Shown here: in pieces, positions 1 through 64,000 of the stretch
Position numbering within the stretch: position 1 is the first letter of the stretch
Layout of the letters: every line of letters starts with the position of its first letter
From: a virus
Lineage: Duplodnaviria; Heunggongvirae; Uroviricota; Caudoviricetes
Reading direction: 5' to 3' (one strand)
Virus record (IMG/VR): IMGVR_UViG_3300035034_002090
Span: 45,238 to 109,237 of that record
Length of the DNA: 64,000 bases
Translations under genes and position numbers: made by a program
Notes under the pieces: model-generated
Told to the model about the DNA's origin: nothing
Database searches by the model: none
What the model saw: the letters and a program-made list of their open reading frames with translations, nothing else

Positions 1-243
1 GATAACGCATCAGCCCCGGTGGATAGGGCTATCTCCCCCTCAAACATGGAGTGATCAGCAGTACCACTCTTTACTACAGTGTCCCTCAATCGAGACACAC
101 CCATAAAGGATTCTAGCTCGAAAGTCGGTTGGTTCGTGGCAACCACCGACTCATCGAACATCGTTTTCTGGCCAGAGATAGACCTCTGTGGCGAATTATC
201 TTATCAATCATGCCTCTTATGAAGCTTGTCATAGTGTTTCCTA

Positions 244-930
244 TCAGGGCCGCCAGAATCCTCGGAACCTAACGTTCCAGACAAGCTCGAACGCTACGGC
301 TATCATCTTGTCGCTTACCTTGCTTTTCTTTTTAAGGAGCTTGGGGGTATTGAGCCTGAGATCGAAATCCCTCTTTCCTGTTTCTTCCCGAAGAAGTTCC
401 AGCACTTTCTTTTCTAGCGCCTCTCCAAGCCTCCCCCGGTGATACTCTTCTTGCAGGATGGAGATGAATACCTCTTCTGCATGTTCGCTCGTCACACCTT
501 TGAGCATTTGCCGTCTCACGTCCCTGTCATTAAGGGCGTCTGTGACAAGATCGGCCAGATGCCTGTCTGTTCTCTCTGCCAGTCTTTTTTCAAACTCCTG
601 CCAATCGATAACGATGGCTATCTTACCTCGAACGTACAGCGGGGTCTTGCCGGGGTCATGCCAGTCATCTCCGGTGTTATGACGTTTGAATGCTCTATCT
701 GAAAACCCGGGCTTGCTGCCCTTCTTTCCTCGGAGCAGTTCAAGCTCGTGGATTTTTCTAGTACGTGATAGGGAGTCTTCGATGGCGTCAAACAGAGCCC
801 AATTAATGTCTTGAGGCACTACCTCATCGTCACTTCCTCCCTTGAATTTTCCAACGATGAAGTCGCCAACCTTCTTTGCAAACTTAAGGCTTTTCAAAAG
901 GGCTTTAGGTATCAGATTAAGCATGGACAT
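244..930 (-). CDS. hypothetical protein (228 aa)
   Basis: Long ORF divergent from the + strand operon; no recognisable motif. Confidence 0.7.
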   Translation of the reverse strand: MSMLNLIPKALLKSLKFAKKVGDFIVGKFKGGSDDEVVPQDINWALFDAIEDSLSRTRKIHELELLRGKKGSKPGFSDRAFKRHNTGDDWHDPGKTPLYVRGKIAIVIDWQEFEKRLAERTDRHLADLVTDALNDRDVRRQMLKGVTSEHAEEVFISILQEEYHRGRLGEALEKKVLELLREETGKRDFDLRLNTPKLLKKKSKVSDKMIAVAFELVWNVRFRGFWRP

Positions 931-997
931 CTCCCGGGCATCCTAGTGTCTTAAGGAATACTCCCTTGCTTTGCACTCAGATTCAACTCATGCATCG

Positions 998-1027
998 TTG
1001 ACGTTGGGGTCGGTTTGCGAATAGAAT
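998..1027 (+). promoter_or_regulatory. sigma70-like promoter
   Basis: TTGACG-N18-TAGAAT upstream of ORF 1052. Confidence 0.5.
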
Positions 1028-1051
1028 ACCCAGCGAGCCGCAAGGATCTAT

Positions 1052-1807
1052 ATGAATAAGAAACCTATACATAAAGAGAAGCGTAACCCTCTTTACAGTT
1101 GGCTATACACGCCATCTTGTACGGGGATGGTCGTAAGGAGTACCGGAAAAACGAGAGAGAGGGCTTTGAATATCATTTCGAAGCGACACATCTTCTGGTT
1201 TAGGCCATCTCACAATCGCGTCGACGCCGTTGTGAGAGGGTCAGAGAAGGACTATCTGGTCAATCTGGACTTTGAACACCATCACTTTGGCGACTTCGTG
1301 GACGGTAGTATGCTTTGTGATTGCGAAGCCTTTACCTTCAGGGATGGGCCTTGTAAGCACATTGTTGCTGTCGCTGCCGAAGCTATAACGCGCATCGAGG
1401 GTGGTGACGCCACCACTTGGATGCGAGAGGTGTGTTCAGAGTCTAGAAATAGTGGCGAGCAGTACAAGCCGTGGGAACGCAAGCCTCAGATTGATGAGGA
1501 AATAGCAAAAGTGCACAATGCTACCGTGGAGGTGGTTAAGAAGCATCGAAAGGAAATTCGATGCTACTCCCTCAAGAGCGGCATGTTTTGGACAGGATCC
1601 CTGCCCTTGCCTGAGATAGGAGAGAGCATAAAGGCCAAGCTCCCTACCGGTGACGAGATCGATGCAGAGGTTCTGCGTGAATTCAGTGAGGACGAGAACA
1701 GTATGTTGGGCTATTGGGTTCGGCTAGAAGACGCCCCTGATATTTACAAAAACGACGAGATCGTGTTGTATGGATCCGAGATGATCAGGAGGGCCTCCGA
1801 TGATTGA
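1052..1807 (+). CDS. SWIM zinc-finger protein
   Basis: Y-x-V...CDCEAFTFRDGPCKHIVAV fits the SWIM CxC-xn-CxH pattern. Confidence 0.75.
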   Translation: MNKKPIHKEKRNPLYSWLYTPSCTGMVVRSTGKTRERALNIISKRHIFWFRPSHNRVDAVVRGSEKDYLVNLDFEHHHFGDFVDGSMLCDCEAFTFRDGPCKHIVAVAAEAITRIEGGDATTWMREVCSESRNSGEQYKPWERKPQIDEEIAKVHNATVEVVKKHRKEIRCYSLKSGMFWTGSLPLPEIGESIKAKLPTGDEIDAEVLREFSEDENSMLGYWVRLEDAPDIYKNDEIVLYGSEMIRRASDD

Positions 1808-2012
1808 GGTTCCCAAAAACCCCCGATCGTCTCTTAGTGAAGATGCATGGCGCACACTGATGTCTGTATCTTTAGATGAGGGGAAAAGCATGAAGGCGGT
1901 CGTGAGTGAGCTTATCTGCTCAACCTATCCTGAGCATGTACCGCCCCCAAAGTTAGTTGAAGGTCAGATTGAAATGCTCCCGGAAAACGAAAAGGATGGA
2001 GATGAAAGATAA
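1800..2012 (+). CDS. small protein, possibly ribbon-helix-helix DNA-binding
   Basis: SLSEDAWRTLMSVSLDEGKSMKAVVSELI resembles RHH helices; overlaps upstream stop. Confidence 0.45.
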   Translation: MIEVPKNPRSSLSEDAWRTLMSVSLDEGKSMKAVVSELICSTYPEHVPPPKLVEGQIEMLPENEKDGDER

Positions 2013-2226
2013 CCAAAAGTTAGTTTTCCCGGGGACAGCTGATGGAGAGTACAAGTTTCTCAAATGCCCCCTACTAGGGGAGTTGAGATGCACACTACTG
2101 TGCGAGACAGTCTGCGCCGATACCGGCTGGGCAGACAACAAGTCCAAGCGGGTTCGTTCTGAATGCGAGAGCTGGAAGAAATATAGAGAACTCCAACAAG
2201 AGGAAGAAGATGTCGAGAATAGCTAG
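2002..2226 (+). CDS. small Cys-rich hypothetical protein
   Basis: GGAG RBS before ATG 2002; five Cys. Confidence 0.55.
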   Translation: MKDNQKLVFPGTADGEYKFLKCPLLGELRCTLLCETVCADTGWADNKSKRVRSECESWKKYRELQQEEEDVENS

Positions 2227-2500
2227 CATGTCCGCCACCAAGCTCAAAAAAGACACCGTTGAAGGGATGAGGGTAATCAAAAGAGCCCATCAGCTCGACG
2301 AGAAAGCCACAGAACGTGTTGGTCGAGCTGTATATAAGACTCTTGAGACGGCTCCATCAAGACTGACAATCAGCCAGACCCTGTATGACGTTGTCGATAT
2401 GGACGGCACTCATCGAGAGATGACCAAGCGGCAGGCAAAGAAAGCCTACTCGCCGAGGCAGGTCCGAAGAGCGCTCAAGCAAACCCGTAGGAATGCATGA
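2210..2500 (+). CDS. basic hypothetical protein
   Basis: ORF coupled to upstream gene; GAGGA RBS. Confidence 0.6.
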   Translation: MSRIASMSATKLKKDTVEGMRVIKRAHQLDEKATERVGRAVYKTLETAPSRLTISQTLYDVVDMDGTHREMTKRQAKKAYSPRQVRRALKQTRRNA

Positions 2501-2583
2501 CTTTTGTTTTGGTCACGGGTAGTAATGCATAGTGCTGATCAACTGCTTGATCTCCATGCGGGATCAACACAAGGAGGTAGGTG

Positions 2584-2823
2584 ATGGAAAACACCATCAA
2601 CGACAATCAAGATGAAGCTTTCGATCGTCTGGTCGAGATGGGCGGGGAGGACAAGTGGATCCCTAGAGACAACCTGTCTGTCCATCACAATACGGTAAAA
2701 GCTCTCGCTCGCCGCAAGCTTGTCCAGCTGAGGGAGTTTGATGGCAAAGAGTACGTAGCCGTAGCAGGTGTCATTTTACCTCCACTCATGGAGAGTGGAC
2801 GGGATGAGGCGTGCTCTGCCTGA
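2584..2823 (+). CDS. hypothetical protein
   Basis: Strong AAGGAGG RBS; about 79 aa. Confidence 0.6.
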   Translation: MENTINDNQDEAFDRLVEMGGEDKWIPRDNLSVHHNTVKALARRKLVQLREFDGKEYVAVAGVILPPLMESGRDEACSA

Positions 2824-2901
2824 TGTTACAGTTAGCCTTATGCGTTATGTCACTTGCTTATCTTGTAGCGCTCTATCTTCGAGCGCGATAGTGAGGTTTT
2901 T

Positions 2902-3789
2902 ATGAGTCCGGAAAAGTACAACGCAAAATTTGTCCCGATATTTGCTCCAGATGGTTTTCCGGATACTTGGAAGCATGACGCCAAGGCGCTCTACGGTGAT
3001 GATCCGTCTGATGCCCTATTTACCGCAGCCCTGAAAGAGGTTCAGCATAAGCTTGGCCTGAAGGTAGACGGATACTGCGGACCCGCTACAATCGATGCCA
3101 TGGCCGATTTCGATCGTGGCCTAATGTGCCGTGACCCCAATACGAACGGAAGTATTGTAGTAGGGCCTAAGAGTTACCGTGTGCCTTTTCCCGTAGTTAC
3201 GTACTTTGATGATTTTACCATCGGAGACACCGTAAGTAGGGTGAGGAAAACCCCTGTCAGCTCTATCGTGACCCACTACGATGTTAGCTATAGCGCTCGA
3301 AGCACTGAGGAAATACTCCAGAACCGTGGGTACTCCACTCACTTCATTATAGATGGTGATGATAAGGGTACGATCTATCAGTGCCATAACCCTACCACGC
3401 GAGTGGCTGTTCATGCTGGTTCATTTAATAGCCGCTCGATAGGCGTCGACCTGAATAATCCAGCCTCACCGAAGTATCAAAAGGCTGATGCGAAGAGGCG
3501 CGGCCGAGAGCGTCAAATCGTCGAGCTTCAGATCAACGAATCAGGCTATCGCCGCCTGTCCTATTTCCCAGAGCAAATTCAATCCTTCAACGCTTTACTT
3601 GATGTCCTGTGCAAGTCTACGTCCGTACCTCGGATGTGTCCCCGGGATGACCAAGGCAAACCTATCGTAGGTGTATTTCTGAACGCCGACAGTTTCGAAG
3701 GCATCCTCGGGCACTATCACCTGACCCGAAGAAAGTCGGACCCAGCTCCACTGGATTGGGATGCTGTCTGCCCGAACGCTAATACTTGA
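2902..3789 (+). CDS. N-acetylmuramoyl-L-alanine amidase (Amidase_2) with N-terminal peptidoglycan-binding domain; probable endolysin
   Basis: LKEVQHKLGLKVDGYCGPAT (PG-binding); IVTHY, STHFIID, HAG..N.RSIG, GHYHLTRRKSDP Zn-amidase motifs. Confidence 0.85.
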   Translation: MSPEKYNAKFVPIFAPDGFPDTWKHDAKALYGDDPSDALFTAALKEVQHKLGLKVDGYCGPATIDAMADFDRGLMCRDPNTNGSIVVGPKSYRVPFPVVTYFDDFTIGDTVSRVRKTPVSSIVTHYDVSYSARSTEEILQNRGYSTHFIIDGDDKGTIYQCHNPTTRVAVHAGSFNSRSIGVDLNNPASPKYQKADAKRRGRERQIVELQINESGYRRLSYFPEQIQSFNALLDVLCKSTSVPRMCPRDDQGKPIVGVFLNADSFEGILGHYHLTRRKSDPAPLDWDAVCPNANT

Positions 3790-3845
3790 ATATGTGCACT
3801 GGTCATGATTATTTTTATATGAACCTAACTAAACAAGGAGACGTT

Positions 3846-4082
3846 ATGAGCGATCAAAAAAATAACGAAGTGCAGGAGCGGCCACTATGTCTAGGTGGCT
3901 TCACCAGCAAAGAGCAGGCTCAGGCTGAGAGAGCCCTCGGTAAATCAGGATTTCTAACCGAAGAGCTTCCCGCCGGTGGTCTTACCCAAGAATCCTTTGA
4001 CGGCCCTCCGCCTGCTGGCGACGAGTCGGATTCCGAGGAAGAAGGAGAGTCGGATTCAGGTACTGAGGAAGATGACGAGTGA
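3846..4082 (+). CDS. small acidic hypothetical protein
   Basis: AAGGAG RBS before ATG 3846; D/E-rich tail. Confidence 0.6.
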   Translation: MSDQKNNEVQERPLCLGGFTSKEQAQAERALGKSGFLTEELPAGGLTQESFDGPPPAGDESDSEEEGESDSGTEEDDE

Positions 4083-4780
4083 GCTTAGACGAGTTCGGCG
4101 ACCTCATTGTTTGCTCTAGCTTGAAGTGTGCCTCATGTGAGCTGGGTCGTAAGTCTAGGTTCGATCCGCCACTCAAGCACATCAATCGCTTCTCTGAAGA
4201 TGAGATTGAAGAAGGCAAGCACCTCCAACGGGTCATGGGGTTTGGTTACGAGGGATGCCCCATAATCTTAGTTGGCGAGTATCCTCGGGATATTGAGGAT
4301 GACTCAGCAAATCACGGTGCGTTCGGGGTTGCAGAGGCCGAGTTTTTGAGCAAGACGTCTGGCCCCCTTAAGCCGGTTTTACGGGCGGTTCAGCGAGTAG
4401 GTATTCCATCTAGGGCTGTTTACAGCACAAGTGCAATCAAGTGCGCAGTACCCAAAGGCGCTGAAGCAGAGGCTAGGCATAAGTCCTCGTGCCTAGTGAA
4501 CCATCTAGGGGTTGAGATCGAGCATATCGAACCCGCTGTAATTTGGGTGACAGGTGCAGTGGGCATGGATATGGTACGAAGACATTTCAAGCCATCTGAC
4601 GTACCAAAATTATCGCCCGGTCAATTTCACATTTTCAAAGCGCCCAAGATATGGAGATTCCAGACAATAATGATCTTGAGAACCCATCACCCCTCTCAAG
4701 TGAAGATAGGTACGGCGAGTTACGAAGGTATCGAGATGGGTTGCCTGAAGATGATGGATTACCTCGCGAACGCACTTTAG
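4079..4780 (+). CDS. uracil-DNA glycosylase family 4-like protein (divergent)
   Basis: CxxC, ILVGEYP (cf. GEAPG), IKC, C..L..EI..IEP..I...G, HHPS motifs. Confidence 0.75.
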   Translation: MSLDEFGDLIVCSSLKCASCELGRKSRFDPPLKHINRFSEDEIEEGKHLQRVMGFGYEGCPIILVGEYPRDIEDDSANHGAFGVAEAEFLSKTSGPLKPVLRAVQRVGIPSRAVYSTSAIKCAVPKGAEAEARHKSSCLVNHLGVEIEHIEPAVIWVTGAVGMDMVRRHFKPSDVPKLSPGQFHIFKAPKIWRFQTIMILRTHHPSQVKIGTASYEGIEMGCLKMMDYLANAL

Positions 4781-5073
4781 ACGGCCGACAAATTCATCGT
4801 ATACCAGAGAGTGGTATACCTCTAAAGCCCTTGTCTAGGCGTCAGATTATCTACGGACGGTGGCACTCCTTTTGTGCTTGGTTGTTTTACTGGCTGTACG
4901 GATGGTTGCTCTGGAAGGGTCTGAGGAAGCTTGGCGCGAAGCATCTCAAGAAAGCATTTTTCTTCACAGATGGAAAAGTGCCCCTCACTGATGAGTCGAT
5001 AAGAAGGAATGGAGTGAATGCCGATCACAGGCACCTTGATAGGGAGGTGTCTATTACGGATGATTCTGGTTGA
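4651..5073 (+). CDS. hypothetical protein with a hydrophobic segment; true start uncertain
   Basis: Fills the gap between UDG and UvrD; WHSFCAWLFYWLYGWLLW segment. Confidence 0.4.
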   Translation: MEIPDNNDLENPSPLSSEDRYGELRRYRDGLPEDDGLPRERTLDGRQIHRIPESGIPLKPLSRRQIIYGRWHSFCAWLFYWLYGWLLWKGLRKLGAKHLKKAFFFTDGKVPLTDESIRRNGVNADHRHLDREVSITDDSG

Positions 5074-5096
5074 CCTAATATGACCTATCGAGCACA

Positions 5097-7010
5097 ATGC
5101 CGACGACAATAAAAAGGGCAAAGGAATCATTCATGGATGACTCAAAGACCCTTTCGTCCCTAGATCCAGATCAGCGCACTGTTGTCACACATGATGGCAG
5201 TGATTGCCTTGTTCTTGCTGGGGCCGGAAGTGGTAAAACTAGATCTCTGGAAAGTCGCGTAGCTTGGCTTATTGAGCAGGGGCAATCACCTCACAGAATT
5301 GTTGCCTTCTCCTTCACTAGGCGAGCAAGCAGCGAGCTAAAGGAAAGGGTGGCGCGTACTCACCCGCGTGCTCACGAGGTGCACATAGGAACCTTTCATT
5401 CGCTGTGTCTCGGCTTCCTTAAGGAGTACATGGGGCATCTTACGCCCTTGCACCCGTCAGACGCGAGGCGGATCATCAGGCGGCAGTTCTCTGACGTCAG
5501 GTGGAATAGCGAGCTGCCAGCAGGATATGTTCTTGCGTTATTTGACGCCGCAAAGAGCAAGGGGCTTGAAGAGACGGAGTTTTACGAATTCTTCGCGGAG
5601 GCCAACAGTAAGCAAGCCTCAAAGATGATGCAGATATTAGCCTCCTATGAGACCTACAAGCAGGCTAATTCGCTAGTCGACTTTGCGGATATGATATGGA
5701 GGTTCTGGAGGATGCTCCGGGGCGATGACAGGGTAAGGAACAGCACTAGAGAGCGATTTGATCATGTGCTGGTGGATGAGGTGCAGGATCTGAACCCTGT
5801 TCAGATCTACGTTGCTGATCTGATGACAGCCCCTGAGTCATCGCTGTTCATGGTGGGCGACCAAAGACAAAGTATTTACGGATTCAGAGGCGTAAATCTA
5901 GACGTGCTGGACGAGGTCGCTGACAAGAGGGACATGAAGAGGCTTTCGCTTACGCGGAACTACAGATGTGCAAAGGGCATTGTTACTGTATCCAACTCTC
6001 TCATCGAATATGCAGATCGCGCTTTCCCGCCTATGGATAGTCAGCGAGATGATTGGGGGGAGGTCAGGAGTTATGTGTTTGAGGACTCCAATGCAGAAGC
6101 TCTGTTTGTGGCTAATTCCATCAAAAAAGATGTTGAGGGCGGTACATCACCGGACGAGATTGCCTGTATTTACAGGACGAATGCTCAGTCCCAATACCTA
6201 GAGGCATCCCTGAACGGCGTGGCCATCCCCTACGAGGTGAGTGGCCATAATAACTTCTTTCAGTCCCGAGAAGTGATGGATGCAATAGCCTACCTCAAGA
6301 TTGCATCTAACCCCCGAGATCTTGAAGCTCTCCTAAGGGTTTACAGCAGCCCATCGAGGTACTTGGGAAGAAAGTTCGCTGAGGCCGCTAAGGATGTATG
6401 GGAGGAATCCCCAAGCATAGACGTCTATGATGCACTAGATGTCGTTGCCTCTCGCATCTATCGCTCAAGAAGATCTATTCTCACGCTTAAGAGCGACATC
6501 GCAGACTTAGCAAAAATGATAGCATCGGGTGCCAACACTCAGAGAGTCCTTCAGGATGTGTACGCGGTTAGGTCTTTGGTGGATACATCTAAGACGTTCT
6601 ATGACGTATATGCGGATTGGGAGGACCACAGGGGAGAGAACCTCGATGCCCTCCTAGATCTGTCTCATGTAATTCCAAGTGTGGAGGACATGATTTCTTT
6701 CGCTGAGGTCAATGCCCAGAGCCGAAGTGATGCAGATGGAGAGCGCGTCAAGCTTCTCACTATTCATCGCTCGAAAGGTCTGGAGTTCAAGAAGGTCTAT
6801 TTCGTAGGATGTACTGAGCGCATCGTTCCTCACCAGCTGGGTGAGGTTTCCGAGGAAAGAAGATGCGCCTATGTGGCGATGACCCGCGCAAAGGACGAAC
6901 TTGTTATCACATCGTCTCGAAACGCGTTCGGGAAACGAGCAGGTCCTAGCCGATTCTTTGCGGAACTTGGATCCACACCAGCCCCTCCCTCCATAGATGA
7001 CGTATCATGA
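5097..7010 (+). CDS. uvrD: UvrD/PcrA/Rep SF1 DNA helicase
   Basis: LAGAGSGKT, DEVQD, VGDQRQSIYGFRG, LTRNYR, TIHRSKGLEF, EERRCAYVAMTRAK. Confidence 0.95.
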   Translation: MPTTIKRAKESFMDDSKTLSSLDPDQRTVVTHDGSDCLVLAGAGSGKTRSLESRVAWLIEQGQSPHRIVAFSFTRRASSELKERVARTHPRAHEVHIGTFHSLCLGFLKEYMGHLTPLHPSDARRIIRRQFSDVRWNSELPAGYVLALFDAAKSKGLEETEFYEFFAEANSKQASKMMQILASYETYKQANSLVDFADMIWRFWRMLRGDDRVRNSTRERFDHVLVDEVQDLNPVQIYVADLMTAPESSLFMVGDQRQSIYGFRGVNLDVLDEVADKRDMKRLSLTRNYRCAKGIVTVSNSLIEYADRAFPPMDSQRDDWGEVRSYVFEDSNAEALFVANSIKKDVEGGTSPDEIACIYRTNAQSQYLEASLNGVAIPYEVSGHNNFFQSREVMDAIAYLKIASNPRDLEALLRVYSSPSRYLGRKFAEAAKDVWEESPSIDVYDALDVVASRIYRSRRSILTLKSDIADLAKMIASGANTQRVLQDVYAVRSLVDTSKTFYDVYADWEDHRGENLDALLDLSHVIPSVEDMISFAEVNAQSRSDADGERVKLLTIHRSKGLEFKKVYFVGCTERIVPHQLGEVSEERRCAYVAMTRAKDELVITSSRNAFGKRAGPSRFFAELGSTPAPPSIDDVS

Positions 7011-10000
7011 GTAAGTCCATATCACCCTCGGATCTTGTCTCGTTCATTTCCGAGCTGTTTGAGTTTAATGACAGGCCCGGATCCCTTGTTGCTTTTCCGG
7101 CGGCCAAGCCTGAGTGGCTAGATGGCATACCATCTAACCATGATGTCATCTGTGTTTCTGAGCACGTCCAGTCAGAGTCTCAAGACGGTCGCGTTTTAGT
7201 TGGGCGTTCTTTTTACAGGGCCGTTCCATTTAGCGCGGACTTCTATATAGCCATAGGGAAGTCCGGCGTCATCGAGGCTCCGATGCTGAGCTTGCAGTCT
7301 GCTCGGTTCGGGCCATTTGGTCCTTCGAGCCGCTCAGACATAGAGCCAGCACTGATCGAAACCTGTCTATCTGGGGCTAGGCGCTTTGCCTGTGCTTTGG
7401 TCCCGCGACGATTCATTGTCGGCGATGCGTTTGCAAAGGTTCGGGCGTGGGTGAGAGCCAGCTCGGCCGCTGAGGCGCTCCGGGTGTCCATTGATTCCGG
7501 TGTAATCGACGGTTTTGGTGACCACATGATGCTGATGGTATGGCATGTGGGTCAGTCCTCGAAGAGAGACAAGCCCGTATGGGCGAGGGTTCAGAAGCCG
7601 GATGACTTCGACGACGTGATTGTTGACTGGCAACGATCGAACTGGAGAGCTGCACTTTTCGATGAATACAAGCGAATCAGACTCTCCGGTAAGTGCTCAA
7701 TGCCTGAGGATTTCATGCGGGATGAGCCTGATTTCCGGGTGGAATTCAGGTCTGACGATTCGCCCGTGGCGTCTGAGAGGCTCAAGGTGTGTGTCGACGG
7801 CAACGGTGGGGCGCTACGTCTGGTAGCCCAAGACGATGGCGCTCTTGCTTCCCTGAGAGCTGCAAAGAGGATGCTTGGGACCAAACGAGACCAAGTAAGC
7901 AAGCAACGAGTACCAACGTTAGACTTTCGCCTGCGCGCAAGGTGGCTTGTCAGACAGGATAACGGCCTCGACAAGATAGTAGATGTCCTTGAGAGCTTCG
8001 GGTTTGACGTCGAGATCTCCGACGACGTACCGGGATGGCTTCAAAGCATCAACAACCGATACCGGCGAGAGATAGCTCCCTTCGAACAGAACATTCAGGT
8101 AGATGATGGCTGGGAATGCCTTCATCAAGAGAGGGGTGTAGAGAGTGCTCTCTCAGATCTCTATCAGAACAACCTGAAGCGGCTAGACACTGATCTTCCG
8201 TGGCCACTGTGGAAGTTTCAGGAGAGGGACGTCGCCAGAATGCTGTGTAAACCGAACTCGATGTATGCTGCTTTTATGGGTGCCGGAAAAGCCTCTACTC
8301 TGGACGCTAAAATCCTGACCCCTTCTGGCTGGGTCAGGATGGGCGACATCACTATAGGTGATCACGTAACTGGACGAGACGGTAAGCCTCATAAAGTCGT
8401 CGGCGTGTACCCGCAAGGAAAAAAAGAGGTTTATCGAGTTACCTTCTCTGATGGCGCATCAACGGAGTGCTGCGACGAGCATTTGTGGAACGTAATGTCA
8501 CCTCAGTTGAAGAATCAAAGCAAAGGAGGCTACGAGAGATGGCAAACTAAGTCCCTTCGACAGATCATGGATGAGGGCCTTAGAGATAGGTGGGGCAATC
8601 TCAAGAACTTCATCCCAATGGTGGAGCCCGTTGAGTTTACCCCTGAAAGAGATCTTCCTGTCGATCCTTATCTCCTTGGTCTTCTTCTGGGAGATGGTTA
8701 TCTCGGTAAAACCACGCCATCAATCTCAACGGCTGACGAGGCTATTATAAAGGAGGTAGCTAGACTCATCCCATCCGGTATGGAGGTTGTCTATTCTTCT
8801 GGATATGACTACCGACTCGTTAACTATGGGGAGCGCGTAAACCCACTCTATGAGCATCTTGATGATTTGGGCGTTGCTGGGAAGCTAGCTCAGGATAAAT
8901 CTGTTCCGGAAAGATACCTCTATGCCTCTATCGAAGACAGGCTTTCACTCCTTCATGGGCTGATGGACTCTGATGGTACACCATCTCGACTAGCAGCTAC
9001 TTTCTGTAGCGTTAGCAAAAAGCTAGCGGAGGATATGACCCACTTAGCAAGGAGTCTTGGTGGTACAGCTACTATCAAATCCCGACAAACATCCTATACC
9101 CACAATGGACACAAGCGAAAAGGGCGTATGTCTTGGAGGGTTAGGGTTCGCCTTCCAGAGGGGATTCCTCTTTTCAGACTCAAGAGAAAACTGGATCTTG
9201 TCGAAGGCAAAGGTAAGCCAGACCCCACTAGATCTATCACGTCTATAGAAGCCGTGGGCGAAAAGGAGTGCCAGTGCATACAGGTAGATGCGGACGATCA
9301 ACTATATGTAACCGATGACTTTATTGTAACTCACAACACCCGCCTATCGATGTCTTACATCTGGATGCGCGGAGGCCGAAGAAATTTGGTGGTTCTTCAG
9401 TCCAGATTGATTGATGAGTTCATTGAGGAAGCTGAGAAGATTGGATTTCCCCTCGAAGACATACATGTCATCGAGCAGATCGAAGACGCTGAGCCCGAAA
9501 ACCTAAAGAGACTCAACCTCATCTCCTACTCCAAGGTCTGGAAGCAGGTAGGTAACAGTGTCAGACCGCTTCCGGAGGACGCACCCAAGTCTGCCAAGCC
9601 AGATGCCTGCAAGACAATAGCGCACGTCTTGAGGAAGACTAGGTTCAACAGCCTCATATTTGACGAGGCTCACTATCTCAAGGGTGGACCGTCAACGATG
9701 CAAGCGCGCTACTCTATGCTTTTCAGATCTAAGCACGTCTTGCTGATGTCAGGAACGGTAGCCAGAAACTATCCAAGAAACCTGTATCCGCTCATGGTCC
9801 GGGCATTCGGGTCTTCCTCGACGTCATGTCAGTGGGCATACGGCATCCCGGTCGAACATCCAGACAAAGCAGACTCGTGCACTTCTGGCACAAGGGTTTT
9901 CAGCGATAAGTTCGTCGAAACCACCTATGTGAGTTCGCAATTCTCAGAGACATCAGAGGGACCCAAGGGCCGGGAGCTACCAAAGGTGCCGGATGATGCT

Positions 10001-10900
10001 TTGGAGGACTGGTACTCGATGCTTGAGCACAAGGTCCTCAGGCGGCAGCGGAAAGAGCCTGAGGTACTCCGAGATATTCCACTCCCGGAAGCTGATGAAA
10101 GGGATGTCGAGTTTGCTATCGATCGCCAGCACGCCGAGTTCTACTATTGGTGGCTTGAGAACTTCTTTGAGTGGATGGAGACGGAGATTGCCAAGGAAAA
10201 GTCCTCCGGAAGCTACAGCATGAATAACGGCGCGATTTTGGCTCAGCTTCAGAAGCTCCAATTTGCAGCTACCATCCCTCAGTCCCCGAAGGTCAATGAA
10301 GGCGTGCCTGTGAAGTGGCCCGGGGGATTAACTACAAAACAAGAGGGTGTGGTTGACAGCGTAACTGAATCCGTCATCGCTGGTGGAGAGAAGGTCATCG
10401 TCTTCTCAAAAAGGCCCGAGCTTTTGGATCTTCTGGACGAAGAGTTCTACAAACGAGGTGTGTCTTCGGCGGTTTTTCATGGCGGCGTGACCATTTCCAA
10501 TAGAAATAAGAAGCTCAAGAATTTCCGATCTCAGGACGGCCCCGATGTTCTTCTTATGTCGCTGGGATCTGGCAATACGGGATACAACATACCTGAAGCA
10601 GACGCGGTATGGCTGTGCGACTACGATTGGGTCCCTTCAACTATGAAGCAGGCCGCAGCGCGTATGCTGCGGGCTGAATGGCTCACCGAGGAACGCAAAG
10701 AGTCTGGCGCTCAACCTAAGATTCGTCAGGCTGTGCAGATGGGCACCATCGACGAATACATGAGGCAGTTGGTTAACCTGAAAATGGATGGCTTGGATCA
10801 GGCCCTTGACCGTCAGAATGCTGATTTTGACCCGGATAAATGGATGACTTATCGAGATTTCTCCGTAAAAATGTTCCGCGATCTAGGCTTTGAGCTGTAG
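7007..10900 (+). CDS. SNF2-family helicase with degenerate N-terminal methyltransferase-like domain; intein-containing precursor
   Basis: MGAGK|T Walker A split by intein, FDEAH, LLMSGT, QAAARMLR. Confidence 0.85.
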   Translation: MSKSISPSDLVSFISELFEFNDRPGSLVAFPAAKPEWLDGIPSNHDVICVSEHVQSESQDGRVLVGRSFYRAVPFSADFYIAIGKSGVIEAPMLSLQSARFGPFGPSSRSDIEPALIETCLSGARRFACALVPRRFIVGDAFAKVRAWVRASSAAEALRVSIDSGVIDGFGDHMMLMVWHVGQSSKRDKPVWARVQKPDDFDDVIVDWQRSNWRAALFDEYKRIRLSGKCSMPEDFMRDEPDFRVEFRSDDSPVASERLKVCVDGNGGALRLVAQDDGALASLRAAKRMLGTKRDQVSKQRVPTLDFRLRARWLVRQDNGLDKIVDVLESFGFDVEISDDVPGWLQSINNRYRREIAPFEQNIQVDDGWECLHQERGVESALSDLYQNNLKRLDTDLPWPLWKFQERDVARMLCKPNSMYAAFMGAGKASTLDAKILTPSGWVRMGDITIGDHVTGRDGKPHKVVGVYPQGKKEVYRVTFSDGASTECCDEHLWNVMSPQLKNQSKGGYERWQTKSLRQIMDEGLRDRWGNLKNFIPMVEPVEFTPERDLPVDPYLLGLLLGDGYLGKTTPSISTADEAIIKEVARLIPSGMEVVYSSGYDYRLVNYGERVNPLYEHLDDLGVAGKLAQDKSVPERYLYASIEDRLSLLHGLMDSDGTPSRLAATFCSVSKKLAEDMTHLARSLGGTATIKSRQTSYTHNGHKRKGRMSWRVRVRLPEGIPLFRLKRKLDLVEGKGKPDPTRSITSIEAVGEKECQCIQVDADDQLYVTDDFIVTHNTRLSMSYIWMRGGRRNLVVLQSRLIDEFIEEAEKIGFPLEDIHVIEQIEDAEPENLKRLNLISYSKVWKQVGNSVRPLPEDAPKSAKPDACKTIAHVLRKTRFNSLIFDEAHYLKGGPSTMQARYSMLFRSKHVLLMSGTVARNYPRNLYPLMVRAFGSSSTSCQWAYGIPVEHPDKADSCTSGTRVFSDKFVETTYVSSQFSETSEGPKGRELPKVPDDALEDWYSMLEHKVLRRQRKEPEVLRDIPLPEADERDVEFAIDRQHAEFYYWWLENFFEWMETEIAKEKSSGSYSMNNGAILAQLQKLQFAATIPQSPKVNEGVPVKWPGGLTTKQEGVVDSVTESVIAGGEKVIVFSKRPELLDLLDEEFYKRGVSSAVFHGGVTISNRNKKLKNFRSQDGPDVLLMSLGSGNTGYNIPEADAVWLCDYDWVPSTMKQAAARMLRAEWLTEERKESGAQPKIRQAVQMGTIDEYMRQLVNLKMDGLDQALDRQNADFDPDKWMTYRDFSVKMFRDLGFEL
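8291..9337 (+). mobile_element. intein (349 aa, Ala1, class 3 type) with LAGLIDADG homing endonuclease
   Basis: GK|ASTLDAKILTPSGW start; DEHLW; LLGLLLGDGY and LLHGLMDSDG; CIQV; VTHN|T end. Confidence 0.92.
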
Positions 10901-10909
10901 GGGGATAGG

Positions 10910-12280
10910 ATGCCGGTCGAGGTTGCACTTTCAGGAAAGGGGAATGTGTTCGTATTTATGACGCCATCTGGCGATCCTACGGTTGGTGCCGTAAGGGCTG
11001 AGCCAGATTATCTGTACATGGTGTCAAAGCGAAGGCGTGCTGGGACGATTGCTGGAATCGTCATGGCTCAATTTCCCTTCAGGATGTCCAAGAAGGAATG
11101 GTTTGCCTATGCACCAACCGCAGGCTTAGCGGGAAGGTATGAGATATACCCAACCGATAGTTCTACGTTGGTGGTCCATACTGGAGTTATTGGCGCGCAG
11201 ACGACGGAATCCGCCTATCTTGAGCTAATACCCCTGATAGATTTTGAGTATGCCTACTCTAGGGCGGTGCTGACGAGGTCTATTGATGATTCTCGGTACG
11301 ATATACCCACTAAGCTCTTCAAGGGCATTGATTCGAAGAACCTAGCCAAGATGGAGTCGGACTGCCTCTCGGGTAAGTCGGAGGTCATGCAGCCTGCGTT
11401 CGATTTGACGGGGAGCAGAAAGCCGGTGTGGTTAGTCAACCATAAGCCCTTGCTCCGAAAGCTGACGTTGAAGAGCGATGCGTCTGAAGATGATGTCAGG
11501 CTGGCTGCCATGCGCATCGCTAGATCGGCTCGTGGTGGAGCGCCGGAGCTTCCCTCGGAAGACCCGATAGAAAGGGCTACTTACTTCGACGTCAGGTATA
11601 TTGAGACAATTGGCCGAGCATCATCGTCACGTCGGAGCGAAAACGTTGACTTCACGAAGCTGGAGGGGGATAGCTTCGACTACAAAGGCGATAGCTGGAC
11701 TATAGGCACCGTCTATCCTCCAATGGACGACAAGCACGGCTGCGTGGCGGAGGTGCGTTCTGAGGGTGGGTTTGTGTCGGGGATCTCCCAAAAGGACATG
11801 CAGAAACTCCTTCTTGGTCAAAAAGAGGTTCAGCCCGAATGGACCTCTTTGCACCGGCGCAACTTCTTCGAGTCTCGGATCAGGGATCAGGAACTTGGTA
11901 AGAAGTTAACTAACAAGGAGTTTACATCAGATGAGTACATGATCTCTGTGTACGAAGTCGTAGAGCACGAGGGGAATAGGCGCTTCAAGCGATTACAGCG
12001 GTGTACTTGGGAGGCTTGGAAGCGTAAAAGAGCTGCGAGTAGATTAAGCAAGCTCCACAAAAAGAAGAGAGAAAAGAGGATAGGCAATCTATCTAGTCTT
12101 AAGAAGGCGTCAAATACATCGATAAAGAAGACCCCAGAAAACCCCATGTCTAAGCTGGCGCATCTGAAGCGAAAGTCCGCCGCCATCAACGTTGAGAAAA
12201 AAGAGGATAAGACACAGGAAGATAAAAAGAAGCGGTTGAAAATAGGTCGATTAAGGAGGCTTAGCGATGCCAGCGAATAA
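10910..12280 (+). CDS. hypothetical protein, Lys/Arg-rich C-terminus
   Basis: 456-aa ORF with RBS; no motif recognised. Confidence 0.75.
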   Translation: MPVEVALSGKGNVFVFMTPSGDPTVGAVRAEPDYLYMVSKRRRAGTIAGIVMAQFPFRMSKKEWFAYAPTAGLAGRYEIYPTDSSTLVVHTGVIGAQTTESAYLELIPLIDFEYAYSRAVLTRSIDDSRYDIPTKLFKGIDSKNLAKMESDCLSGKSEVMQPAFDLTGSRKPVWLVNHKPLLRKLTLKSDASEDDVRLAAMRIARSARGGAPELPSEDPIERATYFDVRYIETIGRASSSRRSENVDFTKLEGDSFDYKGDSWTIGTVYPPMDDKHGCVAEVRSEGGFVSGISQKDMQKLLLGQKEVQPEWTSLHRRNFFESRIRDQELGKKLTNKEFTSDEYMISVYEVVEHEGNRRFKRLQRCTWEAWKRKRAASRLSKLHKKKREKRIGNLSSLKKASNTSIKKTPENPMSKLAHLKRKSAAINVEKKEDKTQEDKKKRLKIGRLRRLSDASE

Positions 12281-12548
12281 AAACCCCATACCACCTCTTG
12301 CCGGTGAGAGAATCTCTACGAAGGATGGCGATGGGTACGTCATCGAGTCTTTTTCATTTTCCGATGAAGAAGACCTTCAAGACAGGGAGTTCCGGAATCG
12401 TCTGTCGGCTAAAATAGGAATGGACTACGAGAGTAAGTATTTCAGAGTTGTAGTAGAACTGATTGAGTCAAGAAATGTTAAGTCCTATCACAGCTGGGAG
12501 GTAGAGTATGATGCTGACAGAGACGTTGAGAAAGCTCCTTGGAGATGA
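12267..12548 (+). CDS. hypothetical protein
   Basis: 93 aa, overlaps neighbours, GGAGG RBS. Confidence 0.6.
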   Translation: MPANKNPIPPLAGERISTKDGDGYVIESFSFSDEEDLQDREFRNRLSAKIGMDYESKYFRVVVELIESRNVKSYHSWEVEYDADRDVEKAPWR

Positions 12549-13551
12549 GGCTAAGGCCGTCAGGGAAATTGGTCCGAAGCCTTTTGTTTTGTATCTTCTC
12601 ATTAGGGCCGAAGCAGAAGAGGGCAGGTATGAGCGTGTCGATGATTGGGATTGGCGCGGTCGAGAAGAGATTCCCGGCGACGTTCTTTTTGTTGAGGGGA
12701 CAGTGCCATCGGCAGCGCGTGCAATCGAGTGCACTCAGAAAGAGGTCCCGAACTATCTTCAAGCCCTTATGCACAGCGGGTGGTTGTATGACTATTACGT
12801 AGACGGAAAAGATTACACGGCCGTAGTAGCTACTGCCACGCGCTCTGTGCCGATTTACGCCGTAGAAGAGAAGGTCGCTACACTCGAATCTGAGCGCGTC
12901 TCTAGGAGCGCGCACCCAACCTCCATACCCTCTCGACGTAATCCCGGAGTCACAGCAAGAACCAAGGCACGCATGGCGGGGTTCAAAAAGAAGGCCAAAG
13001 AGGTCAAAGCTCACACCGACAAGCTCCATGAGGCTAACGCAAAGAAGTTCCTGAAGAGAGATCAAGAGAAGACCAAGAAACAGTTCGGTTACACGGGAGC
13101 ATCATCTCATGGTGCGATGACATCTAGGTTTATGAACGAGGATGGCTCCTACAAGGCCAACGATATTGGCCTGCTCAAGATGTATGAACACGAATTTATC
13201 CACGCGTACTCTATGGATCCTCCCAAGGTCCTTACAGGCACGATGTCGCCCACCGCTAAAGGTAGGAAGCTTACCGCTATCGCCAGTGAGTTCACGCCAG
13301 AAGAGGCTATGAAAGCTGTCGAATATGCGATAAGACATTGGTCGGCGATCAAGGAGTATTGCCGCACGGATGAGTACCCCGGACCAGAGGCTATTTGGCG
13401 ACTTAGATCAGACTTGTGTATGAGTATTAGGGCTGATGAGGATCCCCTTTCTGCACTCGAACGAAAAAACAACAACTCCAATAGCAACGCAGATGCTGGC
13501 GAGTGGACCCAATCAGGCGAGGATGATTCGTGGTGCAACCCTCTCACATAA
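12508..13551 (+). CDS. putative replication initiator (winged-HTH N-terminus)
   Basis: ARAIECTQKEVPNYLQALMHSGWL wHTH-like; directly upstream of the DnaC-like loader. Confidence 0.5.
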   Translation: MMLTETLRKLLGDEAKAVREIGPKPFVLYLLIRAEAEEGRYERVDDWDWRGREEIPGDVLFVEGTVPSAARAIECTQKEVPNYLQALMHSGWLYDYYVDGKDYTAVVATATRSVPIYAVEEKVATLESERVSRSAHPTSIPSRRNPGVTARTKARMAGFKKKAKEVKAHTDKLHEANAKKFLKRDQEKTKKQFGYTGASSHGAMTSRFMNEDGSYKANDIGLLKMYEHEFIHAYSMDPPKVLTGTMSPTAKGRKLTAIASEFTPEEAMKAVEYAIRHWSAIKEYCRTDEYPGPEAIWRLRSDLCMSIRADEDPLSALERKNNNSNSNADAGEWTQSGEDDSWCNPLT

Positions 13552-14201
13552 GAAGACCTTGGATGCCTATGCGGGAGCTGGATGAGGTTGATTATAACCA
13601 CATACATCTCCCCGATAGGTACAGGTGTGCAGATTTCGGCCTGATTCAAGACGAAAAGGTAAAGAGCTACATAAAGACCTACCTCCTAAACATCAGAAGG
13701 ATGCGAGAGGAAGGAAATGGTTTTTTGCTATACGGGAAGAACGGCGTAGGCAAGACCATGGCTCTATCTGTGATACTGAGAGCCTTTCGAATGCATGGCC
13801 AGTCATGCCTCTATATCTTAGCACCGGACATAGCCGAGGCTGCGATTGAAGGCACCATTATGGAAGAGCTTGGCTGTAAGCTATGGGATTACATGAGGGG
13901 TGTAGACGTACTCCTGATAGATGAGCTTGGTAAGGAGCATGACTCTAAGAGTGGTTGGTCGGCCACAAAGATGGAAAACCTCTTTAGATCTCGATACAGC
14001 AACAATTTAGTTACGCTAGTATCCACCAACCTACGACCCCAAAGACTCAAGAATAAGCCGAGTATCGACGCAATGGATAAGAGATACAAGCACTCCATGC
14101 TCAACGTTATCGGATCCTGCATGTACGTAATGCAAATGGATGGCGTGGATTTAAGGCAGGGTAAATTACCCGATCTCAAAAAGCCCGACACTGACAATTG
14201 A
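13530..14201 (+). CDS. dnaC: DnaC/IstB-like AAA+ helicase loader
   Basis: LLYGKNGVGKT, VLLIDELGKE, TLVSTNL. Confidence 0.88.
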   Translation: MVQPSHIRRPWMPMRELDEVDYNHIHLPDRYRCADFGLIQDEKVKSYIKTYLLNIRRMREEGNGFLLYGKNGVGKTMALSVILRAFRMHGQSCLYILAPDIAEAAIEGTIMEELGCKLWDYMRGVDVLLIDELGKEHDSKSGWSATKMENLFRSRYSNNLVTLVSTNLRPQRLKNKPSIDAMDKRYKHSMLNVIGSCMYVMQMDGVDLRQGKLPDLKKPDTDN

Positions 14202-14222
14202 TTTTGACTCAAAAGGACCCCC

Positions 14223-14918
14223 ATGTTTGGACTCATAAAGCAGCAGGTAAGTGAGCTATCTGAGAGCCAGAGCGCTTCGTTTAAGCTGTTCCGGCAACCG
14301 GTTGATGAGCTTAATTTTTCTGAGATGGTTTCGGTATCTTCATTCTTGCAGGCGTTGTCGAAGATAATTGATAAAAGACGCACTAAGATTGGCAATCTTC
14401 TAGACGAAAGAATCAATAGCGGTGACGTTGATGAGCGACCGCTGGTCGAGTCCGAAACAGGCAAGAGTGTAAGCGTAGAGATGCCCGGGTTTTCGGTGCA
14501 GCAAGTCCGTAAGGGTGGTGACAAGAAGCCAAGCGTCGGCAACCTCAAGAGGCTTATGAAGGGGAAGGGTCTCGAAGATCAAGTAAATAACCTTCTCAAG
14601 CCCAAGAAGAAATCTCTGAACAAAAAGAAGCTGGCGTCTGTCCTGAAGGAGGCGGAAGAGGCCGGTATCGATACCTCAGAGGTCTATGAGGTCAAGGAGT
14701 ATGAGGTCGACACCGCCAAGCTATCCGCGTTTGCAGCAGTGACGCAAGAGCAAGACCTCGGCTTTGTTATCACCGAAGAGGACGTCGACTCTGTTTACGA
14801 AGAGGTCAAGGTGTCTTCGTACGTCAAGTGCACCCTCGACAAAGACATCCAGAAGAGTGTTATCGAGGCTGTGAATGGTGAGACCAGCTCCTTTATCCTT
14901 CCTGAGAACCTCGGTTAA
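14223..14918 (+). CDS. hypothetical protein in replication module
   Basis: 231-aa ORF, no motif recognised. Confidence 0.7.
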   Translation: MFGLIKQQVSELSESQSASFKLFRQPVDELNFSEMVSVSSFLQALSKIIDKRRTKIGNLLDERINSGDVDERPLVESETGKSVSVEMPGFSVQQVRKGGDKKPSVGNLKRLMKGKGLEDQVNNLLKPKKKSLNKKKLASVLKEAEEAGIDTSEVYEVKEYEVDTAKLSAFAAVTQEQDLGFVITEEDVDSVYEEVKVSSYVKCTLDKDIQKSVIEAVNGETSSFILPENLG

Positions 14919-14924
14919 TAAAAG

Positions 14925-16223
14925 ATGTCCAATAACGGTTTGACAATTGATCAGATCGTCATCAGGAAGGCGCTTCGTCACGAGAAGGGACTCTGGAGCA
15001 TAAACGAGCACGGAGTCCGCAGGGAGTATCTACAAAGCGACGGCCGTAAGGGCTGGGACTTCATAGAAACTTACCAAGCCAAAAACGACGGACAGCGTCC
15101 GGGTGACGAAGTTCTGGTCTTTGAGATGGGGTGGCCAAAGGTCAGGTTCGAAGATCTTCCTGACATGACGATAAGTCATGTCTGCAATATCATCCTCGGC
15201 CGAACGATTGAGAACATTAGCCTTCGATCGCTCGCCAACATCGAGACCACGTTTGCGCAGAAAGGAAATGAGTCGCGCTTTGAGGCTAGAGAGCAAATCC
15301 TTCATCTTGCTGAGGAACTAAAAGAGGTAGACACTGTCAGTCAAGCTGCTGTTGAGCTTATGTCGCTCTACCCGGATGTGGGCGTCAATTACGAACTCTA
15401 CAAGCAGGGTAAGCTTGGCGCTAGTACGCCGTGGCCGACGATTACAAAGCATATCGCAGGTTACCAAGATGGTCACGTCGTCTACTTTGTTGCGCGCCCA
15501 AAGACGGGCAAGACGTGGGTATTGCTATATAACTGCCTGCATCTCTTCAATGAAGGCCAGAAGGTTCTATTAGTAAGCCCGGAGCTGACACACATCGAGG
15601 CTGCCGAGAGGATGGCGTGTATCCACCTAGAGATACCCTATGAGATGTTCACGGACGGGCAGCTAGGGAACGCGCACGAGGCGAGGCTGAAAGCCGGTAT
15701 TGAGGATTTTCAAGACAGGAAGGGCTTCAAAATACTCGACAAGAAGGGTTTGTCGAAGCAGCAAATAGAGTCCGCCATCGACCAGTATGACCCCGATGTA
15801 TTGGCTGTTGACTCGATGTATAAGGTTGGTGAAGGGTACAACACCAAGGAGAAGATTTCTGACGCCGCAGACTGGCTCAGTAGAGTCGTAGAGCGAGGAC
15901 GCCCGAGAAAAGGCTTTGCCACTAGCCAGATGAACAGAGATGCCATCTCCGCTGAGACCACAGTTATGGAGAACATCTACGGTTCTGACGCAATCGGTCA
16001 AGACGCTCATCTCATTTACGGACTCTTTCAGGACCACCAGATGAGGAAGGATAATCAGATTGGCTGGAAGCAGCTGGCTGTGCGTCGAGGAAAGTGGCAC
16101 CCTCCCTTCTTCGCAAACATAGATCTCATATCGATGAACTTTGGTGAGATTAACGAGAGCGCCTACGATCGAGATGAAGATGATGACATGAAGACAGATG
16201 ACGAGTTCGAGATCCTTTACTAG
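14925..16223 (+). CDS. dnaB: DnaB-like replicative helicase
   Basis: VARPKTGKT, VSPEL, LAVDSMY, TSQMNR, GSDAIGQDA. Confidence 0.9.
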   Translation: MSNNGLTIDQIVIRKALRHEKGLWSINEHGVRREYLQSDGRKGWDFIETYQAKNDGQRPGDEVLVFEMGWPKVRFEDLPDMTISHVCNIILGRTIENISLRSLANIETTFAQKGNESRFEAREQILHLAEELKEVDTVSQAAVELMSLYPDVGVNYELYKQGKLGASTPWPTITKHIAGYQDGHVVYFVARPKTGKTWVLLYNCLHLFNEGQKVLLVSPELTHIEAAERMACIHLEIPYEMFTDGQLGNAHEARLKAGIEDFQDRKGFKILDKKGLSKQQIESAIDQYDPDVLAVDSMYKVGEGYNTKEKISDAADWLSRVVERGRPRKGFATSQMNRDAISAETTVMENIYGSDAIGQDAHLIYGLFQDHQMRKDNQIGWKQLAVRRGKWHPPFFANIDLISMNFGEINESAYDRDEDDDMKTDDEFEILY

Positions 16224-16232
16224 GAGGGCCGC

Positions 16233-16571
16233 ATGAAATCCATCAATGAGATGTACGGCGAAGTAATTGCTGAGCTTCGTAGAAGGAAGTTTACCGCTGA
16301 GCTACGACCCAACGGGGTCTTGGTTGGAGTAGGAAACGTGTCACTCATCATCTTTGAGATCGTTAGATCTGATCTTGAGAGGACAGTCTCAGACATCTGT
16401 GATGAGGTCGTGCTGAAGTTGAATGAGTATCTGGATATGGAAAAGAACGATGATCTGGATATTCACGAAGAGAAAATGAACTCCTTGCACTCGAAGCGGA
16501 TCAGGCAGAACAATGTTTTGCAGAGGTCTAATCGACTTCTTAACCCGAAGACAAAAAAGGATCGAGGATGA
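16233..16571 (+). CDS. hypothetical protein
   Basis: GGAGGG RBS; coupled to dcd. Confidence 0.65.
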   Translation: MKSINEMYGEVIAELRRRKFTAELRPNGVLVGVGNVSLIIFEIVRSDLERTVSDICDEVVLKLNEYLDMEKNDDLDIHEEKMNSLHSKRIRQNNVLQRSNRLLNPKTKKDRG

Positions 16572-17224
16572 GCGTTCTAACTGGCCCGGAGATCGAGAAA
16601 GCTATCGAGGAAGGTGAAATCCTCGTACGGCCCTACGTGCAGTCAAACGTTGGCTCTAATTCTCTGGACCTTCGCATGGGGAATGAGGTTAAGCTTTATG
16701 TGGATAACGAGGGTCGACCGCTAGACGTGGTTTACCGAGAGGGTATGCGTCTTCTTCAGGCTGGCTTTCTTGGCAAGATCTGCGAAGAGAACCTGATCGA
16801 GTATCTCAGGGGTAAAGGAGCTATCCTTGATATTCGCAAAGAGAACAAGATCAAGGTGTTTGAGGTCCCGGAAGAGGGGATTGTTCTGCTGCCCGGTAGA
16901 GGTTACCTGCCAGCGACAATCGAATACATGGGGAGCGATCACTATGTGCCTGTACTACACGGCCGTTCGAGCGTCGGACGCCTCTTTGTAAGTATTCACC
17001 ACACTGCTGGCTTTGGAGATACAGGCTTCGAGGGTACGTGGACTCTTGAGGTGACAGTAGAGCATCCCATCACGGTGTATCCCGGCGACCGCCTTTGTCA
17101 GGTAGCATTCCAGACCTGCAAGGGGGAGAAGAGGCTTTATGGAGACCGAAAAGGCTCCAAATATAATGGACAGAAGTCTCCCGGCGAGTCGAAGTTCTGG
17201 AAAGACTTTGGAAGTGACTCATGA
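16568..17224 (+). CDS. dcd: dCTP deaminase
   Basis: NSLDLR, GRSSVGRL, AGFGDTGFEGTWTLE, RLCQVAF, KYNGQ. Confidence 0.93.
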   Translation: MSVLTGPEIEKAIEEGEILVRPYVQSNVGSNSLDLRMGNEVKLYVDNEGRPLDVVYREGMRLLQAGFLGKICEENLIEYLRGKGAILDIRKENKIKVFEVPEEGIVLLPGRGYLPATIEYMGSDHYVPVLHGRSSVGRLFVSIHHTAGFGDTGFEGTWTLEVTVEHPITVYPGDRLCQVAFQTCKGEKRLYGDRKGSKYNGQKSPGESKFWKDFGSDS

Positions 17225-17643
17225 CATCCAGAGGAAGCTTGATACGGGCCGGAGATCACATTTGGGTTGATGATGAGGTTTGTCAGGTCACGTCGGTGGG
17301 CGGAAGTGACGACAGAGACGGGTATGTCAGAGTTGAGCTAGAGGGCAAAAAGCGCGCCAGACATGTTCCTGTCTCACGCGTCAGGGAAGTCCTTGTAGCA
17401 AGAGAAGAAGATCTTAGATCCATGCAAATTCTTGAGCTTCGCGTCATGGAGGCTGGTCTTCTCGCAAAGATTCGAATGCTAGATAGGCTAAGTGATTCCG
17501 GCCTAGAAATAAAAGGCGATGAGGATGTTGAGCTTGAGCTTCGGCGCGCACTGTACGCTGTTCGCTATCGGCTCAGAGTCAAAGACGCCAGACCCGGACA
17601 TTCTGGTGACGCGTTTGCTATTGAAGTAGAGGAACTTCGATGA
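17221..17643 (+). CDS. hypothetical protein with SH3/KOW-like N-terminus
   Basis: GDHIWV...VTSV...VRVEL pattern. Confidence 0.6.
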   Translation: MTSRGSLIRAGDHIWVDDEVCQVTSVGGSDDRDGYVRVELEGKKRARHVPVSRVREVLVAREEDLRSMQILELRVMEAGLLAKIRMLDRLSDSGLEIKGDEDVELELRRALYAVRYRLRVKDARPGHSGDAFAIEVEELR

Positions 17644-18806
17644 ACGAGGGTGACATCTACACTCTCTGTGGGATGGCAGGAATCCAAAGCCCGAGGCGAC
17701 AAGGCGATTGGGTGATGGGTTCCTGTCCTTTTTCTCCTTGGAAGCACAAGGGTGGTAGTGACTCTACGCCGTCTTTTGGGATTAAAATATCCGAGGCCGA
17801 GCCATCCGGCTTCAATTGTTTTTCATGTCAGGAGAAAGGTTCCCTTAGATCTCTTGCCGCAAAGCTTGAGGGCTATGGCGTCGGCGACATGTCGAGGCTC
17901 AGAAAATTCGTTATCGCTAACGATTCTAGACGCTTCGGCGACAATGTCCGGAACGATTATGATGGTGGATGGGGCATGAACACGTCTGACGTAGCTGGCC
18001 TCAACGAGAATGAGATTGAAGACCTGCCCGAACCTACCCGCGACTTTCTCGACGAGAACGACATACGGAGGTTCTCAGCGCTTCCTCACGACTACATTCT
18101 TCGAAGGGGGCTGACTCAGGAGACATGTAAGGCGTGGGACATACGAACCGATAGAACATCTAGGTCTCCACGAATCGTGTTCCCAATCAGGAATATTGAG
18201 GGAAAGCTCTTAGCCTACAGCAAACGTGTGGTCTGGGATCAACCCACCTGCCATTGGTGTGGCTACAGCCATCAACGTCTGAGCTTCGGCTCAAGGCGAA
18301 AGCCGCACGAAAAGAAACACGATGGCGGCTGCCCGATGTGCCCTAATAGGTACATATGGCCCAAGTATCAGCACTCCAAGGGGTTCAAAAGAAACCTTCT
18401 TTTGTACGGCGAGCATATGATCGATACCTCCATCAAGACGTGCGTTCTGGTGGAGGGCAATATCGACCCGGTATGGCTATGGCAGTGTGGGGTTAGAAAC
18501 CCTATGGCAACTTTTGGGTCGAAGCCCGGAACAAAGATTCCAGACAAAAAGAGAGGTCAGCCCGGAGAGCAGTTATATCTTTTGGAGAAGTATGGCTTCG
18601 ATTGCATTGTGCTTTTGCCAGATGATGACAAGGCAGGCCATCAGTGGGTCGATACAATCAAGAAGTTCTTTAAGGGAAAAATACCAAGGACTGAAGTGAA
18701 GGTTCGATCCATGCCTTCAGGCAAAGACCCCGCCGAGCTTACGCCCGACGAGATCAGGGAAATTCTTAGACCCTATCCGGAAGTCTTTGGGAAACCTACC
18801 AAGTAA
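17640..18806 (+). CDS. dnaG: DNA primase (zinc finger + TOPRIM)
   Basis: CPF..H..D.TPSF...FNCFSC; IVFPI; LVEGNID; LPDDDKAG; KDPAE. Confidence 0.9.
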   Translation: MNEGDIYTLCGMAGIQSPRRQGDWVMGSCPFSPWKHKGGSDSTPSFGIKISEAEPSGFNCFSCQEKGSLRSLAAKLEGYGVGDMSRLRKFVIANDSRRFGDNVRNDYDGGWGMNTSDVAGLNENEIEDLPEPTRDFLDENDIRRFSALPHDYILRRGLTQETCKAWDIRTDRTSRSPRIVFPIRNIEGKLLAYSKRVVWDQPTCHWCGYSHQRLSFGSRRKPHEKKHDGGCPMCPNRYIWPKYQHSKGFKRNLLLYGEHMIDTSIKTCVLVEGNIDPVWLWQCGVRNPMATFGSKPGTKIPDKKRGQPGEQLYLLEKYGFDCIVLLPDDDKAGHQWVDTIKKFFKGKIPRTEVKVRSMPSGKDPAELTPDEIREILRPYPEVFGKPTK

Positions 18807-19101
18807 ATCCCTCTAAGCCCCCATGCTCACGCCATTTCTCAACTGCCTTATCACTACCCCAGCAACCCGGTATCTTGGATTGAAGGAATGTCACTATGGA
18901 CTTCAGCGCCTTCATGCTTTCTGAGTCCGCGTAGGCGCACGAGCCCGCGAGGTCATTTCTCAGCAAGCATGACATGAAGTGCCCCGGTTCATCAGCAAAC
19001 CGGATCCAATTAATCATCGCCGAGAACACCAGTGGCGGAATATCCTTGTATTCGTCCGACAGGTCTTCCGGAAGCTCCACCAACTTAATTCTTTTTGGCA
19101 T
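18796..19101 (-). CDS. conserved-type phage hypothetical protein
   Basis: PGHFMSCLLRNDL..AD..S..AL...WGS pattern seen in phage hypotheticals; AAAGGA RBS. Confidence 0.7.
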   Translation of the reverse strand: MPKRIKLVELPEDLSDEYKDIPPLVFSAMINWIRFADEPGHFMSCLLRNDLAGSCAYADSESMKALKSIVTFLQSKIPGCWGSDKAVEKWREHGGLEGFTW

Positions 19102-19165
19102 GTCATATCCTTTAGGGGGAAGTGCGGGTTATCTGGATCTCCTTCTTAAAGCATCACTTTAGGTC

Positions 19166-19194
19166 TTGCCAAGGATCCATATCATCTGTACGTT
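19166..19194 (+). promoter_or_regulatory. sigma70-like promoter
   Basis: TTGCCA-N17-TACGTT upstream of the SSB gene. Confidence 0.4.
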
Positions 19195-19309
19195 AATTTC
19201 TGCCTCGATGGAGGCGAGAAAAATAATCCTCAATAGAGAGATTAGGCAACGGACCAAGGCAAAAGATAAGTGTCCAAAGGCATATCTCTAAAGCGAGAAG
19301 GAGAAAGTA

Positions 19310-20095
19310 ATGTCAGAATGGTTTACAGTAGGCGCAGAGCAGAATGCGGAAGAATCCAAAAAGTTCGGCGGCGGTGGAGGCGGAGGCGGATTTGACCCTC
19401 GAAATATTTTTCGATGGTACATCCCCAAGTCTGCTATCGGTGAAGAAAAGGAACTCATTTTCCTAGATGATTCAGCCTTCAACTGCTGGATGCATCACTA
19501 CGCTGTGAACGGCCGCTGGGGAAATTGGGAGACCTGCATCAAGCGAGCTGGCATCTCGGACACCTGCCCGCTATGCGAGCGGGACTCGAACGTTAGCACC
19601 ATGTATATCGGCCACTATACAGTGCTGGATGCAACGGGCTGGATGAAAGATGGGGAGCACAAAATGTCCCTTAAAATCTTTCCCGCCAAGAGCGAGAGGG
19701 TTCAGCTTCTCGATAAGGAGCGTGCCCGAAGAGGTACGCTCATCGGTGCGAAGTTCGCCGTCGAGCGAACTCCGGACTCCAAGGACAACACGGGCAACTA
19801 CTTCTCCTTCATTGAGCGTGTCGACCTCAAAGAGTTTTTGAACGAGAACATCGACAAGCTCAAGAGCCAGCTCGACTACTTCCCTGAAGAATGGGGGTAT
19901 TGGAAAGGCGAAGGCGACAACAAAACGTACGCACTCCCCGGCGGTCTTCCTTTCAAGGAAATCCTTGAGCCTCTCTCCCTTGAGGCTCTTACCGCCAACC
20001 TCGGCGGCGGTGGCGGTGGAGGAAGCTCATCCAGCAGCGGAAGCTTCGGGTACGACCCGGATAGCGCCACGGATGACGGTGACGTCCCGTACTAG
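19310..20095 (+). CDS. single-stranded DNA-binding protein (gp32-like)
   Basis: HHY...C...CPLCE Zn site, KFAVER, Gly-rich linkers, acidic tail DDGDVPY. Confidence 0.75.
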   Translation: MSEWFTVGAEQNAEESKKFGGGGGGGGFDPRNIFRWYIPKSAIGEEKELIFLDDSAFNCWMHHYAVNGRWGNWETCIKRAGISDTCPLCERDSNVSTMYIGHYTVLDATGWMKDGEHKMSLKIFPAKSERVQLLDKERARRGTLIGAKFAVERTPDSKDNTGNYFSFIERVDLKEFLNENIDKLKSQLDYFPEEWGYWKGEGDNKTYALPGGLPFKEILEPLSLEALTANLGGGGGGGSSSSSGSFGYDPDSATDDGDVPY

Positions 20096-20109
20096 GTCGC
20101 TTTGATTGC

Positions 20110-20136
20110 GCCGGGGGACTAGACCTCCCCCGGCTT
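20110..20136 (+). terminator. GC hairpin, weak terminator or RNA-stabilising stem
   Basis: GCCGGGGGA/TCCCCCGGC 9-bp stem; poor U tract. Confidence 0.35.
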
Positions 20137-20171
20137 CAAGACCTCCTTAAGAACCCCATCAGAGGAACACC

Positions 20172-20717
20172 ATGGCCAGCAACAACATCCACGGCCTCAC
20201 CGATATGCAGAAGAGGGTGTCCCTCTTCAGGCAAGCTGTAGAAGCAAATATTAACAACACCAAGCTGAGCCCCCTGCCTGATCAAGTCCACCTTCAGGTA
20301 ATGCCGGAGGCCGAGCAAATTGGGAACATCTTGACCCTCCAGACAAAGGCGAAGATCACCGACAACCCAATGCGGTATGGGACCGTCTTGAATGTTGGTG
20401 AAAACGTTAAGCATCTCAAACCGGGTGATGATGTCATCTTCGAGCACAAGTGGGGCCGAAGATTCGGAGGCATGTACAACCCACTGCAAACCGGGACCGA
20501 TCACGATTGGGAGGATGAGCTTCGAATCATCAATGGTCACGAGATCATTGGTGTTGTCGAATACGAGCTGACGGGAAAGGAGGTCTCTTTTTTCGACCAG
20601 CAAGGCGCTGAGTTAACGGGAGTGGTGGAAGATGAGTGCCCTGCTTTTGGGGGACTTGTGTCCGTCCGAGTCGAGGAAGGCGTTTATTGGGTTAAGCCAG
20701 AAGATATTCTGGACTGA
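20172..20717 (+). CDS. groES: GroES-like co-chaperonin with extensions
   Basis: [21 protein letters not shown]...[14 protein letters not shown]. Confidence 0.78.
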
Positions 20718-20752
20718 CGTGCACTCGATTGCATAAAAAGGAGACAAACCCA

Positions 20753-21673
20753 ATGAAGCAATACCTCGAAATGCTCCGGGATATTCTGGAGAACGGCACC
20801 AAAAAGGGCGATCGAACCGGTACTGGCACGCTTAGTGTATTCGGCCGTCAGCTCCGGTTTGATCTTGGCGACGGCTTCCCGGCCGTGACAACGAAGAAGC
20901 TTTTCTTCAACTCCATGAAGGTTGAGTTGGCTTGGTTCCTGAAGGGAATGACAAATACGTCTTATCTTCACGACCACAACGTCAACATCTGGGACGAATG
21001 GGCGGATGCTGATGGCGAACTAGGGCCTGTGTATGGTTCTCAGTGGCGAAACTGGACTCACCATTATGACGATGGAAGCTTCGACGAGATAGACCAGCTC
21101 ACCGGCGTTGTGGAGGGTCTGAAGTACAAGCCCTTTAGCCGACGTCATATCGTCAGCGCTTGGAATGTAGGCGAGATTGACGAGATGGCCCTCCCTCCCT
21201 GTCATCTTCTCTATCAGTTCAACGCCAGACCACTCTCGCCGCTGGGCAGGCTTGAGCATTACAGGAGAACTCACGGCAAGGAACTGGAGGGATGTGATAA
21301 CCACAACCCAGATATGTCTATCATGGATGCGGCTGGGGTTCCTCGCTACTTTTTGGATTGCCAGATGTATCAGCGATCCGCCGATATGTTTTTGGGAGTC
21401 CCCTTCAACATTGCTTCATACGCCCTTCTGACGCACATCATTGCACGCGCCACCGGAATGGCACCGGGCCACTTCATTCACACGTTTGGCGATGCCCATA
21501 TCTATCTCAATCACATCGATCAGGTGACTAAGCAGTTGTCTCGCGATCGATACCCTCTTCCGAAGCTATCCCTAGATCCCGCCTGCACTGGCATCGATGA
21601 CTTCGAGCCCGAGCACGCCGAGCTAGAGGGGTACGAACATCATCCCGCCATCAAAGCGCCAATTGCCGTTTAA
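20753..21673 (+). CDS. thyA: thymidylate synthase
   Basis: [42 protein letters not shown]. Confidence 0.97.
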
Positions 21674-21682
21674 GGAGAGAGC

Positions 21683-23161
21683 ATGACGCTCAAGAGTGAA
21701 GTCAAGATCGACGGAATGGCATGGTTGCCTAAGCCAGCAATACCGGCTGATATTCTAGATCAAATCCGGAAGGATAATACCGTCAGGCTCAAAGCAGGGC
21801 CTTACGATGATGGCCCTACTAAGGTCGAGATGTTTCGAGAGAGGGACTTCCACCTAGGAATCCCCCGAGGGTTCTACCAGAGAACCTCCAACGGCAAGAT
21901 GCCATCAGTCCTCGATGTCACTAAAGAGACACGGGACATGATTACTGGAGTAGGGCCTCGTGATGATATGCAGCGAGACGGAATCTCGACAGTTACCGCC
22001 TCGCTTCTTGAGGACACCGTTGCAGGCTCGATTCTTTGTGCTGCAACCGGCGTAGGCAAGACCGTGATGGGCCTTCTTATAGCTGCCGAGCTGGGCTATA
22101 CCACGACGGTAATCGTCCATAAGACCAACCTTCTCACGCAATGGATTGAAAGGATTGAAGAAGATCCGGGCGTCATTCCGGGCGCACGCGTGGGCGTATT
22201 TCAGGGTGATAGAGAAGAGTTTGGCGATGACTACGATATTGTTGTCGCCATGGTCCAAACCCTATCGAACCGGGACCCGGACCACCCATTCTTTAGCTGG
22301 CCGGGACTTGTCATTGTCGACGAGTGTCACCGACTTGGCGCACCGACATTTAACGAGGTTATCCACCACTTCAAGGCAGCCAAGCGGCTTGGTCTCACGG
22401 CTACGCCAAGACGTCGAGACGGCGGAGAGCAACTCTTCTTCGATGCCATTGGACCTATCTCATGGCAGGGAAGTGCGCCCATGCTTACCCCGAAGGTCAG
22501 GAAGGTGGAGACATCTCTGGCCTTCAAAAAGGACTATCCGAAGTGGATAGAGGACAAGATCATCGCGAGGAACATCCCTCGAAACGAGACGATTGTCCGG
22601 GAGCTTACGCTTGCCAGAAAGAAAGGTCGTCAGATCCTTGTCTTGACCAAGCGACTATCTCAACTGCTTCTCATAAAGAAGCTTGCAGCTGAATACGTGC
22701 CGGAGACGACCTTCGGAGTCTGTACGGGGTCTTGGTATGTCGATGAAGATGACGCCTACAGCTACCTGCGAGATCGCAGCTATCAGAAGAAGTTTCGGCC
22801 TGAAGGTGTGTTCAATGCCAAAAAGGTCGATGGCGACATCCACGACGTCAACGAGCAGAACAAGGTTACCCCGAAGCGCCGAAGGCTGAAGACTGAGCAG
22901 TTCGAGGCCGGTAAGGACGCAGACGTCATCTTGGCCACCTATGGGGCCGTTGAGGAAGGCTTTGATGTCAAGCGCCTAGACACACTCTTTCTGGCCGCCC
23001 CAACATGGGACCCAGAGCAGGCCACAGGAAGAATCCTCAGGAAGGCTGACGACAAAAGGGATCCCATTGTCGTTCATTTTGTCGACTCGCAGATACCTAA
23101 ATTACAGGCTGCTTGGAACGCCTGTAAGAAGCGGTATATCGATCTCGGTGCACCTTTGTAA
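21683..23161 (+). CDS. SF2 DExH helicase (UvsW/ResIII-like)
   Basis: ATGVGKT, IVDECH, GLTATP, EGFDV, QATGRILR. Confidence 0.9.
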   Translation: MTLKSEVKIDGMAWLPKPAIPADILDQIRKDNTVRLKAGPYDDGPTKVEMFRERDFHLGIPRGFYQRTSNGKMPSVLDVTKETRDMITGVGPRDDMQRDGISTVTASLLEDTVAGSILCAATGVGKTVMGLLIAAELGYTTTVIVHKTNLLTQWIERIEEDPGVIPGARVGVFQGDREEFGDDYDIVVAMVQTLSNRDPDHPFFSWPGLVIVDECHRLGAPTFNEVIHHFKAAKRLGLTATPRRRDGGEQLFFDAIGPISWQGSAPMLTPKVRKVETSLAFKKDYPKWIEDKIIARNIPRNETIVRELTLARKKGRQILVLTKRLSQLLLIKKLAAEYVPETTFGVCTGSWYVDEDDAYSYLRDRSYQKKFRPEGVFNAKKVDGDIHDVNEQNKVTPKRRRLKTEQFEAGKDADVILATYGAVEEGFDVKRLDTLFLAAPTWDPEQATGRILRKADDKRDPIVVHFVDSQIPKLQAAWNACKKRYIDLGAPL

Positions 23162-23173
23162 TAGGGAGGCGGT

Positions 23174-23557
23174 TTGTCCAAGGAAGGCAAGGATAGAGGG
23201 AAGTCTGGACGGTTTTGGGAGCACGTGACCTTTGTTGGGAGCGGTGTCCCTATTTACCCAGAGTATTCTGGAGAAGGAGAGCTTCCATACAAGGTCGAGG
23301 ATGGGCCAAACATGGCCAAGGTGAAGGTCTCTTACGGCAGAACCGTTAACCTCGGCAACTATAACAGCGTTCGAGTTGACGTCGGCGTCGAGCTTCCATG
23401 CATGGTCGATGAGGTCGAGAAGGCGTATGACGCCGCCAGCGAGTTTGTCGGACCCAAATTCGCCAAGCTGGTCAACGGCGTGATTCAGAAGCGCAAGTCC
23501 ATCAACAAAGGTGGAGCCATCGTCGATGACGGCACGAATAAAGGCTACGGATATTAA
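23174..23557 (+). CDS. hypothetical protein
   Basis: VSYGRTVNLGNYNSVRVDVGVE pattern typical of phage proteins. Confidence 0.65.
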   Translation: MSKEGKDRGKSGRFWEHVTFVGSGVPIYPEYSGEGELPYKVEDGPNMAKVKVSYGRTVNLGNYNSVRVDVGVELPCMVDEVEKAYDAASEFVGPKFAKLVNGVIQKRKSINKGGAIVDDGTNKGYGY

Positions 23558-23567
23558 GGAGTAAAAA

Positions 23568-24977
23568 ATGAATAGACGCCTAACTATAAGCCCTGAAAGG
23601 GCAAAGAAGATTGGAAGCATCAAGAAAGACATGACTAAGACCTATGGCGGCGAAGAGCACCTAGTCTTAGCGAGTGATATACCTGCTATGCGCAGGATAC
23701 CAACGGGATGTATCCAGCTAGATGTCCTCACTGGAGGCGGCTATCCGCTCGGTGGAAACTATCTCTTTTGGGGATGGCAATCGGCAGGTAAAACGACAAC
23801 CGTCCTAAAGGCTGTAGGTCACGCTCAGAAAATCTGTGCTCAGTGCGATACCTACATGGAGCCTCAGTTTCTCCTTCCCCCGGAAGATGAAAAGAAGGCC
23901 GATAAGTGGAGGGAGCGAAGGATGACATGCCTTCATTGCGGATCCCCCTACCATAAGGATGACCGCCCGCCCATGAAGGCCAAAGATTATTGGGGCAAGG
24001 ATCTCCCGGATGGGATCAAGGCTTCTGACACCATCTGCGATGACTGCGGGTCTACAGACGGCCTAGTGGACGTCGAGCCAGATGAGGAATGGGCGCGGCC
24101 AGACGGTGGATTCACGTGCAAATGCGGAGCGTGCGAGCCACGAGTTGTCCTTTGGATTAATTACGAGGGTCACTTCGATCCCGAGTGGGCAGAAGCGTGC
24201 GGAGTGAATCTGGACGCGTTGTTGGTTGAAGATCCTCACTACGGTGAGGCTGGCATTGATATTGCCGAAGAGGCTATCACCGCTGGCGCGGTCGACATTG
24301 TCGTGGTCGATTCTATCGCGCAAATCGCAACCACCGAAGAGCTTAATAAGTCTTCCGAGAAATCCTCTGTAGCCTCGGCTGCAAAGAAGGTTAATGAGTT
24401 CCTGCGGGGACTTCCGAGTCGTGTTGCTAAAGCCAAATCTGAGCACGGAGTGAAGGTAACGACCTTTTTGGTTAACCAAGTAAGACACACAATTGGAGGG
24501 TTTGGAAACCCTGACACGATGTTCGGCGGACACGGTCAGGTGTTTGTTTCTTCGATTACCCTGAAGTTCACAAGCTCGAAAGCTGACGTTGACGAGGTTC
24601 AGGTCGGCGCTAAGACGCGCAAGGAGTTTATCGGTGTCACTGAGTCCGTTGAGGTTCGAGTACAGTGCGACAAGAATCGGACGGCTAACACACAGGACCG
24701 TAAGGCTACCTTCCGCCTCATGACCAGCAACGATGGCGACGGGATCCTGAACAAGGGCGATGTCGACGATTACGACCTCACGTATAAATACGGAAGGGCT
24801 ACAAAGATTATCGAAAACAATACCGATTGGGAGGTAAAGGGTTGGCCCATCACGTATGCAAATGCTGGAGATCTCAAGCTGGACATCCACAACAGGCCAC
24901 ACCTGCGCCGACACCTCCACTACATGATCTCTCGTGAGATCGTCGATAATTGGGCTAAAGTCAAAAAGCATCTCTGA
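23568..24977 (+). CDS. recA: RecA/UvsX recombinase with Cys-rich insertion
   Basis: IPTG..LD..TGGGYP, GWQSAGKTT, VVVDSIA, VNQVR, GGHG..F. Confidence 0.92.
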   Translation: MNRRLTISPERAKKIGSIKKDMTKTYGGEEHLVLASDIPAMRRIPTGCIQLDVLTGGGYPLGGNYLFWGWQSAGKTTTVLKAVGHAQKICAQCDTYMEPQFLLPPEDEKKADKWRERRMTCLHCGSPYHKDDRPPMKAKDYWGKDLPDGIKASDTICDDCGSTDGLVDVEPDEEWARPDGGFTCKCGACEPRVVLWINYEGHFDPEWAEACGVNLDALLVEDPHYGEAGIDIAEEAITAGAVDIVVVDSIAQIATTEELNKSSEKSSVASAAKKVNEFLRGLPSRVAKAKSEHGVKVTTFLVNQVRHTIGGFGNPDTMFGGHGQVFVSSITLKFTSSKADVDEVQVGAKTRKEFIGVTESVEVRVQCDKNRTANTQDRKATFRLMTSNDGDGILNKGDVDDYDLTYKYGRATKIIENNTDWEVKGWPITYANAGDLKLDIHNRPHLRRHLHYMISREIVDNWAKVKKHL

Positions 24978-24990
24978 GTAAGGTTCTTAA

Positions 24991-25473
24991 ATGCCGCTAC
25001 CAAGCGACGACAAAAAGTTTGGCAAGAAGGGGAAGGGCAATACCGGCCATGCTAGCAAGTTCAAGCGCAAGCGCTCTATCGAGCAAGAAGACCGCCTAGC
25101 TAAGAAGTTCGGAGGCTTCCGGATCAAGGGAAGCGGCGGTGGCGGAAGGACGTCCATGCATGGTGACGGGAGATCTAAGTATGACAGCTCTCGTAGGAAA
25201 GGTGACGTCCAGACTCCAGATGTTAAGGAGTTTCTTGGCTTCAAATTCGAGGCTAAGTCCACAACCAAGAAGTCCTTCTCTGTCAGCCAGAGGCTGATCG
25301 CCAAGTCTTATGCTGAGGCTCAGCAGGACCTTAAGGAATTCGCCCTTGCTATCGAGGTCCTAGGTATCGAAGACCCTAATCTTCCGAAGCGATTTGTGAT
25401 ACTTGAAGAGGATACCCTTCAGCAACTCATGGAACTCGCCGGTATTATCGGCGAAGACGACAAGGAGGTCTGA
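24991..25473 (+). CDS. Hjc-like PD-(D/E)xK Holliday junction resolvase
   Basis: EQEDRLAK...GSG...KGDV...FEAKST. Confidence 0.7.
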   Translation: MPLPSDDKKFGKKGKGNTGHASKFKRKRSIEQEDRLAKKFGGFRIKGSGGGGRTSMHGDGRSKYDSSRRKGDVQTPDVKEFLGFKFEAKSTTKKSFSVSQRLIAKSYAEAQQDLKEFALAIEVLGIEDPNLPKRFVILEEDTLQQLMELAGIIGEDDKEV

Positions 25474-25950
25474 TTGAATTACGTGACAAGAGAGCCCTCG
25501 TATGAAGAGCTGTGGGATGAGAAACTCAATGACTCTCAGCGCCGACGCGCCCTTCAAGACTGGAGCAAGATCAAGGAGTGGGTGTCTAACCTGAACGACA
25601 GGGGTATTATCCCTTCATCATCTGAGATCGATGACAAGCTTCGCCGCTTCATGGACGATCTCAGGAATCGACATCGAGTCCCTGAGCCATTTTTGGTCAC
25701 TTTCTACATGGCCACAAGGGTCGACCCGCTACCATCCACTGAGCAGTCAGATCAGCTGCTTGTTCGTCTCATTGACACGATGAGTGTCCTCAGCCTCTTC
25801 AAAGAGTGCAGGTTCTACAGCAACCACCTCGACACATCTGGATACGGTGGTCCGCCTCGCACCCTCTGGGAGAGTGACAGGAATCTTGATAGTGGCGAGG
25901 CTCGTCTTGAGTACGCTCGCTTTCAGCTCAAAGTTCGCCGACTGCTATAA
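25474..25950 (+). CDS. hypothetical protein
   Basis: TTG start directly after stop, GGAGG RBS. Confidence 0.65.
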   Translation: MNYVTREPSYEELWDEKLNDSQRRRALQDWSKIKEWVSNLNDRGIIPSSSEIDDKLRRFMDDLRNRHRVPEPFLVTFYMATRVDPLPSTEQSDQLLVRLIDTMSVLSLFKECRFYSNHLDTSGYGGPPRTLWESDRNLDSGEARLEYARFQLKVRRLL

Positions 25951-25961
25951 GGAGTTTTGTT

Positions 25962-26906
25962 TTGGATATTGATTGGACGCTTATTGCCTCGAAGATACCC
26001 CTTACCGAGGCGCTGATAAGAAGAGGCTCTTCCTTCAAGGCTATACCTCCCCGTGAGGTTGGAACGCCGTTTCGAGGCAGCCAGCTAAAAGACCTATGCC
26101 CACGACAAGAGGCTTTGTGTTCGTTTCATGAGGTCTGGAGAGAAGACGAGATCCGCCCGGACTTGGAGCTTATTTTCGCCATTGGGTCGGGCATTCATGA
26201 GGGGCTTCAGCAGCGCCTGCTAAAAGACTTTCTCGTGGGCTCTTGGAGATGCAATGGATGTGGGGCGACCTACGGCAGCATGGATCGCCTCGCTGCAATC
26301 CCGGAAAGGTGCAAGGGCAAGATTTATGATTGGGAAGCGGATGAACTCAAGCCGTGCCCCAACCACAATTATGTAGAAGACGTTGTAGAGGATTGGCATC
26401 TCCCGGGCTTCGATTACAAGGAGATCGATTTATCTCACTCGGACCCAACTCTGTACAGCCATCCGGATGGTATTTTGTGGCGTGGTGAGGGAGAGCCGCC
26501 CGATGTTATCACCGTGGACGACCCTCTTCTGGAAGTTCTGGAGATCAAATCCGCCTCGGAACGAGCACTCAAGTATGGGTACGGCAGTTCACCGCCACTC
26601 AGAGATGAACCATACGCACCCCATAAAGATCAGCTGATGCTGTACATGTATGTCCTCGGCATCAAGTTCGGAAGGATCCTTTACTACGACAAGGCTGCTT
26701 TTGGCTTGAGATCTTCTCTTTGTGAACATACAATCATCCTCGATCAAGAGTACGTGGAAGAAAGTATTCTCGCTGGCCCCCTCGCTGTAGAGAAGGCGAT
26801 CAGAGAAAAGGATCCCACGCTGGCTCCGAAAGTGTGCACATCCGCTAACTGCTCGAAAGCTAGAGCGTGTCCCGTTCAAGAGTATTGCTGGGCTAACGAT
26901 GAATGA
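25962..26906 (+). CDS. Cas4-like PD-(D/E)xK exonuclease
   Basis: LCPR..., GIHE, HPDGI, LEIKS, QLMLY, C-terminal C..C.....C (Fe-S type). Confidence 0.82.
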   Translation: MDIDWTLIASKIPLTEALIRRGSSFKAIPPREVGTPFRGSQLKDLCPRQEALCSFHEVWREDEIRPDLELIFAIGSGIHEGLQQRLLKDFLVGSWRCNGCGATYGSMDRLAAIPERCKGKIYDWEADELKPCPNHNYVEDVVEDWHLPGFDYKEIDLSHSDPTLYSHPDGILWRGEGEPPDVITVDDPLLEVLEIKSASERALKYGYGSSPPLRDEPYAPHKDQLMLYMYVLGIKFGRILYYDKAAFGLRSSLCEHTIILDQEYVEESILAGPLAVEKAIREKDPTLAPKVCTSANCSKARACPVQEYCWANDE

Positions 26907-27711
26907 ATTTATAGAGAAGGCTAGGTGCTCCGACCATCAGGATTATAATTCTTCTAGACCTCCAACAGATGGCTGTGGGGGTTGTTGGGAGGAATATAAT
27001 CTCACTCACGATCTACCCGAAGGTAACCGCGTCGCTCGGAGCAGCCTAGACAAGTCGGTTAGGCTGAGCAGGTGGATTCCGATGATGTACCGGGTAGACC
27101 TTCCGGACAAAGGTAAACTTGGAGATAACATCTCTTCAGTGATGGAGTCCCGAAAAGACGTTGTCCCGGTGTGCATGGGTATCGATGTCTCCCTAGACTC
27201 CAGCGCTGTAGCCATGATCGGGTATGATGTTGTTGCCAAGAGATGGCTCATAATCACGTCAACAGAGGGATTTGGTCTACCCCAGAACGCCTCTTCGGAT
27301 AGCCGCGAGAACCGAAAGCTGGTTATCGTGAAAATGATTATGTCGGCCTACAGGTCCTTCACCAGAAGGGCTGACAGAATCCCCGTGTTCATTGAAGATC
27401 ACGCCTACTCCCGAGGCAACACCAATAGAGCTACTGAGATCCATGAACTTCACGGCGTAATCAAAAGCCAGTTGTATCTGGAGACAGGCAAGCCGGTAGA
27501 ACCGGTTAATATTTCCACCGCACGTAGCGAGGTTTTCTGTCACGGAAGCCCCAGAGGCAAGGTGAAGAAGAAGCTCGCAGCGGCGCTCAAGGTGGCAGGT
27601 CATCGGTGGGCTGAAGACCTCACAGACGATGAAGTAGACGCGTGGGCTGTTGCGGCAGTGCACGTCAAAAGCAATTATGCATTCGGTATTTTCAACCAAA
27701 AAGGAGCCTAA
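26899..27711 (+). CDS. ruvC: RuvC-like resolvase with N-terminal extension
   Basis: MGIDVSL, VFIED, ELHGVI, DDEVDAWAVA. Confidence 0.8.
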   Translation: MNEFIEKARCSDHQDYNSSRPPTDGCGGCWEEYNLTHDLPEGNRVARSSLDKSVRLSRWIPMMYRVDLPDKGKLGDNISSVMESRKDVVPVCMGIDVSLDSSAVAMIGYDVVAKRWLIITSTEGFGLPQNASSDSRENRKLVIVKMIMSAYRSFTRRADRIPVFIEDHAYSRGNTNRATEIHELHGVIKSQLYLETGKPVEPVNISTARSEVFCHGSPRGKVKKKLAAALKVAGHRWAEDLTDDEVDAWAVAAVHVKSNYAFGIFNQKGA

Positions 27712-27713
27712 CC

Positions 27714-28601
27714 ATGGCCGAAACAGCAGTAGCAACTGAAGTCGATAACGATAGCGCTTTGAACTTGGTCGGAGACGGCGGCGAGATTGTTCCTGACGTG
27801 AAGAAGGAAGCCGAAAGGCGCGTTCAGCATGTCCGAGAGCTTCGAGAGCGTTCAAACGAGCTGTACCTGCATTACGCGGAAGAGATGTTTCACATCAACC
27901 GCAACAGCCTATTTCACTATGTAGATAATCCAGATACTGGAAAAAAGTACACATCCTTCAAGGATTTCGTCGAATCCGAAACTGACTACCAGCACAGAAC
28001 CGCCTGCTACATGGTTCAGATCTGGGAGTATTACGCCGAAGGATTCAGTCGAGATTTTCTCGAAAACATCCAGCATCACGGATGGACAAAGCTTGCGAGG
28101 CTGGTCGGTCACCTGACTCCGAAGAGCTACGAGTCGGAGTGGGGCGACAAGATTGATGAGATCAGTGTTCGAGACCTTGAAAAGCTTCTCAAGGATGATT
28201 CTGACGAGGGTGGCGGAGACAAGGATCCCGAAATCCAGAACGACCCCTCATCTGAAGATCTTCGAACCAACCCTACGAAGCGGGTAACCTTCGAGCTGTT
28301 CGACACACAAGAGGCAAACCTCAGCTCAGCTATGGAGGCGGCTCAGAGCATCAAGCAGACCAACGCAAAGGGTGAACTCCTTGAGCTTATTTGCTTGGAC
28401 TTCCTCGCTAAGCACAACAAGTCGTTCGAGCACGATCGCCCGCTCAATGAGTATTTCAAGGGAATCGAGGAATCCCTTGGCGTTGAGGTCCTCGTGTTCG
28501 AGCCCTCCCCGAGTGGCGCTGAGATCATCTATGGTGCCGCGTACATCGATCAGTACGGTGCTGTCGAGGTCGAAGAGGAAGACGAAGTAGAGGAGCTGTA
28601 A
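27714..28601 (+). CDS. hypothetical protein, possibly DNA-binding
   Basis: AAGGAG RBS; YTSFKDFVE...GWTKL pattern; RHH-like C-terminal segment. Confidence 0.7.
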   Translation: MAETAVATEVDNDSALNLVGDGGEIVPDVKKEAERRVQHVRELRERSNELYLHYAEEMFHINRNSLFHYVDNPDTGKKYTSFKDFVESETDYQHRTACYMVQIWEYYAEGFSRDFLENIQHHGWTKLARLVGHLTPKSYESEWGDKIDEISVRDLEKLLKDDSDEGGGDKDPEIQNDPSSEDLRTNPTKRVTFELFDTQEANLSSAMEAAQSIKQTNAKGELLELICLDFLAKHNKSFEHDRPLNEYFKGIEESLGVEVLVFEPSPSGAEIIYGAAYIDQYGAVEVEEEDEVEEL

Positions 28602-28620
28602 GTCTGTCCGTAATCTCTTG

Positions 28621-28660
28621 AAAAAAGGGGCGCTCCTTCAATGGGGTGCCCCTTTTCTCT
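28621..28660 (+). terminator. intrinsic terminator (possibly bidirectional)
   Basis: A6-GGGGCGCTCC-TTCAAT-GGGGTGCCCC-TTTT; separates replication and morphogenesis modules. Confidence 0.8.
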
Positions 28661-28758
28661 ATCCAGTGGTGAACAAAACTGGAACGCCGGAGCGCATAGG
28701 CCCTAAAATAGCCTCGATACCGGAGTCTTTTCGCGGTGTCTGGAGATAGGAGACGTTT

Positions 28759-29493
28759 ATGGATGCACCCGGCGAAAGCACAAATCATAGGGAAGAGGGC
28801 GCAAAGAAGTTCATGCGCCTCAAGGCTCTTGATTGCTTCGAGAAAGTCCTACAGATGATTCGACACGGCTATCCTTATGCAAGGATCGCTGAGTTCATAC
28901 AAGTCGAGCAGGACGAGTATGAGGACATCACGCGGGACAGCCTTATAAAGACTATTCGCCGATTTGTGGATCAAGAGTTTCACCGCTATGAGGAAACCGT
29001 GGATCGTACGCTGCCTCAGCAGGAGGAATTACCCCCCAAAGATGAGGAAGACGCGCTGGTACGCGCTGAGAAGTCAGAGGCCATCGATGTGCTCAACGAG
29101 TACGGACGCTTGTACCAGCTTCAGGAGCGCAGGATCAATATGGGGATGAAGGCCGAGAAGAAAGCGGGCACCCTCATGAAGGAGGTCGGACAGCAGATTG
29201 AGATCGCTGCACGCCTCCTAGATCATATTGGTGGTTACCAGCAGGACATCGGTATGCTGCCAAAGCAGTCTCAAAAGGTTGATGTAAGCGTTCGCCCTGT
29301 TCGTGAGGGAATGTCTGAGCCGGTCACCGCTAAGATAGCAGGGGACCCAGCAAGCAGGGCTAGGGTATTGAAGTTTATGAAGCTCGCTGGTCGGTTTGAC
29401 CCAAAGCTTATCGAGGATATGAAGGAAGACGAGCTTGATGAAGACATTCTCGACGCTGAGTTTGTAGAGTCAGGAGGGGACACCAATGATTGA
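28759..29493 (+). CDS. putative terminase small subunit
   Basis: Overlaps the start of terL; N-terminal HTH-like segment, helical body. Confidence 0.55.
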   Translation: MDAPGESTNHREEGAKKFMRLKALDCFEKVLQMIRHGYPYARIAEFIQVEQDEYEDITRDSLIKTIRRFVDQEFHRYEETVDRTLPQQEELPPKDEEDALVRAEKSEAIDVLNEYGRLYQLQERRINMGMKAEKKAGTLMKEVGQQIEIAARLLDHIGGYQQDIGMLPKQSQKVDVSVRPVREGMSEPVTAKIAGDPASRARVLKFMKLAGRFDPKLIEDMKEDELDEDILDAEFVESGGDTND

Positions 29494-31480
29494 GGAAGAA
29501 GGAGGAAGGGCGAGGACAGTAAAGACGGATAAGGAGAAGAAACAAGAGGCCGTCAAATTACTTGAATCAATGGATGATGATGAGCGTGCACTGGTTACTC
29601 GTTTTCTTCTGGGCGACGAAAATGCCATAGAGGATATGGAGAGTATCGAGGACCTGCACTATAAGCGAAAGCCTCTGCCCTTCCATGAGTGGGTCGAAGA
29701 CGAGTATTTCAGCGACCCCGCCTCTAAAAACCTATACAAGGTCCTCAAGGAGGATCTGGCTGTCATTTTCGAAGAGGGTTACTTTGAAATCCTTGAGACA
29801 GGGTCGATTGGTTGGGGTAAGTCTTTCTCGGCCGTCACCGGGATGCTTTACTCCATCTACCTTCTTACGTGTCTCAAAGACCCCCATCAGACGTATGGCC
29901 TAGCGGCGGGTGCACCCGTCTACTTTATATTCCTTTCGACAACCAAGCTTCAGGCATCCAGAACAATATTTGAGGACTTCAAGAACAGAATGCAGTCCAT
30001 CGAGTATTTTCAGGATCTAGAAGAAGAGATGAACTTTCACAGCTACTCCGGAAGCTTTGGAGACTGGATGAAGTTTATCTGCATCTCACCCAACTCCACA
30101 GATGCGATTGGACTAAACGTCTTTGGGGGAATTATGGACGAGGTTAACTACGGATCCAACGCGAGGATACTCAAGGGAGAGGACTCCATTAATTCTCGTG
30201 GGAGGCCGGTAACAAAGGTTGAGAAGATTTACGCCAGCATCATTCAGCGTATCAAGTCCAGATTTATGAAGCAGGGGTCCCTCCCCGGGGTCCTGTTCGT
30301 TATATCCTCAAAGAATAACGAAATGGACTTCACAGCGCAGAGGATTTCCGAGGCAAAGAACGACCCTCGCGTGTACGTGATGGATTATGCCCCTTGGGAT
30401 GTTAAGCCTAAGCGGGACTTCTCTGGTAAAAAGTTCAGGGTTTTCTTCGGCGGCAGATCCGCCCCATCTAAGGTCCTAGCTAAAGGTGAAGACCCTCCTT
30501 TCGTAAACGATGACTTAGCTGAAGTTATCGAGATCCCTATCGAGTACCTCAAGGATTTCGAAAGGGACATCGAAACAGCTATCCGAGACATCGCCGGAAA
30601 GCAGGTGCCTAGAATTACCCTCTTCCTTCCTGATAAATCTGTTATTTCTTCGATGTGGAAAGGACGAGAGAATGACGAGCACCCTTACGAGACGGTGGAC
30701 TGGATCTGTGGCAATCCAGCAGGCTTTCGCTGGGACATTTTGTGCGATAGAAAAACACAGGTGCTTGCCGGAAACGTAGAGGAAGACTTTACCCCTAAGA
30801 TCAATCCTGACTCACCCAGACATATTCATATTGACCCCTCAATTGTTGGTGACGCGACTGGAATCTGCATGGGTCACGTCGAGAGGTGGGTTGATGTTGT
30901 TATGAGGGACCGCCAGAACGGCGAGGTGTATAAGGAGCTTAGGCCGCTAATTTATATCGACCTAGTCCTCAGGGTGCTACCTCCGAAGAACGGTGAAATT
31001 GATCAGTCTGAAGTGCGAAGGCTTATATACGAACTTGAGAACCGTGGGTTCATTATCACCTATGTATCCGCCGACTCCTATCAAAGTAGGGGCTCCTTAC
31101 AGCAGCTAAAGAAAAAAGGGTACAAGACTGAGATCCGGAGTCTTGATAGAAAACCAGACGGGTATCTATGCCTAAAGGACGCCCTCAGAGAAGAGCGGGT
31201 GAGATCTTACGAGCACGATGTTTTACGTCATGAGTTGGAAAGATTGAAACGAGACAATGCCACGGGCAAGGTGGATCACCCAAAGAAAGGGAGTAAGGAT
31301 CTATCTGACTCCTTGGCTGGTGTAGTATGGTCACTAACAGAGATCAGGACCGCCGCCCCGGGTTATTTCTTCAGCGAGGATGAAAGCAAGTCATCTCACC
31401 CGCTAGAGCAGTGGGAAGATGTTTCTGGGGGAATGGGTGGTGTAGTTAATCTCGGAACGAATAGCTTCCTCAAAGGGTAA
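29486..31480 (+). CDS. terL: terminase large subunit
   Basis: GSIGWGKS, GIMDEVN, HIHIDPS, DHPKKGSKDLSDS. Confidence 0.92.
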   Translation: MIEEEGGRARTVKTDKEKKQEAVKLLESMDDDERALVTRFLLGDENAIEDMESIEDLHYKRKPLPFHEWVEDEYFSDPASKNLYKVLKEDLAVIFEEGYFEILETGSIGWGKSFSAVTGMLYSIYLLTCLKDPHQTYGLAAGAPVYFIFLSTTKLQASRTIFEDFKNRMQSIEYFQDLEEEMNFHSYSGSFGDWMKFICISPNSTDAIGLNVFGGIMDEVNYGSNARILKGEDSINSRGRPVTKVEKIYASIIQRIKSRFMKQGSLPGVLFVISSKNNEMDFTAQRISEAKNDPRVYVMDYAPWDVKPKRDFSGKKFRVFFGGRSAPSKVLAKGEDPPFVNDDLAEVIEIPIEYLKDFERDIETAIRDIAGKQVPRITLFLPDKSVISSMWKGRENDEHPYETVDWICGNPAGFRWDILCDRKTQVLAGNVEEDFTPKINPDSPRHIHIDPSIVGDATGICMGHVERWVDVVMRDRQNGEVYKELRPLIYIDLVLRVLPPKNGEIDQSEVRRLIYELENRGFIITYVSADSYQSRGSLQQLKKKGYKTEIRSLDRKPDGYLCLKDALREERVRSYEHDVLRHELERLKRDNATGKVDHPKKGSKDLSDSLAGVVWSLTEIRTAAPGYFFSEDESKSSHPLEQWEDVSGGMGGVVNLGTNSFLKG

Positions 31481-31486
31481 GTAGCA

Positions 31487-33247
31487 ATGGGACGAATTCA
31501 AAACGTTTGGAAGCAGGTAAAGGACTTCTTCCAAAAAGACTCGGAGGACATCCGGCAAATCAACAAGGTCCGCTTCCCCCATATGCTTGACAGCCCTTTT
31601 ATGTCAGATCAAGGGTCGATGTCTGACGCTTATGGGGAACAGGTGAGAATCCATCAGGATCTAATCCATAGGTTCAGAGATTATGAACAAATGGATGATT
31701 ATCCGGAGGTCGCCAGTGCATTTGACATATACGCAGATGAGGCAACTCAGCCGGACTTTATTCGAAAAGCTCAGGTCTGGGTCGAGTCGGACAATGACAA
31801 CGTCAACGCCGACCTAAATTATGTTCTACACCATCAACTAAAGGTTCAAGATTGGGCGTGGGAGGCGACGCGCTATCTGTGCAAGTACGGAAACGACTAC
31901 GAGCGTATATTCGTCAATGAAAACGGAGTGGTAGCTACACAGCCTCTACCGGTTGCGTCGACGAGGCGAGTGCATGATGAGATGGGAGAGCTTGCCGGTT
32001 TTGTTGTTTCTCACCGGTACGCCAACCCGGGTGTGACGACAAGCCAGTTCCGTGGCCTTATCAACCAGAGGGACTCTGGCCATTTCAACAGGGACTTCAG
32101 GGCAACGCGAGGTGCAGGTGACCTCATGGCCTTCGAGAATTGGGAGGTGTCTCACTTTAGGATCGTCGGCAAGAACCGCATGAGCAGGTACGGCTATGGG
32201 GTTGCTGAGAGCGCCAGATGGCCGTTTAAGCGCCTCACCATGATGGAAGACGCGGCCGTGGTTCACAAGCTGACGAGAGCGCCTTCTAGGTATGCATTTT
32301 ACGTGGACACCGGGGAGATGCCGCCACAGCAGGCCATGCAGCAGGTCCGTAAAGTCCGCGACATGTACAAGAAGCAGCGTATCGTCAACCCAAAGACGAA
32401 CAAGCTAGACACTACCTTCAACCCGCTTGCGATTGATGAAGACCTCTTCATCCCGGTTCACAGGGAGCGTGGAGAGCAGGTTCGAGTAGATACGCTTCAG
32501 GGTTCCGGATACCAGTCGATGGAAGATGTCGACTACTTTCGGAAAAAGCTAGGTCGTGCGCTAAAAATCCCAAGTTTCGCTCAGGACGATCAGGCTCAAA
32601 GACAGCCCCTCAGTTTCGAGGACATTCGTTTTGCCTCGGCGATTATGCGCATTCAAGCTGCGATGACCCAAGGTTTCCGAAAGATCTTGGACGTGCACTT
32701 GATTGCGACCGGCAGGAGCCCATCAGATTTCCCCTACAAGGTTATGATGACGGTGCCTTCAGCCATCCTTGAGTTGGCTAGAATTGAGGTAATGAGCGCC
32801 AAGAGTGACTTCATGAGCAGAATGCAGGAGCACGTAAGCGTCCGCTGGATGCTGGTGAATCTGTTTGGCTTCAGTGAGCAAGAGTCCGTCAACTTGATGG
32901 TCATGCGCGAGGAAGAACGTGATATGTCTTCGGCCGCACAGACGGAGAGGGAAGTCCAGCGTGAGAAGCTGATGAATAAGCTAAGGGAATCGAAGAACCT
33001 CAGTGAGGCAGAAATTAAGCGCGTTGAGAAAAGGCTTCAAGCCGAGGACGGCCGCGAGAGACTCAAAGAAATGCACGGATCCAAGGGCGTCTCCGAACAG
33101 GCTTACTTCGCAGGGAGGAACGATCTAGATCCAACGAGAGTAATCGAGGATATGCAGAGGCGAGACCCGGAGCTGTTCAATCGACTTAACCAGCTCAGAC
33201 AAATGCTAGAAGAGATCAGGGCACACAGCGCCTTCAGGAGGGGATGA
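31487..33247 (+). CDS. portal protein (T4 gp20-like)
   Basis: YEQMDDYPEVASAFDIYADEAT, RAPSRYAFYVDTG, EDLFIP, DVDYFRKKL. Confidence 0.92.
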   Translation: MGRIQNVWKQVKDFFQKDSEDIRQINKVRFPHMLDSPFMSDQGSMSDAYGEQVRIHQDLIHRFRDYEQMDDYPEVASAFDIYADEATQPDFIRKAQVWVESDNDNVNADLNYVLHHQLKVQDWAWEATRYLCKYGNDYERIFVNENGVVATQPLPVASTRRVHDEMGELAGFVVSHRYANPGVTTSQFRGLINQRDSGHFNRDFRATRGAGDLMAFENWEVSHFRIVGKNRMSRYGYGVAESARWPFKRLTMMEDAAVVHKLTRAPSRYAFYVDTGEMPPQQAMQQVRKVRDMYKKQRIVNPKTNKLDTTFNPLAIDEDLFIPVHRERGEQVRVDTLQGSGYQSMEDVDYFRKKLGRALKIPSFAQDDQAQRQPLSFEDIRFASAIMRIQAAMTQGFRKILDVHLIATGRSPSDFPYKVMMTVPSAILELARIEVMSAKSDFMSRMQEHVSVRWMLVNLFGFSEQESVNLMVMREEERDMSSAAQTEREVQREKLMNKLRESKNLSEAEIKRVEKRLQAEDGRERLKEMHGSKGVSEQAYFAGRNDLDPTRVIEDMQRRDPELFNRLNQLRQMLEEIRAHSAFRRG

Positions 33248-34083
33248 TGAACAAAGACGAGAAGCACATCATACCAAGCAGGCTCGATAAGCTAATGGAG
33301 GGCCGCCTTGAGGACTTTTTATCGCGTGTTGAAGAAAGCGTATATCTGCAAGGTAATGAGATTGGCTCAGACTTGAGAGTCATTGGGACATTCTTAGATC
33401 ACGCGTTGGTATGTACCGAGGACAATCGCGTGTTTCGCCTCGGTCTAGGCTCTGATGGTGAAGTCGCCTCGGTTCAGGAGCAAGACCAGTCGGTATTATT
33501 TGGTGGGTCGAAAGAGTTTTCGAGAGAGATATTAGAGCGTTTGGAGAGTCTGTCCTCTCAAGTGGACTCTGATCCGGAGGCTCTACGGGAGTACAGCAGG
33601 CTGATCGTCAGTGAAGAGCGACGATGGTTCTTTGACGCTCTCTTGAGCGAGGTTGAGGATCTTATGTCAGAGTACCGCAAGTGGAAGACACTTGCCTCTG
33701 AGGTGAGTCGCTCCATGCTTGCTGAGGCTATGGAGTCCCTTCCTCACGACCCTCACCTTCAAGAGGAACGAGAAGCCATACAAAATGCTTCAGCGTACCG
33801 TGACTGGAAGGCCGTCTTAGAGTCTCTATCAAAAACAGCATATAACTTGATTCCGGAAGATACTTGCGAAATTCTTGAATCTAAGTCGGAGTACGCCGAC
33901 GCTTATTCCGAGTTACGGTCTGATGTGATGCGTGTAGAGCAAGTCCTTTCTTCGGTTAGTCGTTTCGCTCGATTCGCACCATCAGATCAACTTAGTCTAT
34001 TAAGCGAGCGAACACGTAATGCGCTCACAGAAATTTCCAGAGCGCGTGTGGCGATAGGAGTCAACACCCATGAGTCAAGATAA
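33244..34083 (+). CDS. putative prohead core/internal protein
   Basis: Between portal and protease; helical; several x-x-E-S/G sites. Confidence 0.55.
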   Translation: MMNKDEKHIIPSRLDKLMEGRLEDFLSRVEESVYLQGNEIGSDLRVIGTFLDHALVCTEDNRVFRLGLGSDGEVASVQEQDQSVLFGGSKEFSREILERLESLSSQVDSDPEALREYSRLIVSEERRWFFDALLSEVEDLMSEYRKWKTLASEVSRSMLAEAMESLPHDPHLQEEREAIQNASAYRDWKAVLESLSKTAYNLIPEDTCEILESKSEYADAYSELRSDVMRVEQVLSSVSRFARFAPSDQLSLLSERTRNALTEISRARVAIGVNTHESR

Positions 34084-35233
34084 TCTGAAAGAGCAGATCG
34101 GCATTACCTTCGGTGATCTGTTGAATAACAGTCTGGCTATCAATAGCCATCTCAGCAAGATCAAAGAATCCGAGGACAAGTCGAAAGGCAAGTCCAAAAA
34201 GGATGAAAAGGATGAAGAGGAAGGCGAAGAGCAGCAGGAGGCCATTGCCGCTGTAGCCAAACCTCTTAAACCTGTCTCTGATCCCCCTGCGTCTAAGACC
34301 GTAGGAACCAAGGGTCAGGAAGGCTCTCCCGGTGGTCACGAGGGTCAGTACGACAGCGAGGACGGCGAGGAAGGCGATGTTGATCACCCGGAGCAGTACG
34401 GAGACTACGAAGGTCTAGATACTCCAGATCCGGACAATCCATCCTATGAAAGCCGCACTGCTATCGATGACTACATTGATTTGTGGCATGAAAGCAAGGA
34501 CGAGGAAGAGGAAGAGGAAGACGACGATGATGATGACGATGATGATGACGACGAGGTAGAAGAGTCGTTTGATTACGGCTTTGACGATGACCTTGTCGAA
34601 GACACTTTCGAAATCAGCATTCAGGAAGCCTACAGTTTTCTGGCTGAGTGCTATGACCTCGGCATCATCGATGATGACCCCGACTTCTTGGATGAAGATG
34701 AGATCCTAGAAGCCACAAAGACAGTTCGAAGAGTGGTCGGCGGATCTGTCAAAAAGGTCAAACAGAAAAAGTACACCGCCAAGCAGAAGCGAAAAGCGCG
34801 TACCAGATACAAGAAGAATAAGAGCAAGATCAAGCGCCAACGCAAGAAGCGGAACAAGAAGTCCTCGACTAAGCGACGAAAGAAGAAGCTCAGCCGAAAG
34901 GAGTCGCGTCGTGTCGTCCGAAGAAAGGATGACGTATTGGCTGAAGGTGACGACCTAGAAGAGTCTCGATTCGACTCTCGACCTCGAAGTGAGATCACCA
35001 CGGTGAAACCGCTTGGTCGCTCTATCGAGGACCTCCGATCCAGCTCGCGAGTTGCCTCTAAGGCAATCCGCATGTCAGAGGACCGGGTTGTATCTGAAAG
35101 CCTTCGCACCTTTGTCGATCATTGTCGAGATCTTATCGATGAGGCTAATGAGGGAAACTTGGACGAGGCGACGTTGGATCGCCTCTCCAATCAGGCCCTG
35201 TCCATCGCCATGGATGCGACATCGAATCTGTAG
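34070..35233 (+). CDS. putative prohead core protein with poly-acidic and poly-basic blocks
   Basis: E/D run then K/R run; position equivalent to T4 gp67/gp68. Confidence 0.65.
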   Translation: MSQDNLKEQIGITFGDLLNNSLAINSHLSKIKESEDKSKGKSKKDEKDEEEGEEQQEAIAAVAKPLKPVSDPPASKTVGTKGQEGSPGGHEGQYDSEDGEEGDVDHPEQYGDYEGLDTPDPDNPSYESRTAIDDYIDLWHESKDEEEEEEDDDDDDDDDDDEVEESFDYGFDDDLVEDTFEISIQEAYSFLAECYDLGIIDDDPDFLDEDEILEATKTVRRVVGGSVKKVKQKKYTAKQKRKARTRYKKNKSKIKRQRKKRNKKSSTKRRKKKLSRKESRRVVRRKDDVLAEGDDLEESRFDSRPRSEITTVKPLGRSIEDLRSSSRVASKAIRMSEDRVVSESLRTFVDHCRDLIDEANEGNLDEATLDRLSNQALSIAMDATSNL

Positions 35234-35517
35234 TCGAGCGCATAACCCGGTTTGTCGAAGAGGCCAAAAAGAAGCGAAAAAAAGAGCCTAAGACAGACCG
35301 GGACCGTGAGGATGAAAAAGAGAAAGGCGGTGGGAAGCGAAAGCGACGCACTGCCTACTCTTCCGGCCGGAGAGAAAAGCTGGGCTTCCGAACGAAACGA
35401 CCTTCAGTCCGTAACAAGGTAAAGAAAGCCCTTGGGACCGGCAACAAGAAGAAGACTAGGAAGAGAGTCATCTCTGGCACGCCGCACGCATCGAATCACC
35501 GATGGCGTAAACACTAG
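35152..35517 (+). CDS. -1 frame extension of the 34070 gene (no own start codon); very basic
   Basis: Frame open from the G GGA AAC heptamer to TAG 35515-35517; encodes IESVVERITRFVEEAKKKRKK...RWRKH. Confidence 0.6.
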   Translation, partial: GKLGRGDVGSPLQSGPVHRHGCDIESVVERITRFVEEAKKKRKKEPKTDRDREDEKEKGGGKRKRRTAYSSGRREKLGFRTKRPSVRNKVKKALGTGNKKKTRKRVISGTPHASNHRWRKH

Positions 35518-35542
35518 AAACAACTGATCGCTTAATACCTTT

Positions 35543-35574
35543 GAAGAGGGGCCATCCGGCCCCTCTTCCTTTTT
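35543..35574 (+). terminator. intrinsic terminator
   Basis: GAAGAGGGGCC-ATCC-GGCCCCTCTTC-CTTTTT; lies just after the -1 frame stop. Confidence 0.85.
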
Positions 35575-35583
35575 ACCCTCCTA

Positions 35584-35607
35584 AAAGTTGTTTCAGAGTT
35601 CCGACCC
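35584..35607 (+). promoter_or_regulatory. candidate late promoter/operator, copy 1
   Basis: AAAGTTGTTTCAG-N6-GACCC; 98 nt between the 13-mer and the ATG at 35695. Confidence 0.55.
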
Positions 35608-35694
35608 GTGTTTCCTCGATGAGTATCGCCCTGTGAAGTGGGCGTGAGTTTGCACTTTCGAGTCGACTACGTTTGACCGACACGGGAAGGTCCT

Positions 35695-37761
35695 ATGTCC
35701 CACAGAAAAGTTTTACATGACGGCTTCGCTCCGCTGAAGCTGAAAATTCAAGAGAGTACAGGCGACCGCCTGATCGCAACCGGCGAATTTGGCCGATGCG
35801 GAGACCCCACTGCTAACGGCAGGGTCTATCCGCGTAACCTGATGGAGCGTGAAGTCAAGCGCCTGTCGAACAAGCTCGAAGGCAGAGCGCTTTATGGGGA
35901 GCTGGACCATCCTGATGATGGCAAAACCCTCTTAAAACGAGTCAGCCACATTATCACGGGCCTAACCATCGAAAATGATGGTCGAGTTATTGGCACCCTA
36001 GAGGTCCTTGAGGATACCGAGAACGGACGACAGCTCAAAGGCTTGGTTGAGTCAGGAGTTGCCCTTGGTGTTAGCTCCAGAGGCTTGGGGTCCGTTAAGA
36101 AAATGAACGGCAAATCTGTGGTTCAAGAGGACTTTCGTCTTCTTACCTACGATGTCGTTGCCGATCCCGCCGTTGCAACAGCACAGCCAGATTACACCCG
36201 AGAAGAAGAAGAGTACGGCGACGAGGGAGAGGTCGTCCTTGCTGCCGAGTCAGATGACGCGGCCAGTAAAGAAGACGCTTCTTCAGAAGCTACCAGCGAG
36301 GATACCAAAATGGATCTTGATACTTTCAAGGCAGATAATCCTGAGATCGTATCTCAGCTCGAAGAGGACTTCCGAAGTAAAGCTGAGAGCCAAGAGGAAC
36401 CCGCTTCCACGGACAGCTTGTCAGAGCGCTTCCAGAAGGAGCTTCAGTCAGCAAGAGAAGAGATTGAGGCAAGATTTGCGGATGGCCTCGAACAGGCTAT
36501 CGCTGAGGCCCGAGAGGAAGAGCGCAATAAGCTAGCCAAGAAGGTTTCGGAGTCATCTGGCGAGGCTTCTGTCGAGAAGATTAAGGCGATTGCCGCTGAT
36601 CTGGTTACTCCAGACCAAATCTCGGAGAGCCACAAAAAGGAGCTTGGTGCTCTACAGAAGAGTATCTCCGAGCTTAGGTCTGAGACTGAATCAAAGGATC
36701 TTTACATCGAAGAGCTTCAGGATTCCCTTCTGGAGAGTGGGATGGCTTATGCGCTTCTCACACACATGCCACATATCTCTGAAGAGCATCAAGAGCACTT
36801 TGTCGAAATGGTAGGGGACCTATCCACCTACAATACTGTCGAAAGTCTTGAGAAGCGGGCTGATGCTGTCGCCGAGGAATTTAGGCGTACGGGACGATAC
36901 CTCGATAGTTCCGCATCTCTCTCTAAGAAGTTGGACGAAGCTCAGGCGAGGGTTGAAGAGGCTGAGGGCACGCAGGAAAGCCTACAACTTAGGCTTGAGG
37001 AATATGAAAGCGTTCTTCTGGATGCTCAGGATGAAATTACCTCCCTTAGAGAGTCCAATGAAGCCGCAGAATTGGAGCTAGAGTCTCTGGCCGAGGCCCT
37101 CGAAGAATCTGAGGACGAACTAATCGCTGAACGTGCAGAAGTAGATGAGCTTTATGAGCTTCTCGCGGAAGCTGATGAAGAGGTCGAAGAGTATGTCGAC
37201 ATGCTCGACGAAGCCAAAGAGGCCATTGCCCAGAGGGAGGTACTCATCGAGCAGCGTGACGACCTAATCATAAAGCAAAGAGACGCCATTAATGAGAGCG
37301 AGAAGATCGTATCCGATCTTCAGGTCCGCCTCGAAGAGACTGAGCTTGATAAATATAGGGTGGAGAGCGCCATCGGGGCACGCAATCCCAATGAGACAAT
37401 CCGACAGCTCAAAGAAGCGAATTCCTTCGAAGAGGTAGACAATCTTTTGGAAGGCCGCCGCAGCAACCGAACAGCTAAGCCAGCCCCGGTAGGATCCACA
37501 AGCAACACAGGCGCGGATCCTATTATGGAGGAAAACGTCCGAGACAGCATCATGAGTGTCGTCGAGGGTGAATTCCCTAAGGTCTCTGGGATTATCAAAA
37601 ATGGCTCCGAGGCGGGATTGATCTCAGAAAATGAAAAAAAATTGGAATCTGAAAATTCAAGACCAAACAATGGTCTTCGAAGCAACGGGACAGCTAGCCA
37701 AAAAGCCAGCATCCCGGGAATAGACCCCGCTACGATGAACCGAATTCTGAGCGGAAGTTAA
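35695..37761 (+). CDS. prohead protease (T4 gp21-like) fused to coiled-coil scaffold
   Basis: NGRVYP, GELDHP, VSHII, GVSSRGLGS, YDVVADP; long acidic coiled coil. Confidence 0.92.
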   Translation: MSHRKVLHDGFAPLKLKIQESTGDRLIATGEFGRCGDPTANGRVYPRNLMEREVKRLSNKLEGRALYGELDHPDDGKTLLKRVSHIITGLTIENDGRVIGTLEVLEDTENGRQLKGLVESGVALGVSSRGLGSVKKMNGKSVVQEDFRLLTYDVVADPAVATAQPDYTREEEEYGDEGEVVLAAESDDAASKEDASSEATSEDTKMDLDTFKADNPEIVSQLEEDFRSKAESQEEPASTDSLSERFQKELQSAREEIEARFADGLEQAIAEAREEERNKLAKKVSESSGEASVEKIKAIAADLVTPDQISESHKKELGALQKSISELRSETESKDLYIEELQDSLLESGMAYALLTHMPHISEEHQEHFVEMVGDLSTYNTVESLEKRADAVAEEFRRTGRYLDSSASLSKKLDEAQARVEEAEGTQESLQLRLEEYESVLLDAQDEITSLRESNEAAELELESLAEALEESEDELIAERAEVDELYELLAEADEEVEEYVDMLDEAKEAIAQREVLIEQRDDLIIKQRDAINESEKIVSDLQVRLEETELDKYRVESAIGARNPNETIRQLKEANSFEEVDNLLEGRRSNRTAKPAPVGSTSNTGADPIMEENVRDSIMSVVEGEFPKVSGIIKNGSEAGLISENEKKLESENSRPNNGLRSNGTASQKASIPGIDPATMNRILSGS

Positions 37762-37810
37762 ACAACCGATAATGCTCCGTAGGGAGCTTGTCATAGATGG
37801 GAGCAAGACC

Positions 37811-39328
37811 ATGACGTACGAGGCTCGCAGCATGGAGATCCAAGAGGGACAGAACATTCACAACCGAAAGTTTGTGGATAGTCTGGAAGAGAAATGGGAT
37901 CCATATCTTCAGCATATTGATAAGTCGCCGAACCCGTTCGACTATCGTCGAAAAACCACCGCGATGGTGCTGGAAAACACCGTCAAGGAAATGCCGCGTC
38001 AACTCAGGCGCGACTCGATGCTTCAGGAGGCTGACGCCGCGTCGACTACGACCGGCGGAGTTGCCGACTACGCAAGCACGATTTTTCCTGTTCTCATGAG
38101 GGTCTTCCCGAACCTGATCGCACATGAGCTGGTCTCCATCCAGCCAATGGGCGGACCTGTAGGAGCGGTCTTTTACATGGAGTACAAGCATGGCACCAAC
38201 AAGGGTGCCACGACTAAGGGCTCCAACCTGATCGAGAACTTCGACGAGAACTACACCTCGTCTGAAGTCACCAACGAGCACATCGCGACCGGTAACGGCT
38301 CCGACTATGGTGGCGCTGGTTCTGCAATGACGGCTTCGCTGTCGTTCGCTCCCGTGTTTCCGCTGAACGCCGGACTTTCTTCTCCGGAATTCAAGGTTGT
38401 CATTCAGGAAGTTGACGCTTCCGGCAACGTGCAGCAGGAAGCTGTCGACGATGGGTCTGGTGGATTCACTGGAAACATCAGCTCTGGTTCAATCGACTAC
38501 GATACCGGTGCTATCACGAACTTTGTGTTCACGGCCGCGCCGTCGAACACCAACAAGATCGTTGCTTCGTACTTCTACGACATGGAGTCCAACTCCAACG
38601 TCCCGAAGGTCTCGCTCGACGTCTCCGTCAATGAGATCAAGGCGAAGTCTCGCAAGCTCAACGTCATCTGGAGTTCTGAGGCTGCTGACGACCTTCGCGC
38701 CCTGCACGGCATCGAAGGTGAAGCTCAGCTTCTCGCAGGTGTCTCGAACGAGATTGGTCTCGAAATCGATCGTGAGATCCTCAAGGACCTCCGACAGAAC
38801 GCCGACACCACTGACACGTTCGACCTCTCGACGCCGCCGACCGGTGTTGCGCAGATCGACTTCCTTCGTGAGCTGATCACCAAGATTCACCAGACTAGCT
38901 CCAAGATTCACAAGAAGTCGAAGCGTGCACAGGCGAACTGGATCGTCACTAGCCCGGAAGTCTCGGCGCTGCTGAACCAGTTCCAAGGCCACAGCGACTA
39001 CACCATGCTTGGATCGGCTCCTGACCGCTCACCCAGCTACGGTGAGATGACCTCCGATTACGGAATCTATCAGGTTGGACTACTGATGGGCCGCATGAAG
39101 GTCTACGTGGATCCTTTCTTCCAGAGCGATGAGCTTCTTCTGGGAATCAAGGGGAAAAACTACCTTGATGCAGGTATGGTATACTCTCCATATGTGCCGC
39201 TTCAGATGACTCAGACCTTCCTCGACCCCGAGGACCAGACCTACAAGAAGGGTCTTCGCACTAGGTACGCGAAGAAGCTTCTTCGTCCGTCGCACTACGG
39301 TCGAATCAAGGTGCTCGGTCTAGCGTAA
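37811..39328 (+). CDS. major capsid protein (T4 gp23-like) with inserted domain
   Basis: RVFPNLIAHELVSIQPMGGPVG, KSRKL, EIDREI, ANWIVTSP, YSPYVPL, TRY. Confidence 0.95.
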   Translation: MTYEARSMEIQEGQNIHNRKFVDSLEEKWDPYLQHIDKSPNPFDYRRKTTAMVLENTVKEMPRQLRRDSMLQEADAASTTTGGVADYASTIFPVLMRVFPNLIAHELVSIQPMGGPVGAVFYMEYKHGTNKGATTKGSNLIENFDENYTSSEVTNEHIATGNGSDYGGAGSAMTASLSFAPVFPLNAGLSSPEFKVVIQEVDASGNVQQEAVDDGSGGFTGNISSGSIDYDTGAITNFVFTAAPSNTNKIVASYFYDMESNSNVPKVSLDVSVNEIKAKSRKLNVIWSSEAADDLRALHGIEGEAQLLAGVSNEIGLEIDREILKDLRQNADTTDTFDLSTPPTGVAQIDFLRELITKIHQTSSKIHKKSKRAQANWIVTSPEVSALLNQFQGHSDYTMLGSAPDRSPSYGEMTSDYGIYQVGLLMGRMKVYVDPFFQSDELLLGIKGKNYLDAGMVYSPYVPLQMTQTFLDPEDQTYKKGLRTRYAKKLLRPSHYGRIKVLGLA

Positions 39329-39355
39329 GCAGTATGGCCATAGGCCAACCGAATT

Positions 39356-39400
39356 AAGAGGGAGGCGCGTGGGGGTTCTCACGTCCTCCCTCTTTTTCTT
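39356..39400 (+). terminator. intrinsic terminator after MCP
   Basis: AAGAGGGAGG...CCTCCCTCTT stem with upper stem and U tract. Confidence 0.8.
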
Positions 39401-39425
39401 TCACTAGGACCAAAGGAGATGTATC

Positions 39426-39986
39426 ATGGCTGACAAGATGAAGCGTTTCAAACTGAAAAACGAATTCCTCAATGGTGGCGAAGTGTGGCTTGGCGGCCAC
39501 CGAGCCGGTGAACCAGAAAGGGTATGCCTAACCAAAGCGGCCCCTTATGTCGACGGTGATGAGTACGGCATTTATGAGGGCACTGTCCTTCGAGAGGTTC
39601 CACCAGTACCCTCGGTAGAGGAAAAGTCTAGCGGGCTCGCAGCTCTGAAGGCTAAGAAGGATTCAGGAGAGCCCCTAAAGGCCACTGAGGTCGTTGAAGA
39701 GGCTGAGCCCGAGTCTGATGTCCTCGAAGATGACATGGAGATGTCTGAGGCTCCTGAACCGCCCGAGCCGGAAGATCTCACACTAGACTCTGATACCGAA
39801 GAGGAAGGTGATTCCGTCAAACTTCCCAGCGCTAAGGAACTGGAAGAGATGACACGATCCGAGCTTGAGAGGTTAGCCCTTCAGCTTGGAGTTCTCGATG
39901 ACATCGACGGCACGGGCAGCGGTCAGTATAAGACTGTCCCTGATTTCCGAGACTACCTCACTGATTTGCTAGAAGAAGACGAGTAA
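39426..39986 (+). CDS. acidic protein with small C-terminal helical domain (HeH/PSBD-like)
   Basis: MTRSELERLALQLGV..IDGTGSG; directly after MCP. Confidence 0.7.
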   Translation: MADKMKRFKLKNEFLNGGEVWLGGHRAGEPERVCLTKAAPYVDGDEYGIYEGTVLREVPPVPSVEEKSSGLAALKAKKDSGEPLKATEVVEEAEPESDVLEDDMEMSEAPEPPEPEDLTLDSDTEEEGDSVKLPSAKELEEMTRSELERLALQLGVLDDIDGTGSGQYKTVPDFRDYLTDLLEEDE

Positions 39987-40008
39987 TAAACCCACTAAAG
40001 GAGCACTG

Positions 40009-40317
40009 ATGGACACGCACTCTGCTTACGATGTAGTGAATGCCCTATTCGAGTTCGCGGGAGCTATTATTTTATGGCTCAACGTTCGAAGGCTGCACTT
40101 GGATAAGCAGGTAAAGGGCGTGTCCGTCGTGCCCTTTATTTTTTACGCCGCATGGGGCATGTGGAATCCCTTTTATTACAACAGTCTTGGTCAGTGGTTT
40201 TCCTGCATTGCTGGGATTGGCGTTCTCACTGCCAACCTTGCATGGCTAGCGCTGTTTTTTCGATACAAACTATATCCAGTTGAGGCTGACGAACCAGCCG
40301 AGAATGGGCCTTCTTGA
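40009..40317 (+). CDS. small three-TM membrane protein (SemiSWEET/PQ-loop-like)
   Basis: Three hydrophobic helices; NVRRL..DKQVKGVS..WG.W motif. Confidence 0.65.
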   Translation: MDTHSAYDVVNALFEFAGAIILWLNVRRLHLDKQVKGVSVVPFIFYAAWGMWNPFYYNSLGQWFSCIAGIGVLTANLAWLALFFRYKLYPVEADEPAENGPS

Positions 40318-40338
40318 AACATCACGGGGTAGCCTGCC

Positions 40339-41403
40339 ATGGCACTAATATTTGAGGCCCTTGAGCCAACCTTTGCACTCTCTGGCTCATCTCCGCAGTA
40401 CAGGGTTAGATTTTTCGAAGAAAGCACAGGCGACCTTACCGATCCTGACAACGTAGATGCTCTTGAAGTCATGGATTCAGGGGGCAACCTTCTACGCACC
40501 TTTATCCCGCCGGACATCGTTCAGGAATCCACAGGAGTATATCGTGTAGATGACGACGTAGTTGATGATCCGCAAGTCTTCTTCCTTAGATGGACTTACA
40601 CGGAAGGCGGAGATCAAAGGACAGTGTCCGTAGCCTACGAAGTCGTCGACAACCAGAGCGGCCAAGCAAAAAATGCACTGAAGGAATATGTGCTCAGTCG
40701 CCTTGGTAAAGGCGTAATGGTGGTCGAAATACCCGCAGGCACGCTAGACTTCTGCATCGACCAAGCCATGACATGGTACGCGATGCATGTCGGACAGACC
40801 AAGCGTGTTAGACTCAACATGGTTTCAGGCCAGCAGCGATACGACGTCGCAGAGGATTGCTATTACGTGGTTGATGTTGCTCTCCCCGGTAACATGACCC
40901 GCGTGTCCGAAGCCCTCGGTGTGTTCGGCGTCTATGGGTTCTCGCAACTAGGCATGGGGGACATACCTGTTGAGGATATTTTTGGGGGGTCTGGAACGCA
41001 GGGCTTTTATGGAGGACTTGTTCAGTCCTTGCAGTACGCCGAGATGGGTCGAAGGGTCCTAAGCAACGCTCCTTCTTGGGAGTGGCTGCAAATGTCCAAG
41101 AAGCTTGTCCTCTTCCCCCCGCCCGCGAACATTTCCAGCGAAATGGTCGTGGACTATGTATCCACCGAGATAGATCTTGCATCGATGAACCCGCAAGAGA
41201 AATACTTCATCCGCGAATACGTAACGGCCGAAGCAAAGGAAGCTCTTGGACGAATTCGAGGAAAGTACAGCGGTTATCCATCGGCTGAGGGAGAAAGGAT
41301 GCTAGATGCCGACACGCTGCTGGCTGAAGCTAGTGAAAGCAAGCGTACCCTCAATGAGAAGATAGGCTTTTATGCTCCGTCAGGTTGGATCATCACAGGG
41401 TAG
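40339..41403 (+). CDS. neck protein (T4 gp13-like) with N-terminal beta domain
   Basis: LKEYVLSRLG...VEI...IDQA; REYVTAEAKEALGRIRGKY. Confidence 0.82.
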   Translation: MALIFEALEPTFALSGSSPQYRVRFFEESTGDLTDPDNVDALEVMDSGGNLLRTFIPPDIVQESTGVYRVDDDVVDDPQVFFLRWTYTEGGDQRTVSVAYEVVDNQSGQAKNALKEYVLSRLGKGVMVVEIPAGTLDFCIDQAMTWYAMHVGQTKRVRLNMVSGQQRYDVAEDCYYVVDVALPGNMTRVSEALGVFGVYGFSQLGMGDIPVEDIFGGSGTQGFYGGLVQSLQYAEMGRRVLSNAPSWEWLQMSKKLVLFPPPANISSEMVVDYVSTEIDLASMNPQEKYFIREYVTAEAKEALGRIRGKYSGYPSAEGERMLDADTLLAEASESKRTLNEKIGFYAPSGWIITG

Positions 41404-41404
41404 A

Positions 41405-42154
41405 ATGATGGGTAAAAAAAGAGATAGGGTTATAGTTGCCGAGCAGAACGCTCGGGTGTTTTTTGTGAAGGTTGGTAAGTTGTGGGAGGAAGATACGTCT
41501 GCTTGGGCTTCACAACTGTTTCAGGCAGGTCAGAAGGTCCGGAGTATCCGTAAGGTAATGCATGAGTCTAGGGGCGTAATAAGAGTGGAATTCTCGGATC
41601 CCACGGACATGAGCAGGGCATGTCAACTACTGGAGGCAGACGCTGAGGCGACAGGCTCACCGGTGGAAGGCAAAACCTATAAGGTCACCAAGACCCTAAA
41701 GCTCCGACCTGCACAATCAGGGGATGAAACGCCCCTAGAGGTTACCAAGGGAGCCAGTCTGGTGTTCAAAGGTCAATCTCCTGACCAGTATCTGTTTGAC
41801 GTCAAAGGTGGAGATCGAGACGGCCGAACGGTGTCTGTTTCCATGGAGGAATGGGAGGACATGTCCTCTTCTCTTGAAGCGGAGTCAGATGCAAACGTTG
41901 ACAGCTCGAAAGAAGACGAAGAGGGCGAAGAGGGCGCTGATGAGGCTGACTCCGACAAGGACACCGGGGAAGACGAAAAAGACAGAGAGAAGCGACTCAA
42001 CACGCATCTAAGGGTCCGCCGATCTTTTCCTAAATTTCCTCAGAGAAAGAACCTGTCTGACTACCTAACCCCTGACGGAAAGGCTCTGGATAAGAAAGTT
42101 ATCGAGAAGCCTGAAGGCGGCGGCGGTGGCGGTGGCGGGTTCGGAGGGTTTTAA
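41405..42154 (+). CDS. hypothetical virion-associated protein
   Basis: Acidic linker, Gly-rich end, x-x-E-S/A sites. Confidence 0.65.
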   Translation: MMGKKRDRVIVAEQNARVFFVKVGKLWEEDTSAWASQLFQAGQKVRSIRKVMHESRGVIRVEFSDPTDMSRACQLLEADAEATGSPVEGKTYKVTKTLKLRPAQSGDETPLEVTKGASLVFKGQSPDQYLFDVKGGDRDGRTVSVSMEEWEDMSSSLEAESDANVDSSKEDEEGEEGADEADSDKDTGEDEKDREKRLNTHLRVRRSFPKFPQRKNLSDYLTPDGKALDKKVIEKPEGGGGGGGGFGGF

Positions 42155-42157
42155 TCC

Positions 42158-43081
42158 ATGGCTGGTCTCAAAAGTTCTCTCAAAAATATCGCCAAAAGCA
42201 TCAAGAAGAAAATCCCCTTTCTTCGCAAAGGACGTCACTCCAAGGGTAAGGAAGTTTCAGTTAAGCCCTTGTTGGCTTATTTCGTCGTCAAGCACCTCGA
42301 TGAATCTGGCAAGTCAATCACTAGGTCTGATGTTCAAAAAGCGTTTAGGGAAGCAACTAGGACGCTTCAGACCGCCGGATACATGAGGAAGGGTAAGCAT
42401 ACCCTGACTGATGTTGGCATCAAGGCCCTTGAGGCCGTTCGGCTGCGTGATGATTACAACGAGATACAGGATCGGTACGGTGCGATTCTAGCAATGATAA
42501 GAAGTGGGAAGCCCCGAACGTATAGTGAGTCAGATGCACCTATGTCTACCCCACTTCTCATGGAGGCGGGCGCTGACATCTCATCTAGCTCCACGATGGT
42601 TGCCATTTATCCTCCTTCCTACATAGCAGCGAAGGCATCATCTTACGCCGATGAGGAAATACCTGTTGACGATCTCCACGTGACCCTCGTCTATTTAGGG
42701 GAAACTGAACCTAGCGACTTCGACACTGTGGTCAAATGCGTGCAATCGTGTGCGCAGATGCTCGCGCCCGTGCGCGTGCGTGTGGCTGGCTCGGGGTGCT
42801 TTTACAATGATGAAAGCGCTGTGCGTCATTTTCTGATCGATTCTTCTGGGCTTGCTGAGGTGAGACGAAGAATTGCTGAGATGCTTTCTGATAACGGTCT
42901 AGTCACCCCATCTAAGTTTGGCTGGATTCCCCATATGACGCTAGGATACCACAAGGATCGTGAACTCCCCGACGATTGGGAGAAGGCCGCTGATGGTGAT
43001 TTTGATGAGTGGCTTTGCGATAATGTCTGGGTTGTGAGGGGGAATGACCACCGTGTGAGAGTTCCCCTTGGAGGTGTATAA
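42158..43081 (+). CDS. 2H phosphoesterase (Acb1/LigT-like) with basic N-terminal domain
   Basis: H174-V-T and H259-M-T motifs (LHVTLVYLG, PHMTLGY). Confidence 0.85.
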   Translation: MAGLKSSLKNIAKSIKKKIPFLRKGRHSKGKEVSVKPLLAYFVVKHLDESGKSITRSDVQKAFREATRTLQTAGYMRKGKHTLTDVGIKALEAVRLRDDYNEIQDRYGAILAMIRSGKPRTYSESDAPMSTPLLMEAGADISSSSTMVAIYPPSYIAAKASSYADEEIPVDDLHVTLVYLGETEPSDFDTVVKCVQSCAQMLAPVRVRVAGSGCFYNDESAVRHFLIDSSGLAEVRRRIAEMLSDNGLVTPSKFGWIPHMTLGYHKDRELPDDWEKAADGDFDEWLCDNVWVVRGNDHRVRVPLGGV

Positions 43082-43713
43082 TGGTGGATCAATCCCGAAG
43101 AATTCTTACCGCCTATCCGACTGAAATTATTTTTCAGATGAACATAGCCCGGGAGCACCTCTTTCACAGCAGCGTACAGCCGCGAGCTGGAGCACTGAGG
43201 CTTTCTGGATCTCCAAATAAGGACACCGTCAGCAATGGAACGGCCCGATCCGACAGGAACGTAGGCTCCGGAATAGACCCCATCGCAAACGTGGGGGCCA
43301 GAATGTGGTCGGCTGGCGTCGAGGAAGTTGATGATCTGTATGGCGAGCCTATTGGAGATGAGTTCACCAACCCTCCTATTTCCACTGTTTGCGTCCTGAA
43401 GTTCAACGAAGAGTCTGATCGCCAGCTATCGGTCGAGGCTTTCGGTCAGAAGTTTGAGAACAGGGCCAATGTAATAATTCCAGTCATACATCATTTGGAG
43501 AACGATTATCCCGCTCCAAAAGAAGGGGATATGATGGAATTTTGGGCGGAGTCTTGGCAGGAGTTTGGCATCTTCTACAACGTCACGAAAGTGAACCGAG
43601 CGGGCTTTATAAATGGAACCTCATACCACACCGAATGGAAGCTTGAGATCACTCGTAACGAAGAATACGTGCCCGCCCGAAGACTATTAGGGAAGAGCAT
43701 ACATAACCAGTGA
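43081..43713 (+). CDS. neck/head-completion protein (T4 gp14-like)
   Basis: DDLYGEP...F, P.EGD, YNVTKV; position near gp13-like gene. Confidence 0.6.
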   Translation: MVDQSRRILTAYPTEIIFQMNIAREHLFHSSVQPRAGALRLSGSPNKDTVSNGTARSDRNVGSGIDPIANVGARMWSAGVEEVDDLYGEPIGDEFTNPPISTVCVLKFNEESDRQLSVEAFGQKFENRANVIIPVIHHLENDYPAPKEGDMMEFWAESWQEFGIFYNVTKVNRAGFINGTSYHTEWKLEITRNEEYVPARRLLGKSIHNQ

Positions 43714-43721
43714 GATAACCT

Positions 43722-44111
43722 ATGCCTATAGATGCCAAAAGTGTTGCCGACCTCGTTAAAAACAAGGTCGTATTCGGATGCGCCTCATGCAAGAAGATGC
43801 ATCAAGCGCTTAATAAGGGGATGGCCGGGTGTCAGATTAAAGAGTGCGGGTCTCCTTTGAGCGGAGGTACTTTTGAGCAATACGAAGGTCCTATGTCTCC
43901 TGAGTTCTGGCCCAAAGTCTGCTGGGCTTGTGGCGTGCCATCCGTAAGGGCTTTTCATGTGATTAAATCTGCACGCACATTTGGCGTGTGTGACGAACAC
44001 AATGAGCTTCATAGCGCTGGGTTTTCGAAGGATGAGGTTCTTTTGTTGGGCTCTCCCCCAAAAAATACCCAACACAATTTGATTCAGGCGCTCATTGATG
44101 ATGAAAATTAG
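43722..44111 (+). CDS. Cys-rich zinc-finger hypothetical protein
   Basis: CxxC..H, C...C, CxxC, CxxH. Confidence 0.65.
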   Translation: MPIDAKSVADLVKNKVVFGCASCKKMHQALNKGMAGCQIKECGSPLSGGTFEQYEGPMSPEFWPKVCWACGVPSVRAFHVIKSARTFGVCDEHNELHSAGFSKDEVLLLGSPPKNTQHNLIQALIDDEN

Positions 44112-44139
44112 ATGCGACGGTTATTCTCGTGAGGCTGCT

Positions 44140-44901
44140 ATGTCTTTTGCTGGAGAACACAATTCTGAAATCATCTCCGAGAAGGAGAAGAGTAGCTTTG
44201 GTCGAGACTTGGCAATCAAGACCGCAAAGGCTGCTGCGACAACGGCCGCTATTGCAGGAGCTACCGCAATTGCTGGCACTGCCTCGAAGAGAATTGGCAC
44301 GAGCATTGGGGATAAGATAGCTGACTTTGTGACGGGCTCTGGCCGAAAAAGTAATAAGCGACGCGGTAGCCGCCGCAATCGCAAGGATGATGATAGTCGT
44401 CGACGTCATCGCAATAAGAAAACCAAACGTACCGGTAGGCGCGGGAGAGGAAAAATGAGTAGACGAAACGAGAGTTCATCCGTAGAGGGACAGCTCAGGC
44501 AGCAGAACAAGGAGCTTAAAGAAGCTCTGCGGCAGACTGGCGTAGCTTTGGTCCTCTCCAATCATCTTCCAAAGGTTGAGGAATCTAAGCATCGAAGCTT
44601 TGTATCCTCTCTTCGCTCGTATAACGACTTCGAGAGCATGGTCGAATTCGACGAGTATGTCTCTGGAGAGATTCAGGGCTTCCTCAACGAAGACGAAGAT
44701 AAGGCTGACGAAGAGGCTAATGAAGAGCCTGTTGAAGAGTCCGCAGAAGGCTCCGAAGAGAGCACTGTTGAGGAAGGTAAAGATGCTGATGCTGGTGCCC
44801 TAGAAGAGAGTGCACCCGCTCAGCCATCGAATGACCCTCTCGGCCTTCTGGGCGGCGTGAACGGATACATGTACGAGCGGATTGTTTTTCCGAAGGCGTA
44901 A
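44140..44901 (+). CDS. putative internal head protein with scaffold-like domain
   Basis: Ala-rich helix, Arg-rich block, domain paralogous to the scaffold. Confidence 0.65.
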   Translation: MSFAGEHNSEIISEKEKSSFGRDLAIKTAKAAATTAAIAGATAIAGTASKRIGTSIGDKIADFVTGSGRKSNKRRGSRRNRKDDDSRRRHRNKKTKRTGRRGRGKMSRRNESSSVEGQLRQQNKELKEALRQTGVALVLSNHLPKVEESKHRSFVSSLRSYNDFESMVEFDEYVSGEIQGFLNEDEDKADEEANEEPVEESAEGSEESTVEEGKDADAGALEESAPAQPSNDPLGLLGGVNGYMYERIVFPKA

Positions 44902-44908
44902 GACCACA

Positions 44909-45271
44909 ATGAAAGACGTTGAGAGATATTCTGAAGAGGCCGAGCTTAGGGCGGAGAATACTGCGCTAAAGAAGGCGCTTAGGCGTACCAGCATGGCACT
45001 TGCCTTGTCTGAAGCCTTCATGTCTCTCGACGAGAGTCTGCATCATCGACTCGTTGTAAGGTTAGAGCCTCAAGACAGGTTTGAGAGCGTGGATGATTTC
45101 CGATCTCACGTAAAGTCTGTTGCATCTCGGGTGCTTAGAGAAGATGAGCGCCCACCCTCTCAAATAGAGCAGCCTATTCCGGGAACTCAGAGCGAGGCCG
45201 AGGAACGTCCCTTGGCTCGCTCTGAGCTTTTCGAGCGGCTGTGCCCTTCCCTAACCCATGATCTCGGCTGA
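44909..45271 (+). CDS. small scaffold-domain paralog
   Basis: Aligns without gaps to ORF 44140 and the scaffold. Confidence 0.65.
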   Translation: MKDVERYSEEAELRAENTALKKALRRTSMALALSEAFMSLDESLHHRLVVRLEPQDRFESVDDFRSHVKSVASRVLREDERPPSQIEQPIPGTQSEAEERPLARSELFERLCPSLTHDLG

Positions 45272-45977
45272 CCTAGAAGGATACGATAAGCTCAAAGGGA
45301 AGCTCTCGTGGATCCGAAAGAACTGGCCCCAAGTTCAGCGCTTCGCAATGATGCGCATGGCTGAGAGTCTGGCCGAAGAGCTTCGCATCCCCTTTACCTA
45401 CCTTCACTTCGTACGCGTAGAAGAAAGCTCTGAGAGAACTTGGTACGGCTTGAGTTTGGAGCCGGATTCTTTTGAGGCCCCGTCCGAAGAGCACGGAGAT
45501 AAGCTTTTTTATCTATCTCCGCGTCACGACGCTCCTGATGCGATAAAAAAACTAGCCGAACACAACCCCTACACCTCAGATACACTCCCCGCCAAGCTTC
45601 ATCCAGAACACGGTGTTTATTTCATACGTGAGAGCACTCCTGAAGAGCGAGACGAGGTAATGCTTCGATCGATGATTGCCAATGATGAAAGAGGCGTACC
45701 TCCTGTGCCTTCAAACCACCGGCAACCCCTCCAAGATGACGTAAGATACAACCAAGCCCGAGGCGAACTAGGCATCGGGGACGGACCCTCACGTCCAGTA
45801 TGGCGCAATGCAGTCAAAAATTTGATTCAAAAGCGCCTGCCGGAGATTGTGGATGAAGTCTCGGATGCAATGATCTCAGGATCCTTGAGAGATAAAGACC
45901 TTCCCGACTTTGAGGAACGTCCCCTTTCATGGCTAGAGGATAACTCCGAGTTCATGATTATCGCTGCTCAGGTCTAA
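45258..45977 (+). CDS. putative virion morphogenesis protein
   Basis: LEGYDKLKGKL start typical of HK97 gp10/Mu gpG-like genes; position. Confidence 0.45.
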   Translation: MISADLEGYDKLKGKLSWIRKNWPQVQRFAMMRMAESLAEELRIPFTYLHFVRVEESSERTWYGLSLEPDSFEAPSEEHGDKLFYLSPRHDAPDAIKKLAEHNPYTSDTLPAKLHPEHGVYFIRESTPEERDEVMLRSMIANDERGVPPVPSNHRQPLQDDVRYNQARGELGIGDGPSRPVWRNAVKNLIQKRLPEIVDEVSDAMISGSLRDKDLPDFEERPLSWLEDNSEFMIIAAQV

Positions 45978-45979
45978 AG

Positions 45980-46690
45980 ATGTCCCAGCTCGGGGAAATA
46001 GATCTCTCCAATTTTGATCGTGCCATATATGAGGCACTCGGCGCAGACTTCTTGCCCTTTCCTAACCCGGATGGTCATGAGCTTCTGAAGAGGAATATGC
46101 GTCAGGCGCGCATCCCGGGCATCCATGGCCCCGGATACACTGATGCCGACGAGCAGGAGGGTCGAGTTCCTGTTGTCTATAACTACCCTGAAGATGTCTA
46201 CAACCGGTACTTGCTGCCCGGGATTCGAGTCAAACGCAACGAGTCCGTAGAGGATGACAACAGCCGAAGGGGAGGATGGCAGGCTGGATATAAGTATAGG
46301 GTTCCTTCTGACAATGGGAGCCCTGTCGAATCAGGCGGCAGGCAGGGCCATACTCACTATGTGATGAGACCCCACGCCGAACCGGTCTTCCTTACCTACG
46401 ACATTGAAGTTAGGGCAAGGCATCAGCGCGAAGCTCAGATTCTCCGCAAATACGTGCGGAGGAAGATAAAGGACAGATCCTTTATCGAGGTCAGGGATTC
46501 TATTGAAGAGCCAAGTCATTTCACGGTGTTCCGCCAAAGCGATCAGGAAGTTAGTGAGTTCATTAGCTCTTTGAACAGGTTTCACGGTTATATGCTGAGC
46601 TTTCGAATTGAAGGCGAATTGGATGACCACGAAGAGTATGAGGAACGAGCATTGACCTCATCTCCAACTATTCAGCGCACTAAAAAGTAA
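45980..46690 (+). CDS. putative tail terminator/completion protein
   Basis: PVVYNYPE..LPGI, PVFLTYDIEV..RHQREA; upstream of sheath. Confidence 0.6.
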   Translation: MSQLGEIDLSNFDRAIYEALGADFLPFPNPDGHELLKRNMRQARIPGIHGPGYTDADEQEGRVPVVYNYPEDVYNRYLLPGIRVKRNESVEDDNSRRGGWQAGYKYRVPSDNGSPVESGGRQGHTHYVMRPHAEPVFLTYDIEVRARHQREAQILRKYVRRKIKDRSFIEVRDSIEEPSHFTVFRQSDQEVSEFISSLNRFHGYMLSFRIEGELDDHEEYEERALTSSPTIQRTKK

Positions 46691-46701
46691 AGGAGCCTCA
46701 A

Positions 46702-47244
46702 ATGGCTAAGAAAGAAATGTGGAAGGTTGTAGGCGCGGGACCCGAAAGGCTTCGTCTGGCAAACGGCGATACTGTCGTGGTCTCTAGGCTTTCGGATCCT
46801 TTTGAACCGGCTAGGGACTCTCTTTTTAGATCCCTGAAGGATACAGGAAGACTTAAGATGGTCATGGTCGACGATGGTCTAGACGACCCCGTCGAGTCAC
46901 CTGAGCCCTTTGAGCCTGAAGATGAAACCAGTGAGCCGGAGGTCGAAGAAGCCTCAGAAGAGACTAAGGCCGTAGAGATAGACGAGGAAGAAGACGTCGT
47001 CATCGGCGACACCGAGGACGCCTCTTGGCCGGAACCAGACGTCGCGCCACTACTCGTATCTGATCTTGGCCTCACTTCGAGAATTGAATCGGCTTTGCTT
47101 GAGAGCGGCGTAGATACCGTTGAGGCTTTATCTGAGCTTTCTGCCGAAGAGCTTCTTTTGATCGACGGCATAGGGGAAGGATCCATACGCGACATCGATG
47201 ACGCGCTGAGACAAATGGATCTTTCTCTACGAATTGATGAGTAA
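46702..47244 (+). CDS. acidic protein with C-terminal RNA polymerase alpha-CTD/NusA-type HhH domain
   Basis: DLGLTSRIESALLESGVDTVEALSELSAEELLLIDGIGEGSIRDIDDAL. Confidence 0.75.
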   Translation: MAKKEMWKVVGAGPERLRLANGDTVVVSRLSDPFEPARDSLFRSLKDTGRLKMVMVDDGLDDPVESPEPFEPEDETSEPEVEEASEETKAVEIDEEEDVVIGDTEDASWPEPDVAPLLVSDLGLTSRIESALLESGVDTVEALSELSAEELLLIDGIGEGSIRDIDDALRQMDLSLRIDE

Positions 47245-47266
47245 AGTTGTTTCAGGTCCGAGACCC
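47243..47266 (+). promoter_or_regulatory. candidate late promoter/operator, copy 2
   Basis: AAAGTTGTTTCAG-N6-GACCC; 98 nt between the 13-mer and the ATG at 47354. Confidence 0.55.
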
Positions 47267-47353
47267 CTAAAGAATTGGAATCGGATTGTTCATCGGCATA
47301 AAACAAATCCGTTAATGACGCAGGCGCTTCGGACAGCTTGAGGGAGACAATCG

Positions 47354-50014
47354 ATGGCAAAGTTCAGTTACCCCGGTGTATACCGTGAGGAAGTAAGGTC
47401 GCAACAACGAGTTGCACAAGCTGCATCCACAGCAAACCTTGCGGTAGTTTCGTTTTTTGAGAGAGGTCCAGTCAATGAGCCTGTCCTTGTGACAGATCTT
47501 GATGAAGCTTTTCGGGTATTCGGTGATTACACCAGCAAATCACTAGGACCGACTTCTCTTGCTTCTTATTACGCGAATGGCGGCCAGAACGCCTATGTTG
47601 TTCGTGTTGTTGGTGCGGGTGCTGCTGCCGCTAACGGCTCTTTTCAAAAGGATGAGCAACAGGTTGTAGGCACCTCAACAGGCGGTGGCGTAAAGGAGAC
47701 TATTTCCTCCACTCTATTAGAGACCCCGATCGCACCGGGATCTGTGACTGTAGAGTTTACTGATCCGACCGAGTATGACTCGGAGGTCATCGGCACGACT
47801 GATGGCACCGATTCATTTTCAGGAAGTGTCGCTAACGCTCCGGTTGCTCCGGGAGGCGTGTCGGTCACTGATAGCTCTGGCACCGAAAACTTTACCGACA
47901 ATGCTGACGGCACTCTTACGGGGGCTAACGGTGGATCCGGATTTGTAGATTACAGAACTGGTGCTATTGAATTGACATATGATTCATCTGCAATACCTGT
48001 TGCTGACGAGGATGTTCAGGTCACCTATACTGAATTTCCTAGTGCGTCAGGAACGGCATCGTTAGATGTAGTTGATCTGACTTACATTGGTCGACTCGAA
48101 AGCGCACTGGCACCATTCAATGAATGGCAAGATGCTAGTAGCGACACACATGCATTCATCGAGTTTACGTGGACCGATTTCACGGGGACTGACGCAAAGG
48201 CCACTGTTGCTTCAGATGGATCCATCTCTGGTGATGCTACGGGAGCTGTAGATCAGGCCACGGGTGACTTCGCGCTGAAAGTAGCCTCCGCATCTGCACC
48301 TCAGCAAGACACCAACATCTTGGTGAGCTATCACTACGCAGTGACAACGCACACCGCCACCGATGATGGTTTGGGAGGGTTCGACACAGGGACTGCTCTG
48401 GATGACAGTTCAGTTACCCCTGAAATCAACTATGAGACCGGGGAGATCTCGTTTGAGACGGCTGTTATTCAGTCTGCCAGTTCTTCAATCGTCGTATCTT
48501 ATGGCGCTCAGACGCACATCTTTTCTATGAAGGACCCGGGAGCCTTCGGTGATAATTTCGTTGTCACTCTTCAGGCTAACGAGAACTACCTAGATAGCGA
48601 TACTGGAGGCTACAGTCGCTTTGATCTATCTGTATCTGAGGTCGATCCGGACACAGGCTCTGTTTCTGGGCGCGGTAATTTCGAGGCACTCGTTCTAGAT
48701 GACACGTCAGATGCCGATCATGTGGCTCAGGTTATTAATGACCCATTTACGGGATCTGATCTCGTCGAAGTTTCGCCGTCCTTTTCTGGCACTGTCCCTG
48801 AAACGCTAAAGGGTATTTCTGTAAGCGCGCTTAAGATTGGCGAGTTTGCAGGTGTTTCACCTAGTGAGGTTAGCTTGAAGCTTCCTCGTTACGGTGGACG
48901 AGACATCATAGAGGGAACCCTAGAGATTACCTACGGTGATTACACCATCACCGATGATGCTCAGGGAGGTCTTGAGGGAGATGTAGCGCTTTCTAGCTCA
49001 GCCTCGATTGATTACGAGACTGGACTTCTCACCTTCACCCCATCTGAAAATGGCTCTTTGGCCTTGGCTATCACGGCCTCCTACAGAGTCACGTCTTCAG
49101 CAACGGCGGTAGAGCTTTCCCTTGCAGGCGGAAACGATGGCGCTGCTATCACACGCGAAGCCGTTACCGATGTGGGACTGTCTGCCAGCGACGAGGGAAT
49201 TTACGCACTGGATGCTGTTGATGAGCTTCTCATCATGGCTCTTCCTGATTTTGCCGGAGACGCTCAGGCGGAACGAGCTGCCATCGCTTACGCCGAAGAG
49301 CGTGATGATTCGATGGTGATTGTTTCACCTCCAAGGGGCTCGTCTGTAAAGCAGGCTATCAACTACAGGCGCACGGTACTGGCCTCGCAGTCAGATCGTG
49401 CCGCCATGTACTACCCGCACATTCAGATCGAAGATCCCGTGACGCGAAAGACCATGGCAGTTCCGCCTCACGGTCACGTTGCTGGAATCTGGGCCAAGAC
49501 TGACGCAAACCGAAATGTTGGTAAGGCTCCGGCCGGAACCACTGATGGGGCGCTCAATTTCCTCTTGGGCTTTGAGAAGAACCTCAAAGAAGAAGAGGTT
49601 GGTCAGCTCACCCAAGGTTACGTCAACGCCCTATGGCAGCCACCAAGAGCACCACGCGCTGTCTGGGGCGCTCGTACGCTGCAAGTGGGCGGTGAGTTCC
49701 GATACATCAACAAACGCCGCACGGTCGACTTCACGTCGGTCACAGTCGCCAGAAGCATGTGGTGGACGGTGTTCGAGAATAACGGTCCTCAGCTATGGGT
49801 CCGAATCAACGGACAAGTTCGAGGAATTCTTCGTCGATTCTTCGCAGAGGGCCTCTACAAGGGCACCACCGAAGAGGAAGCGTTCTTCGTGACGGTCGAC
49901 GGTAGCAATAACACGCAAGATGTTGTCGAGGCAGGTCAGCTCATTGTTGACTATGGCGTTTCAACAAACACGCCTGCTGAATTCATCCGCTTGCGTCACA
50001 GGCAGATCCTGTAA
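47354..50014 (+). CDS. contractile tail sheath protein with inserted beta domains
   Basis: YPGVYREE, FERGPVNEP, YYANGG..AYVVRV; AAMYYP, PPHGHVAG, GKAPAG, WGARTL, PAEFI. Confidence 0.95.
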   Translation: MAKFSYPGVYREEVRSQQRVAQAASTANLAVVSFFERGPVNEPVLVTDLDEAFRVFGDYTSKSLGPTSLASYYANGGQNAYVVRVVGAGAAAANGSFQKDEQQVVGTSTGGGVKETISSTLLETPIAPGSVTVEFTDPTEYDSEVIGTTDGTDSFSGSVANAPVAPGGVSVTDSSGTENFTDNADGTLTGANGGSGFVDYRTGAIELTYDSSAIPVADEDVQVTYTEFPSASGTASLDVVDLTYIGRLESALAPFNEWQDASSDTHAFIEFTWTDFTGTDAKATVASDGSISGDATGAVDQATGDFALKVASASAPQQDTNILVSYHYAVTTHTATDDGLGGFDTGTALDDSSVTPEINYETGEISFETAVIQSASSSIVVSYGAQTHIFSMKDPGAFGDNFVVTLQANENYLDSDTGGYSRFDLSVSEVDPDTGSVSGRGNFEALVLDDTSDADHVAQVINDPFTGSDLVEVSPSFSGTVPETLKGISVSALKIGEFAGVSPSEVSLKLPRYGGRDIIEGTLEITYGDYTITDDAQGGLEGDVALSSSASIDYETGLLTFTPSENGSLALAITASYRVTSSATAVELSLAGGNDGAAITREAVTDVGLSASDEGIYALDAVDELLIMALPDFAGDAQAERAAIAYAEERDDSMVIVSPPRGSSVKQAINYRRTVLASQSDRAAMYYPHIQIEDPVTRKTMAVPPHGHVAGIWAKTDANRNVGKAPAGTTDGALNFLLGFEKNLKEEEVGQLTQGYVNALWQPPRAPRAVWGARTLQVGGEFRYINKRRTVDFTSVTVARSMWWTVFENNGPQLWVRINGQVRGILRRFFAEGLYKGTTEEEAFFVTVDGSNNTQDVVEAGQLIVDYGVSTNTPAEFIRLRHRQIL

Positions 50015-50025
50015 GGAGCTTATTG

Positions 50026-50667
50026 ATGCCTCGCTTGCTTGAAATGATTGATCGAGCCCTCCTTGGGTTCGGCAGAGGACGGTCGACTGATGTCCGTCAA
50101 ACTGCCGGACCCGGGGGAAGCTTGGAGTCTTCGTCAGAAGAGAGAGTCGATGGCTGGCTCGTCAGCTTCCCCGGTCAGAGCTACGGCGATGGAGGTCCCG
50201 CCGAGATGGGAGGGCCTGTGCCCGTTGCTCTGGTCGGACATGAGGATATGGATGATGCGGCCTTCAGGGACTTTGTCTCTACGCTTTATCAGTCAACTCA
50301 TCGCCGACAGGTTTCCGAGCCAGCAGGATTTCAGGCCCCATCATCTCAAGGGGATAGTGGTCACACCATGATTGATCTCAGGCGGGTAACTCAAGCGGGC
50401 GATCTTTCGCCAGTTGCTAAACGCAGATGTCCTGAGTTGTGCAAGCACGCCACATCTATGGTGAGCGTTCTGGATAGGGTGGCACCGTTTCCTATGGCAA
50501 CAGGAATCCTCGACGACTACCGGCGCTCTAAGGACTCTTTTCGCATGTCTGAAGTGATGTCTTACATGGCTGATCTTCTTAGTAAAATGCGGGAACCGGC
50601 AAGCCGACAATCTACTATTGGCGACACCATCGGTCACGTACCGGATACGAATCACTACAGACTGTAA
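50026..50667 (+). CDS. hypothetical protein between sheath and tube
   Basis: AAGGAG RBS; no motif recognised. Confidence 0.65.
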   Translation: MPRLLEMIDRALLGFGRGRSTDVRQTAGPGGSLESSSEERVDGWLVSFPGQSYGDGGPAEMGGPVPVALVGHEDMDDAAFRDFVSTLYQSTHRRQVSEPAGFQAPSSQGDSGHTMIDLRRVTQAGDLSPVAKRRCPELCKHATSMVSVLDRVAPFPMATGILDDYRRSKDSFRMSEVMSYMADLLSKMREPASRQSTIGDTIGHVPDTNHYRL

Positions 50668-50712
50668 GTTGGGTGGCTCTCAATAGGAGCCCAAACAGAC
50701 GGAGCACCTAAA

Positions 50713-51237
50713 ATGGCACGAGCGAGCACAGCAGATTTTCTTCAAAACTTCAGGTTCCACGCTAAGGTCAACATCGAAGATGGTGTTGATGCAGATGCGT
50801 TGGGCTTTTCCGCCGAAGGCAAGTACCAGACTGAAGCAGGCTTCAACTCAGTGAGCACCCCTGAGTACAGCATTGAGTCGACTGAGTACCGAGACGGCAT
50901 TACCACATACACCATGAAGCAGCCCGGGTTCCCAACGGTCAACGAGCTGACATTCTCGCGTGGAGTAGTCCTAAAAGACACGACCTTTCTAGATTGGGCG
51001 CTGAGGGTCTGGGACAATCAGGCATACCGAGCTGACATCGACATCTACCACTATGGCAAGCAGGCCGTAGAGTCCAAGAGTGGAGGTTTTGATGCCAGTA
51101 AGGGGCGCATCATCAAAGCGTACAACGCTTATCCAATTCGCGTGAAACCGGCTGCTGATCTGGATGCAACTGGCACCGATATTGCGCTACAGGAAATGGA
51201 CGTGGCCTTCGAGTATTTCGAGATCATCAAGCCTTAA
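50713..51237 (+). CDS. tail tube protein (T4 gp19/Afp1-like)
   Basis: FRF...GFNSV...EYRDG...PG...LTFSRGV...W...AYP...LDA...ALQEMDVAFE. Confidence 0.9.
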   Translation: MARASTADFLQNFRFHAKVNIEDGVDADALGFSAEGKYQTEAGFNSVSTPEYSIESTEYRDGITTYTMKQPGFPTVNELTFSRGVVLKDTTFLDWALRVWDNQAYRADIDIYHYGKQAVESKSGGFDASKGRIIKAYNAYPIRVKPAADLDATGTDIALQEMDVAFEYFEIIKP

Positions 51238-51248
51238 TGTCCTGAATT

Positions 51249-51270
51249 GGGGGCTTCGGCCCCCTTTTTT
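51249..51270 (+). terminator. intrinsic terminator
   Basis: GGGGGC-TTCG-GCCCCC-T6. Confidence 0.88.
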
Positions 51271-51288
51271 GATACCAAGGAGGGTTGT

Positions 51289-52008
51289 ATGGCTAGGGGC
51301 CGTGCTTCCGATCTTTTTCAGAACTACAGATTTCATCTAGTTGACATGCCCTCGGCTGTCGACACGGGTGAGGCCAGCCCTTTTGCGCTCTCACCGCTAA
51401 TCGGCTTCAAGAGTATCACTGCACCGTCTGTTCAGGTTGAGACCTTTGAAATCAACGCTGGAAACCAACCGTTTCCTATGCATGTTCCCAAATCCGCCAA
51501 GACCGAGAACATTACTCTGAGTCGCGGGGTTCGTGTCGGCGATGATGAGTTTTTTCGGTGGATAAAGAAGGCAATTTATGGCCGAGGGACCTATCACAGG
51601 GACCTCTTGCTTCTACAGATTCATTCTCCTTACGCAAGTGAGGACGTGCATGTAAGACATGCTGAAGTAGCGGCCTATGGTGTCGGTGCTGCAACCATGT
51701 TTTCCAAGCCCTACGGTGGTGCTGTGGCAGCTGCTGCTACCGTTGGCGCGCTTGCTACAGCCGGGTTCTCGAACGCTGTCGTCGCCGCCCGTGCTTGGAT
51801 GCTTCATCACTGTATGCCTGTCAGTTACAAGTCCTCCAATGATTTTGACTCTGAGGATATTAGCTTTTCTGTTCAAGAGCTAGAGCTTGAGGTGGAGTAT
51901 TTCGAGGAAGTAAGCTTCGGTCCACCAAGTCTTAGTTCAGTTACCAACGCAGGTGTTAACGCCGTAAGCACCGCCGCATTTGCTGGCATATCGAGGGTCC
52001 GAGGATGA
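51289..52008 (+). CDS. second tube-like protein (tube initiator, Afp5/gp54-like) with Ala-rich insert
   Basis: YRF..GFKSI...ITLSRGV..FFRW...WML..CMP..YK...ELELEVEYF. Confidence 0.8.
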   Translation: MARGRASDLFQNYRFHLVDMPSAVDTGEASPFALSPLIGFKSITAPSVQVETFEINAGNQPFPMHVPKSAKTENITLSRGVRVGDDEFFRWIKKAIYGRGTYHRDLLLLQIHSPYASEDVHVRHAEVAAYGVGAATMFSKPYGGAVAAAATVGALATAGFSNAVVAARAWMLHHCMPVSYKSSNDFDSEDISFSVQELELEVEYFEEVSFGPPSLSSVTNAGVNAVSTAAFAGISRVRG

Positions 52009-52229
52009 GCCGCTTTGACATTGACGAGTCCGCCACCACAACGTCCGCCACTACCACTTCTGGAAACGCAGGGGCGTATACAAAGCCTCTGGGTTACTCT
52101 TCGAAGTCTTTGCCCGTTCTAGTGGATGATTTCGGCAGACGTGCCCAAGAGGCCCTGTCTCACACTCAGACTGGAAGAAAAAATCAAAAAGAGCGTAGAA
52201 GAAAAACTAAATTGATGACCATGATATAA
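52005..52229 (+). CDS. small protein, probable internal head protein
   Basis: IDE-S followed by TTTSGNAGAYTKPLG; basic tail. Confidence 0.55.
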   Translation: MSRFDIDESATTTSATTTSGNAGAYTKPLGYSSKSLPVLVDDFGRRAQEALSHTQTGRKNQKERRRKTKLMTMI

Positions 52230-52319
52230 CCAAATATCATCAACAAAGCTGAAAGTTTTGGGTTCTTGTAAGTCCCTCAAGAACATCATGGATCCCATCC
52301 CGTTTATATCCTATCTCGG

Positions 52320-52348
52320 TTGACATTTCCGACCATCATAAGGATACT
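52320..52348 (+). promoter_or_regulatory. sigma70-like promoter
   Basis: TTGACA-N17-GATACT. Confidence 0.65.
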
Positions 52349-52426
52349 TGTTCGCGTCCACTTCCCTTTGATTTGTCAAGGGGATAATAGCTAGTGCAAT
52401 CGTGTGCAAGGCCCCGCTAAGGAGAT

Positions 52427-53488
52427 ATGATGACTGATGATATTAAAAGCATCCCAGATGATGGTGAAAAGCCGGAAAAGCTCAGTGATGAGCAGGTTCA
52501 GAATCTGCTGAATAAAGGGATGAAGGAAAATGCCGATGGTCCCGAGGCGGACAAGTACACGCAGTTGGGTACTATTCTTGATGATGCAGATTTCGAAGGG
52601 AAGAGCATCTATGCAACCGTTCCTTTGCTGGGTGGTGGAGTCTTTGATGATAAGGGGCATCACGATGCAGCAATTATCAGAGAAATGACCGGACGCTCCG
52701 ACATGCTTCTGATGGACCTTAACGGGTTCGATACGAATGGTTTGAAGCAGATCGTTTTGGATTGTGTCGAATCTGTGGGGTCTTACACCGACAAGTCAGA
52801 CATTCAGAATTTAATTCTGGGGGACATGCTTATCGGGGATTACCTGTACCTCGTTATGCGCATCAGGCAACTGTCTGTAGGGGACGACTACCGGTTCAAG
52901 GATCAGTGCGGCAAATGCACCCACATTGATACCTACAACGTACTCATGTCCGAATTGGATTATGAGAACCCGATACCGCCGCTCGAAGAAAACCGACATC
53001 AGATCACCGAGCTAAGCAAGGGGCCGATGAATTGGGAGATTCACTGGCACTTCATGACGGAAGGTGACAGCAAATACCTAGATACCGTCATGAGCTGGAT
53101 GGACGACAAAGAGGGCGGAAGCAAGGCCAAGCAGAAGAAATCTTCAGATGAAGAGACTCCCAAAAAGGGACCTTCGGTGGATCTGCTTTCAGCCCAAATG
53201 ATTCCTCGCATTGATAAGATCGTCGAGCCAGATGGCGAAGAGGTTTTCTTCGGTCGCTCAAGCAAACGAACTGCTGATGGAAAATTGACCATGCAGCAGG
53301 GTGTTCAATATTTCCGCGATCTTCCTCTATGGATCCGCACCAAGTTTACATCAAAGGTCAATTATCTGGAGCCGGGTATTGATACTGAGGTGGTCTGGAA
53401 TTGCGCCAATTGCGGAAGCCAGAACAACAAGATTGTTTACCCGATGAGCCCTGATTTTTTTATCCAATTGGACACCCCGATCGATTAA
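52427..53488 (+). CDS. tail assembly chaperone / baseplate hub assembly protein (T4 gp26-like)
   Basis: IREMTG, DYLYL..IR..SVG..Y...CxxC, GID....CxxC, ends PDFF. Confidence 0.78.
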   Translation: MMTDDIKSIPDDGEKPEKLSDEQVQNLLNKGMKENADGPEADKYTQLGTILDDADFEGKSIYATVPLLGGGVFDDKGHHDAAIIREMTGRSDMLLMDLNGFDTNGLKQIVLDCVESVGSYTDKSDIQNLILGDMLIGDYLYLVMRIRQLSVGDDYRFKDQCGKCTHIDTYNVLMSELDYENPIPPLEENRHQITELSKGPMNWEIHWHFMTEGDSKYLDTVMSWMDDKEGGSKAKQKKSSDEETPKKGPSVDLLSAQMIPRIDKIVEPDGEEVFFGRSSKRTADGKLTMQQGVQYFRDLPLWIRTKFTSKVNYLEPGIDTEVVWNCANCGSQNNKIVYPMSPDFFIQLDTPID

Positions 53489-53655
53489 GGAATCTCTTAG
53501 AGACGGTGTCCTATCTAACGATCGAGGGCGGAATGTCGGCAGAAGAGGTTTTTCGCCTGCCATCCTCGCTTCGTGATGTGCTTGTAGAGTCACTGAATGA
53601 CAAGCTCAAGCGGGATTACGATTACAAAGTTGCAATGTTGAAGCGAGGGTTTTGA
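53455..53655 (+). CDS. -1 frameshift extension of the tail chaperone (G-T-like)
   Basis: In-phase T TTT TTT; -1 frame open to TGA 53653-53655. Confidence 0.75.
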   Translation, partial: FFYPIGHPDRLRNLLETVSYLTIEGGMSAEEVFRLPSSLRDVLVESLNDKLKRDYDYKVAMLKRGF

Positions 53656-53658
53656 TCT

Positions 53659-53991
53659 ATGATGGATTGGGAGTCGAAATTAGCCCATCTTGCTGGCCTG
53701 CCTCATCCGATAGTGTACCTGCATAACGTCAGGGCTCAGCCACTAGGAGATGGGAACTTGCGCCTGCTTATCGTTGACCATCCTTACCATGCTGCCTGTT
53801 GGGACGTCCTTGAGGAACACGGCATAGGTCGTGAAGTTGTTTTGATCCTCGATGGCGATGAATACTTGTACCAAGCTGAGATTGGAGACGATGAGGCTGT
53901 ATACCTTATCCCTAATCAAGGTGAGAACGAGAAACTACCCGACAACGATCGCTTTCTAAGGAAAGCTTTCAATCTTCGGCTTCGATGGTGA
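53659..53991 (+). CDS. hypothetical protein
   Basis: 110-aa ORF before the tape measure. Confidence 0.65.
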   Translation: MMDWESKLAHLAGLPHPIVYLHNVRAQPLGDGNLRLLIVDHPYHAACWDVLEEHGIGREVVLILDGDEYLYQAEIGDDEAVYLIPNQGENEKLPDNDRFLRKAFNLRLRW

Positions 53992-53997
53992 ACACTG

Positions 53998-56900
53998 ATG
54001 GGAAAAAACCTAGCGAACCTTGGTATCGCTTGGTACTCGGACGATAAGAAAGTTCAGAATGACATCGGTTCTCTTCAGGGATCACTGGAGGGCATCAAGG
54101 ATACTCTGGGTGCTATCAAGCGCGTCAATGCGATTGGTGCCATTGTTGACGCCGTCAGTATGGACAAGCTTCGAGCTATCAAAGCCGGTGTTTCAGAACT
54201 TGCTTCTGGAAATCTTGAGGCTGCTGGCGCGGCTGGACCCCTTGATTCCATGTATGCTCAGGCAGCCAAATCTGCCTCCCAGCTGGCCGCTTCGTCATCC
54301 AAAGTTTCTGAAAACATGAAGGGCGTCAATAAGTCTGTCGGTCTCGCAAGATCGCTCAATATTGATGCCAATGCTGTTCAGAAGATCGCCGCAGAGTTCA
54401 CGAAGCTCGAAACCAACGCCACCAAGTATGGTTTCGAGAGTATGAAGGACTTCGTGAAGATGACGCAGGTGGCCGAGGTGGAGGGGGAGAACCTTGTTAG
54501 AACCCTGAAGGGCCTTGAGACTGGCTTTAACTTCTCAGGCAAGGGCGCGGGTAAGCTGCTTGATGAAGTGACCTATATCGGCCGGGAGTTCGGTTTCGGC
54601 ACCGATGCTGTAAAGCAGTTCGAAACAGTCACAGGCTCGCTGAACGAGCACTTGCGATACATGGGAGAGGATGCTGGCCCGGAGGAATTCTCTGAGATGA
54701 CGCGCCAGATCTACCTCTTGGCCGGAGGTATGGTTAAGCTCGGAAAGGATCCAGCTGACGCCATGAGTGAGGCAACGGAAACGTTCACGAAACTCGCTGG
54801 AGCTAAGGGGGAGATGAGGGCCATGTTCACAGGAAAGGGTGGACTCCCTGACCTGCTTCAGCAGGGCGCTATCTCTATCGGTGATTTTGGAAAAATGCAG
54901 GACATGATGAACGAGAAGCCTCTCGATTTCATCATGAGCATGGGCGAGCACTTTGACAAGCTCGGCTCAAAGCAGCAGGAGTTCTTGCGTCAGAATGTCT
55001 TGAAAGACATGGGCGCGGACACCGACTGGTTTATTCAGGGAAACTGGAAGCAAGTCGCCCCCGCTATTGATAAAGTAAAAAATAGCATGGACAAGGCTAG
55101 CGGGTCGGCCCAGAAGATGGGCAAGCATTTCCGCACGGGGAGAACGTATACCGAAAGACTCAACATGGTGACTGAGGACTATCAGCAGTCGATTTCCGAC
55201 CTGACCAAAAACGCCCTTGGAAACACCTTCATTAAGCGCCAGCGAAACTTCTACATGGGTATGCTGGCACCGGCCTTTGAAAGCATGACGGAGGGCACGT
55301 TTAAGGTTGCAGAAGGTGTAGGGTTTATCAATAAGCAGCTCGACAAGACCGGCACTAACGCCAGTATCACCAAAGAGCAACTAGGGGGTATTCAGGAGGT
55401 TCTAGCGAAAGGCTTCTTGGGCTTTAGGGCTTCGGGGTTTGAGGGACTCATGGTTGCGGCCATGGATGCTGAGCCTGCAATCAAGGCCATATCTAAGTAC
55501 GCCAAAGTCACGACTGATACAGTAAAGGAAGCTAATGAGGATGGCTATGTTGCTCAGTTCACACTCCTTTGGAAGGCGGCCAAGGGATACCTAGGCTCGC
55601 TTAAGCCAATGCTGGAGGATGTGAAAGGAAAGATGAAGGAGATGTGGGATGACTTCAGGACAGCCCACCCCACGGTTTATGCCATCCAGTCATTTTTCTC
55701 TGACATGCATTCGAAGGCCGTAAAGCTGAAGGGCGTTGTGGAGGACCTCTTTGGTAAAGCCTTTGGGATAGACCCTCAAAAGAAAAAGGACCTCAAAGCA
55801 TCGCTAGATGGTATGAGAGGCGGCACCATTGGCGGCGCTAATTTCATGAACCCAATGGGGTCTCCCCTTAGCACTGGCACCCTCATGGACGATATGGCCA
55901 TGAAGGACCAAGAGAGTCTTATGGGTGCCATGATTGAGTCTGAGGACTTTAAGTCCAAAGAGGCGCACAAGAAGCTTGGTGTGGGCATAGCCACAATGAT
56001 GGCCGGTCTACCGCTCTCTAAATTTATTGCAGGCGCTATTCCCGGCGGAGGAATCTTGATGGCCCTGCTGGGTGTGGGCGCAGCAGCAGTTCACATCGAT
56101 CAGAATATGGAAGGGGGCATTGAGGCGTTCATTGATAAGGTCGCTGCAAAGATAGGCCCGCTCATCGATAAGGCATCGCCCCACCTCAAGAAGGCCGCTG
56201 ACGCGCTAGGAAAGCTGTTTTCGAAGCTGGCATCCATGATTGATTGGAATAAGGTCGGGGAGAAGCTCGCCTCCGGCGTAAGTAGCTTTGTGTCAGCACT
56301 TGGCTCAGCCATCAGCTATGCATTCAGTGACTCAAAGGGTCAAAAGGAGCTAGAAGGTGCTGCGAAAAACGGAGGCATGACGGCTTCTCTGGCGGTCGCT
56401 ATGGGTAAAGCCTTTGAGGGTCTGGGAGGGGCGCTAAAAGGAATGGGTAAAGGTATCCTGACAAGCCTGTGGCAAGGTGTAGTGGGTAAGCCTGAAGAAG
56501 ATAAGGAAGCCACCGAGGTTATATCTGATGCCGGTAAGACCGTAGCGGGCATGTTTGTTGCCGGTATCCTAACGGGTATCGCGGCAACCTTTACTCGCTC
56601 GAAGATCCTAGGCGTCATAGGAAGAGTTCTCAGAGCGCCAATATCTATCCCCTTCAAGTTCGTAGCGGGAACCACCAAAGCTGCCACTAAAGGGTACTTG
56701 ACTGCCAAGGGGATGGCGAAGGCTGGGGAATTAGCTCAGAAATTTGGGTTTGCCGATGATGTGGCTGCTGCTGAGGCTAGAGTTGCTGCCGCGTCTACCT
56801 CTAAAGAAGCTAGGGCTGCTAAGTTCGGTCTGGGTAAGGCTAAAGCTGGCGCTAAGCTCAGGGGTGCTGGCACGAAGGTTATCGGCGGCGTAGATAAGGC

Positions 56901-58416
56901 TGTTGCAAAGTCTGGGATGCTAGGGAAAGTTCTTGGCCTTGAAGACAAGCTATTCAAATTCAAGCAGGCTGGTCAGTTCCTTCAGTCAATGGGTGGAGCC
57001 GCTCCAGAAGCGGCAAAGTCAATGACCTTCATGAAGTCCATGAAGAACGTTTTAGCTCAGTCTAAGGTGGTGAAGTTCTTTAAGTTCCTAGGCAAATCCG
57101 CCAAGGCCATCGGAAAGGCTCTGGCTCCGATCGCGAAGTTTGCTTCAAAGATAGTGACTCCCATAATTTTGATATGGGAATACATGAAGCGGTTGCCGGA
57201 TATTGTATCCGACTTCGGGTCTCTTTTCTCCGATGCTCTGGACCCTGATGAACTTACCAAGAAGGGTTGGTCTATCGCGAAGAATTTTCTCGGCATCCTT
57301 GATGCGTTCTTCTTAAACATACCTAGCTGGATTGGGGAAAAGCTGGGCATAACCACCGAAATTGTTGAGGCTTTTTACCAATTCTTGAGCCTCAAGACCT
57401 ATGAAACGATCGAGTACGTAGCTGCATTCTTCGGCTCCATGGGAGACCGCGTAGAGGGCATCTATTACGGCGTTAAGTCCACAGCCATGAATGTGCTAGC
57501 TGGCATGGGGATGGGTGCCGTGAGCACGGTTTCAGGCATTCTGGAGTCGTTCTTCTCCCTTTCGACCTCGGTCGTGAACATATGGCATGACATAGCCAAG
57601 GTCGGTGCTGTCAAGTTTGCCGAGATGTTGGGGCAGGGCAATAGCTTTGTGAATGACTTGGTGCACGCCTTTGGCTCTCTCTCCAACATCATCATTTTCG
57701 ACGTCCTTGAACCAATCACGAGGGCCTTTAGTAAGGTATTCACGGGCATCCTCGATCTCATCATGGAGCTACCGGGAGCCGAGAAGGCTATTGGTATGCT
57801 TGGGTTTGACAACATCGAGGAATTCAAGTCGGCGACAAACCTGCATGAGCAGGCTTATGGAAAGAATGTCACAGATAAAAAAATCGAAAAGATGAAGAAG
57901 AAGCGCCTCTCCGACTTGATCAAGACTGATGCGGAGATGAAGAAAGAAAAGGAGACTCTGGTCAGGAGGGCAGAGGACATGGTCAAAAAGAGCCGTCAAG
58001 TCTCTCATCAGGGTATCTCTGCTGCGAAGGCAGTTGCATCTAAGGGTCTTGGCGGCGCTGCGAAGGGATTCGCGGCAATCGGCAGCCGTGCTTCAGCTGC
58101 TAGCGACAAGAGCCGTGCCGCGTACGCACGCAAGGATGAGCGTTTTGCTCAGGCGGACAGGAACATTGAACTTGAGCGCGCACGAGCGAGAGACCAAACG
58201 CTTGGCACGCTGAAAGGCCCCGGCACGGCTAAGCCCTCTCGCCCGGACGGCATTAGGCCCGGGCAGGGCCGGACCCCTGAGCAAGAAGCAATGGCCAAAT
58301 CCGCCAAAGCTAATGAAGAGACTGCGAACAATGTCAAGGAACTGGTTGATCTGGAGAAGCGTAAGGCCAAGAGAAAAAGTCCTCCGCCTCGGGTCACGGG
58401 TCCAGAGAACCCATAG
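53998..58416 (+). CDS. tape measure protein
   Basis: 1472 aa, Ala/Gly-rich helical, downstream of chaperone, upstream of baseplate. Confidence 0.88.
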   Translation: MGKNLANLGIAWYSDDKKVQNDIGSLQGSLEGIKDTLGAIKRVNAIGAIVDAVSMDKLRAIKAGVSELASGNLEAAGAAGPLDSMYAQAAKSASQLAASSSKVSENMKGVNKSVGLARSLNIDANAVQKIAAEFTKLETNATKYGFESMKDFVKMTQVAEVEGENLVRTLKGLETGFNFSGKGAGKLLDEVTYIGREFGFGTDAVKQFETVTGSLNEHLRYMGEDAGPEEFSEMTRQIYLLAGGMVKLGKDPADAMSEATETFTKLAGAKGEMRAMFTGKGGLPDLLQQGAISIGDFGKMQDMMNEKPLDFIMSMGEHFDKLGSKQQEFLRQNVLKDMGADTDWFIQGNWKQVAPAIDKVKNSMDKASGSAQKMGKHFRTGRTYTERLNMVTEDYQQSISDLTKNALGNTFIKRQRNFYMGMLAPAFESMTEGTFKVAEGVGFINKQLDKTGTNASITKEQLGGIQEVLAKGFLGFRASGFEGLMVAAMDAEPAIKAISKYAKVTTDTVKEANEDGYVAQFTLLWKAAKGYLGSLKPMLEDVKGKMKEMWDDFRTAHPTVYAIQSFFSDMHSKAVKLKGVVEDLFGKAFGIDPQKKKDLKASLDGMRGGTIGGANFMNPMGSPLSTGTLMDDMAMKDQESLMGAMIESEDFKSKEAHKKLGVGIATMMAGLPLSKFIAGAIPGGGILMALLGVGAAAVHIDQNMEGGIEAFIDKVAAKIGPLIDKASPHLKKAADALGKLFSKLASMIDWNKVGEKLASGVSSFVSALGSAISYAFSDSKGQKELEGAAKNGGMTASLAVAMGKAFEGLGGALKGMGKGILTSLWQGVVGKPEEDKEATEVISDAGKTVAGMFVAGILTGIAATFTRSKILGVIGRVLRAPISIPFKFVAGTTKAATKGYLTAKGMAKAGELAQKFGFADDVAAAEARVAAASTSKEARAAKFGLGKAKAGAKLRGAGTKVIGGVDKAVAKSGMLGKVLGLEDKLFKFKQAGQFLQSMGGAAPEAAKSMTFMKSMKNVLAQSKVVKFFKFLGKSAKAIGKALAPIAKFASKIVTPIILIWEYMKRLPDIVSDFGSLFSDALDPDELTKKGWSIAKNFLGILDAFFLNIPSWIGEKLGITTEIVEAFYQFLSLKTYETIEYVAAFFGSMGDRVEGIYYGVKSTAMNVLAGMGMGAVSTVSGILESFFSLSTSVVNIWHDIAKVGAVKFAEMLGQGNSFVNDLVHAFGSLSNIIIFDVLEPITRAFSKVFTGILDLIMELPGAEKAIGMLGFDNIEEFKSATNLHEQAYGKNVTDKKIEKMKKKRLSDLIKTDAEMKKEKETLVRRAEDMVKKSRQVSHQGISAAKAVASKGLGGAAKGFAAIGSRASAASDKSRAAYARKDERFAQADRNIELERARARDQTLGTLKGPGTAKPSRPDGIRPGQGRTPEQEAMAKSAKANEETANNVKELVDLEKRKAKRKSPPPRVTGPENP

Positions 58417-58425
58417 GAGTTCTAA

Positions 58426-58773
58426 ATGGCAAGCAAGACGAAAGAAAATAAAAGCGTCAGTGTCACCATTGGGAAAGGGAGTTGGCTGAACAACTGCAAG
58501 TTAGCCAATCTTGATGACGGAGTGGTCTCGTGGACTGATTTTGACATCCCAGATCTACCCGAAAGAGATGGTGATATTGAGTACCGAGTCGAGGGGCACG
58601 AGCGTCCTGAGACATTAGCTAAGAAGTTCTACGGAAACTATGACCTGTGGTGGGTGATTGCTGTAGCTAACGATATTCAAGTTCCGCTAGTGGAGATGTA
58701 CCCCGGCCGCCTTCTCAGGATTCCAGAACCATCGTATGTGTTGAATAAGATAAATTCTCGCGACGGGATATAG
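58426..58773 (+). CDS. LysM-like baseplate protein (gp53/gpX-like)
   Basis: RPETLAKKFYG..DLWWVIA.AN...GR.LRIP. Confidence 0.85.
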   Translation: MASKTKENKSVSVTIGKGSWLNNCKLANLDDGVVSWTDFDIPDLPERDGDIEYRVEGHERPETLAKKFYGNYDLWWVIAVANDIQVPLVEMYPGRLLRIPEPSYVLNKINSRDGI

Positions 58774-58774
58774 G

Positions 58775-60097
58775 ATGCCGGAAGTAAATTATATTGGCCC
58801 TGTGATGGGCGTCACGCTGTATGACAAGAAGGACGGTAACGCACTCGACCTTACCGCTTGGTCACGCGAGTTCGACTATCCATACATCAACTCCGTAAGC
58901 GTCGAGGTTGAAATGAGTATCAGCAATACTATTCAGGTCTCCATTTCTCCGCCCTTCGAGGAATGGAAGAGGCTTACCAATGACATGCCTGAGTTCTTTG
59001 TCCCGGGAGCCCGTGTACGGGTGGCGCTGGGGTACTCAGGCGGATCTGGAATCAAGGAGTATTGGGCCAACATCGCCACGGTAACCGCCGAAGTTCAGGC
59101 TGATTACCCAACCATGAACATCGAAGCTAGAGGTGGCCCATACTTTGCTTCGAAGGTTCAGGATATAGAGGTTAGCTGGGAGTCGACCGTCCGGGAGGTG
59201 CTGACAGAGATTGCTATTTCGAGAGGATGGGAGCTGGGGTATTTGTCTAGCGACAACCAAATCATCACGAATGTCTCAGTGGTGGACGGGTATGAGGAAA
59301 TGGATCAGCCTGTCGGAAACATCCTCCATGGTTCTATTTATAGCATTATGCGTCAGCTCATCGAGGTTGTGGCTGGGTATGAGTTTTGGGCTGAGGGCGA
59401 CACGGTCGTTATTGTCAATCCTGCGTTTGTCGGTAGAGCCACTAAGATTCCTATATTTGAGTACAAAGGAAATCCTGTGGATGTCCAAAAGGGGATATAC
59501 CCCTTGCTTGAATACAATAGCACCAACAGTCAGGTGGCCTACGAGTCCTCCGTTCATAAGGTTTCTTCGAAGGATATTGACGCCGATACCAAGGGCGAGC
59601 CCAAAGAAACTCAGGTAACCAGCTCTGATGAGGGCCTCAACCAATCGTCGATGCGATCTCATGGCGTACCCGATGAGGTTACTCAGTCCGACGCCAAGCT
59701 ACAGAGTGTGTGGGGTGAGATTAAGCGGGGTAAGAATGTTGCCGTGTCATCGAGAGACCCCCACATGAAGAAGCGGCTTCAAATGCTAAAGAGGCGGGGG
59801 AATCAAACCGGCGGTCTTCAGGCCGAAATTCAAACCATCGGGCACCCACTTTTAAGACCCGGTCAATTCATTGAGGTGAGAAATTTACCAAGGCTTTGGT
59901 CAGGCAAGTATCAGATTCGAAAAGTTACACACGTCGGGGATGACAGTGGATATAGCACCAACCTTAATGTACTAACTATCAACCTGTCCGATGATGAGTC
60001 AGAAGGTATGGCCCCGACAAAGCAGGAGATTATATCTTCTGAGGCGGAGCCAGCTAACTATAGCTCCGACACAACTGTAAAGACCCCTAGTCAGTAG
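58775..60097 (+). CDS. baseplate hub (gp27/gpD-like)
   Basis: VRVALGY, G.P.LRPGQFIEV....WSGKY.I.KVTH....GYST. Confidence 0.85.
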   Translation: MPEVNYIGPVMGVTLYDKKDGNALDLTAWSREFDYPYINSVSVEVEMSISNTIQVSISPPFEEWKRLTNDMPEFFVPGARVRVALGYSGGSGIKEYWANIATVTAEVQADYPTMNIEARGGPYFASKVQDIEVSWESTVREVLTEIAISRGWELGYLSSDNQIITNVSVVDGYEEMDQPVGNILHGSIYSIMRQLIEVVAGYEFWAEGDTVVIVNPAFVGRATKIPIFEYKGNPVDVQKGIYPLLEYNSTNSQVAYESSVHKVSSKDIDADTKGEPKETQVTSSDEGLNQSSMRSHGVPDEVTQSDAKLQSVWGEIKRGKNVAVSSRDPHMKKRLQMLKRRGNQTGGLQAEIQTIGHPLLRPGQFIEVRNLPRLWSGKYQIRKVTHVGDDSGYSTNLNVLTINLSDDESEGMAPTKQEIISSEAEPANYSSDTTVKTPSQ

Positions 60098-60105
60098 ATT
60101 CTGAT

Positions 60106-61005
60106 ATGATCACAGCTAATTCACCATTCCGTGATTTCCTGCTCAAGTTATTTGAGTTTGGTCTTGAGTATTTCGAGCTGTATTACGGATTCTATCGAGC
60201 GGAGGTCGTTGATAATGAGGATCCAAATAATCAAGGGCGTGTGAAGCTTAAGGTCCCCATGCTCAATATGCCGTCCGATAAGTCCCTCCCGCATTGGGCC
60301 TATCCAGTTATATCCGGTAATCCATCCGGCCAAGGTAAGGGTGACTATCGCGTTCCTGAGGTTGGTGACTTTGTCTGGGTAGCCTTCGAAGGCGGTAAAG
60401 TTGCTACGCCCCTTTATTTCTCCGGAGGATGGTTTGCTAAAAACGAGGTCCCAGAGGATTTCGAGGGCATCTATGATCGCGGCTTTAAGTCCACCTCAGG
60501 TCACTTAGTTCGATTTAGGGACAAAGACGGCGAAGAGTCAGTGACTTTGAGGCACAGCGGAGGCACTCAAGCGGACATAAATAGCGATGGTGCCGTCACG
60601 GTAGAGACTCAGAAAGGTGATCGGCTGGTTATTGACACAGAGGGTGACGCATTACTTAAGCACCGTACCGGAACACTTCTGAAGTTCGGTAAGTCAGGGT
60701 CATCTGTAGAGCTTGCATCTTCTCAAGGCACCAAGCTTTCCTTTGACGGCCCCAACGTAACAGTTGAGTCTGGTGCTCAGGTTACGTTAAACTGTCCTCG
60801 GCTGGTGTTGAACGGAACAACTAGCATTGAGCTAGGGAAGGGTGCCATTCATCCGCTAATAAAGGGTGATGTGTTTATGTCGTGGTTGGGTGCCTTTGTT
60901 GCATGGGCAGGCATTCATAACCACACGCCGGGTTCTCCGCCAGTGGCACCACCACCACCGCCACCAATAGCATCATTTTTGTCGCTCATATCAAAGACTA
61001 AGTAA
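60106..61005 (+). CDS. baseplate spike (gp5 OB-fold/gpV-like)
   Basis: YRAEVVDNEDP..QGRVK, PEVGD.VWVAFEGG, GH..., terminal HNH (HxH). Confidence 0.88.
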   Translation: MITANSPFRDFLLKLFEFGLEYFELYYGFYRAEVVDNEDPNNQGRVKLKVPMLNMPSDKSLPHWAYPVISGNPSGQGKGDYRVPEVGDFVWVAFEGGKVATPLYFSGGWFAKNEVPEDFEGIYDRGFKSTSGHLVRFRDKDGEESVTLRHSGGTQADINSDGAVTVETQKGDRLVIDTEGDALLKHRTGTLLKFGKSGSSVELASSQGTKLSFDGPNVTVESGAQVTLNCPRLVLNGTTSIELGKGAIHPLIKGDVFMSWLGAFVAWAGIHNHTPGSPPVAPPPPPPIASFLSLISKTK

Positions 61006-61014
61006 GGATTAACG

Positions 61015-61380
61015 ATGAAGGGGCTCAAGTATCCTTTCACATTTCAGAACGGGGCTCCGGAATCAGCCGAGGGGGACGAGTTAGTCGCCTCTGCTGTTAA
61101 CCAGCTCTTTGCGCAGGAGAAAGGTGAGCGCCCCCGAGATGAAGAGAACGGGATCAACATCACTAAGTATACCTTCGAGAACAACAACCACCTGCTTAGG
61201 GCCAACATCCGCAGAGAGGTCATGCTGGCCTTTAGTCGAAACGAGCCAAGGGCACGATTGGTATCGGCATCTGCGAGGGCATATGTGGGTGACGAAGGGG
61301 TTGCTTTAGAGATTGAGCCTGTCTGGCGATACCGATCCAAGTATTATGCGCTCACTCGACTGATCAACACTCAGAGGTAG
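61015..61380 (+). CDS. baseplate gp25/gpW-like protein
   Basis: YPF...L....GERP...F......EPRA. Confidence 0.85.
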   Translation: MKGLKYPFTFQNGAPESAEGDELVASAVNQLFAQEKGERPRDEENGINITKYTFENNNHLLRANIRREVMLAFSRNEPRARLVSASARAYVGDEGVALEIEPVWRYRSKYYALTRLINTQR

Positions 61381-61382
61381 AT

Positions 61383-63623
61383 ATGACACGTCGACTCTAT
61401 GGCGGAAAGGACTTCGATACTCTCAAGAATGAGATCAAGTCGAGGCTGAGCAAGCGGTTCTCCGGTATCTCACTAGACTTCAAGAATGACCTCACGGTCT
61501 TCATGTTGGAGATGATTACCTATGGGATAGAGCCCCTTAATTTTTATTTGGACGTCAAAGCCAATGAGTCTTTCTTGTCTACGGCTCAGCAGCGATCCTC
61601 GATGGATAGGATTGCAGCTGAGGCAGGATACAACCCTCCCGGTGCCGTATCAGCATCTGGCGAGCTAAGCCTCCGTCCGGTGGGCCATAATAGAGCCGTC
61701 TCATTGGAAAAGGGCTTTCAGTTCACATCCACAAAGGGTCTCGTATACGAGGTTGTTGAGGACTATTTCTGGCCGGTAGGCGATGAGCTTTTCAAGGAAG
61801 TTACGCTCAGTGAGAGGGAGAGTAAGACGGCCTCTTTTGTGAGTGACGGCTCTCAATTCCAGAGATTCAATCTTCCACTTCCCACTGAGGACTCATTTTT
61901 GTCCTTCAGGTCGGTCGAGGTCCTTGTGGATGGAGAGGAATGGAAGGAAGTGGACCAGCTATCTGATTTGGACACCTCTGTTTTTAGAGTTGGCTATACT
62001 TCCTCAAAGCCATACATAGAGTTTGGTGATGGTGCAGTAGGTGATATTCCTCAAGATGGGGGAGGAATCAGGGTCGAGTACGCCATCAATCACGGCAAAG
62101 AGGGCACCATCCCGGCCGGTCTGATTACTGGCCCCGTCGAGCCTCTTGTCGTTGCAGGGGAGGCCGTGACTCTTGAGCTTGATGAGGAAACAGGGGAGAT
62201 GCGCGGTGGTGATGGCCCCGAATCCATGGAGCTTATTCGGTCGAAAATACCCAATTTTCGACACTCCGATGGTGCGGTGGTTACGAACCCAGACGTTGCT
62301 GGCCTGCTTCATAGCTATAAGGATCCCATTTATGGCGCTGTGGCAGCAGCAACGGCCTTTGTCGCAAAAAGCATCGACAACGATGTCACTTCTGCTCGAC
62401 TGATAACAGAAGCCAAGAGTATCCTTCTCGACGCGGGGGCTGTTGTGGAGGGGGTAATCACTTCTGTAGAGGACAGTGCCGACGACCTAGATGTCTATCT
62501 GTCGTCTCTTCAGGCGCTCATGGCCGAGATTGAAGCCTTTATTGGACCCGATGGTACGTCGAGTGAACTGGACAGCCTCCTGAGCGATGTCAGGAGCTAT
62601 CAATCCGCCGCCGTGGATGCCTCCAACTCTGTTGACCAGAGTGCGAAGACCATTCAGTCAACTAGCTCAATTACCAAACTAGCGACCCAAGAGGCTCAGG
62701 GTTCCTCTTCGGACTTGAGAGCTAAAGTAGGTGGGATCGCAATAGGATCTCCGGATCAGCTTTCAGCGACGACAAAGACTGAGCTGACTGGCTTTTTGGA
62801 TGCGCTTGATGACTCGCTTAATGAGGCGCTAGCAATGGCCTCTACAGGCACTGTTGTTCAGCAACAGACGCAACAGATCGTTTCTTCTATAGGGTCGGTG
62901 AAGGACCAGCTAAGCCTTATAAAGACACGCGTTGACTCGATCGATGAGGTCTTGGTGAAAGCTGATGGTAAGGCCGTCGATGTCGCCGCTCAGCACAATC
63001 TAATCGCTGCCGAAGCCGATGAACTCAGGGACCATGCCACCGTGTTATCCACTCAGATCATCTCTCCATGGGATGAATCAACTTCGAGAATGGATGCTCT
63101 TTGGACTCATTTGGATGGGGTTTTCTCAGGGGCCTGCGGTCCCAATTTGGTGACGATCCCCATCCTGAGTTACGACGCGGATGGATTTTATGTGCCCCCG
63201 TCTGTTGGTCTGATGAGATCCTTAGAAGAATACATTTCGGCACGAAAGGAACCCTCTGTCGTTGTTGTTGTAACGGGTGGATCCGATCAGCTAGTGTCAC
63301 CATCTATGTCGGTTGTTTTTCGCGTAGGTCGAGGATACTCGGCGAACACTGTAAAAGGGGCTATTGAGTCCTCTTTATTTAGTGTTCTGAAAGGCCGAGA
63401 CTTTGGACAGGATCTGTATCTAGATGACCTTTACAGCTCCCTGAGATATATCGATGGGGTTGAGTACCTCAACGTTTCAATCGATACCTACTCGCCTCAC
63501 CCACAGGGCGGCGTGTCTATTGATGATGAAGGAAACTTGGTGCTGCCAGAAGGTAAGGTTGTTACGAAGCCGAATGTCGACTACTACGTTAAGCTTCCAG
63601 ATGGTAGCAAGGAGCAAATCTAA
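61383..63623 (+). CDS. baseplate wedge protein (gpJ/gp6-like) with helical insertion
   Basis: KDFDTL, YLD..ANE.FL.TA, GYNP, FGDG..G..P, GGDGPES, AVVT..D. Confidence 0.88.
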   Translation: MTRRLYGGKDFDTLKNEIKSRLSKRFSGISLDFKNDLTVFMLEMITYGIEPLNFYLDVKANESFLSTAQQRSSMDRIAAEAGYNPPGAVSASGELSLRPVGHNRAVSLEKGFQFTSTKGLVYEVVEDYFWPVGDELFKEVTLSERESKTASFVSDGSQFQRFNLPLPTEDSFLSFRSVEVLVDGEEWKEVDQLSDLDTSVFRVGYTSSKPYIEFGDGAVGDIPQDGGGIRVEYAINHGKEGTIPAGLITGPVEPLVVAGEAVTLELDEETGEMRGGDGPESMELIRSKIPNFRHSDGAVVTNPDVAGLLHSYKDPIYGAVAAATAFVAKSIDNDVTSARLITEAKSILLDAGAVVEGVITSVEDSADDLDVYLSSLQALMAEIEAFIGPDGTSSELDSLLSDVRSYQSAAVDASNSVDQSAKTIQSTSSITKLATQEAQGSSSDLRAKVGGIAIGSPDQLSATTKTELTGFLDALDDSLNEALAMASTGTVVQQQTQQIVSSIGSVKDQLSLIKTRVDSIDEVLVKADGKAVDVAAQHNLIAAEADELRDHATVLSTQIISPWDESTSRMDALWTHLDGVFSGACGPNLVTIPILSYDADGFYVPPSVGLMRSLEEYISARKEPSVVVVVTGGSDQLVSPSMSVVFRVGRGYSANTVKGAIESSLFSVLKGRDFGQDLYLDDLYSSLRYIDGVEYLNVSIDTYSPHPQGGVSIDDEGNLVLPEGKVVTKPNVDYYVKLPDGSKEQI

Positions 63624-64000
63624 TGCCCACTTCAAGACGCATCGGACACCCTTACCCAGACGCTAACGTAAGGGATTGGGTCGATCAATTCGAGAGCTTA
63701 ATAGCGTCCCTAGATGCATCTGACTATGCAGCTAGAGAGGACAGAAACATCCTAGTAGCAGGCGGAGCCCCGCTTGAAATAAGCTCGACGGGTTCGGTAT
63801 CTTGGGGGTCTGAACTCCTTGTGTTCTATGGATCAAGGGGGGTATCGGGGACATTACCGCCCGGATCCGTTGATTTGGACGAGGGAGAGATTGCATATGT
63901 GGATCTGGTTCGTTACCCCGGTGGCCAGCACGAGCTAGCTCTCAACACCACAACATCATCAGCGCCTAGCAGTGATAGCGCCCTTGTTTTGTTTTATCGC
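63623..64000 (+). CDS. partial ORF (baseplate/tail-fibre region), runs off the window
   Basis: TAATG coupling; MPTSRRIGHPYPDANVRDW... open to the end. Confidence 0.65.
   Translation, partial: MPTSRRIGHPYPDANVRDWVDQFESLIASLDASDYAAREDRNILVAGGAPLEISSTGSVSWGSELLVFYGSRGVSGTLPPGSVDLDEGEIAYVDLVRYPGGQHELALNTTTSSAPSSDSALVLFYR

Follow-up and report, generated by a model that had tools for sequence, protein, structure and literature searches.

The tail chaperone of phage lambda (G/GT) is made in a short and a long form by a -1 shift on an X_XXY_YYZ heptamer near the end of a structural gene, features that the locus described here would share. In phage tail-chaperone genes, GGGAAAC and AAAAAAC are predicted shift sites, the former in Burkholderia phage KL1 and Caulobacter phage Colossus and the latter in phiCbK (PMC3483164, PMC3556154). 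The 0-frame stop of the KL1 chaperone directly follows the heptamer, likewise in several of the lineages compared below. The tail chaperone gene sits directly upstream of the tape measure, whereas the present site lies between the portal and prohead protease genes and so is not in the chaperone position. It differs also in that its extension is a protein that stands free in most relatives. The window (the whole 64,000-nucleotide stretch of DNA analysed) has a separate candidate chaperone-type site at 53455-53461.

Two products are made from a head gene by a -1 shift in T7 and T3 (gene 10A/10B), Lactobacillus phage A2 and Listeria phages A118 and A500 (PMC5009743). There the product extended is the major capsid protein, and the addition is often an Ig-like surface domain; the gene in the window does not encode the capsid protein, and its extension is basic, with a likely protease site in front. 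In the dnaX tau/gamma system, too, a heptamer is accompanied by a hairpin downstream and a Shine-Dalgarno-like element upstream, and its two products are reached by differing means in different lineages (PMC5009743), as would be the case here. The dnaX shift truncates the protein, while the shift in the window would extend it.

The gene order of the T4 head module (portal, two small or medium non-enzymatic genes, protease, scaffold, gp23) matches that of the window, where the gene for a protein designated P0001 occupies the place of the prohead-core genes 67 and 68, between genes 20 and 21. T4 gp67 is helical and then acidic, and gp68 ends in a Lys/Arg-rich part directly before gene 21; the composition is similar here. 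No frameshift is used for gp67/gp68 in T4, unlike the reading proposed for this locus. P0001, P0002 and the 16 members of the family alignment had no match to PF17634 (GP67) or to the gp68 PHROGs (phrog_1049), in searches where T4 gp67 hit PF17634 at 1.8e-48 and gp68 hit phrog_1049 at 1.7e-71. An hhalign comparison of the family with T4 gp68 returned a probability of 0.2, i.e., no similarity.

Gene layout and probable frameshift signal in the window

The window derives from an uncultured lake phage with a T4-like head, and the site falls within its head gene module. The P0001 gene is flanked by a T4-like portal gene (Portal_T4, 31487-33247) and the prohead protease gene. Features of the junction and its surroundings are as follows.

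34070-35233, + strand: upstream gene, 0-frame product P0001 of 387 aa; C-terminus aligns with the upstream ORFs of locus L023 and others
35141-35144, + strand: GAGG, Shine-Dalgarno-like, 7 nt 5' of the heptamer; possible upstream stimulator
35152-35158, + strand: slippery heptamer G_GGA_AAC in the X_XXY_YYZ phase of the 34070 ORF; also in 13 other lineages
35158-35517, + strand: -1 frame extension, 119 codons plus TAG
35159-35190, + strand: hairpin (minimum-free-energy fold), core 35165-35171/35179-35185, lower stem 35159-35163/35186-35190
35221-35262, + strand: leader-like segment IESVVERITRFVEE; free-standing relatives have homologous N-termini (MSEVVARIDAFLSEE, MSDLVARIDAFIAEE)
35231-35235, + strand: TAGTC, in which the 0-frame stop TAG (35231-35233) overlaps GTC; L023 has TAGTG at the homologous site
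35341-35376, + strand: core motif KRRTAYSSGRRE, invariant in the family of small basic proteins
35543-35578, + strand: intrinsic terminator, 11-bp stem (35543-35568, 8 G-C pairs) then a T run, 3' of the -1 stop
35695-37761, + strand: prohead protease (Peptidase_S77) fused to a scaffold-like region (context)
37772-39328: gp23-like major capsid gene, next after the protease-scaffold gene (context)

An earlier note on this DNA had proposed that a -1 frameshift adds a very basic tail to a prohead-core-like gene product, and the elements that it described were recovered. The 0-frame codons GAG (35150), GGA (35153) and AAC (35156) of ORF 34070-35233 place GGGAAAC in the correct phase. The -1 frame has TGA at 35149-35151 directly before the heptamer, is then open to TAG 35515-35517, and contains no ATG, GTG or TTG ahead of the conserved motif. 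GAGG was found where it had been reported, and the operon terminator does lie after the -1 stop. The window therefore holds a known-type, in-phase heptamer and a start-less -1 ORF open from 35152 to 35517, as at canonical -1 sites.

The stem GAGGCGA/TCGCCTC with its TTGGA/TCCAA extension was confirmed as the minimum-free-energy fold (-18.3 kcal/mol, z -2.82), and one of 200 shuffled sequences folded as well. The G+C-rich core stem of ~7-8 bp begins 6 nt 3' of the heptamer, within the 5-9 nt spacing of stimulatory structures. Rfam gave noise only for this hairpin. A pseudoknot of the loop TTGGA with the downstream TCCAA was rejected, as the partners abut the stem and leave no connecting loop. 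The Shine-Dalgarno-like element of dnaX lies ~10 nt upstream of its heptamer, compared with 7 nt for GAGG in the window. GAGG, AGGA or GGAG also occurs 6-10 nt before the heptamer in eight further loci of the frameshift type; such an element is inseparable from Glu/Asp codon content.

The heptamer alone is no more than chance. GGGAAAC occurs five times in the window versus 8.3 expected, and from a second in-phase copy at 55038 a -1 stop is reached after 10 codons. The signal beyond chance comes from the conserved -1 protein, the missing start codon and the presence of the same heptamer at the junction in many relatives. Transcriptional slippage was considered and is implausible on GGGAAAC; it is possible in locus L054, where the site lies within a run of eight A.

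The predicted trans-frame product has 363 + 119 = 482 aa, versus 387 aa for the 0 frame, with DLIDEANEGNLGR as the predicted junction peptide. Its extension consists of a 21-residue non-conserved linker, a leader-like helix and a conserved basic domain, and the last 98 residues are the conserved small basic protein, with the C-terminus RWRKH. The extension was predicted as a basic segment of low fold confidence (pLDDT <50, one fold run). A complex prediction of the tail with the protease-scaffold protein scored 0.08, under the mark, and bears neither way. In P0001 itself, an acidic stretch and one rich in Lys/Arg accompany a helical C-terminal part, which ends ...HCRDLIDEANEGNLDEATLDRLSNQALSIAMDATSNL*.

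P0001 had no match among Pfam and PHROG families, and a word-index search with its C-terminus returned only P0001 itself. No cultured relative turned up among 50,697 phage records searched at the nucleotide and protein levels with the region, P0001 and the tail, and the major capsid protein of the window is <35% identical to that of any isolate. A scan of GTDB genomes for the -1 frame tail found no relative and so gave no host clue.

The small basic protein family in 37 related loci

The comparative set comprised 37 distinct related loci, and the small-protein gene was present in all 37, always directly 5' of the S77 prohead protease gene in phages with T4-like heads. Family members are basic, 65-111 aa long, and share the core motif GGGKRKRRTAYSSGRRE, the C-terminal end RW(R/K)K and invariant R, Y, S, G, R, E, G and W positions. 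The alignment indicates a conserved and previously unnamed family. A profile search of 1.84 billion representative proteins gave 15 hits, all of 65-101 aa. Neither Pfam nor PHROGs assigned the tail family or the ten upstream proteins searched to any meaningful family, and ESM Atlas look-ups gave no usable match.

In 21 of the 37 loci the small protein has a free-standing gene of its own that starts at ATG or GTG, usually in overlap with the stop of the upstream gene. In the other 16 it lies in the -1 frame of that upstream gene, and a slippery heptamer is present in phase (G_GGA_AAC in 14, G_GGA_AAG in one and A_AAA_AAC in one). Start-less genes, with no ATG, GTG or TTG before the motif, were confined to the heptamer loci (10/16, window included, versus 0/21 heptamer-free loci; Fisher p 2e-5). 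The earlier note had described the extension as a K/R-rich, DNA-binding-like tail; its basic character stands, any DNA-binding role is putative, and its status as a mere appendage does not hold, since it is a free-standing small head protein in 21/37 lineages.

Besides the window, G_GGA_AAC occurs at the same junction in L015, L017, L020, L034, L037, L041, L042 and L044-L049. The codon before GGA is GAG, AAG, ATG, TTG, CGG or TCG, and its third base is always G whatever the amino acid; the Gly codon is always GGA, and the Asn codon is always AAC in the 14 G_GGA_AAC lineages. By this codon pattern, the heptamer appears conserved at the nucleotide level across the family. In L037, L046, L047 and L048 the -1 frame has a stop 0-2 codons 5' of the heptamer, as in the window, and the motif follows 8-11 codons on with no start codon, so that only a shift could express it. 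L054 is an independent case, with the heptamer A_AAA_AAC and the same layout as the window. Conservation in homologs, which the earlier note had suggested as a check, thus favours a real -1 frameshift, the same in-phase heptamer being found in 13 other lineages.

Hairpins 6-7 nt after the heptamer were also found in L034, L041, L044 and L049. A consensus fold of the L015, L017, L037 and L045-L048 junctions had no conserved downstream structure and no convincing covariation.

The -1 frame product of the window is 48% identical to the L002 homolog. Compared with the small gene of L023, its nearest relative, pN was 0.25 and pS was saturated. The window copy is 46-47% identical to outgroups and the L023 copy 46-53%; being as close to the outgroups as the L023 copy, the window copy does not appear to be decaying. 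These comparisons indicate that the -1 frame is a real coding sequence whose product is under protein-level selection.

Explanations for the missing start codon

In L023 the small gene starts at GTG in a TAGTG stop overlap, the sequence at the heptamer site is C_GGA_AAT, and the stretch homologous to the hairpin has a z of +0.37; heptamer, hairpin and lost start are thus absent together in this sister locus. The small protein is also free-standing in the other closest relatives (L051, L055 and L056). In the protease tree the window is the lone shift-type row beside L023, so its heptamer would be either a separate gain or chance. Given a conserved E-G-N, we estimate the chance of GAG-GGA-AAC at roughly 1 in 15-20. 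The stretch from heptamer to leader is conserved in the 0 frame and not in the -1 frame; the 21 linker residues of the long form would therefore be unselected, in contrast to the compact junctions found in most other lineages. Because L023 is free-standing without heptamer or hairpin, the frameshift in this phage is probable, not proven.

The small gene might still be free-standing, with re-initiation after TAG 35231-35233 at ATC 35221, GTC 35233 or ATA 35242 and with heptamer and hairpin coincidental. All of the nearest relatives re-initiate by coupling at ATGA or TAGTG overlaps, ATC 35221 coincides exactly in the alignment with the L051 and L055 ATG, as does GTC 35233 with the L023 GTG, and the leader-like N-terminus is intact in the window. 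ATC, ATA and GTC are, however, very poor or non-functional initiators, and none of the three is preceded by a Shine-Dalgarno sequence. Re-initiation would also need three coincidences in the one lineage to have lost its start: the heptamer of 13 other lineages in phase, a canonically spaced hairpin (z -2.8) and a -1 frame that is open. We consider this explanation unlikely. Recent loss of the start (GTG to GTC or ATG to ATC), leaving a silent gene whose frame is intact because the loss is recent, would account for the absence of a start codon that sister L023 has at the homologous site. It is more improbable still, given that the family gene is present in all of the related loci examined, that its 98 codons in the window have no excess divergence, stop or indel, that the same sequence was found in at least two further lake samples, and that a ready-made frameshift signal lies directly in front.

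A one-base sequencing or assembly error near 35220 could split a continuous ORF (...MDAT-IESVVER...), and both frames are indeed protein-like on either side of ~35220. Contigs from other runs, covering 34833-35677 and 35155-35362, had 0 differences and 0 gaps, and these independent metagenome assemblies match the window exactly, with no indel, as the earlier note's reading requires. The two-frame layout with a stop recurs in L023, and homologs with one continuous ORF, which would speak for such an error, were never met; no in-frame fused form was found among the 1.84 billion representative proteins. An error is accordingly very improbable. None of the sequencing runs listed as holding this stretch was an RNA run.

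A programmed -1 frameshift thus remains the preferred reading, and it probably joins the small basic protein to the upstream product in this window. Most ribosomes on the 34070 ORF would stop at TAG 35231-35233 and yield the 387-aa protein, while some would slip back one base on G_GGA_AAC, aided by the hairpin, and continue to TAG 35515-35517 to yield the 482-aa protein. The two isoforms of 387 and about 482 aa put forward in the earlier note are likely, in view of the conserved -1 domain and the comparative pattern. We infer both the slipping and its efficiency. G_GGA_AAC is a listed shift site; in E. coli it is reported to be less shift-prone than G_GGA_AAG, which counts against the reading (PMC5009743). 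In most relatives a separate small gene would be translationally coupled, and here and in 15 other lineages the coupling would be achieved by the frameshift. The recoding belongs to a known kind; the conserved family in the -1 frame had not been named before.

Proposed head-protein role and significance

The T4 targeting sequence has 10 residues and is cut by gp21 at L/I-x-E (PMC9026906). Free-standing members of the family have a leader of 10-15 residues ending L-x-E that resembles the 10-residue targeting sequence of T4 IPI-III. By inspection, such leaders include MIPLSLLLGE-GSRKRR, MTLVSLSALLE-GKKKRR and VWIPVQELIE-KARKRR, and shift-type junctions include GNRLIE-S, GNLTE-E and GNRLVE-A. The family appears to share with the T4-type internal proteins a short N-terminal leader that ends L/I-x-E and precedes a basic mature part. 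Release by the prohead protease, in the manner of a T4 internal protein, is suggested by the conserved L-x-E that directly precedes the motif. From T4 biology we infer that the preceding part, either a short leader or the whole upstream protein, would bring the basic part into the prohead core. The S77 protease would then free the basic part at L/I/V-x-E (here FVE or VEE, 35251-35262), and the freed part would act as an internal head protein.

It is possible, at somewhat short of an even chance, that the KRRTAYSSGRRE protein serves as an internal head protein and is widespread among uncultured T4-like-head phages. This protein would enter the prohead interchangeably by a cleavable leader on a coupled gene or by a -1 fusion with the protease site kept, after at least 3-5 switches, of which those in the window and L054 would be recent, with the old leader retained.

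Gene callers miss or truncate the small basic gene in shift-type lineages (only a 46-aa fragment was called in L054, and nothing was called between 35233 and 35695 in the window), so that a conserved head component is absent from the annotations of a whole group of environmental phages. Across the family, one and the same gene pair is joined in nature either by stop-start coupling or by -1 frameshifting, and this series with its three heptamers and differing stimulators (a hairpin, or an adjacent stop codon) offers material on how frameshift sites arise. In head assembly, the family suggests both a new, conserved partner for the prohead protease module of T4 type and a natural counterpart of the engineered T4 strategy in which cargo is packaged by fusion to a core protein.

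Gene context and the two-frame layout

The window derives from an uncultured phage of lake water with a T4-type head module, arranged as follows:

29486-31480, large terminase
31487-33247, portal protein (Portal_T4)
33244-34083, 279-aa ORF
34070-35233, 387-aa ORF (0 frame), between the 279-aa ORF and the -1 frame stretch
35159-35190, + strand, hairpin (TTGGA, C, GAGGCGA, loop CGTTGGA, TCGCCTC, TCCAA)
-1 frame stretch, then a terminator, between the 387-aa ORF and the protease gene
35695-37761, Peptidase_S77 protease fused to a scaffold-like region
37772-39328, gp23-like capsid protein

In T4, genes 67 and 68 occupy the position equivalent to that of the 387-aa ORF and the -1 stretch. No close cultured phage was found, the window capsid protein being less than 35% identical to that of any isolate, and neither the 387-aa ORF nor the -1 tail was found among 50,697 phage records.

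An earlier note had proposed a -1 frameshift near the end of the 387-aa ORF, and the elements it listed were recovered. GGGAAAC (35152-35158) falls in X_XXY_YYZ phase over the codons GAG GGA AAC, and after TGA at 35149-35151 the -1 frame runs through 121 open codons up to TAG at 35515-35517, with no ATG, GTG or TTG ahead of the conserved motif. The G+C-rich core stem of the hairpin begins 6 nt past the heptamer, and the whole hairpin folds at -18.3 kcal/mol (z -2.82; 1 of 200 shuffles as good). A GAGG lies upstream (35141-35144), and a strong terminator follows the -1 stop (an 11-bp stem, 35543-35568, with a T run after it). The isoform sizes also agreed: a canonical shift would yield a product of 482 aa, with 363 residues read in the 0 frame and 119 in the -1 frame, and the 0-frame ORF encodes 387 aa.

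The heptamer by itself means little, as five copies of GGGAAAC were present in the window versus 8.3 expected. Another in-phase copy (55038-55044, inside ORF 53998-58416) meets a -1 stop after 10 codons and, as a chance occurrence, serves as a control. Elsewhere, T_TTT_TTT (53455-53461) is in phase near the end of ORF 52427-53488, with the -1 frame open for 66 codons to TGA at 53653-53655; this stretch (53455-53655), which precedes the 1472-aa ORF at 53998-58416, resembles a tail-chaperone shift site and would give the phage a second -1 frameshift.

A small basic protein with two modes of encoding

Conservation indicates that the window -1 frame encodes a real protein. In L002, a related locus with a portal 48% identical to that of the window, the tail homolog was also 48% identical, the common core being ...GG.K.RRTAYSSGRRE..G.R.KRPS.R...K.ALGT...TP..S..RWRK. 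A profile search of all 1.84 billion representative proteins returned 15 family members, every one of 65-101 aa. The earlier note had named one continuous ORF in homologs as an outcome that would count against it; none was found and 15/15 members were short, so the small protein is never an in-frame fusion. In the family alignment R, Y, S, G, R, E and G were invariant and W nearly so. In every case with recovered DNA context, the S77 protease and gp23 genes directly followed the small gene. The family has no name in Pfam, PHROGs or the ESM Atlas.

We collected 37 distinct versions of the locus from IMG/VR, JGI metagenomes and Logan assemblies, and scored each for frames, start codons and in-phase heptamers. 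The small gene was free-standing in 21 of the 37 lineages, starting with ATG or GTG, in the +1 frame relative to the upstream gene in some and the -1 frame in others. It nearly always overlapped or abutted the upstream stop (ATGA, GTGA, TAGTG, or a few bases apart) and rarely had a good Shine-Dalgarno sequence ahead of it, which together point to translational coupling. In L002 (11146-11216) and L012 (5857-5948), many ATGs arise in the +1 frame from poly-Asp codons (GAT GAC) of the upstream gene, and one of these ATGs is the start of the small gene; L002 has AAGGAG 4 nt ahead of the first ATG. The upstream proteins of L038-L040 end in ...DPDALAAWIGRKKYGKEKFAKMAA..., versus a Cys-containing helix and a Gly-Asn ending elsewhere, so lineages differ in which gene precedes the small one.

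In the remaining 16 lineages (shift type) the upstream gene has the small protein in its -1 frame, and an in-phase slippery heptamer precedes the motif, downstream of the last -1-frame stop. This was G_GGA_AAC in 14 (the window, L015, L017, L020, L034, L037, L041, L042 and L044-L049), G_GGA_AAG in L014 and A_AAA_AAC in L054. Any ATG, GTG or TTG before the motif was absent in 10/16 shift-type versus 0/21 free-standing lineages (Fisher p 2e-5). In L037, L046, L047 and L048 the heptamer comes 0-2 codons after the -1 frame opens and 0-1 codons before the 0-frame stop, and the motif follows 8-11 codons further on with no start codon; a shift at the heptamer is thus the sole route to the conserved protein. 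Codon usage argues that the heptamer is conserved as nucleotides, beyond Gly-Asn alone: Gly was always GGA, Asn always AAC in the 14 G_GGA_AAC lineages, and the preceding codon (GAG, AAG, ATG, TTG, CGG or TCG) specified six different residues with a third base that was always G. We regard -1 frameshifting at the family level as very probable, established to the limit of sequence comparison.

Predicted stimulators vary between lineages. Hairpins begin 6-7 nt downstream of the heptamer in the window, L034, L041, L044 and L049, a 0-frame stop is adjacent to it in ten lineages, and no conserved structure was found in the L015/L037/L045-L048 subgroup. GGGAAAC with a stop directly after it, and AAAAAAC, are predicted tail-chaperone shift sites in phage KL1 and the phiCbK group (PMC3483164, PMC3556154). 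In E. coli, G_GGA_AAG is of a highly shift-prone type, and AAC as second codon is weaker than AAG (PMC5009743). L044 carries both A_AAA_AAG (2905) and G_GGA_AAC (2959) in phase, 54 nt apart and reaching the same -1 frame. In L054 (1412-1420), A_AAA_AAC lies within a run of eight A and immediately follows a -1-frame TAA; slippage there could be transcriptional instead of ribosomal, and of the small protein the gene caller reported just a piece of 46 aa.

The window and its nearest relative

In a tree of the neighbouring protease domain, the window was sister to L023 (support 99), inside a well-supported group of 13 rows of which 11 were free-standing and the window and L054 were separate shift-type rows. 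The whole tree needs at least five state changes, of which strongly supported branches force three. The upstream genes have collinear C-termini (L023 ...EYCRDAVEEAWDGNIDEETMELQSNEALSIAAQAAAQI versus window ...DHCRDLIDEANEGNLDEATLDRLSNQALSIAMDATSNL). At the Gly-Asn site L023 has the non-slippery codons GAC GGA AAT, with no hairpin in the stretch that follows (z +0.37). Its small gene begins at a GTG overlapping the stop (TAGTG), where the window has TAGTC (35231-35235); a window ATC (35221) aligns with the ATG of L051 and L055.

Frameshifting is the probable reading for the window phage from these comparisons: in the one lineage of the 13-row group to have lost its start codons, the family's usual heptamer, a canonically spaced hairpin and an open -1 path coincide. 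Against it, a chance origin of the codons GAG-GGA-AAC is not very improbable where the residues are E-G-N, the heptamer has AAC, the weaker second codon in E. coli, and between heptamer and leader the 0 frame is conserved and the -1 frame is not, so that the long form would carry an unselected 21-residue linker. Coupled re-initiation at a non-canonical codon is unlikely, though the strongest of the rivals. That the small gene was recently silenced seems less credible still, as the small protein is not decaying: its 98 codons contain no stop or indel, pN relative to L023 is 0.25 with synonymous change saturated, and it is as far from the outgroups as the L023 copy is. An artefact of sequencing or assembly could also create a two-frame layout, and the earlier note had called for an indel check; contigs of other lake metagenome runs over 34833-35677 and 35155-35362 showed 0 differences, which removes the indel explanation and makes an artefact extremely improbable.

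Novelty and a possible role

As a mechanism, -1 frameshifting is textbook knowledge. Its setting here appears to be new, a head-core gene between portal and prohead protease in phages with T4-like heads, and so does the repeated change of lineages from stop-start coupling to frameshifting or back; the family of small basic proteins that the shift serves appears to be without a name so far. No prior description was found in the literature searched, a body with few subscription journals. Among the portal genes, that of L004 (7854-10133, 759 aa) is interrupted in its conserved YEQMDDYP region by an insert that resembles an intein (...DINC-LTADT...VVHN-S...), with an HNH-like ORF just upstream of the gene, and that of L052 has a called length of 935 aa.

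The window pair resembles T4 gp67 (helical, then acidic) and gp68 (Lys/Arg-rich tail at its end, just before gene 21) in position and composition; no homology of the pair or family to gp67/gp68 was demonstrable in the comparisons run. In most members, L/I/V-x-E lies 2-4 residues ahead of the basic motif:

Free-standing, leader and motif: MIPLSLLLGE-GSRKRRTAY, MTLVSLSALLE-GKKKRRTAY, VWIPVQELIE-KARKRRTAY
Shift type, junction: GNRLIE-SRRKRRTAY, GNLTE-EPRKRRTAY, GNRLVE-ANRKRRTAY, ...PLGE-GKRKRRTAY

The window retains the old leader IESVVERITRFVEE (35221-35262) behind the linker. The T4 prohead protease gp21, the founding S77 member, cleaves after the Glu of L/I-x-E, and T4 internal proteins bear an N-terminal targeting sequence of 10 residues, which brings them into the core and is afterwards cut off by gp21 (PMC9026906). 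By analogy, the simplest reading is that the basic part would be an internal head protein, that the part preceding it (a short leader or, where the shift fuses the two, the entire core-like protein encoded upstream) would act as its vehicle, and that the prohead protease would release it.

What the first reader, a model, noticed from the sequence alone, without database searches (positions are those of the whole stretch)
42158..43081. Acb1-like 2H phosphoesterase among head/neck genes, possibly packaged and protease-matured
Seen: two HxT motifs 85 aa apart in the C-terminal domain, a basic N-terminal domain, and an L-M-E-A site (aa 134-137) right before the catalytic domain. The gene sits between the gp13- and gp14-like genes. 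Established: T4 Acb1 (gp57B) is a 2H phosphoesterase that destroys CBASS cyclic nucleotides, and T4 gp21 cleaves head proteins after L/I-x-E. Inference: the N-terminus targets the enzyme to the prohead and the mature domain is injected with the DNA. This would be a virion-delivered counter-defence (CBASS/type III CRISPR signals) or an RNA end-processing enzyme.
Basis: partly seen in the sequence, partly recalled or inferred. Interest (0 to 1): 0.75.

Follow-up and report, generated by a model that had tools for sequence, protein, structure and literature searches.

The report
Head-operon 2H phosphoesterase, likely packaged
A large uncultured T4-like phage carries, inside its head/neck gene block, an intact 2H phosphoesterase that is closer to bacterial LigT/ThpR than to the anti-CBASS enzyme Acb1, and comparison with relatives suggests (but does not prove) that it is loaded into the capsid, cut by the head protease and injected with the DNA.

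Summary
ORF 42158-43081 (+, 307 aa) has HVT (174-176) and HMT (259-261), a basic N-terminal half and L-M-E-A at 134-137.

The C-terminal domain is a confident 2H phosphoesterase (Pfam PF13563, E 5e-16; model pLDDT about 96). It is not Acb1-like in the family sense:
- The Acb1 model gives no hit.
- The profile E-value against Acb1 structures is 0.14, against 1e-15 to 1e-17 for the best LigT/ThpR-type chains.
- Fold Z is 9.6 for Acb1 and 16-18 for LigT/ThpR.

Its nearest relatives are the phage "polyvalent protein" 2H domains. These are fused to the C-terminus of portals, or to MuF, prohead proteases and ADP-ribosyltransferases, and were already predicted in 2017 and 2022 to be packaged and injected.

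The packaging and cleavage idea gains real but indirect support:
- The gene keeps its place in the late head/neck block in three diverged phages.
- The phage protease belongs to the T4 gp21 family.
- The capsid protein has L-Q-E|A where maturation is expected.
- All five proteins with this N-domain have a single L-x-E in the disordered linker, 7-10 residues before the enzyme domain.

The substrate is unknown. I read this as a new variant of a known, computationally predicted kind. Interest is moderate.

The parts
42158..43081 (+). Whole gene: 307-aa two-domain protein (P0001). TAA stop at 43079-43081 overlaps the ATG of the next gene by 1 nt.
42143..42148 (+). GGAGGG Shine-Dalgarno, 9 nt before the ATG. 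The upstream ORF stops at 42152-42154, so the genes are tightly coupled.
   Evidence: read directly
42158..42259 (+). aa 1-34: basic amphipathic helix (aa 2-18; aa 1-40 have pI 11.4), then a disordered basic stretch.
42263..42502 (+). aa 36-115: conserved small helical N-domain (motif PLLAY...AF...R.LQ..G...H..T..G; four helices plus a short hairpin). Family unknown.
42503..42589 (+). aa 116-144: disordered linker. pLDDT is below 50 over aa 117-137.
42557..42568 (+). L134-M-E136|A137: candidate cleavage site for the gp21-type prohead protease. E136 is invariant in the four-sequence alignment of N-domains and linkers.
42590..43078 (+). aa 145-307: 2H phosphoesterase domain of the LigT/ThpR-like, phage polyvalent-protein clade.
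42677..42685 (+). First catalytic motif, H174-V-T176.
42932..42940 (+). Second catalytic motif, H259-M-T261.
35695..37761 (+). Prohead protease, 688 aa. Peptidase_S77 (T4 gp21 family) domain at aa 39-163. Long C-terminal scaffold-like part with 27 [LI]xE sites.
38021..38032 (+). L-Q-E|A (aa 84-87) in the gp23-like major capsid protein. It lies 2 residues before similarity to mature T4 gp23* begins.
40339..41403 (+). gp13-like neck protein.
41372..42154 (+). Conserved 260-aa ORF directly upstream of the 2H gene: acidic middle, Gly-rich C-terminus, conserved [LV]xE at aa 86-88. In a relative it carries the N-terminal module that P0006, P0007 and P0151 carry on the 2H protein.
43081..43713 (+). 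Conserved 210-aa ORF, probably gp14-like neck protein (lead-level evidence only).
35584..35596 (+). First of the only two copies of AAAGTTGTTTCAG in the window (the other is at 47243-47255). Together they bracket the protease-to-ORF180 block that holds the 2H gene. A strong terminator hairpin at 35543-35568 precedes it.

Best explanation
The gene encodes a two-domain protein made from the late head/neck transcription unit of a T4-like phage.

The C-terminal domain (aa 145-307) is an active, metal-independent 2H phosphoesterase. It belongs to the LigT/ThpR-like clade that phages attach to portal, MuF, prohead-protease and ADP-ribosyltransferase domains.

Most likely the protein is incorporated into the prohead. 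There the phage's gp21-family (S77) protease would cut it after Glu136 in the disordered linker, freeing the acidic 171-aa enzyme. The enzyme would then enter the cell with the DNA, so that it is present before any phage gene is expressed.

In the cell it would hydrolyse a host molecule with a 2',3'-cyclic, 2'-5' or cyclic-oligonucleotide phosphodiester. That could be a defence signal, or RNA ends made by defence RNases.

Shown: the ORF, the motifs, the fold, the clade, the synteny, the protease family and the conserved L-x-E. Inferred: packaging, cleavage, delivery and substrate.
For: Enzyme:
- PF13563 E 4.9e-16.
- AF2 model pLDDT about 96 for aa 145-307.
- VIA Z 18.0 (rmsd 2.5, 160 aligned) to 1iuh and Z 17.8 to drCPDase 5h7e.
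- H174, T176, H259 and T261 are invariant in 59 homologues.

Clade:
- Of the 67 nearest representatives, 12 carry portal domains, 6 Phage_Mu_F, 3-4 prohead proteases, and several ART domains.
- In six checked portal fusions the 2H domain is at the extreme C-terminus of the portal protein.
- Actinophage genomes have it inside 'capsid maturation protease/MuF' proteins.
- The orthologue P0151 is ART-PolyVal (E 1.2e-5, below cut-off) + linker module + N-domain + 2H.

Late structural context:
- The order MCP, ORF186, gp13..., ORF260, 2H, ORF210..., sheath is conserved in two diverged relatives, where the 2H protein is only 35% identical.
- Spacings of 3 nt and -1 nt to the neighbours, each with a Shine-Dalgarno.
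- The block is bracketed by the only two copies of a 13-mer.

Processing:
- The protease is Peptidase_S77, E 1.6e-15.
- The MCP has L-Q-E|A 2 residues before similarity to mature gp23* starts.
- Core-like ORFs are rich in LxE.
- The linker at aa 117-137 has pLDDT below 50.
- Each of P0001, P0002, P0006 and P0007 has exactly one [LI]xE in an otherwise unconserved linker, 7-10 residues before strand 1. Shuffle p is about 0.2 each, and 0.0015 jointly if independent. P0151 also has one there.
- P0151 and P0006 also have I-R-E|G at the ART/linker junction or 9 aa from the N-terminus.

Neighbours look like head cargo:
- ORF268 (Arg-rich) and ORF129b are paralogues sharing a segment with the protease's scaffold part.

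RNA repair partners:
- No RNA ligase, RtcB, KptA or PNK3P in the 173-kb record.

Logic (inference): an enzyme against early host signalling is of little use if it is only made late, unless it is carried into the next cell.
Against: - There is no direct evidence of virion presence or cleavage. The phage is known only from a metagenome.
- The N-domain is a conserved folded domain found only together with this 2H domain. It therefore looks like a functional partner of the enzyme rather than a general targeting tag.
- P0001 has no short N-terminal T4-type targeting peptide ending in LxE. Its first LxE is at aa 47-49.
- The closest solo homologue (P0003, 44% identity) lies among small non-structural genes in a region with no recognised structural genes. 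So the enzyme itself does not need packaging.
- The four or five linker sequences are related, so the joint p-value is optimistic.
- gp21-type specificity is inferred from family membership, not shown for this protease.
- The record is only 84% complete, so absence of RNA-repair genes is weak evidence.
Confidence: 0.45

Rival explanations
1. A late-expressed cytoplasmic enzyme that is never packaged. The gene would be a passenger inserted in the variable stretch between the gp13-like and gp14-like genes. Its product would work in the infected cell: healing 2',3'-cyclic phosphate RNA ends left by host anticodon or defence RNases, trimming RNA like Usb1, or removing nucleotide signals late in infection. 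The N-domain would bind the nucleic-acid or nucleotide substrate.
For: - Sequence and fold are nearest to ThpR/LigT RNA 2',3'-cyclic phosphodiesterases.
- The N-domain occurs only with this 2H domain and has weak winged-helix-like Atlas matches to Mrr_N and DtxR-type clusters.
- The closest solo homologue, P0003, sits in a region with no recognised structural genes, about 4.5 kb from a PNK3P gene.
- Gene content between gp13 and gp14 varies among relatives. That is typical of insertion hot spots.
Against: - No RNA ligase, RtcB, KptA or PNK3P was found in the record.
- Iyer et al. 2017 (PMC5512222, section 20) report that this version of 2H never associates with RNA ligases.
- A conserved L-x-E in the linker and junction sites in P0151 and P0006 are unexplained by this model.
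- The nearest relatives are fused to capsid-internal proteins.
- Position and translational coupling within the structural block are conserved at 35% identity.
Confidence: 0.3
2. A true Acb1 orthologue: a dedicated anti-CBASS nuclease that cleaves 3'3'-cGAMP, cAAA and similar signals in the same way as T4 gp57B.
For: It shares the 2H superfamily fold and the two His motifs. The fold match to FBB1 Acb1 7t26 is Z 9.6 (rmsd 3.6, 130 aligned) and to the Burkholderia phage BCSR5 Acb1 9q2g is Z 10.5. Two of the 67 relatives also hit the Pfam Acb1 model, best E 2.2e-7.
Against: - Pfam Acb1 PF23474 gives no hit on the protein at E<=0.1, nor on the whole record at E<=1.
- The family profile scores E 0.14 and 0.19 against Acb1 chains, against 9e-17 to 7e-15 for the best LigT/ThpR-type chains.
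- Fold Z is 16-18 for LigT/ThpR, 14-15 for Usb1 and AKAP18 and 13 for viral 2',5'-PDEs. All are above Acb1.
- The protein ends right after the last strand, so no obvious counterpart of the Acb1 C-terminal lid is seen.
Confidence: 0.05
3. A structural neck or collar component. The N-terminal part would anchor on the gp13/gp14 neck, and the 2H domain would be displayed on the particle or be a relic with no enzymatic role in infection.
For: The gene lies between the gp13-like and probable gp14-like genes and is coupled to them. This position is conserved in relatives.
Against: - Catalytic residues are invariant across 59 homologues.
- An external 2H enzyme has no evident substrate.
- Relatives fuse the domain to capsid-internal parts (portal C-terminus, MuF, protease), not to neck or fibre proteins.
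- The 2H protein evolves faster (35% identity) than the neck proteins (40-52%).
Confidence: 0.07

Closest known systems
2H phosphoesterase domains of phage 'polyvalent proteins' and their solo counterparts (Iyer, Burroughs, Anand, de Souza, Aravind 2017, PMC5512222 section 20; Iyer et al. 2022, PMC9503650 section 3.4.5)
   Same: It belongs to the same clade by similarity. The nearest relatives are fused to portal, MuF, prohead protease and ART-PolyVal domains. There is no associated RNA ligase. The predicted role is the same: packaged in the head, injected, acting as an RNase or degrading host nucleotide signals.
   Different: - Here it is a separate gene, not a fusion to a portal or MuF.
- It has its own conserved N-domain, seen in only five proteins.
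- It sits between the gp13-like and gp14-like genes of a T4-like myovirus.
- It has a candidate gp21-type L-x-E site at the domain junction.
- The Pfam 2H-SAK model PF22547 is hit only weakly (E 0.023, below cut-off).
- The published role is a computational prediction and has not been shown experimentally.
ThpR/LigT RNA 2',3'-cyclic phosphodiesterase (E. coli LigT 5ldi, D. radiodurans CPDase 5h7e, T. thermophilus 1iuh, P. horikoshii 1vdx)
   Same: These are the best fold and sequence matches: Z 16-18 with rmsd 2.3-2.7 over 148-161 residues, and profile E from 9e-17 (1vdx) to 4e-5 (E. coli LigT). They share the HxT motifs.
   Different: - It scores below the NCBIfam equivalog cut-off (TIGR02258: 42.6 against 65.7 bits).
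- Identity is only 17-22%.
- It has an extra 144-aa N-terminal region.
- It is phage-encoded within a structural operon.
Acb1 (T4 gp57B; Erwinia phage FBB1 Acb1, PDB 7t26/7t27; Hobbs et al. 2022, PMC9117128)
   Same: It is a phage-encoded enzyme of the 2H fold with two catalytic histidines and could be a counter-defence enzyme.
   Different: - It is not detected by the Acb1 Pfam model.
- Z is only 9.6.
- There is no evident C-terminal lid.
- Acb1 is a compact protein of about 150 aa, and Hobbs et al. do not describe it as virion-packaged.
T4 head-packaged, gp21-processed proteins (internal proteins IPI-III with a capsid-targeting sequence; Alt ADP-ribosyltransferase). From my own knowledge of the T4 literature; not checked in a paper here.
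   Same: - The phage has a gp21-family protease.
- An L-x-E|A site is present in the cargo candidate and in the capsid protein.
- Relatives P0151 and P0007 put an ART-like domain, as in Alt, on the same polypeptide. P0006 has I-R-E|G nine residues from its N-terminus, the length of a T4 targeting peptide.
   Different: P0001 itself lacks a short N-terminal targeting peptide. If it is cleaved, a 136-aa folded N-terminal part would be separated, not a 10-aa tag. Nothing has been shown experimentally.
Vibriophage ICP3 Gp15 ejectosome protein that inhibits the CBASS effector CapV (bioRxiv 10.1101/2025.07.23.666291)
   Same: It sets a precedent for a virion-delivered protein that blocks a nucleotide-signalling defence.
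   Different: Gp15 acts stoichiometrically on the effector and does not degrade the signal. There is no sequence or fold relation.

Membership tests
2H phosphoesterase superfamily | Two H-x-T/S motifs on the two lobes of an internally duplicated fold | tested here: met
   HVT at 174-176 and HMT at 259-261. All four residues are invariant in 59 homologues.
2H phosphoesterase superfamily | Profile match above the curated cut-off, and the 2H fold | tested here: met
   PF13563 59.6 bits against a cut-off of 27; PF02834 29.1 against 23.3. Model pLDDT is about 96, and Z is 18.0 to 1iuh.
Acb1 (anti-CBASS nuclease, Pfam PF23474) | Match to the Acb1 family model | tested here: not met
   No hit at E<=0.1 on the protein, and none at E<=1 on the whole 173-kb record.
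Acb1 (anti-CBASS nuclease, Pfam PF23474) | Acb1 is the nearest relative among solved 2H structures | tested here: not met
   Profile E is 0.14 (7t26) and 0.19 (9q2g), against 9e-17 to 7e-15 for the best LigT/ThpR-type chains. Z is 9.6-10.5 against 16-18.
Acb1 (anti-CBASS nuclease, Pfam PF23474) | Aromatic base-stacking residues and a C-terminal lid closing over the cyclic dinucleotide (Hobbs 2022) | tested here: inconclusive
   The protein ends 4 residues after the last modelled strand, and the aligned range stops at 296-298. No residue-level superposition was made.
Acb1 (anti-CBASS nuclease, Pfam PF23474) | Cleaves 3'3'-cGAMP and cyclic trinucleotides | not testable with these tools
   Needs an enzyme assay.
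ThpR/LigT RNA 2',3'-cyclic phosphodiesterase (NCBIfam TIGR02258 equivalog) | Score above the equivalog cut-off | tested here: not met
   42.6 bits against a cut-off of 65.7. 58 of 59 relatives hit the model, with a best E of 6.6e-17.
Polyvalent-protein-type phage 2H domain (Iyer et al. 2017) | Closest relatives fused to portal, MuF or other polyvalent-protein domains, with no linked RNA ligase | tested here: met
   12 portal, 6 MuF, 3-4 prohead protease and ART domains among the 67 nearest representatives. Architectures. ART-PolyVal in the orthologue P0151 (below cut-off). No RNA ligase or RtcB in the record.
Polyvalent-protein-type phage 2H domain (Iyer et al. 2017) | Match to Pfam 2H-SAK (PF22547) | tested here: not met
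   E 0.023, 15.4 bits against a cut-off of 27.
T4-type prohead cargo processed by the gp21 protease | Phage encodes a gp21-family (Peptidase_S77) protease | tested here: met
   PF03420 E 1.6e-15 and PHROG 207 E 2e-46 for ORF 35695-37761.
T4-type prohead cargo processed by the gp21 protease | Accessible, conserved (L/I)-x-E site | tested here: met
   LME at 134-136 lies in a linker with pLDDT below 50. There is one [LI]xE at the same place in all five homologues.
T4-type prohead cargo processed by the gp21 protease | Short N-terminal capsid-targeting peptide ending in a cleavage site | tested here: not met
   The first [LI]xE in P0001 is at aa 47-49, inside the folded N-domain. P0006 does have I-R-E|G at aa 7-10.
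T4-type prohead cargo processed by the gp21 protease | Present in virions as the processed form | not testable with these tools
   The phage is uncultured and no proteome is available.

The most novel reading that the evidence does not exclude
The stretch between the gp13-like and gp14-like genes of this T4-like lineage is a cargo island. Its products are loaded into the prohead and cut at (L/I)-x-E junctions by the gp21-type protease. These products are the ORF260 family, the 2H enzyme and, in relatives, an Alt-like ADP-ribosyltransferase on the same polypeptide. The phage would thus inject a ready-made phosphoesterase that destroys host cyclic-oligonucleotide or 2'-5' signals before any phage gene is expressed. 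That would be the first enzymatic, signal-degrading counter-defence delivered by the virion.
Probability: 0.3. Interest if true: 0.7.

Novelty: new variant of a known kind. Interest (0 to 1): 0.5.

Why it matters
The known enzymes that degrade defence signals (Acb1, Apyc1) are not described as virion-packaged, so they must first be made after infection begins. A pre-made enzyme carried in the capsid would act from the first second of infection, before CBASS, type III CRISPR or similar alarms can build up.

That such packaged 2H enzymes exist has been predicted from domain fusions since 2017 but has never been shown.

This locus offers a simple test case. It is a stand-alone gene with a clear domain boundary, a candidate protease site conserved in five homologues, and a recognisable gp21-family protease in the same operon.

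It also warns against naming every phage 2H protein 'Acb1-like'. This one is much nearer to LigT/ThpR.

Tried and rejected
1. Close relatives:
- The word-based protein search found only the protein itself.
- The IMG/VR scan found none.
- Cultured-phage tblastn found only the 2H domain at under 35% identity, mostly in actinophages.
- Homologues came only from the exhaustive HMMER search.

2. N-domain fold:
- A separate AF2 model had mean pLDDT 64, and 75-83 over aa 35-115.
- Searched against 48,161 PDB representatives it gave a best Z of 4.9 and nothing at Z>=5.
- My winged-helix guess therefore rests only on weak Atlas matches, TM 0.3-0.4 by query. It is not claimed.
- The Pfam Dak2 hit (E 1.6e-4 on the isolated N-terminal region, below cut-off) was disregarded.

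3. The N-domain as a general targeting module was rejected as unsupported. A profile search found it only in five proteins, all with the 2H domain, and never alone.

4. gp14 identity of ORF210: Pfam, PHROGs, NCBIfam and a PDB profile search all gave nothing. Only Atlas leads remain.

5. The N-terminal domain of P0007 looked ART-like by eye but gave no Pfam or NCBIfam hit. Only P0151 gave a sub-threshold ART-PolyVal hit.

6. RNA-repair partners in the record:
- No hit for PF09414, PF01139 or PF08645.
- The PF09511 search was uninformative because its controls were silent.
- PF01885 gave only a 14-bit hit.

7. Literature searches for virion proteomics of LigT-like phage proteins, and for the BCSR5 phosphodiesterase, found nothing.

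8. Complex prediction, the sequencing-run tools and a 2H-domain phylogeny were not used. No defined partner or expression question would have moved the odds.
Full report
**What is there**

The window lies in a 173-kb IMG/VR virus record, estimated 84% complete. ORF 42158-43081 (+) encodes 307 aa.
- The N-terminal half is basic (aa 1-136, pI 10.15) and the C-terminal half is acidic (pI 4.66).
- A GGAGGG Shine-Dalgarno sits 9 nt before the ATG.
- The upstream ORF stops 3 nt before the ATG. The TAA stop overlaps the next gene's ATG by one base.

**Context**

The surrounding genes form a T4-like late module:
- terminase (29486)
- portal (31487)
- two core-like ORFs
- a 688-aa protease-scaffold protein with a Peptidase_S77 (gp21 family) domain (35695)
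- a gp23-like capsid protein (37772)
- a gp13-like neck protein (40339)
- ORF260, the 2H gene and ORF210
- several conserved ORFs
- an RNAP alpha-CTD-like ORF (46702)
- sheath (47354) and tube

It brackets the protease-to-ORF180 block. A strong terminator precedes the first copy. So the 2H gene is probably part of one late unit; this is an inference.

The gene is not directly next to gp13, because ORF260 lies between them. ORF210 is gp14-like only by Atlas leads.

**The enzyme domain**

The evidence that it is a 2H phosphoesterase:
- Pfam PF13563 E 4.9e-16, plus LigT_PEase and AKAP7_NLS above their cut-offs.
- An AF2 model built on a 59-sequence alignment has pLDDT about 96 for aa 145-307.

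VIA-align fold comparison:

| Group | Z |
|---|---|
| LigT/ThpR-type enzymes | 16-18 (for example 1iuh: 18.0, rmsd 2.5, 160 aligned) |
| Usb1 and AKAP18 | 14-15 |
| Rotavirus VP3 and MHV ns2 2',5'-phosphodiesterases | about 13 |
| Acb1 chains | 10.5 (9q2g), 9.6 (7t26) |

Sequence evidence agrees:
- A profile of the family scores 9e-17 to 7e-15 against the best archaeal and bacterial LigT/ThpR-type chains, but 0.14 and 0.19 against Acb1 chains.
- The Pfam Acb1 model finds nothing in the protein or in the whole record.
- The protein is also below the ThpR equivalog cut-off.

So it is a 2H enzyme of a LigT-like clade. It is a family member of neither Acb1 nor cellular ThpR.

**The clade**

The exhaustive HMMER search found 1,602 relatives at E<=1e-3.
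- Of the 67 nearest that I scanned, 12 carry phage portal domains, 6 Phage_Mu_F and 3-4 prohead proteases. Others carry ART-PolyVal, Arr-like ART, Zeta toxin and similar domains.
- In six portal fusions that I checked, the 2H domain is at the extreme C-terminus of the portal protein.
- In cultured actinophages the domain sits inside 'capsid maturation protease/MuF' proteins: Zitch gp20 and YDN12 gp12.

This is the 2H version described by Iyer et al. 2017 (PMC5512222, section 20).
- They noted that it and its 'solo counterparts' never accompany RNA ligases.
- They proposed an RNase role or degradation of defence-activating nucleotides.

Iyer et al. 2022 (PMC9503650) state that the MuF and portal fusions suggest packaging and injection. 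The general idea is therefore already published, but only as a prediction.

**Homologues with the same architecture**

Only five proteins share the N-domain, and all of them carry the 2H domain: P0001, P0002, P0006, P0007 and P0151.
- P0002 and P0006 lie in the same place in related phages. The order there is MCP, ORF186 homologue, gp13 (PF26809), a variable set of ORFs including the ORF260 homologue, the 2H gene, the ORF210 homologue, and so on to the sheath.
- The 2H protein is 35% identical, compared with 40-52% for the neck proteins.
- P0151 adds a sub-threshold ART-PolyVal domain at its N-terminus. P0007 adds an N-terminal domain that gave no family hit.
- P0006, P0007 and P0151 also carry an N-terminal module of about 80 aa. 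The same module is found at the N-terminus of the ORF260 homologue in L004 (E about 1e-11). Modules are therefore exchanged between these two adjacent genes.

**The cleavage idea**

- The linker at aa 117-137 is predicted to be disordered.
- Each of four homologues has exactly one [LI]xE in its otherwise unconserved linker, 7-10 residues before strand 1: LME, LTE, LRE and LAE.
- Shuffling each linker gives a site in 18-21% of trials, so the joint chance is 0.0015 if the sequences are independent. They are related, so the real figure is higher. P0151 also has LRE there.
- P0151 has only five [LI]xE in 636 aa. Two of them fall at domain junctions: I-R-E|G after the ART domain and L-R-E before the 2H domain.
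- P0006 starts with nine residues ending in I-R-E|G.
- The capsid protein has L-Q-E|A at aa 84-87, two residues before similarity to mature T4 gp23* begins.
- The core-like ORF387 has 11 such sites and the protease's C-terminal part has 27.
- ORF260 has a conserved [LV]xE at aa 86-88.
- Downstream, ORF268 (with a very Arg-rich segment) and ORF129b are paralogues that share a segment with the protease's scaffold part.

That T4 gp21 cuts after (L/I)-x-E is my own knowledge of the T4 literature. That this protease shares the specificity is inferred from family membership.

**What weakens the story**

- The N-domain (aa 36-115) is a conserved folded unit, not a short tag. It is never seen on other cargo and has no significant PDB match.
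- P0001 has no N-proximal LxE.
- The closest solo homologue, P0003, lies among small genes with no recognised structural genes, in a region that also holds an Acb2/Tad1-hairpin-like gene and a PNK3P gene.
- Nothing here shows virion presence, cleavage or substrate.

**Verdict**

| Claim | My estimate |
|---|---|
| The enzyme call is right | more than 0.9 |
| 'Acb1-like' as a family assignment | rejected |
| Packaged | about 0.5-0.55 |
| Cleaved at E136\|A137 | about 0.4 |

The target could be a nucleotide signal or RNA ends, and this remains open. I rate the finding a new variant of a known, computationally predicted kind, of moderate interest.

Noticed in passing
window 44095-45271: ORF268 and ORF129b are paralogues (E 2e-10). 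Both share a segment with aa 339-429 of the protease-scaffold protein (E 3e-4). ORF268 also has an extremely Arg/Lys-rich stretch, like a DNA-binding internal head protein.
   Followed up: partly
window 41372-42154; L004:4209-5360; L005:6328-7083: ORF260 is a conserved family with an acidic middle, a Gly-rich C-terminus ending in F, and a conserved [LV]xE at aa 86-88. The L004 homologue carries an N-terminal module of about 80 aa (EGLLD...GPDPR...DRFxWSYP). In P0006, P0007 and P0151 the same module sits on the 2H protein instead.
   Followed up: partly
window 41403-43081 compared with L004:2802-6405 and L005:4231-9860: Gene content between the gp13-like and gp14-like genes varies among the three related phages, with 2, 5 and 5 ORFs. 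It looks like a hot spot for accessory or cargo genes within the neck module.
   Followed up: partly
window 35695-37761: The prohead protease (S77 domain, aa 39-163) is fused to a glutamate-rich C-terminal part of about 450 aa with 27 [LI]xE sites. This looks like a protease-scaffold fusion that would digest itself.
   Followed up: no
window 46702-47244: An acidic 180-aa protein just upstream of the sheath gene has an RNA polymerase alpha-CTD / HhH domain at its C-terminus (PF03118, E 1.2e-7). It is conserved in L005.
   Followed up: no
L008:3623-3991 and L008:2073-2582: The phage that carries the closest solo 2H homologue (P0003) also has a weak Acb2/Tad1-hairpin-like gene and a PNK3P gene within 5 kb, among small genes with no recognised structural genes. 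This could be a counter-defence or RNA-repair island.
   Followed up: no
L010:510-5299: P0005 (2H domain plus a Gly/Ala-rich C-terminal extension) lies four genes upstream of a 590-aa Peptidase_M23 protein, which is followed two genes later by an 811-aa protein. The layout resembles internal or ejection protein modules of podoviruses.
   Followed up: no
G000:C1:169539-169634 (outside the window; locus L012): A weak, sub-threshold KptA/Tpt1 (PF01885) hit of 14 bits lies in a 447-aa ORF near the end of the record. It might be an ART-fold protein.
   Followed up: no
window 35584-35596 and 47243-47255: The 13-mer AAAGTTGTTTCAG occurs exactly twice in 64 kb (0.06 expected). One copy lies ahead of the protease gene and the other ahead of the sheath gene. 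It is a likely late promoter or regulatory element.
   Followed up: partly
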